Shown here piece after piece: positions 1 through 20,000 of a stretch of 20,000 nt of DNA. Source of the DNA: an uncultured virus (IMG/VR IMGVR_UViG_3300028553_000005) (Duplodnaviria; Heunggongvirae; Uroviricota; Caudoviricetes); IMG/VR virus record IMGVR_UViG_3300028553_000005, positions 116,429 through 136,428 of that record; one strand, given 5' to 3'. A program made the position numbers and the translations under genes. The first letter of the stretch is position 1. Every line of letters starts with the position of its first letter. The notes below the pieces were generated by a model, which was not told the DNA's origin, searched no databases, and worked only from the letters and a program-made list of their open reading frames with translations.

Positions 1-108
1 ACCAGGAACATCCAAACGATCACCAACCCATAAAGGCTTTGGTGGATTAGTTTCCACAACACTATTGTATTTACTCTCATCATATTCAATTTCTGCTAAT
101 ACTGGCAT
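1..108 (-). CDS. 5' part of a gene running off the window edge (MPVLAEIEYDESKYNSVVETNPPKPLWVGDRLDVPG...), possibly the remainder of a split gp5
   Basis: ATG at 106-108, SD AAGGAGA directly after the upstream stop codon, frame open to position 1. The product is guessed from position only. Confidence 0.6.
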   Translation of the reverse strand, partial: MPVLAEIEYDESKYNSVVETNPPKPLWVGDRLDVPG

Positions 109-119
109 TTTATCTCCTT

Positions 120-578
120 TTATTCTTCTGGTTCTTCAGGTGTATCTGTTGGCTCTGCATTATAAGAATCTGTAACTTCATTTGGATCTGAACCTTCTAA
201 TTCTTCTGGATCACTATATTGGTCTTTTTCTGTATCAGTCATATCTGGATCTTCTGACTGTTCAAACTTGTAACTATCTGGATCTTGCCAAGTTCCAGGC
301 ATAACACCTAACATACAAGGAAATTGGCCACTTTCTCCGTCCATAAAGAATCCTAATATCCAATCGCCTAACATTGGTGCCGAAAAATGTTTTGAGTGAT
401 TGATTGGATATACAGCTTGAGCCCAAGGCAATTCTTTTGTTGGTATTTCTTTACCATACCAACCAAATATTCTAACTTGACAACGACCCAAACCCAATGG
501 ATCTACTCGGTTTTCTACTGCACCAACCCACCAAACAAAACCATTTAATCCAGCAAAGTTATTAACCGCTTTTGTCAT
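120..578 (-). CDS. gp5: Baseplate hub/spike gp5 N-terminal OB-fold domain as a stand-alone protein with an acidic tail
   Basis: FVWWVGAVENRVDPLGLGRCQVRIFGWY...LPWA...GDWILGFFMDGESGQFPCMLG is the typical gp5 OB motif. Start moved to ATG 576-578 (SD GAGGA upstream), which removes the overlap with the upstream gene. Confidence 0.85.
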   Translation of the reverse strand: MTKAVNNFAGLNGFVWWVGAVENRVDPLGLGRCQVRIFGWYGKEIPTKELPWAQAVYPINHSKHFSAPMLGDWILGFFMDGESGQFPCMLGVMPGTWQDPDSYKFEQSEDPDMTDTEKDQYSDPEELEGSDPNEVTDSYNAEPTDTPEEPEE

Positions 579-585
579 TTCATCC

Positions 586-1929
586 TCATTCCAAAGTACC
601 TGTAGCAGAAGCATACTTTGTAGGTACACTATCTTTTGCCAATTCTAATACAGTTTTATATTCATTCATTGTAATCATATGTCTTACTGCTGTAATTAAG
701 TATTTGCCAGAATAATATGCATCAGGTGTTTTTGATTCTGGTGTCAAAGATAATAAAGAAAAATTCAAAGTTTGACCAACAGTCAATGCAGGATCTCCAG
801 GCACAGATATTTTTATTCTGATATAGTTTGTTAATGATAGTTGTGCTGTTCTATATGGTATAAAAGTTTCAGCAAAAATATCAGCACCAACAGCTGGCGA
901 ATCTACTGTGCCACCTTCAACTTCTTCATCTTCAGGATCACGTCCTTCTTTTTCTATATATTCTACAATTTTTTGATTAAAATTAGAAAATGCTAATTTA
1001 TATACAGCTTTTGAAGTATCTGTTAATTTGTCACCATATATGTTTGAATAATCATTTATAATTGGTGATCTATTTAAAGATTTTGATTTTTTTTCATAAG
1101 CCATATAATCAAACTCTGTAGTTTTTAATCGTCTAGTTAAAACATCAATAGACAACAAATGATTTGCAAACACACCAGAGTTTATACCATGTAATGTATC
1201 AAACGAATTTAATATTTCATATGTTGTAACGTTGTAAACATTACTGTGCATGTTCTTTTCATCAGTATTTTTTGGATTGTAACTATAATTATAATATGGT
1301 GGTTGAGTCATTAACTTTTGTAATGACTTAAAGTTGAATCCATGTTTGTTTTCAAAAAATACCATGTCAGCACCAGGAACACCTGCAGATGGTCGAGCAT
1401 AATTTGACATCCAATTGATTGCATCAAATGGTTTTAAAGTAGGCACAACAAAATCATACACACCATACGTTTCATCTATCTCCATTTTATCATCAGATAT
1501 GCCTAATTCATAACTAAGTATATCATACACATTATCTGATATGGTAGATTGTGGATAAGATTTACATATTTTATACTGTTCAGACATTAACATTTCTTCA
1601 GAACAAAAATACAAACAATATGACTCGGTGTACATATTGTTTTCTAATTTTCTCTTATCAACTTTATATACTCTAAATGTTTTATCAACCTCAGATTGGC
1701 CATTAACTTTAGCAAAAGTCATTTTTAAAAATTCAGTACCATTCATACTGAGTAATTCAATGTATCCCATAGAATCAGCAACCATTACATAACCTGATGC
1801 CGTGTTGTTGAATATATCTTCATGGTATGACAGTTCAACCATGATGTTTTTCAAATCCATATTTTGTACGGAATTGACCAACAATAAATTGACTAGAGCA
1901 TAGTCCTTAGGATATAGAATACCTGCCAT
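586..1929 (-). CDS. Baseplate hub/tail protein (gp27/phage late control D-like)
   Basis: 447 aa, between gp53 and gp5. The C-terminal ISVPGDPALTVGQ...YSGKYLITAVRH motif is typical of contractile-tail hub proteins. Confidence 0.65.
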   Translation of the reverse strand: MAGILYPKDYALVNLLLVNSVQNMDLKNIMVELSYHEDIFNNTASGYVMVADSMGYIELLSMNGTEFLKMTFAKVNGQSEVDKTFRVYKVDKRKLENNMYTESYCLYFCSEEMLMSEQYKICKSYPQSTISDNVYDILSYELGISDDKMEIDETYGVYDFVVPTLKPFDAINWMSNYARPSAGVPGADMVFFENKHGFNFKSLQKLMTQPPYYNYSYNPKNTDEKNMHSNVYNVTTYEILNSFDTLHGINSGVFANHLLSIDVLTRRLKTTEFDYMAYEKKSKSLNRSPIINDYSNIYGDKLTDTSKAVYKLAFSNFNQKIVEYIEKEGRDPEDEEVEGGTVDSPAVGADIFAETFIPYRTAQLSLTNYIRIKISVPGDPALTVGQTLNFSLLSLTPESKTPDAYYSGKYLITAVRHMITMNEYKTVLELAKDSVPTKYASATGTLE

Positions 1930-1932
1930 GGT

Positions 1933-2565
1933 TTACCGACTCATCAATTGTTTAAATTGGTTTTCTATTTGTGGTGCGTAGATGTTATTAATTAAATATA
2001 TGTTTCTTTTTCTTTCATTCAATTCTACTTCATAATCATAGATACTCAAAGCTTTTATAGCAATACTTCTTTGTACAACTGCACCGTTTGGAAAGTTCTG
2101 TGTTATTGTTTCTGGTATAGTTGAATTGTATTCTGATTCATCAATAATCATAGTTCGTTGACTCTTACCACCCTCACTATTGTTCGTACCAAATATTTTT
2201 TGATGATACTTTACAGTTTGTTGTGCATATGATATAACACTTGATACATTGGCTGTGTTGGCTGCATCTGCATACTTATCTTGAATGTATATTTTTAATT
2301 GTTGTGAGGTCAAAGGCCATTGCCATTGTGGATCTATTATCTGATTAGCATATAATACTAACCAATGTCTATTAACATCACCATAATATTTGCTTGCAAC
2401 AATTTCTGGTGTATCACCTTCTTGTATATCATATGAATAAAACAATAAAGGATTAGTCAACAAAGATGGAATAATTGCTGTTCTTGCCATCAAGTTGGTT
2501 GCCAATACAGCATTGTTTTTATAATCTGTGGTGGCTATTTTAGGAAAGTTTTGAAAATATAACAT
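1933..2565 (-). CDS. gp53: Baseplate wedge protein gp53 (LysM-like)
   Basis: YFQNFPKI N-terminus and YDIQEGDTPEIVASKYYGD...HWLVLYANQIIDPQWQWPL motif; adjacent to gp48. Confidence 0.85.
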   Translation of the reverse strand: MLYFQNFPKIATTDYKNNAVLATNLMARTAIIPSLLTNPLLFYSYDIQEGDTPEIVASKYYGDVNRHWLVLYANQIIDPQWQWPLTSQQLKIYIQDKYADAANTANVSSVISYAQQTVKYHQKIFGTNNSEGGKSQRTMIIDESEYNSTIPETITQNFPNGAVVQRSIAIKALSIYDYEVELNERKRNIYLINNIYAPQIENQFKQLMSR

Positions 2566-3773
2566 TATCTTAAACCTCCTTCAACACCATAATAACCTTT
2601 TTGTATTTTGCCTTTATCTAATATCTCTGTTTCTTTGAATGTCATTGTGAGTGTCGATTGAACTGGTGCACCATCATCATACGAAGCCCAACCATTTGGT
2701 GCAAAATTAACATCGATGTCGGATAAAACACAACTACCATATTTTGGTAAAAATGGATTTTCTTTACCATCAATCATGAATTCAACATTAAAGATTGAAG
2801 GTGGTACCAAATACATTGAGTCGGAAGAAACTTCTTTAGCAGATATTAATGTTGGTGCAAAATGATATTTGAATAAATTTATAATATAGTTTACTTCATT
2901 TGCTTCACCTTGAGAGTTTGGTGTGAACACAAATGATAACTGAAAATTTCTTAAACCAATACCACGATAAATCATTTGTAACTGTGGATTAATGGCATAA
3001 CCTTGACCTTTTAACAACACATCTTCTAATGCTCCTCCATTTACACCAAAGCCTGCTTTATTAGCTAAAGCAGCGCCACCCCGTGTAATTAAAGATATGG
3101 CGGCTGGATCTGTGCCTGCTATATTACCGGCTTGTTTTAGTGCTGATCCAACACCACCAAGACCTCCGCCACCAGATTTATACGATTCTACAATGGACTT
3201 TGCTGGCCCAGCCAACTGGTCAATTGTTCTGAGTGTGTTTATTCCCGAACCCAAATCTGTGAGTTTTAATTCATCATACGAAGCATTGTATTGTGCATTG
3301 AGTGTATCTGGCATATACAATGAAACAAAAGCCTTTGGCTGAGTTCTTGTTGGTGATATTTTTAAACCTTTCGATATTGTGGCACCAAAATCACCTAAAA
3401 ATCCACCCGAACCAGAATCTTCAGATAACTCAAACAATCCTGTGCTCGATTCTGTCCAGGAGCTTTCATCACCAGACATAGAACCAGCTTCTTGAGCTAT
3501 ACCACCAAATCCAGGTAAACCAACAGAATCACCCTCAATTAAATTTTCATTAAGTGGTACTTGGCCACCACCACTATAACTTGCAGGTATAATTTCTGAT
3601 ATCGAAAATTGAACGTAGTGGGATTTTGATGGACTGGTTGCTAAATCTGAAGGATATTTGTATGTTTTAACTCCAAGACCGCCGTATAATAAAGCTAGTG
3701 GACTATTTGGGTTAAATAGACCTGATGGTATCGATACACCAGCTACGGATGTTGGAATGGATAAGATAGCCAT
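2565..3773 (-). CDS. gp48: Baseplate tail-tube cap gp48
   Basis: YKYPSDL, LYMPDTL, AINPQLQMIYRGIGLRNFQLSFVFTP, CVLSDIDVNFAPNG, TLTMTFKETEIL motifs; T4-like gene order. Confidence 0.85.
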   Translation of the reverse strand: MAILSIPTSVAGVSIPSGLFNPNSPLALLYGGLGVKTYKYPSDLATSPSKSHYVQFSISEIIPASYSGGGQVPLNENLIEGDSVGLPGFGGIAQEAGSMSGDESSWTESSTGLFELSEDSGSGGFLGDFGATISKGLKISPTRTQPKAFVSLYMPDTLNAQYNASYDELKLTDLGSGINTLRTIDQLAGPAKSIVESYKSGGGGLGGVGSALKQAGNIAGTDPAAISLITRGGAALANKAGFGVNGGALEDVLLKGQGYAINPQLQMIYRGIGLRNFQLSFVFTPNSQGEANEVNYIINLFKYHFAPTLISAKEVSSDSMYLVPPSIFNVEFMIDGKENPFLPKYGSCVLSDIDVNFAPNGWASYDDGAPVQSTLTMTFKETEILDKGKIQKGYYGVEGGLR

Positions 3774-3791
3774 TGATTCCTCTAAAAAAGT

Positions 3792-3807
3792 TATACATAG
3801 TATTTAT
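3792..3807. promoter_or_regulatory. Divergent T4-type late promoter-like boxes (TATACATA on + at 3792-3799; ATAAATA on - at 3801-3807)
   Basis: Near matches to the gp55 consensus TATAAATA in the 32-bp gap between divergent gp48 and gp4. Confidence 0.55.
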
Positions 3808-4243
3808 GGCATATTCTGGACGATTTACACCTAAAAACCCTCAAAAGTATGTTGGGGATGCAAATAACATCATTTACCGGTCCTCATGGGAATGTAAGGT
3901 AATGTCTTGGCTCGACAGAAACGATAACATTGTTTCTTGGGCTTCTGAAGAATTGATTATTCCTTATATATCTCCCGTAGACGGAAAAAGGCACCGATAC
4001 TTTCCTGATTTTTTGGTTAAAATCAAAACGAGAGATGGTCTCTTAAAAACTATGATACTAGAAGTTAAACCTAAAAAACAAACTCAACGACCAGAACATA
4101 GAAAAAGAGTCACGAAACAGTATATCAACGAGGTGACCACTTGGGGGGTCAATCAAGCTAAATGGAAGGCGGCTACCGAGTTTTGTTTGGATCGTGGTTG
4201 GGAGTTCAAATTACTGACTGAAGATCATCTGGGAATCAACTAA
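3806..4243 (+). CDS. gp4: Head completion nuclease gp4 (TnsA-like endonuclease fold)
   Basis: MAYSGRFTPKNPQKYVGD...YRSSWE...WASEE...YFPDF...EVKP...NQAKW motifs. The real start is most likely ATG 3806. Confidence 0.9.
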   Translation: MAYSGRFTPKNPQKYVGDANNIIYRSSWECKVMSWLDRNDNIVSWASEELIIPYISPVDGKRHRYFPDFLVKIKTRDGLLKTMILEVKPKKQTQRPEHRKRVTKQYINEVTTWGVNQAKWKAATEFCLDRGWEFKLLTEDHLGIN

Positions 4244-4246
4244 ATA
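4240..4246 (+). promoter_or_regulatory. Late promoter-like CTAAATA upstream of gp2
   Basis: TAAATA core overlapping the gp4 stop codon, 5 nt before the gp2 ATG. Confidence 0.5.
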
Positions 4247-4251
4247 ATCAA

Positions 4252-4845
4252 ATGGTATCTAAACTTACAACACTAGCAAATCAAAAGTCATCTGCTGAAA
4301 TTCAAACGATGTCGAAAGACTCTTTGAAATGGATGAAATCAAAGATTTCGGATTTAGTAAATCCAGCAAATGTTCGAGCAGCTATTAACCGTGAAGAATT
4401 TAGACAAAAGAATACCTTTGGTTTAGGTGGATTATATTGTTTTTATTATAATCCAATTGGTAAAAAAGATTTACCTTATTATGATAAATTTCCTTTGGTA
4501 TTGGTATTGGAGAAATATTCTGATGGTATTTTGGGACTTAACTTACATTATTTACCATTACAGTACAGACTGGCATTTTTAGGGAAACTCATGGATTTCG
4601 CTGTCCTTGACAGAAAAGATGATATTAAGAAGATGAGAGTCACCTATGAAATTCTTGGCGCCTCCAAGCGGTTTAAAGAGTTTCGGCCATGTCTTAAAAA
4701 GTATTTGTATGGTCAAATTCAGTCTAAATTACTTGCCATACAGCCAAATGAATGGGACATTGCGGCATATTTACCTATTCATATGTTTGCCAAAGCACAG
4801 CCAGCCACAGTCTGGCAAGAATCATTAGATCAAATAAGGAAATAG
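4252..4845 (+). CDS. gp2: DNA end protector protein gp2
   Basis: FYYNP...LPYYDKFPLV...GLNLHYLP...PCLKKYL motifs. Confidence 0.9.
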   Translation: MVSKLTTLANQKSSAEIQTMSKDSLKWMKSKISDLVNPANVRAAINREEFRQKNTFGLGGLYCFYYNPIGKKDLPYYDKFPLVLVLEKYSDGILGLNLHYLPLQYRLAFLGKLMDFAVLDRKDDIKKMRVTYEILGASKRFKEFRPCLKKYLYGQIQSKLLAIQPNEWDIAAYLPIHMFAKAQPATVWQESLDQIRK

Positions 4846-4849
4846 TTAA

Positions 4850-5734
4850 ATGGCCATTTTCGATAACCTATTTGGTAATATCGGCCTTTTTGGTAACGAA
4901 CCAGGTACCAGCGGTAGCATCAGTGACTTTAAATCGAGCTTTGTCACCGATGTGGCAAGACCTAATAAATTTGATGTAGAAATACCTGTACCCATTACAT
5001 TGATACCTTTTAGAGGTATGTCAAGAATATTAAAGATGCGTTGTGAGAATGCAGAACTGCCTAGCAGAACATTTGCTACAGCAGACAGAAAAATAGGATC
5101 AAATCCTGTTGAAAAGTTTCCGTATCAGCCAACATACAATGATACAACATTAACTTTTATTGTTAGTGATGATATGAATGAAAGAATATTCTTTGATACA
5201 TGGCAAGAATTTATAAATCCAACGTATTCTTTTAATTTTACATATAAAACAGATTATGTTTCAAATATTACAATAAATCAATATGATGTAGAAAATGATA
5301 AAAGTTATTCTGTAACATTGATTGATGCTTATCCAATTTCTGTCAATCAATTAGACTTAGATTGGTCTGCTGATGGTCACCACAAATTAACAGTAGTATT
5401 TGCCTATTCTTACTGGATGAATAATTCAGTACAAGCACTAGGCACTTCTTTATTGTTAAGTGTTATATCAAGAATCACTGCTGCTTTGGGTGGCATTGGT
5501 TCACTTGGCACATTTGGTGATGAAGCAGATTTAAGTAATCCATTTACAACAATTGGAAATGACAACACCGGTCGAAGCGGTTATGATGGTTATGATGATT
5601 CAGGATCATCATGGTTTGGTGGAACGGACGATTATGTATCGGAAGAAGCACCATATCCTTTAGAATATGAATCTGGCCAAGATTATTATGAAGAAACTGG
5701 ACCATTTCAATATTCTGAATGGGATGGTTATTAA
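4850..5734 (+). CDS. gp54: Baseplate tail-tube initiator gp54 / gp19-like tube-fold protein with an acidic C-terminal extension
   Basis: ARPNKFDV, RCENAELPSRT, LTFIVSDDMNERIFFDTWQ, LIDAYPISVNQLDLDWS motifs of the gp19/gp54 family; located between gp2 and gp26. Confidence 0.7.
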   Translation: MAIFDNLFGNIGLFGNEPGTSGSISDFKSSFVTDVARPNKFDVEIPVPITLIPFRGMSRILKMRCENAELPSRTFATADRKIGSNPVEKFPYQPTYNDTTLTFIVSDDMNERIFFDTWQEFINPTYSFNFTYKTDYVSNITINQYDVENDKSYSVTLIDAYPISVNQLDLDWSADGHHKLTVVFAYSYWMNNSVQALGTSLLLSVISRITAALGGIGSLGTFGDEADLSNPFTTIGNDNTGRSGYDGYDDSGSSWFGGTDDYVSEEAPYPLEYESGQDYYEETGPFQYSEWDGY

Positions 5735-5760
5735 TATTTTTTTAGAGGAGTGATAATAAA

Positions 5761-6486
5761 ATGGCTTTACCAAAAATTGATGCACCAGTATATGAAATAG
5801 ATTTACCTTTATCGAAGAAACATATTCGATTTAGGCCGTTTCTTGTAAAAGAACAAAGAAACTTAATGATGGCAATGGAGTCAGATGATAAAGAAACAAT
5901 TGAAAAAAACATCAGGCAAGTTTTACACAATTGTACTTTGACACCCAATGTTGACATTGATTCATTACCTATTATTGATGTTGAATTTTACTTTATTAAT
6001 TTGAGAGCACGTTCGGTTGGTGAAGTAATTGAAACCAAATATCGTTGTGAAAATGAAGTTAATGACAAACCTTGTGGTAATTTGATGGACACATCTGTTA
6101 ATCTTCTTGACATCAAAGTTGAATTTAAAGAAGATGCTAAAGATATTGTTCAATTAACCGACATAATTGCCATTAAGTTAAAGTATCCAGAATTTTCTAT
6201 GTTAGAAAGAGCAACAAAGTTTAGTAGTGCCACAGACATGGCATTTCAAATGATTGTTGAGAGTATAGAATATATTTTTGATGGTGAACAATATTATTAT
6301 TCAAAAGAAACTGATCCAGCAGAATTGATAGAATTTGTTGAGTCTTTAAATCAAGATCAATTTGCAAAGATTGAAAACTTTTTTAATAACCTACCAACAA
6401 TGAATAAGGTTATTAATACTACTTGTGGTAAGTGTGGATACAACCACACGATAGAGGTGGAAGGGTTAGACAATTTTTTCGGTTAA
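5761..6486 (+). CDS. gp26: Baseplate hub assembly protein gp26
   Basis: MALPKIDAPVYE...FRPFLVKE...LRARSVGE...CGKCG...EGLDNFF motifs; SD GAGGAG upstream. Confidence 0.9.
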   Translation: MALPKIDAPVYEIDLPLSKKHIRFRPFLVKEQRNLMMAMESDDKETIEKNIRQVLHNCTLTPNVDIDSLPIIDVEFYFINLRARSVGEVIETKYRCENEVNDKPCGNLMDTSVNLLDIKVEFKEDAKDIVQLTDIIAIKLKYPEFSMLERATKFSSATDMAFQMIVESIEYIFDGEQYYYSKETDPAELIEFVESLNQDQFAKIENFFNNLPTMNKVINTTCGKCGYNHTIEVEGLDNFFG

Positions 6487-6668
6487 CATTTCGTCATGAC
6501 AATTTAAGAAATTATTATAAAACAAACTTTTCCTTGATGCAACATCACAAGTATAGTTTGACTGAACTTGAAAATATGATACCTTGGGAACGTGATATTT
6601 ACGTTAATATGCTTATACAATTCATTGAAGAAGAAAACGAAAAGATAAAGCAAAGACAAGGTAAATGA
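6474..6668 (+). CDS. gp51: Baseplate hub assembly catalyst gp51-like frame, probably translated as a -1 frameshift extension of gp26 (alternative start ATG 6537)
   Basis: HDNLRNYYKTNFSLMQHHKYSLTELENMIPWERDIYV is the gp51-like motif. No start codon lies between the slippery site TTTTTTC (6474-6480) and the beginning of this motif. Confidence 0.75.
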   Translation, partial: FFRLTFRHDNLRNYYKTNFSLMQHHKYSLTELENMIPWERDIYVNMLIQFIEEENEKIKQRQGK

Positions 6669-8368
6669 TAAGCAAATACGAACAAGCAGCGACAACCAGA
6701 AAACGAGGAGTCTTAGGTACTATTACCGATAGATTAGTCGCTGGCCAAGGATTTGGTCAATCCATTGGTGGAGGCGTATCTGAATCATTCAAAGCAAAAA
6801 CTACAGGTTTAAAAGAAAAATTTGATCCGTTAAACATTGCAAAGATATTAACGGGTAATCTTGGTATGGCTTTCTTAGGTAAGATAACAGGTAGAAAACC
6901 TGAAGATATGCAATACTTCTTCAATAAAAATAGAAAAAAAGGTGAGAAACCTTATTCTTTTACACAACCACAAGAAACTAAAGTTGGCAATGTAGAAACT
7001 GCCTTTTATAGTAAAATTAGAGAAGGTCAAAGAGGTTCATTACAAAAAGGTGATAATGTGGCTACTGTAGCCGCTCGTTTGGTTAATGTCATGAAAACCT
7101 TTTATGAAAAAGAAAATTTAAATCGTGAGTTAGACTATAATTTTGAAGAAGAAGTTCAAGCAGAAGATGCCAAACGGCATGAAAATTTAATTAATGAAAT
7201 TAAAAAATTAAAAGATAAAAAACCAGCAAAAACGGATATTGAAAAAGTCAAAAAAGATTTAAAAATTGAAGAGCCGCCTACAAAAAAACCTGAAGAATCA
7301 AAGAAACCAGAAACACCTGCATCCACAGTTACATCACCTACTGTTGCAACCACCTCTGCAGCCGCACCAGTAGTAACTACTGTTGTTAGTAAAGCCGTTA
7401 CTAAAGCCAAAGATATTCCAGGTGTGGCCACGGTTGTTAGTAAAGCAGAAAAAATTATACAACCAACAAAGACTGTACCAAAAATAACAAAAGAAATAGA
7501 TAAGCCAGTCGCTGGTGTGGTTGAAGCTGCCAAAGCAACTAAAATTCCAACACCTTCTGTAGGAGGTGCGGCGGCCATTGGTGGTACTGCCGCAGTGGTC
7601 GCTGGTATAGGATCGGCTTTGGCTGAAGTTGGTATAACAAATGAGTATGCACAAAAAGCTATTTTAGGTAATGTTGGTAAAGAATCAGGATTTACTGCAA
7701 AATATGAAACTGGTTATGCCAATACTTCAAACGATAGAATCCGTAAAATATTTGGCAGTAGAGTTGCAGGTCTTACAGATGACCAACTAAATGAAATTAA
7801 AAAAGATGATTCTAAATTTTTTGAAACAGTTTACGGTTATCAGACTGCCAAAGGTCAAGAGTTAGGTAATAAAGAACCAGGTGATGGATTTAAATATCGT
7901 GGCCGTGGTCTGATTCAATTGACAGGAAAAGATAACTATAACAGAATTGGTAAACAAATTGGTGCCGATTTAGTTTCCAATCCAGACTTAGTAAATGATT
8001 CAGTATTGGCACCAAAAATTGTTGCAGCTTTTGTTAAAAATAAATTAGGTAGTAGAGTAAATTCATTTAAGAGCCAATCAGAAGCGAATAACGAAATAAC
8101 TAAAGCAATCGTTGGTGCCAGTGTAGATTTAACAAGAGGGTTTGGTGCTGAACAAATGGCCAAAGTTGAAGCCTTCACCAGTTCACCTTCTGGTGAGGCT
8201 GTATATGCTATGTCGAAACAAAATCAAGAATTAAAAGAACAAGTACCTGTAACAAATATAGCAGTAAACAATACCAAAACAATCATTAATGCTGGTGGTG
8301 GTCAATCCAGACAAATTATAAGTACAGCACAGATTGACGATTATCCAGTTTTAGAAACAACAATATAA
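6665..8368 (+). CDS. Tape-measure-like/baseplate-associated virion protein with a GH19-like (chitinase/lysozyme) domain
   Basis: AILGNVGKESGF...VYG...LGNKEPGDGFKYRGRGLIQLTGKDNY is a GH19 signature; T/P/A-rich linker; directly follows gp26/gp51. Confidence 0.75.
   Translation: MISKYEQAATTRKRGVLGTITDRLVAGQGFGQSIGGGVSESFKAKTTGLKEKFDPLNIAKILTGNLGMAFLGKITGRKPEDMQYFFNKNRKKGEKPYSFTQPQETKVGNVETAFYSKIREGQRGSLQKGDNVATVAARLVNVMKTFYEKENLNRELDYNFEEEVQAEDAKRHENLINEIKKLKDKKPAKTDIEKVKKDLKIEEPPTKKPEESKKPETPASTVTSPTVATTSAAAPVVTTVVSKAVTKAKDIPGVATVVSKAEKIIQPTKTVPKITKEIDKPVAGVVEAAKATKIPTPSVGGAAAIGGTAAVVAGIGSALAEVGITNEYAQKAILGNVGKESGFTAKYETGYANTSNDRIRKIFGSRVAGLTDDQLNEIKKDDSKFFETVYGYQTAKGQELGNKEPGDGFKYRGRGLIQLTGKDNYNRIGKQIGADLVSNPDLVNDSVLAPKIVAAFVKNKLGSRVNSFKSQSEANNEITKAIVGASVDLTRGFGAEQMAKVEAFTSSPSGEAVYAMSKQNQELKEQVPVTNIAVNNTKTIINAGGGQSRQIISTAQIDDYPVLETTI
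6810..6852 (+). repeat. 43-bp exact direct repeat, copy 1
   Basis: TAAAAGAAAAATTTGATCCGTTAAACATTGCAAAGATATTAAC, identical to 8703-8745. Confidence 0.95.
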
Positions 8369-8371
8369 AAA

Positions 8372-10336
8372 ATGGTTATAATAAAAACATTAGGTCAAGA
8401 TACTTTCTCATGGAACCCTAACGCCTTTAATAAGAAAGGCCATTGGTTTCTTTTAGCTGAAACCGGCAGTTATATTCGTGCGGCTACAAAAGAAGAAATG
8501 GGTAAATTAGGTAAACCAAAAAAACAAGATGAAGCTTCTATTACGGACACAACAGAAAAGAAAATGTCGTATAAACAGGCATCACAGATTAGAAAGAAAT
8601 CATTAAAAGATTTGATTACAGAAAAATTGGTAGAAGATAAAGGTGTATTAACTTCCATCAAATCAGGCATTTCAGAAAAAATGCAAGCACGTTCAACCGG
8701 TCTAAAAGAAAAATTTGATCCGTTAAACATTGCAAAGATATTAACTGGAAAATTAGGCTCTGCTTTATTAGGTCGAATGACTGGAAGAAGTAAAGAAGAT
8801 ATTAGTTATTTTGCTGGCGACAAGAAAGCAAAAGAAACCAAACCAAAGCCAGCATATATCAATGAAAAATTAAACAAATCCGATGTAGGTTTGTATTCTG
8901 CCATTTCAGAAGGCAATACACAATCTATGAAAAAAGGTGACGGTATTGCTACTATATTAGCAAGAATGTATAATTTAATTAAAGCCGAACAAATTAATTC
9001 TTTAAAAAGATATCAAATAGAAAAAAGTTTTAAGAAAATACGTGAAAAAGAAAAAGAAAAACGTAACAAAGAATTGATTAATGCGATAAAATCTTTAGGA
9101 TCTTTTGCTGTAGTAAAAACTGAAGCAAAAAAAGAAGAAAGTGGTGGCCTATTCGATTTCATCAAAGGGTTAATTGAAACTGCAAAAAATATGTTGCTTG
9201 GAGTTATATCCAGCATATGGAGTGGATTGTGGAGTGTAATTGGACCTTTAATGACCTTAATTGGTGAAATTGGAGGAGTATTAGGATTAAAAAGCCTTTT
9301 AGATAGATTAAGAGGCATTAAAACTCCAACTATTCCGTCAGAACCAAAACCAGGAACTGCTGAGCCTAAACCAGCAGAACCTAAGCCAGCTGAACCAAAG
9401 CCAGCAGAACAAAAACCTGGAGAAAAACCAGCAGAAGGTGAAAAGAAAACAGGAGAAAAACCCAATAAGACTGCTGAGAAGGCAACCAAAAAAGGTAAAG
9501 AGAAATACGAAGAAGAAAAGAAAGCTACGAAAGTAGAAAAGGTTGAAGAAAAACCTAAAGCAACAAAGATGTCTAAAGTATTAAAAGGTGCTAAAGGTGT
9601 TCTAAAATATTTTACTAAATTGCCTTTTATTGGTGGTATTGCTGGTGCATTTGAAATGATGGAAACAATGAAACAGGCTATAGCAGATAGAGAAGAAGGT
9701 AAGATAGATGATAAACAACTAAGAGAAGTTATGGTCTCTAGTGCTGCTCAAATAATTGCCGCTGGTGCTGGTACATCAATGGGTGCTACTATCGGTGCAA
9801 CTATTGGTTCAGTTGGTGGACCAATTGGTGCCTTCTTAGGCGGTGCAACGGGCGCCGCATTAGGTTATGTTGGCGGTAAAAAGGCAGGTAAAGCAATTAG
9901 TGAAAAGTTATTTGAACACATTTCTAATTCTAGTGGAGAAGTTGAACCTGTTGTTACCACTACACCTGAAGAAAACAATAAACCTGTGGAAGCAACGACA
10001 GAAACACCAACAGTCAAAGGTTCAAATACAAATCAACCAATGCCTGCAGCCACACCATCATCAGCATCACCTGCAGCCACACCACCAGCACCAAAGGTAA
10101 CACCTGTATCTTCTGGTGGTAGAACCGATTCACAGTTAGAATCAACTATGAGTAAGAATGCTGAAATTAAAATGGCGGCCGCTCCTGCAATGAATACAAC
10201 TATTATCGATAATTCACAATCGATTGGAAATAATTCTGGTGGCGGTGGTGGTGTTGCTATTGATGGTTCAGTTTCACCTAGAATTGATGATCCAACTTTG
10301 TTACGAGTTCAACGACAAAACAAACGACCAGTATAA
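8372..10336 (+). CDS. Tape-measure-like protein (gp29 position), paralogous to the upstream gene, with PAEPK repeats and hydrophobic glycine-zipper segments
   Basis: Shares TGLKEKFDPLNIAKILTGxLG, KGDxxATxxAR and the C-terminal GGG...IDDxP with the upstream gene; contains the GAxIGAxIG...GGPIGAFLGGATGAALG glycine zipper. Confidence 0.65.
   Translation: MVIIKTLGQDTFSWNPNAFNKKGHWFLLAETGSYIRAATKEEMGKLGKPKKQDEASITDTTEKKMSYKQASQIRKKSLKDLITEKLVEDKGVLTSIKSGISEKMQARSTGLKEKFDPLNIAKILTGKLGSALLGRMTGRSKEDISYFAGDKKAKETKPKPAYINEKLNKSDVGLYSAISEGNTQSMKKGDGIATILARMYNLIKAEQINSLKRYQIEKSFKKIREKEKEKRNKELINAIKSLGSFAVVKTEAKKEESGGLFDFIKGLIETAKNMLLGVISSIWSGLWSVIGPLMTLIGEIGGVLGLKSLLDRLRGIKTPTIPSEPKPGTAEPKPAEPKPAEPKPAEQKPGEKPAEGEKKTGEKPNKTAEKATKKGKEKYEEEKKATKVEKVEEKPKATKMSKVLKGAKGVLKYFTKLPFIGGIAGAFEMMETMKQAIADREEGKIDDKQLREVMVSSAAQIIAAGAGTSMGATIGATIGSVGGPIGAFLGGATGAALGYVGGKKAGKAISEKLFEHISNSSGEVEPVVTTTPEENNKPVEATTETPTVKGSNTNQPMPAATPSSASPAATPPAPKVTPVSSGGRTDSQLESTMSKNAEIKMAAAPAMNTTIIDNSQSIGNNSGGGGGVAIDGSVSPRIDDPTLLRVQRQNKRPV
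8703..8745 (+). repeat. 43-bp exact direct repeat, copy 2
   Basis: Identical to 6810-6852 and in the same codon phase. Confidence 0.95.
9341..9436 (+). repeat. Degenerate 15-bp coding tandem repeat (PAEPK units)
   Basis: EPKPGTAEPKPAEPKPAEPKPAEQKPGEKPAE in the translation. Confidence 0.8.
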
Positions 10337-10339
10337 AAT

Positions 10340-10369
10340 AAAAAACCCCGCCTAAGCGGGGTTTCTTTT
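10340..10369. terminator. Bidirectional intrinsic terminator between the convergent gene blocks
   Basis: AAACCCCGC-CTAA-GCGGGGTTT hairpin with an A-tract on the left and a T-rich tract on the right. Confidence 0.9.
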
Positions 10370-10382
10370 AAGTAAGAAAAGA

Positions 10383-10511
10383 TTACTTCTTCTTTTCGTC
10401 TTTCTTAACTTCTGCTTTAGGAGCTTCCTTCTTTGGCTCTTCCTTCTTAGGAGCTTGAGCAAAGGCGGTTACTGCAAATGCTGCTGCGAGTAGAGATACG
10501 AGATACTTCAT
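10383..10511 (-). CDS. 42-aa secreted Lys/Glu-rich microprotein (MKYLVSLLAAAFAVTAFAQAPKKEEPKKEAPKAEVKKDEKKK)
   Basis: Not in the ORF track. SD AAGGA, classic signal peptide ending A-F-A, stop just before the terminator. Confidence 0.8.
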   Translation of the reverse strand: MKYLVSLLAAAFAVTAFAQAPKKEEPKKEAPKAEVKKDEKKK

Positions 10512-10557
10512 TTTATTTCCTTTCAATCAAAGTTAAAAATTCACAAACAACCCATCA

Positions 10558-11442
10558 TTAATTTTCTTCAGCAAGCTTACTGAAATAAGCCATATCATCA
10601 TCTTCTAAATCATCCTTGAAAGGTGAATCTTCTGCTACTGTTTTCTTACCAACATTAGCAGCTTTCACTTGTTCTACAGTTGTCTTTGGTGCTTCACCAT
10701 TGAGACCTAGAACTTTATCAAGGCGTTGTTTTAAAGTATCGTATGATTTGAATTCTTTATCAGCAATCATTTCGGTCAAAGAGTATTCAGACTTCCAAAT
10801 CTTTTCCAATTCTTCATCATCACTCAATAATGCAGATGGTGATTCGAATTCAGATTTGTCATAGTTCTGATAACCTTCAACTTTACGAATTTTTAATTTA
10901 AAGTTAGCACCTTTCCATAAATCAAATGGATTGATTGGTGTTTCATCTTCAAATTGAGGATTCATGGCCTCAGTAATCTTATCAAAAATCTTTTTACCAA
11001 ACTTAAACAATTTGACCTGACCTTCATTTTCAGGATGTTTTGGGTCGGATACAATATAAACGTTTGCAATGTAATTTAGTTTACGTTTCTGTTTGCGAAC
11101 AATGTCTTTATTCGCTTCTATACCAGAATTCCATAATGCAGAATTGTGTTCACAAACTGGACATTTTTGGTCTTTGGTTGTCAAGCAATTATCAATCAAC
11201 CATCCACCTGGACCTTGAAATCCATGTGAGAAGATTTTGACCCATGGTAAACCATCTTCACCATCCGCTGCAGAAGCAGGCAGAAAGCGAATCGTAGCCA
11301 TGCCGTTGCCAGCTTTGTCCACTTCACATTTCCAAAAATTATCAGGTTTATCAGAGCCTTCGGTTGAAGTATTGAGAGCCTCGATTGCTTTAGATAGTTT
11401 GTCGAGGTTGCCAGATTGGCGTTTGAGATTAGCAAAACTCAT
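10558..11442 (-). CDS. gp32: Single-stranded DNA-binding protein gp32
   Basis: DKAGNGMATIRFLP, HGFQGPGGWLIDNCLTT..KCPVCE, GANFKLKIRKVEGYQNYDKSEF motifs and an acidic C-terminus. Confidence 0.95.
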   Translation of the reverse strand: MSFANLKRQSGNLDKLSKAIEALNTSTEGSDKPDNFWKCEVDKAGNGMATIRFLPASAADGEDGLPWVKIFSHGFQGPGGWLIDNCLTTKDQKCPVCEHNSALWNSGIEANKDIVRKQKRKLNYIANVYIVSDPKHPENEGQVKLFKFGKKIFDKITEAMNPQFEDETPINPFDLWKGANFKLKIRKVEGYQNYDKSEFESPSALLSDDEELEKIWKSEYSLTEMIADKEFKSYDTLKQRLDKVLGLNGEAPKTTVEQVKAANVGKKTVAEDSPFKDDLEDDDMAYFSKLAEEN

Positions 11443-11493
11443 AGTATTTCCTTTCGTATAAACGGAGTATTAACGGTGTATTATTAAAACGAC

Positions 11494-11502
11494 TTATCCA
11501 CA
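11494..11502 (+). promoter_or_regulatory. Consensus DnaA box TTATCCACA at the predicted gp32 transcription start
   Basis: Exact 9/9 match; function is inferred. Confidence 0.45.
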
Positions 11503-11508
11503 TTATTC

Positions 11509-11537
11509 ATTATATAAGAATATTTATCCAATGTCAA
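11509..11537 (-). promoter_or_regulatory. Perfect sigma70 promoter (TTGACA-17 nt-TATAAT) for gp32, with a nested late-type ATAAATA
   Basis: Minus strand reads TTGACA TTGGATAAATATTCTTA TATAAT. Confidence 0.85.
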
Positions 11538-12019
11538 GCATACATTTTCAAAATACCGATGGTAGTAATGGTGTCTGTGTGAAGTATACCAATACCACCC
11601 TCTACTCGCCATTGATCGATATTCTGTGAGGTATCATCAATCAATAGCGAATTTACATTAGAGAAAGTTCTCTTTAATCTTTTACCTGGTACCAAGTTAA
11701 CGGGAAACTCAAGGTTGTGTTTATTCAACCAATCAATCTTTTGTTCTCTAATCTCTGCATCACGCTTTTCAGATGATGTTGAAGATAGAATTTCCGTTGG
11801 TATTGGCAATGACCTGAGATAGTTAATTAACTCCATGGCATCAGGCATTAAATCCAATTTGGCAAATTGTCTGTCAGCAATGAACATGGTGAAAAACTTA
11901 TCAAAGGTTTTATATGTGTCTGCTTCTTTTGGTTCAATCTTATACAATTCTTTGTATCGTCTATTGAAATCTGCAATCACACCATCCATGTCTAAGTAAA
12001 TCTTGGTAATCTTATGCAT
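11534..12019 (-). CDS. HAD-superfamily 5'(3')-deoxyribonucleotidase-like phosphatase
   Basis: IYLDMDGVIADF (DxD motif I) and LLIDD..NIDQW...GGIGILH. Confidence 0.8.
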   Translation of the reverse strand: MHKITKIYLDMDGVIADFNRRYKELYKIEPKEADTYKTFDKFFTMFIADRQFAKLDLMPDAMELINYLRSLPIPTEILSSTSSEKRDAEIREQKIDWLNKHNLEFPVNLVPGKRLKRTFSNVNSLLIDDTSQNIDQWRVEGGIGILHTDTITTIGILKMYA

Positions 12020-12620
12020 ATTCTTTAATCTTTTCTTTCAAAATTTGTTTGAACTTTTCTTTATCATAATGTAGAAATGGTTTATACTTCACACATTTGG
12101 TTTTAAAATTAGGCCAAACAATATCATCATATATTTCTTTTTCCCACATTGGGAAAAAATTCATTAGGTCGTTCAAAATGATAAGTGTTTCAAGTGTTAC
12201 ATCTCCTTGTGTAGTATATTGCATCAACTTAGGAAATTCATTGCTTCTTACCACCAATAAATCATTTGGATTCTCTACTTTATTCAATAATACAATTATA
12301 TCATTTTCAAAGGTATAAGTCAAGCTTTGTATTCTTTTCTGCCACTTTTTGTAATTTTCTTCGGATTCTGGTCCTAATATATCACCAACCCATTGAACAT
12401 CATCTACCAAAAAATTGGCAATATAATAATCTTTTAATTCTGTCAATCCAAATTTACGAGATAATCGGTAGAATGAATATTTGTCTTTTCTGGTAGAGAA
12501 TGTTGTTTTGGTAACATTGGTCTTACCATTGTATTTGATGTAATCATAACTGTCGGATGTAAAATGCAATTTCATTGCATGAAACATCGCAAACGCAGCA
12601 AAGCCTGAATTCTCAATCAT
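12012..12620 (-). CDS. gp59: Helicase loader gp59
   Basis: AMKLHFTSDSYDYIKYNGK...RKDKYSFYRLS...ETLIIL...KYKPFL motifs; gp33-gp59-gp32 gene order. Confidence 0.85.
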   Translation of the reverse strand: MIENSGFAAFAMFHAMKLHFTSDSYDYIKYNGKTNVTKTTFSTRKDKYSFYRLSRKFGLTELKDYYIANFLVDDVQWVGDILGPESEENYKKWQKRIQSLTYTFENDIIVLLNKVENPNDLLVVRSNEFPKLMQYTTQGDVTLETLIILNDLMNFFPMWEKEIYDDIVWPNFKTKCVKYKPFLHYDKEKFKQILKEKIKEYA

Positions 12621-13216
12621 AATGAAAACGGAAGTTCCCTAATCCAAGTTGTTACAATATATTTGTGACCTTTTATCACCGGTTCACCTGAATGCATTGT
12701 GTTTATGTTATCATTTTTATTTTTGTAATCATATCGAAAGTATAACATACTTCCTTTTTTGGGGTCAACCGATAGATTTAATTTTGTGAATGTGGTTTGA
12801 CCACCTTCTTCAACATCATTGAGGTAAACAATAACTGTGCCTACTCTATTACCAACACCAGCAACAATATCATTATATGTTGGTATCACATCTTCAAAGT
12901 AATCCCAATGTGGTACATAACGACCACCAATATCATAACGAAGCATTGTTAAGGCTTCAAATCTTTTCTTACTGATACCTATTTCTTTTTCTATTTTATC
13001 GTGGAGATTTACTACTAGAGGATTACCATGATCAAACCAACAGTCTTTACTAATTCTAAAACTGTCCATCTTTTCATTGAAACCAGTATCAACATTTACG
13101 ACATTTGAATCCGTCAGTAAAGGATCACCGGCTTTGGTGATATCATCACATTCATCATTTGTTAAAAAGTTTTCTATATGAATTATGTGTGGTATCTTAC
13201 ACAACATTCTTTTCAT
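12617..13216 (-). CDS. Prolyl 4-hydroxylase-like 2OG-Fe(II) oxygenase
   Basis: ENFLTNDECD, YVPHWDYF, NRVGTVIVYLNDVEEGGQTTF, MHSGEPVIKGHKY (HxD...H triad). Confidence 0.9.
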   Translation of the reverse strand: MKRMLCKIPHIIHIENFLTNDECDDITKAGDPLLTDSNVVNVDTGFNEKMDSFRISKDCWFDHGNPLVVNLHDKIEKEIGISKKRFEALTMLRYDIGGRYVPHWDYFEDVIPTYNDIVAGVGNRVGTVIVYLNDVEEGGQTTFTKLNLSVDPKKGSMLYFRYDYKNKNDNINTMHSGEPVIKGHKYIVTTWIRELPFSL

Positions 13217-13434
13217 ATAGGCAGTTTAGAACTTTTCTTCAACATATTGTTATCTTGTGCCTCTTCTTTAATCTTTGCTTTCAGAGCGGATGAGATTAAG
13301 GTGGCAGCCACTTCAACTTCTAAACCAGTTTCTTTACAATGGTGACAGATAGCGTCCATATAACCTATTCGTTTATCTGTTACCATTTGTTCAATCATCA
13401 TACTAAATTTTTTAATTTCTTCACGATTAGGCAT
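13213..13434 (-). CDS. gp33: Late transcription coactivator gp33
   Basis: FSMMIEQMV...YMDAICHHC...EVEVAATLISSALKAKIKEEA motif; upstream of gp59. Confidence 0.85.
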   Translation of the reverse strand: MPNREEIKKFSMMIEQMVTDKRIGYMDAICHHCKETGLEVEVAATLISSALKAKIKEEAQDNNMLKKSSKLPI

Positions 13435-13437
13435 AAT

Positions 13438-13980
13438 TTAAATTCTACTGTAAAATATATGATTACCTATTTTCGTTACAACCTTTTGTTTATTCCAGCC
13501 AGGATTTACATAAACTGCATGGTAATACAATGCGTTTGTTTCTGCTATTTTATCATGTAAAACTGAAACTGTCAATGCTCTTTTTGCAATTAGTAGAGAT
13601 TCTTCCCATCTATACCGATCCTGTCCATGTACCATTTCTTTGACCATACAAGTCCATGAAAATTGGCATACGGTTCTTAAATTTTGATCCGTTGTTTTTT
13701 GATAAACAACAGCGCATATGTCTGTAGGAAATTGACCACTCTTAACACGATTCATTGTGACCTGTGCTACGGCCAATTTACCCTCATAAGATTCACCTGC
13801 GGACTCATAGTAAATATTTTTGGCGAGGCATTCAACTTGTTTTAAATAATCCGCTGATACTTGTTTTTGTGTTGTATTTGTAATAAACTCTCTCGATAGA
13901 GTTGGTGCTGTATATACTATTGTTAATACAGCTAATATTACTGCTAATGTGTTAAACTTCTGTGTGTTAAATTTAAACAT
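13438..13980 (-). CDS. SleB/Hydrolase_2-family cell wall hydrolase with an N-terminal signal or anchor
   Basis: CLAKNIYYESAGE...AVAQVTMNRV...ICAVVYQ...CQFSW...ALYYHAVYVNPGW...IGNHIFY. Confidence 0.9.
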   Translation of the reverse strand: MFKFNTQKFNTLAVILAVLTIVYTAPTLSREFITNTTQKQVSADYLKQVECLAKNIYYESAGESYEGKLAVAQVTMNRVKSGQFPTDICAVVYQKTTDQNLRTVCQFSWTCMVKEMVHGQDRYRWEESLLIAKRALTVSVLHDKIAETNALYYHAVYVNPGWNKQKVVTKIGNHIFYSRI

Positions 13981-14000
13981 CTTTCTTCCTTATTGATTGC

Positions 14001-14022
14001 GGCGGCCAAACATCTGACCGCC
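14001..14022 (-). promoter_or_regulatory. GC-rich intergenic hairpin (GGCGGTCAGA-TG-TTTGGCCGCC) without a U-tract
   Basis: Inverted repeat between the 92-aa ORF and the hydrolase gene. Confidence 0.55.
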
Positions 14023-14033
14023 TTGGTCTCCAA

Positions 14034-14312
14034 TTACGAATTCGTTTTCTTTGTAATTTTTACTTCAGGTTGTGGAGGGGTTTGCGAAACGAAACCATTG
14101 AGCATCTCTGCTTTTTTAATGATTTCTTCTTCGGAGGGAAATGGTGGAAAACCTGGGTGTTGTGGTGAAGGAGTTCCGTTAATCTTGGATTCTTCTACCT
14201 TGGTTGTCCACTCGTTTGAAATAACTTCACGCTTGCCATAATAGTCATCGGTGAGCATTTCTTTGGCCATTTTTAAGAGTTCTAGCCGTATCTCATAGGG
14301 TGTCATACTCAT
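14034..14312 (-). CDS. Conserved phage hypothetical protein (MTPYEIRLELLKMAKEML...)
   Basis: Strong SD AAGGAG. Resembles a small protein recurrent in T4-like environmental phages; function unknown. Confidence 0.8.
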   Translation of the reverse strand: MSMTPYEIRLELLKMAKEMLTDDYYGKREVISNEWTTKVEESKINGTPSPQHPGFPPFPSEEEIIKKAEMLNGFVSQTPPQPEVKITKKTNS

Positions 14313-14378
14313 TTACTTCTCCTTGTGTGTGTTTATGTGTATTACCAGCGGTTTGTGTGATGCTGGTGATTTATTTAT

Positions 14379-14668
14379 CCAGGTGATTCTGTTGCTAAGT
14401 TCACCTGGCGAAACTCCGCTTACCTGTTAGGCAGCAAGTGCATACATATTATCGTTTGCGTTTAATTCAATTAGTGATTACGCCTTCTCTGGCGATTCTC
14501 CATTGTTCTAATTATTGCCATGTCGAATCTAGGCACCCCCATCAGAAGTATATTACCACAACTATAATGTGTGTTTGCTACCGGAAACTCGGTTCGTTAA
14601 TATACTTTTGGTGGAGGTGGTGGGAATCGCACCCACGTCCACAACAACTTTCAAACAACTTCTACGAA
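14379..14668 (-). ncRNA. ssrA: Circularly permuted (two-piece) tmRNA: acceptor piece ~14668-14609, intervening segment 14608-14541, coding piece 14540-~14379
   Basis: Minus strand reads GGAC-GTGGG-TGCGATT-CCCAC-CACCTCC-A-CCA first, then GGGGGTG-CCTAGATTCGAC. The 7-bp acceptor stem has a G3.U pair and an A discriminator. The tag frame at 14459-14427 encodes ANDNMYALAA*. Outer boundaries are approximate. Confidence 0.93.
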
Positions 14669-14835
14669 TTACTTTACAGCTTCAGTATGCTTATGTTTCA
14701 AAGATTTTTTCAGTAACTTAAGCCAAAGTTTTTTAACCTTTTCAACATTATGATGAACTTCAGCTTCATATAGTTTTTTAATTAACTCTTTAACTTTCAT
14801 AGAATCTTCCTTTAAACAACTTCTACGAATTACTT
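14653..14835. repeat. 22-bp exact direct repeat AAACAACTTCTACGAATTACTT at 14653-14674 and 14814-14835
   Basis: Direct comparison of the two copies; each includes the AAG TAA end of a minus-strand small ORF. Confidence 0.95.
14669..14800 (-). CDS. 43-aa basic microprotein (MKVKELIKKLYEAEVHHNVEKVKKLWLKLLKKSLKHKHTEAVK)
   Basis: Not in the ORF track. SD AAGGA; fills the space between the two 22-bp repeats. Confidence 0.7.
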   Translation of the reverse strand: MKVKELIKKLYEAEVHHNVEKVKKLWLKLLKKSLKHKHTEAVK

Positions 14836-14940
14836 CAACACAAAAAGCATTGTAATTACACCCAATGCAAAAGCACAGGCACCGGTGTAAAATGCAAAAC
14901 TTTTTACTTTAACTTGTCTTACACATTCTTTGCTAGGCAT
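14830..14940 (-). CDS. 36-aa single-pass membrane microprotein (MPSKECVRQVKVKSFAFYTGACAFALGVITMLFVLK)
   Basis: SD AAGGA; TAATG stop/start overlap with the upstream ORF; hydrophobic C-terminal half. Confidence 0.7.
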   Translation of the reverse strand: MPSKECVRQVKVKSFAFYTGACAFALGVITMLFVLK

Positions 14941-15065
14941 TACAGTATCCTTTCTAGTAACCAAATAACAAAAAGAAAACTTAGACCACCAGCCAAAAAT
15001 TTTAAAGCCCCGTACTGTCTTTCGTTTTGCTCGGGTGTGCAGAGTTTTTTCCAATATTTGTTCAT
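14940..15065 (-). CDS. 41-aa single-pass membrane microprotein (MNKYWKKLCTPEQNERQYGALKFLAGGLSFLFVIWLLERIL)
   Basis: Not in the ORF track. AGGA upstream, translationally coupled to the next ORF, hydrophobic C-terminus. Confidence 0.7.
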   Translation of the reverse strand: MNKYWKKLCTPEQNERQYGALKFLAGGLSFLFVIWLLERIL

Positions 15066-15073
15066 AGTGTCCT

Positions 15074-15102
15074 ATTATAAGTGTTTATACTTATATAGGC
15101 AA
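15074..15102 (-). promoter_or_regulatory. sigma70-type promoter TTGCCT-17 nt-TATAAT in front of the microprotein/tmRNA unit
   Basis: Minus strand reads TTGCCT ATATAAGTATAAACACT TATAAT; late-like TATAAGTA/TATAAACA lie in the spacer. Confidence 0.6.
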
Positions 15103-15179
15103 GCGATTTGTTCATTATTACCACAAAAAGTCCCGTCCTACCACCTATTTTATATTATGAAATAGGAAACATACCAACT

Positions 15180-15614
15180 TTATGGACACCAACTGGTCTT
15201 GGCCTCACCATAGTATTCCCGTGCATATCCTTGTTGGATCAACATGGAACGCAACGATTGACCATTCAGTAATACATCACCTAGGACACGACCACCATAC
15301 TTGTCCCAACTCATTAATACCACTTGCCGAGTTGTGGCCTGTTCTACCATTTTCTTGGTAAATGCTGTGGCCGCTTGTCCTCGTGCATCTTCTGACGGAC
15401 ATTGAGCACGATGGCCTTTTTCTGGTGTATCAACACCAAATACACGAATTGATAATTCTTTCTTTAATGGTTCTGGTAACCATAACGCTTGAAATGCCAC
15501 AGTATCACCATCAATAACTCTAGTGAGTGTTGCATTGTATGTTACACCAGTTTTTTGTTGTTGTGCAAAAGCCAACATTGGTACAAATAATAATGAGAGT
15601 AATAGTTTTTTCAT
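15180..15614 (-). CDS. Secreted thermonuclease (SNase-like)
   Basis: Signal peptide; RVIDGDTV, IRVFGVDTPEK, DKYGGRVLGDV, LIQQGYAREY motifs. Confidence 0.9.
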   Translation of the reverse strand: MKKLLLSLLFVPMLAFAQQQKTGVTYNATLTRVIDGDTVAFQALWLPEPLKKELSIRVFGVDTPEKGHRAQCPSEDARGQAATAFTKKMVEQATTRQVVLMSWDKYGGRVLGDVLLNGQSLRSMLIQQGYAREYYGEAKTSWCP

Positions 15615-16267
15615 TTTTGTTTTCCGTAATAAATTATAGCCTCGACTAATCCATCTATATATTCAGCCGTCTTTTGTTGGAATAATAATGGCTTTTCATT
15701 CTCTACTGCCATAATAATTACAGTATTATTAATTGGTGTATCAATCATATCTTCATACATCAATGCATATGCCGCAGTTTGCCAAAAGTATTCTTTGATA
15801 TCATCTCTTGTTTTTATATTCTTTGATGTTTTGAAATCAATCACAGATAATTCACCATCAAACTCACCAATACAATCAACACGACCTGCCATGCCTAATT
15901 GTTTAGACCATAGTGCCTGTTCTTGATAGTGTATATTGTTAATTCGATTGAGAAATGGTTTGATTGATAAAAACATCTCATAGGCATCTAGTTTAACACC
16001 AGGTTCAACCACTTTATTGTTTAGATAATCTTCACATAAAACGTGAACTGCTGTACCACGAGAGGTTGCTTTCTTTGTGATTGCATTGGCAACATCTTCA
16101 CCCACACGCTTACGCCATTCCATGATGGCCTGTTTCTTCTGAGCACCAAGAACAGTTGTTACTGATGGTAATTTTGTGCCATCTGGTAATAGATAGAATC
16201 TTCTGCCATCAGGAAATGTTTGTGCTTCTAAATCTTCGAGGTTTTTTGGTGGGCAATAGTTAAACAT
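15611..16267 (-). CDS. PD-(D/E)XK-family exonuclease
   Basis: LPSVTTVL, RGTAVH, AGRVDCI...IDFKTS, YFWQTAAYA motifs. Confidence 0.85.
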   Translation of the reverse strand: MFNYCPPKNLEDLEAQTFPDGRRFYLLPDGTKLPSVTTVLGAQKKQAIMEWRKRVGEDVANAITKKATSRGTAVHVLCEDYLNNKVVEPGVKLDAYEMFLSIKPFLNRINNIHYQEQALWSKQLGMAGRVDCIGEFDGELSVIDFKTSKNIKTRDDIKEYFWQTAAYALMYEDMIDTPINNTVIIMAVENEKPLLFQQKTAEYIDGLVEAIIYYGKQK

Positions 16268-16268
16268 T

Positions 16269-16868
16269 TTAATTCACAAACTCAATCCAACCAGTAATAA
16301 CATACTTGGTTTGTCCACCAAGTGGTGGGTTACCACGGTGTGTATGTGTATAGGCTGATGGCCATACTACTAATCGACCTTCTACTGGATCGATTCTTTG
16401 GCCTGTGTATAAAAATTCAGTTTCACCACCCTTATTAATCGAATTCAAATATAATAAGAAAACTCCTAATCGAGCATTCATATCACGGCTGCCATTCTCA
16501 CAATGCCAAATATGATAACCTTCTGTTGGTTTTGTTCTCTGCACTTTTATAGTGTAGATCATTTGTTGTGGCATATTTTTAATTACGGAGAATTCTTTGG
16601 CGTATAAAGGATAACACTCTTGCCAAAAGGTGTTTGTGAATGTTTCAAAATGATCACCTAGATTATCTCTAGAAAATGAAATAGTTTTAGGATCAAGTAA
16701 TGATGTTGATGTATCAGATTTAAAAGTTTCAGTTGTGTAATCTCTTTGCCATGTTTTTCCCATAGCATCAAGTTCTTCAAAGTAATCAATCATCGCTTTA
16801 CAGTATTCGCTACTGTAGAAACCATCGTATATGCCTACGAAATCATCAAACTGCACATTCTTATTCAT
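16269..16868 (-). CDS. 2OG-Fe(II) oxygenase (phage type)
   Basis: GYHIWHCE...LYLNSINKGGETEFL...WPSAYTHTHRGNPP...KYVITGW. Confidence 0.9.
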   Translation of the reverse strand: MNKNVQFDDFVGIYDGFYSSEYCKAMIDYFEELDAMGKTWQRDYTTETFKSDTSTSLLDPKTISFSRDNLGDHFETFTNTFWQECYPLYAKEFSVIKNMPQQMIYTIKVQRTKPTEGYHIWHCENGSRDMNARLGVFLLYLNSINKGGETEFLYTGQRIDPVEGRLVVWPSAYTHTHRGNPPLGGQTKYVITGWIEFVN

Positions 16869-16876
16869 TTAAATCC

Positions 16877-17035
16877 TCAATATAATATATTTTTAGCTAA
16901 TCCGTCATCAGGTTTATTTTTTTCTATTAAATGCTTGTCTTTTATATATTCGACAAGTTCTTCTCTAACTCTTTCTTTTTTGTTTTGTTCGTAATATAAC
17001 CGCTGCTGCTTTGACATCATTCTTTTTTTGCTCAT
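16877..17035 (-). CDS. 52-aa hypothetical protein (MSKKRMMSKQQRLYYEQNKKERVREELVEYIKDKHLIEKNKPDDGLAKNILY)
   Basis: Not in the ORF track. SD AGGAG 5 nt upstream of the ATG; stop overlaps the SD of the next gene. Confidence 0.65.
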   Translation of the reverse strand: MSKKRMMSKQQRLYYEQNKKERVREELVEYIKDKHLIEKNKPDDGLAKNILY

Positions 17036-17155
17036 CTAAACTCCTGTTATTATCTTTATTATACTTGGGAATTTTATGAGTTTTTTCTACAGGATTAACT
17101 TTGCCATTATCTGACCTCCTGATGTTAAGTAAGTAAGGGAGTTGGTTGTTCACTA

Positions 17156-17437
17156 TTACCATTCTCTAGGCATCTTCGTTTTGTGTGATTTGTGTAAAGT
17201 ATTTCCGGGTACCGTATCTTTGATTCTTTGTATTACGCCTCGTTCAAAGGCAGCATCAGCAGTTTTGGTACCAGGAACAGACATACGACCAGCATCCGAA
17301 AATACTGGTAGATTATCTGCAGATATATGTAATTCTAAATGGGGATTATTTTGTTTGAATTCGTCTAGCACCGTGTAAGACATACGGTGTTCTTCGACTT
17401 GATTGGTTTGTTTATTCAAAAAATCATAGGTTGGCAT
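17156..17437 (-). CDS. FmdB-like small regulatory protein lacking the zinc-ribbon cysteines
   Basis: MPTYDFLNKQTNQVEE N-terminus resembles the MPTYxY/F FmdB-type start common in T4-like phages. Confidence 0.6.
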   Translation of the reverse strand: MPTYDFLNKQTNQVEEHRMSYTVLDEFKQNNPHLELHISADNLPVFSDAGRMSVPGTKTADAAFERGVIQRIKDTVPGNTLHKSHKTKMPREW

Positions 17438-18027
17438 TAACTATACTCATGGGCAAGTGATTCATTCATTTTTCGGAACCATTCTTTCATAAAGACCGGT
17501 ACTTCTCTCTTATTTATCTTACCTTTCCATGACCAAAGGTGTGATTTATTCATACGATAATAGTTATGATAAGATTGCAATGAATTACCTGGTACTTTAC
17601 AGTCATCCGGCATGGCAGGTGTAGGACCAGTAAACGAACCAACTGGACAATTATCTGGTACACGAGCCAAGTCAGGTATCAATCGTGCCGTGGCATGAAC
17701 TTTACCATAACGATATGTAAACTCTTTAAGTAGTTCACACCACATATTATAGAGCCAAGTATAGTTGGCCTTACTTTGGCGAACCCATATGGCTGATGGA
17801 TGGTTCATCATCGTAGGCTTCATCAATCGTTCTTCACGCTCATCTGGCAGGCGCCACCGCTTGATATTGCGATTATTGGTTGTTTTACCAAAGTACATCT
17901 CACCATCAAGCACACGGTGTGCAGTAGAGAGCAACTGAGCATACTCAATTACCATTTTGCAAACATGGCGGTCAACATGCATTTCAGCACATTTCACAGG
18001 ATCATTATCTAGATAAAAAATATTCAT
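17437..18027 (-). CDS. denV: Pyrimidine-dimer DNA glycosylase/endonuclease V-like protein
   Basis: MNIFYLD...HVCKMVIEYAQLLSTAH...NHPSAIWVR...EFTYRYGKVH...PAMPD motifs. Confidence 0.7.
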   Translation of the reverse strand: MNIFYLDNDPVKCAEMHVDRHVCKMVIEYAQLLSTAHRVLDGEMYFGKTTNNRNIKRWRLPDEREERLMKPTMMNHPSAIWVRQSKANYTWLYNMWCELLKEFTYRYGKVHATARLIPDLARVPDNCPVGSFTGPTPAMPDDCKVPGNSLQSYHNYYRMNKSHLWSWKGKINKREVPVFMKEWFRKMNESLAHEYS

Positions 18028-18314
18028 AACATTCTCATTAGGCCAATTGTATCAATAGTAGTAAGTAAAACGTAATTAGCGACCATACCAAAAGATTTGC
18101 GAGTATAAGCAGCCCAACCATACATAGCACAACCGAGAATCCAAATTGGATATAATATGAGTAACGGTGGGTTAGGAACGGTGAGAGCCATTGTAACAGA
18201 ACAACCAATAGATATTGCCCATGCCAATAATTCCACGATAAAACGGAACTTATTTGATTTCCAATCATCACGAATCCAATCAAACAAATTATAAAATAAA
18301 TCGTTCATCAACAA
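18024..18314 (-). CDS. Small membrane protein with about three transmembrane segments
   Basis: Three hydrophobic stretches; overlaps neighbouring genes in operon fashion. Confidence 0.7.
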   Translation of the reverse strand: MLMNDLFYNLFDWIRDDWKSNKFRFIVELLAWAISIGCSVTMALTVPNPPLLILYPIWILGCAMYGWAAYTRKSFGMVANYVLLTTIDTIGLMRML

Positions 18315-18595
18315 TCATCAGATCGAATTAAACTTTTTCTGCCAGAGAAAATGGAATCCAAATCATCCAAATCATCTTTGTGTCCATCTTTTGAATAAAT
18401 TTGACCGAGAGATTTTGATTCTTCTACAATTTCTAAATTACCATCGATGTGATATCCACAACCCTTTAAAAAAGTTTCAAACTCACTAATGACACCATCT
18501 AAATGGTCAGCATTAAACTCAAACGTTTTTTTGGTGACAATGGCATCAGCAAATGGCATTGGATCATCTTCACAGATAAATGTAAACTTACTCAT
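18308..18595 (-). CDS. Hypothetical protein
   Basis: ATGA coupling with the upstream gene; FETFLKGCGY motif recurrent in T4-like hypotheticals. Confidence 0.7.
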   Translation of the reverse strand: MSKFTFICEDDPMPFADAIVTKKTFEFNADHLDGVISEFETFLKGCGYHIDGNLEIVEESKSLGQIYSKDGHKDDLDDLDSIFSGRKSLIRSDDC

Positions 18596-18852
18596 AGTGT
18601 TGGAATCTCCAATGGTCTGGCTCCGCCTTTAAGTGCTTTAACACGTTTTGCAATATCTTCACTCGATACTGTTTGCATTGCGAATTGTTTGAAATCATCA
18701 AAACTATTTTTGACTTTCATTGTACCACCTTGAAGCATAAACAATGCACAACCACCACTGGTTAGTGGTGCAATTTCGCCAACACCGTCCAAATTAACAA
18801 TCACTTTACAATCTTTTTCTACTGAGTCCACTTCAACGAATAAAGCCATCAT
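18592..18852 (-). CDS. Hypothetical protein
   Basis: SD AAGGAG and tight operon packing. Confidence 0.7.
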   Translation of the reverse strand: MMALFVEVDSVEKDCKVIVNLDGVGEIAPLTSGGCALFMLQGGTMKVKNSFDDFKQFAMQTVSSEDIAKRVKALKGGARPLEIPTL

Positions 18853-19022
18853 ACTTCTCCTTTTTCAGATTTATTTTCTTTCAGTTTGGCCAATCTGGCA
18901 CGCTTTTCCAAAACTTCTGCTTCAATCATCATGTTTTTCCAATGGCCTCGTTTATCACATGGCATTAGAGCAAGCATACGTTTTGTTTCTTTACTTAATT
19001 TAAAATCACCGTTTGTTTTCAT
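18849..19022 (-). CDS. 57-aa basic hypothetical protein (MKTNGDFKLSKETKRMLALMPCDKRGHWKNMMIEAEVLEKRARLAKLKENKSEKGEV)
   Basis: Not in the ORF track; fills the gap exactly, with ATGA overlaps at both ends. Confidence 0.75.
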   Translation of the reverse strand: MKTNGDFKLSKETKRMLALMPCDKRGHWKNMMIEAEVLEKRARLAKLKENKSEKGEV

Positions 19023-19285
19023 TTACCTACCTTTTGAATTACTTCACCTTTATCACAATCTTTAACACGAACCAACAATGTATCGGTTTGGTTTAATGGT
19101 CGAACAAAAAAACATTCTCCTTTAACGGACCAAACCAATTTGTTTTGAATACCACCATCAAAGTTACCATTGACAGGAGTATTCATAAAATACGGAGTGT
19201 AATAAAATGTTAAACCAAATACAACAACTGCCACAAAAAACAAAGTTTTATTTGCTTGTAACCATTCATTAATTTTTTTAAACAT
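19019..19285 (-). CDS. Membrane-anchored hypothetical protein
   Basis: N-terminal transmembrane segment, SD AAGGA, two C-terminal cysteines. Confidence 0.7.
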   Translation of the reverse strand: MFKKINEWLQANKTLFFVAVVVFGLTFYYTPYFMNTPVNGNFDGGIQNKLVWSVKGECFFVRPLNQTDTLLVRVKDCDKGEVIQKVGK

Positions 19286-19514
19286 GAAACATTCCTTGAG
19301 TGTATAATACTAACATTATACTAAAAAACACAATTAAAGTCAATACAATTGAGGTAAACTTGTTAGATTCTTCTTGGTAATATTCCACTTCTCTTTCAAT
19401 CATCTCATGCTGTGCTTGAACCATATTTGGTACATCTGGTTCCATCATTTCAATTGTTTTCTGTGATGATTCTAATCGTTTCAAAGCCTGCCAATAATGA
19501 TAGTAAGATAACAT
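19278..19514 (-). CDS. Hypothetical protein with a C-terminal transmembrane segment
   Basis: Start moved to ATG 19512-19514, immediately after the upstream stop. Confidence 0.65.
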   Translation of the reverse strand: MLSYYHYWQALKRLESSQKTIEMMEPDVPNMVQAQHEMIEREVEYYQEESNKFTSIVLTLIVFFSIMLVLYTQGMFHV

Positions 19515-19515
19515 T

Positions 19516-20000
19516 TTAGTCCCATAAGTTTTCATAATACTTACCAAACAATCTAAATGCATTACGCTTTCGTTCATTGTGTGCATTTAGTCCATCCCAA
19601 TCAACCTTTGGTCCAGTATAATTTTCGTCCCAAGGTAATTTATCACCACATTCGGTGTAATCAAAGAATTTCAATTCAGGATCATCAGCAACTTTCTGTT
19701 CAAATGCCCAAATCATTTCATCAAGCACCCATGCCCAGCGTTTATGAATTAAATCATCCTCGTCCATATCCAACATTTGAATATCAGGATTAGAATGACG
19801 TTTTGATTTTGTTTTTCTTTTTGAACTACGCAACTCAGTAGGCACATCTTCATCATCAATCCATGGTGAACCGTGAGTTTCTTCTTTCAATTGTTTCAAC
19901 ATTGGTAGAATGATATAAGACAAGGTATAATCCATTGACCATGTATCATATCTATCAATCTTCACATACTTGATTGGTGGGTGAATAAAGTCGAGCACAA
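19516..20000 (-). CDS. Conserved phage hypothetical protein, 5'-truncated by the window edge
   Basis: IDRYDTWSMDYTLSYIILPMLKQLK...WVLDEMIWAFE...FRLFGKYYENLWD is recurrent in T4-like phages. Confidence 0.75.
   Translation of the reverse strand, partial: VLDFIHPPIKYVKIDRYDTWSMDYTLSYIILPMLKQLKEETHGSPWIDDEDVPTELRSSKRKTKSKRHSNPDIQMLDMDEDDLIHKRWAWVLDEMIWAFEQKVADDPELKFFDYTECGDKLPWDENYTGPKVDWDGLNAHNERKRNAFRLFGKYYENLWD

Follow-up and report, generated by a model that had tools for sequence, protein, structure and literature searches.

Genomic context of the locus

The window analysed here, a 20,000-nucleotide stretch of a 136-kb IMG/VR virus record that is about 82% complete, is T4-like phage DNA, as evident from its gp32, gp59, gp33 and baseplate genes and from T4-like genes throughout. 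Along the minus strand, the region around the feature of interest reads exonuclease, SNase, orf74, orf43, tmRNA, orf92, Hydrolase_2 and gp33. The relevant elements are the following.

15611..16267, minus strand: PD-(D/E)XK exonuclease gene, the upstream syntenic anchor (phrog_298, E 9e-72)
14811..14835, minus strand: upstream copy of a 25-nt direct repeat (24/25 positions identical), which duplicates part of the tmRNA 5' end
14670..14800, minus strand: orf43, a 43-amino-acid ORF between the two repeat copies
14650..14674, minus strand: copy of the 25-nt direct repeat at the true tmRNA 5' end (repeat search)
14336..14703, minus strand: permuted tmRNA (ssrA) gene (ARAGORN class tmRNA*, tag ANDNMYALAA followed by a stop codon)
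14034..14312, minus strand: orf92, a conserved phage protein gene directly downstream of the tmRNA
13213..13434, minus strand: gp33-like late-transcription coactivator gene, downstream (PF16805, E 5e-20), in a neighbourhood as in phages Melnitz and HTVC008M

Leaving out the window's own locus, 88 of 120 loci encode one or more homologues of the neighbouring genes in the window, as do 53 of the 65 loci of 2.5 kb or more. Exonuclease homologues lie beside the tmRNA in 54/120 loci and orf92 homologues occur in 30/120, while orf43 is intact in 6/120 other loci, at 78-100% amino-acid identity. In the window, the 161-nt orf43 segment separates the tmRNA gene from its usual upstream flank. A scan of positions 13900-15200 was uninformative, with three promoter-like sites, compared with 3.8 expected from shuffles, and no terminator-like site.

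Integration often takes place at tmRNA genes, and prophages can contain fragments of such genes (PMC9004378), so that the sequence could in principle stem from the host, from the remnant of an att site or from a chimeric assembly rather than being a phage gene. This explanation is effectively refuted, as the gene is complete, T4-like genes lie on both of its flanks, and numerous independent contigs show the same context, as does the cultured phage HTVC008M.

No SmpB domain was detected in the window, in agreement with the original prediction, nor anywhere in the 136-kb record (about 82% complete), which supports the conclusion that the tmRNA must rely on host factors. Considered as a candidate phage substitute for SmpB, orf92 matched no Pfam or PHROG family, and its Atlas matches were viral hypothetical-protein clusters only.

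Detection and classification of the tmRNA gene

Run in tmRNA mode, as had been proposed together with the original prediction, ARAGORN called a gene of 368 nt extent on the minus strand, flagged it as permuted and returned the same tag that had been read from the raw sequence. Of the Rfam models searched with Infernal, three scored above their gathering thresholds: RF04321 tmRNA_permuted with 119.4 bits (gathering 47; E 3e-23; positions 14427-14669), RF01850 beta_tmRNA with 99.4 bits (gathering 84; E 2e-29; positions 14375-14715) and RF01849 alpha_tmRNA with 67.8 bits (gathering 50). The models cyano_tmRNA RF01851 (39.6 bits, threshold 70) and one-piece tmRNA (19.5 bits, threshold 47) stayed below theirs. 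Since alpha_tmRNA also passes its threshold, though scoring lower than beta_tmRNA, the alpha/beta subtype is ambiguous. Across the loci compared, the window's own included, ARAGORN called a permuted tmRNA in 109 of 121.

On the RNA strand, the CCA (14609) lies ahead of G1 (14540), with an intervening sequence of 68 nt between them, and direct reading of the minus strand confirmed all coordinates that had been predicted. The core call of a phage-encoded, permuted two-piece tmRNA is upheld by the T4-like context, by two independent detectors and by covariation of the fold as described below. We conclude, with a probability of roughly 85%, that the ssrA gene at this locus is functional, circularly permuted and part of the genome of an aquatic T4-like myophage that is uncultured. 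While ARAGORN and Rfam find the gene without any tuning, it is worth recording that the raw sequence alone had led to the correct structural call.

Acceptor piece and intervening sequence

The elements of the tRNA-like domain are located as follows.

14609..14669, minus strand: predicted acceptor piece, comprising the P2 5' strands, T-arm, acceptor 3' strand and ACCA (sequence, Rfam alignment, covariation of P2 and T-arm)
14636-14632, 14631-14625 and 14624-14620, minus strand: T-arm, with GUGGG, loop UGCGAUU and CCCAC, respectively (sequence)
14619-14613, minus strand: acceptor 3' strand CACCUCC, followed by ACCA ending at 14609
14541..14608, minus strand: intervening sequence between CCA and G1, 68 nt, with a 22-nt inverted repeat (14534-14555 / 14598-14619)
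14540-14534, minus strand: GGGGGUG, forming 7 bp with the acceptor 3' strand

The features of a tRNA-like domain are all present, namely a 7-bp acceptor stem, G3.U70, an A discriminator with CCA, and a T-arm. The acceptor stem is the one originally proposed, and its third pair is G14538.U14615. The ends of the intervening sequence lengthen this stem by 13 further base pairs, an extension that covaries among 31 viral tmRNAs, and in the same 31 sequences the two outer pairs of the T-arm covary.

The T-loop UGCGAUU, pointed out as unusual in the original prediction, is indeed present and turned out to be a trait of the family that changes together with the D-loop. A G at T-loop position 2 goes with an A in the D-loop analogue ('AG') in 62/68 loci, and a U at this position with a G in the D-loop analogue in 58/59 loci. 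This pattern points to a covarying tertiary contact between T-loop position 2 and the D-loop analogue, which would explain the odd T-loop of the window. When 109 distinct phage loci were retrieved with an unbiased pattern, 86 T-loops were of the U[GU]C[AG]A type, 13 of the alpha-type GGCRG and 10 of other types.

Coding piece

The coding piece contains the following elements.

14379..14540, minus strand: predicted coding-piece core, comprising GGGGGUG, the D-loop analogue, P2 3' strands, a hairpin, the tag and the post-tag hairpin/pseudoknot (sequence, Rfam, covariation)
14481..14494, minus strand: hairpin CGCC-AGAGAA-GGCG at the pk1 position (Rfam structure)
14427..14459, minus strand: tag frame GCA AAC GAU AAU AUG UAU GCA CUU GCU GCC UAA, encoding ANDNMYALAA* (ARAGORN, sequence)
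14379..14416, minus strand: post-tag element, with an 8-bp hairpin CCAGGUGA/UCACCUGG whose loop bases CUU (14399-14397) pair with the strand GAG (14416-14414) (covariation)
14344..14367, minus strand: terminal hairpin ACCAGC/GCUGGU without a U-tract, in close relatives only, 65% paired overall

The P2-like pairing had been predicted in the right place and resolves to four short helices, AUUC/GAAU, GUUU/GAAC, UGU/GCA and GUG/CAU, all of which are backed by covariation. Its 14 pairs fall into three helix blocks, and 12 of them show changes on both sides, with 75-99.5% of the cells paired.

At the pk1 position, no complementary downstream strand for a second pseudoknot stem was found in the window, which has a 4-bp hairpin with a purine loop only. 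In the alignment, the stem at this position occurs as CGCC/GGCG, CGGC/GCCG, CGUC/GACG and CACC/GGUG (70.6% of the cells paired). The window's subclade has only a hairpin at this position; the relatives L120, L031, L086 and L045 have a possible second pk1 stem (CUAA/UUAG) and an extra hairpin. In E. coli, pk1 can be replaced by a hairpin.

The post-tag motif, consisting of a GGRGUU strand and a hairpin with a ..GCAACAGAA loop, is common to alpha- and betaproteobacterial two-piece tmRNAs. Double changes were found at 7/8 pairs of this hairpin among the 31 viral tmRNAs, and at the pseudoknot pair 16 sequences have G-C and 14 have A-U. The terminal hairpin shows C-G to U-A changes in L073 and L107.

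The description of the RNA as miniaturised holds to a modest degree only. From G1 to the post-tag loop motif, the core measures 154 nt in the window (phage median 161), which is below the bacterial median of 199 and minimum of 164 nt for two-piece tmRNAs among the matches listed. The difference is modest and a trait of the family, and the 368-nt gene extent falls inside the bacterial two-piece ARAGORN range of 346-441 nt among the matches listed. The total of about 220 nt for the mature pieces holds only if the ends are those predicted, at 14669, 14609, 14540 and 14379.

Covariation of the fold across relatives

The covariation alignment suggested with the original prediction was built from 31 related viral tmRNAs (1888 cells, 62 pairs), with slid partners and 500 shuffles as controls, and it supports the fold. 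It was found that 88.7% of the 1888 cells were paired versus 39.5-49.6% with the partners slid, and that 36 of the 62 pairs showed changes on both sides versus 15-21 when slid. None of the 500 shuffles reached any of the five measures. Compensatory changes are located in the P2 helices, the T-arm, the intervening stem and the post-tag hairpin/pseudoknot. The invariance of the acceptor stem and of its G.U pair carries no weight in this alignment, because both were imposed by the retrieval pattern.

Tag peptide and proposed function

The tag frame contains the Ala resume codon, the ..LAA end and the stop codon, and its peptide, read from the sequence and returned by ARAGORN, is the one originally given. 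Among 64 distinct tags ending in LAA, the last four codons have 24 minor letters at first, 6 at second and 130 at third codon positions, with all four Ala codons and five Leu codons in use. This mainly third-position variation implies that the tag peptide is under selection. Taken with the alignment, the computation shows conservation under selection for the tRNA-like domain and P2 as well as for the tag peptide and the post-tag hairpin/pseudoknot.

Based on established tmRNA biology, host RNase P would cut the precursor 5' of G14540, with trimming as far as the CCA encoded at 14609. Pairing over 7 bp in the acceptor stem and about 14 bp in P2 would hold the two pieces together, and host AlaRS would charge the RNA via G3.U70 and the discriminator A. 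SmpB and EF-Tu of the host would then bring it to ribosomes stalled on broken mRNAs, where translation would resume at GCA, add ANDNMYALAA as a ClpXP-type degron and free the ribosome at UAA. The likely benefit to the phage is that ribosomes are kept free and amino acids recycled, at a stage when the host may be unable to renew its own tmRNA because the phage destroys host DNA and mRNA during infection.

Alternatively, the RNA might act mainly as a decoy that titrates host SmpB or blocks host trans-translation without tagging of its own. Such a role would be in line with the pk1 of the window being cut down to a hairpin and with the reduced tmRNA of the DS6A type, a similar molecule having been reported as a strong tmRNA inhibitor, perhaps by titrating SmpB (PMC4131195; also PMC11915505). 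We consider it very unlikely, since the RNA has a complete mRNA-like domain and keeps its resume codon, its stop codon and the post-tag pseudoknot, and since the tag is kept by synonymous change (130 third-position versus 6 second-position cells).

An alternative offered by Buchholz et al. (PMC9004378) is that the phage tmRNA chiefly tags host proteins for degradation early in infection to provide amino acids for phage synthesis, rather than rescuing ribosomes. The canonical ..YALAA degron, which most relatives retain, would suit this role, but tmRNA enters stalled ribosomes only and no feature of the RNA points to targeting. Tagging and rescue look alike in sequence data; overall, we regard predominant protein tagging as unlikely, and ribosome rescue with tagging is the preferred reading.

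Occurrence in RNA libraries

In four metatranscriptome studies of freshwater or lakes, contigs were found that either match the coding piece at about 96-99% identity or span the acceptor piece together with the intervening sequence. These are assembled Logan contigs, which cannot show ends or strand and may contain DNA. One contig, from run X1, bridges the intervening sequence and therefore represents precursor or DNA. Contigs from runs X2 and X3 end at 14531 and one from run X4 at 14526, which is 9-14 nt into the coding piece as counted from its predicted 5' end, and these runs lack cover over 14532-14608, which proves nothing. An interpretation of these stops as processing sites was rejected, as assembly graphs break at acceptor sequence that is common to many tmRNAs.

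Comparison with known tmRNAs

A two-piece ssrA just upstream of the gp33 gene was described by Buchholz et al. in 2022 for phage Melnitz and pelagimyophages, where Melnitz is a Methylophilales phage and Mosig and HTVC008M are Pelagibacter phages (PMC9004378). The novelty implied by the original prediction is therefore not sustained: the gene of the window is a new example, not a new kind, of a gene type known at the same genomic position in related phages. The window shares with these three phages the aquatic T4-like myophage background and a permuted, ARAGORN-callable ssrA on the same strand upstream of gp33. In HTVC008M, we found the unannotated permuted ssrA between the exonuclease and gp33 genes, with the tag ANFNEYALAA (RF04321 90.6 bits, alpha_tmRNA 83.8 bits).

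The window differs in that its best lineage model is beta instead of alpha, and in having two extra genes, orf92 and one for a cell-wall hydrolase, in the interval from ssrA to gp33, with the repeat scar of orf43 on the upstream side. Similarity to the HTVC008M sequence does not extend beyond 35 nt. The ssrA of Melnitz and Mosig carry a glutamine (glnA-type) riboswitch in the 3' domain, which is common but not defining (PMC9004378); unlike in these phages, a glnA-type riboswitch was detected neither across the whole window, searched at gathering score, nor within 14250-14850 at a cut-off of E <= 1.

The betaproteobacterial two-piece tmRNA (RF01850), for which the comparison rests on Rfam and on citations inside PMC9004378, resembles the window in its full-length match, a canonical-like T-arm/D-loop type, a 10-residue tag of the ANDxxYALAA type and a post-tag hairpin modelled in the same place. 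In contrast to it, the window has G instead of U at T-loop position 2 and A instead of G in the D-loop analogue, and the final 9-bp hairpin of the model has no match in the window. With the alphaproteobacterial two-piece tmRNA (RF01849, Caulobacter type), the window shares the post-tag GGRGUU strand with the ..GCAACAGAA hairpin loop, and also the combination of a G at position 2 of the T-loop and 'AG' in the D-loop analogue. It differs from this type in the T-loop (UGCGAUU versus GGCRGUA in most of those sampled), in the tag, which in the alphaproteobacterial sequences among the matches listed typically has 11-12 residues or more, and in the stop-to-motif spacer (40 nt versus a bacterial median of 75 nt among the matches listed).

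One-piece phage tmRNAs occur in the mycobacteriophage Bxz1 group and Bacillus phage G, and mycobacteriophage DS6A has a tmRNA cut to little beyond the tRNA-like domain (Hudson et al. 2014, PMC4131195; also PMC11915505 for DS6A). These resemble the window in being phage-borne ssrA, with no phage smpB reported in the passages cited from PMC4131195. They are unlike it in being not permuted or without a tag, and the one-piece model fails on the window. The tmRNA set of PMC11915505 includes 79 phage sequences. The permuted sequences in the 2025 tmRNA database number 11,946.

Together with roughly 100 uncultured relatives, the window adds breadth, in that it forms part of a graded series with clean covariation support for the fold. 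The relatives likewise add the evidence for tag selection, the T-loop/D-loop contact, the subclade with a hairpin for pk1 and the presence in freshwater metatranscriptomes. These additions open no new question; the phage family is a reasonable natural test set for determining which parts of a two-piece tmRNA are dispensable.

Origin of the gene

The original suggestion of an independent permutation is not borne out, as piece order, P2 layout and post-tag motif are those of the alpha- and betaproteobacterial two-piece forms. One possible origin is recent capture from the current betaproteobacterial host, as opposed to a long-standing phage gene. The best lineage model, beta_tmRNA (99.4 versus 67.8 bits), would agree with this, as would matches to the tRNA-like domain (E <= 1e-5) in 31/401 sampled Burkholderiales versus 2/401 sampled Alphaproteobacteria. 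Used to test for vertical inheritance, the distances of tmRNA and exonuclease also showed no significant co-variation (Spearman rho 0.134; 435 pairs from 30 distinct loci; 92/999 permutations at least as high), with distances that are largely saturated; the set leaves out L005, which is identical to the window, and six duplicate rows.

Against recent capture, the bacterial matches in the genomes searched are confined to about 60 nt of the tRNA-like domain, and the gene occupies one syntenic position across dozens of diverged phage contigs. Furthermore, the best Rfam lineage flips between close relatives, with beta for the window and alpha for L120 at 88% identity. Across 20 loci, nine were beta-best, ten alpha-best and one neither, so the Rfam alpha/beta subtype was rejected as a guide to origin. 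When the 368-nt gene was compared by BLAST with at least 76 bacterial permuted tmRNAs obtained from a pattern scan, 401 Burkholderiales genomes and 401 Alphaproteobacteria, all of them samples drawn without specific targeting of SAR11 or OM43, it gave matches to the tRNA-like domain only, and no traceable bacterial donor was found among the genomes searched. We consider a recent capture from the host improbable.

Possibly, although we put this forward as a tentative and on balance doubtful proposal, the tmRNAs of the exonuclease-to-gp33 locus in aquatic T4-like phages form a long-lived two-piece lineage of the phages' own, maybe tuned to SmpB and AlaRS of several hosts; the alternative is that they are host-derived morons. 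The signature of such a phage lineage would be G at T-loop position 2 with the D-loop A, a compact coding piece and, in the window's subclade, the hairpin for pk1. If the proposal is true, these RNAs may be of use during host shut-off or against mRNA-cleaving defences.

Layout and detection of the tmRNA gene

The tmRNA gene of the window is real and was read correctly in the original prediction, all coordinates of which agreed with the minus-strand sequence.

Features of the tmRNA gene, from the sequence
14669-14640, minus strand: P2 5' strands
14636-14620, minus strand: T-arm GUGGG, loop UGCGAUU, CCCAC
14619-14613, minus strand: acceptor 3' strand CACCUCC
ending at 14609, minus strand: ACCA
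14608-14541, minus strand: intervening sequence, 68 nt
14540-14534, minus strand: GGGGGUG
3' of GGGGGUG and 5' of the P2 3' strands, minus strand: D-loop analogue CCUAGAUUCGAC
14522-14495, minus strand: P2 3' strands
14494-14481, minus strand: small hairpin at the pk1 position
14459-14427, minus strand: tag frame GCA..UAA, encoding ANDNMYALAA*
14416-14379, minus strand: 8-bp hairpin, loop pairing with an upstream GAG
14367-14344, minus strand: further hairpin

ARAGORN in tmRNA mode returned a permuted tmRNA at 14336-14703 with the same tag, ANDNMYALAA*, as had been predicted. In the Infernal search, the window scored 119.4 bits with RF04321 tmRNA_permuted (gathering threshold 47), 99.4 bits with RF01850 beta_tmRNA (threshold 84) and 67.8 bits with alpha_tmRNA (threshold 50), while cyano_tmRNA (39.6 bits, threshold 70) and the one-piece tmRNA model (19.5 bits, threshold 47) failed. 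As RF04321, according to its description in PMC11915505, merges alpha, beta and cyano and covers the tRNA-like domain only, this match means "permuted tmRNA" and nothing finer.

Phage context and published precedent

The window DNA is phage DNA, as seen from homologues of T4 gp5, gp48, gp53, gp4/head-closure and gp2 as well as of the T4 tail tube protein, gp26, gp32, gp59 and gp33. It forms the final 20 kb of a 136,428-bp IMG/VR virus record (CheckV completeness ~82%), on which no SmpB domain was found at E ≤ 1. Two copies of tRNA-Met and a tRNA-Thr are also present on the record. With gp32 only ~56-57% identical to that of cyanomyophages and Pelagibacter phage HTVC008M, the phage is without a close cultured relative.

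The tmRNA gene is located between the PD-(D/E)XK exonuclease gene and the late-transcription coactivator gene gp33, the minus-strand order being exonuclease, SNase, orf74, orf43, tmRNA, orf92, cell-wall hydrolase and gp33. Among the 120 related viral loci listed, the window's own excluded, 88 encode at least one neighbour homologue (exonuclease 54, hydrolase 42, orf92 30, gp33 27; orf92 not always adjoining the tmRNA). Among the 65 listed loci with a length of 2.5 kb or more, 53 do so.

OM43 phage Melnitz was described as carrying a two-piece ssrA with the coactivator gene immediately downstream (Buchholz et al. 2022, PMC9004378). The same source reports permuted tmRNAs, called by ARAGORN, in 17 of 47 Melnitz-like contigs and in 53 phage genomes, the latter including HTVC008M (its Table S1), Mosig, Caulobacter phiCbK-like phages and several cyanomyophages. 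The window gene is a further member of this published kind, and its novelty is low. In HTVC008M (KC465899.1, ~145103-145414), the permuted tmRNA, unannotated in the GenBank record, has the tag ANFNEYALAA, lies between the exonuclease and gp33 genes and scored 90.6 bits with RF04321 and 83.8 bits with alpha_tmRNA. Whereas Melnitz and Mosig have a glutamine riboswitch, none was found in the window.

Relatives and covariation of the fold

Scanning IMG/VR with a pattern for the permuted arrangement yielded at least 120 loci; of the 121 listed, the window's own included, 109 were called as permuted tmRNAs by ARAGORN. Locus L005 matches the window at 100% identity, and others listed grade down to ~67%.

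The window and 30 of the listed relatives were aligned (alignment A1) and scored on a structure based on base pairs of the window itself and on the Rfam alignment. The predicted fold was supported in these 31 viral tmRNAs: 88.7% of 1888 cells were paired, compared to 39.5-49.6% with the 3' partners slid by 1-3 columns, a measure on which the unslid register is favoured by a reference structure taken from one aligned sequence, the window. Both-side changes occurred in 36 of 62 pairs (15-21 when slid), double-change cells numbered 233 (36-46 when slid), and none of 500 shuffles reached any of the five measures. Double changes were found in 12 of 14 P2 pairs and 7 of 8 pairs of the post-tag hairpin, and one pseudoknot pair was G-C in 16 sequences and A-U in 14. 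Covariation support came also from the outer T-arm pairs and from the pairs by which the intervening sequence lengthens the acceptor stem. For the acceptor stem, its G.U pair included, and for three G-C pairs of the T-arm, invariance was imposed by the retrieval pattern and so counts as zero evidence. The last hairpin (14367-14344), 65% paired, is kept only among close relatives.

A TATAAT-like hexamer precedes the first P2 strand by ~7-12 nt (A1 columns ~20-45) in L046, L112, L109, L054, L111, L096, L075 and L062, which account for many of the more distant relatives. This suggests that in these loci the 5' end of the acceptor piece may be a primary transcript start; beside the window's tmRNA gene the hexamer is absent.

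Size and pk1 position

The tmRNA had been called miniaturised, which applies only mildly. Its core is compact, with 154 nt from G1 to the post-tag loop motif (11th shortest of 154; phage median 161, range 134-234) versus a bacterial median of 199 and minimum of 164, but its ARAGORN extent of 368 nt (phage median 372) falls within the 346-441 nt of sampled bacteria. The shorter coding piece results from the short tag, the short stop-to-motif spacer (40 nt; bacterial median 75) and, in the window's subclade, the lack of an extra hairpin of ~25 nt. This hairpin (~25-30 nt, GGUUGAG-GAUA-CUCGGCC, A1 columns ~254-283) follows the pk1-position hairpin and precedes the tag in close relatives of the window (L120, L031, L086, L045, L009, L079, L100 and others), which have a possible CUAA/UUAG pseudoknot stem in the same interval. 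The window's subclade lacks both, and the window's pk1 position is a simple hairpin with no second pseudoknot stem evident. Together, they provide a natural presence/absence series for pk1.

Origin of the permutation and T-loop types

An independent permutation, as originally suggested, was not borne out, since piece order, four-part P2 and post-tag element are common to alphaproteobacterial two-piece tmRNAs, which share with the window the GGRGUU strand and the hairpin with a ..GCAACAGAA loop. A variant form of these elements occurs in Burkholderiales and in the Rfam beta consensus. As a guide to the closest bacterial lineage, Rfam is inconsistent: of 20 phage loci, 9 score best with the beta model, 10 with alpha and 1 with neither, and the best model differs even between the window and L120 (88% identity). 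Among 401 sampled Burkholderiales genomes, BLAST matched the tRNA-like domain in 65 at E ≤ 1e-3 and in 31 at E ≤ 1e-5; among 401 sampled Alphaproteobacteria it did so in 2 at E ≤ 1e-5. No matches outside this domain were found in either sample. The tmRNA and exonuclease distances were not significantly correlated.

The predicted T-loop, UGCGAUU, is present in the window and is the commonest of the phage family. As the first retrieval pattern fixed the T-loop end, a T-loop-agnostic rescan was performed, giving 86 U[GU]C[AG]A-type, 13 GGCRG-type and 10 other T-loops among 109 distinct loci. GGCRG is the type of most sampled alphaproteobacterial tmRNAs. Of the 13 viral loci with it, 5 (L259, L267, L352, L360 and L368) have T4-like neighbours, each encoding one or more homologues of genes near the window's tmRNA, so the tmRNAs of T4-like phages seem to come with two alternative types of tRNA-like domain.

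In a set of 150 distinct viral loci, T-loops with G at position 2 were accompanied by a D-loop analogue with "AG" in 62 of 68 cases, and T-loops with U there by G at the D-loop position concerned in 58 of 59 (Fisher p ~6e-28, uncorrected for relatedness). By analogy with the G18-psi55 tertiary contact of tRNA, the two positions look like a covarying tertiary pair. Alpha-type bacterial tmRNAs likewise combine G at this T-loop position with "AG", which helps to explain why both alpha and beta models fit the window.

Tag peptide and proposed mechanism

Of 85 distinct phage tmRNAs, 64 encode tags of the AN[DE] type with LAA at the C terminus. Over the last four codons of these tags, minor letters numbered 24 at first, 6 at second and 130 at third codon positions; each Ala position uses all four Ala codons, and five Leu codons are in use. 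This pattern argues that the tag is selected as a peptide, read as protein, and speaks against a pure decoy role of the tmRNA.

The computed picture is that of an intact permuted ssrA gene with a conserved fold and a tag under peptide-level selection. Bacterial tmRNA undergoes RNase P processing, alanylation, SmpB/EF-Tu delivery, tagging and ClpXP-type degradation of the product. Following this textbook course, RNase P would cut the precursor 5' of G14540, with trimming to the encoded CCA; acceptor stem and P2 would keep the two pieces together; alanylation would proceed via G3.U70; and host SmpB and EF-Tu would deliver the charged tmRNA. Translation would resume on GCA and add ANDNMYALAA, the product being degraded by ClpXP-type proteases. 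Plausibly, a T4-like phage benefits by keeping ribosomes free and recycling amino acids during destruction of host DNA and mRNA; a role against mRNA-cleaving defence systems is speculation.

RNA libraries

Parts of the window stretch were found in 24 metatranscriptome runs, 23 of them labelled lake, river or other freshwater; four were examined, as assembled contigs. In three studies, contigs extend over the coding piece into the start of orf92; they span 14241-14531 at ~96%, with the one-codon-shorter tag of ANDKYALAA relatives, and 14323-14526. One contig, from run X1, bridges upstream flank, acceptor piece and intervening sequence in a form without the 161-nt orf43 segment. Close relatives are thus present in freshwater RNA libraries, the contigs speaking to presence alone, not to transcription, strand or ends.

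Flanking ORFs and repeat

Downstream of the tmRNA, orf92 (14034-14312, minus strand) starts 24 nt after the ARAGORN end, behind AAGGAG; no Pfam or PHROG family was found for it, and Atlas gave only viral hypothetical-protein clusters. The 43-aa lysine-rich orf43 (14670-14800, minus strand) is bracketed by a 25-nt direct repeat (14650-14674 and 14811-14835, 24/25 identical), the upstream copy of which duplicates the tmRNA 5' end upstream of orf43. The tmRNA is adjoined by orf74 in, e.g., L036, L089 and L073 and by orf43 in L045, L009, L120, L031 and L076. Only the window and its identical twin L005 have both ORFs, which gives the repeat the look of a scar left by recombination between these arrangements. 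The tmRNA neighbourhood is flanked on each side by a 2OG-Fe(II) oxygenase gene, the two being paralogous (PF13640; 12617-13216 and 16269-16868, minus strand).
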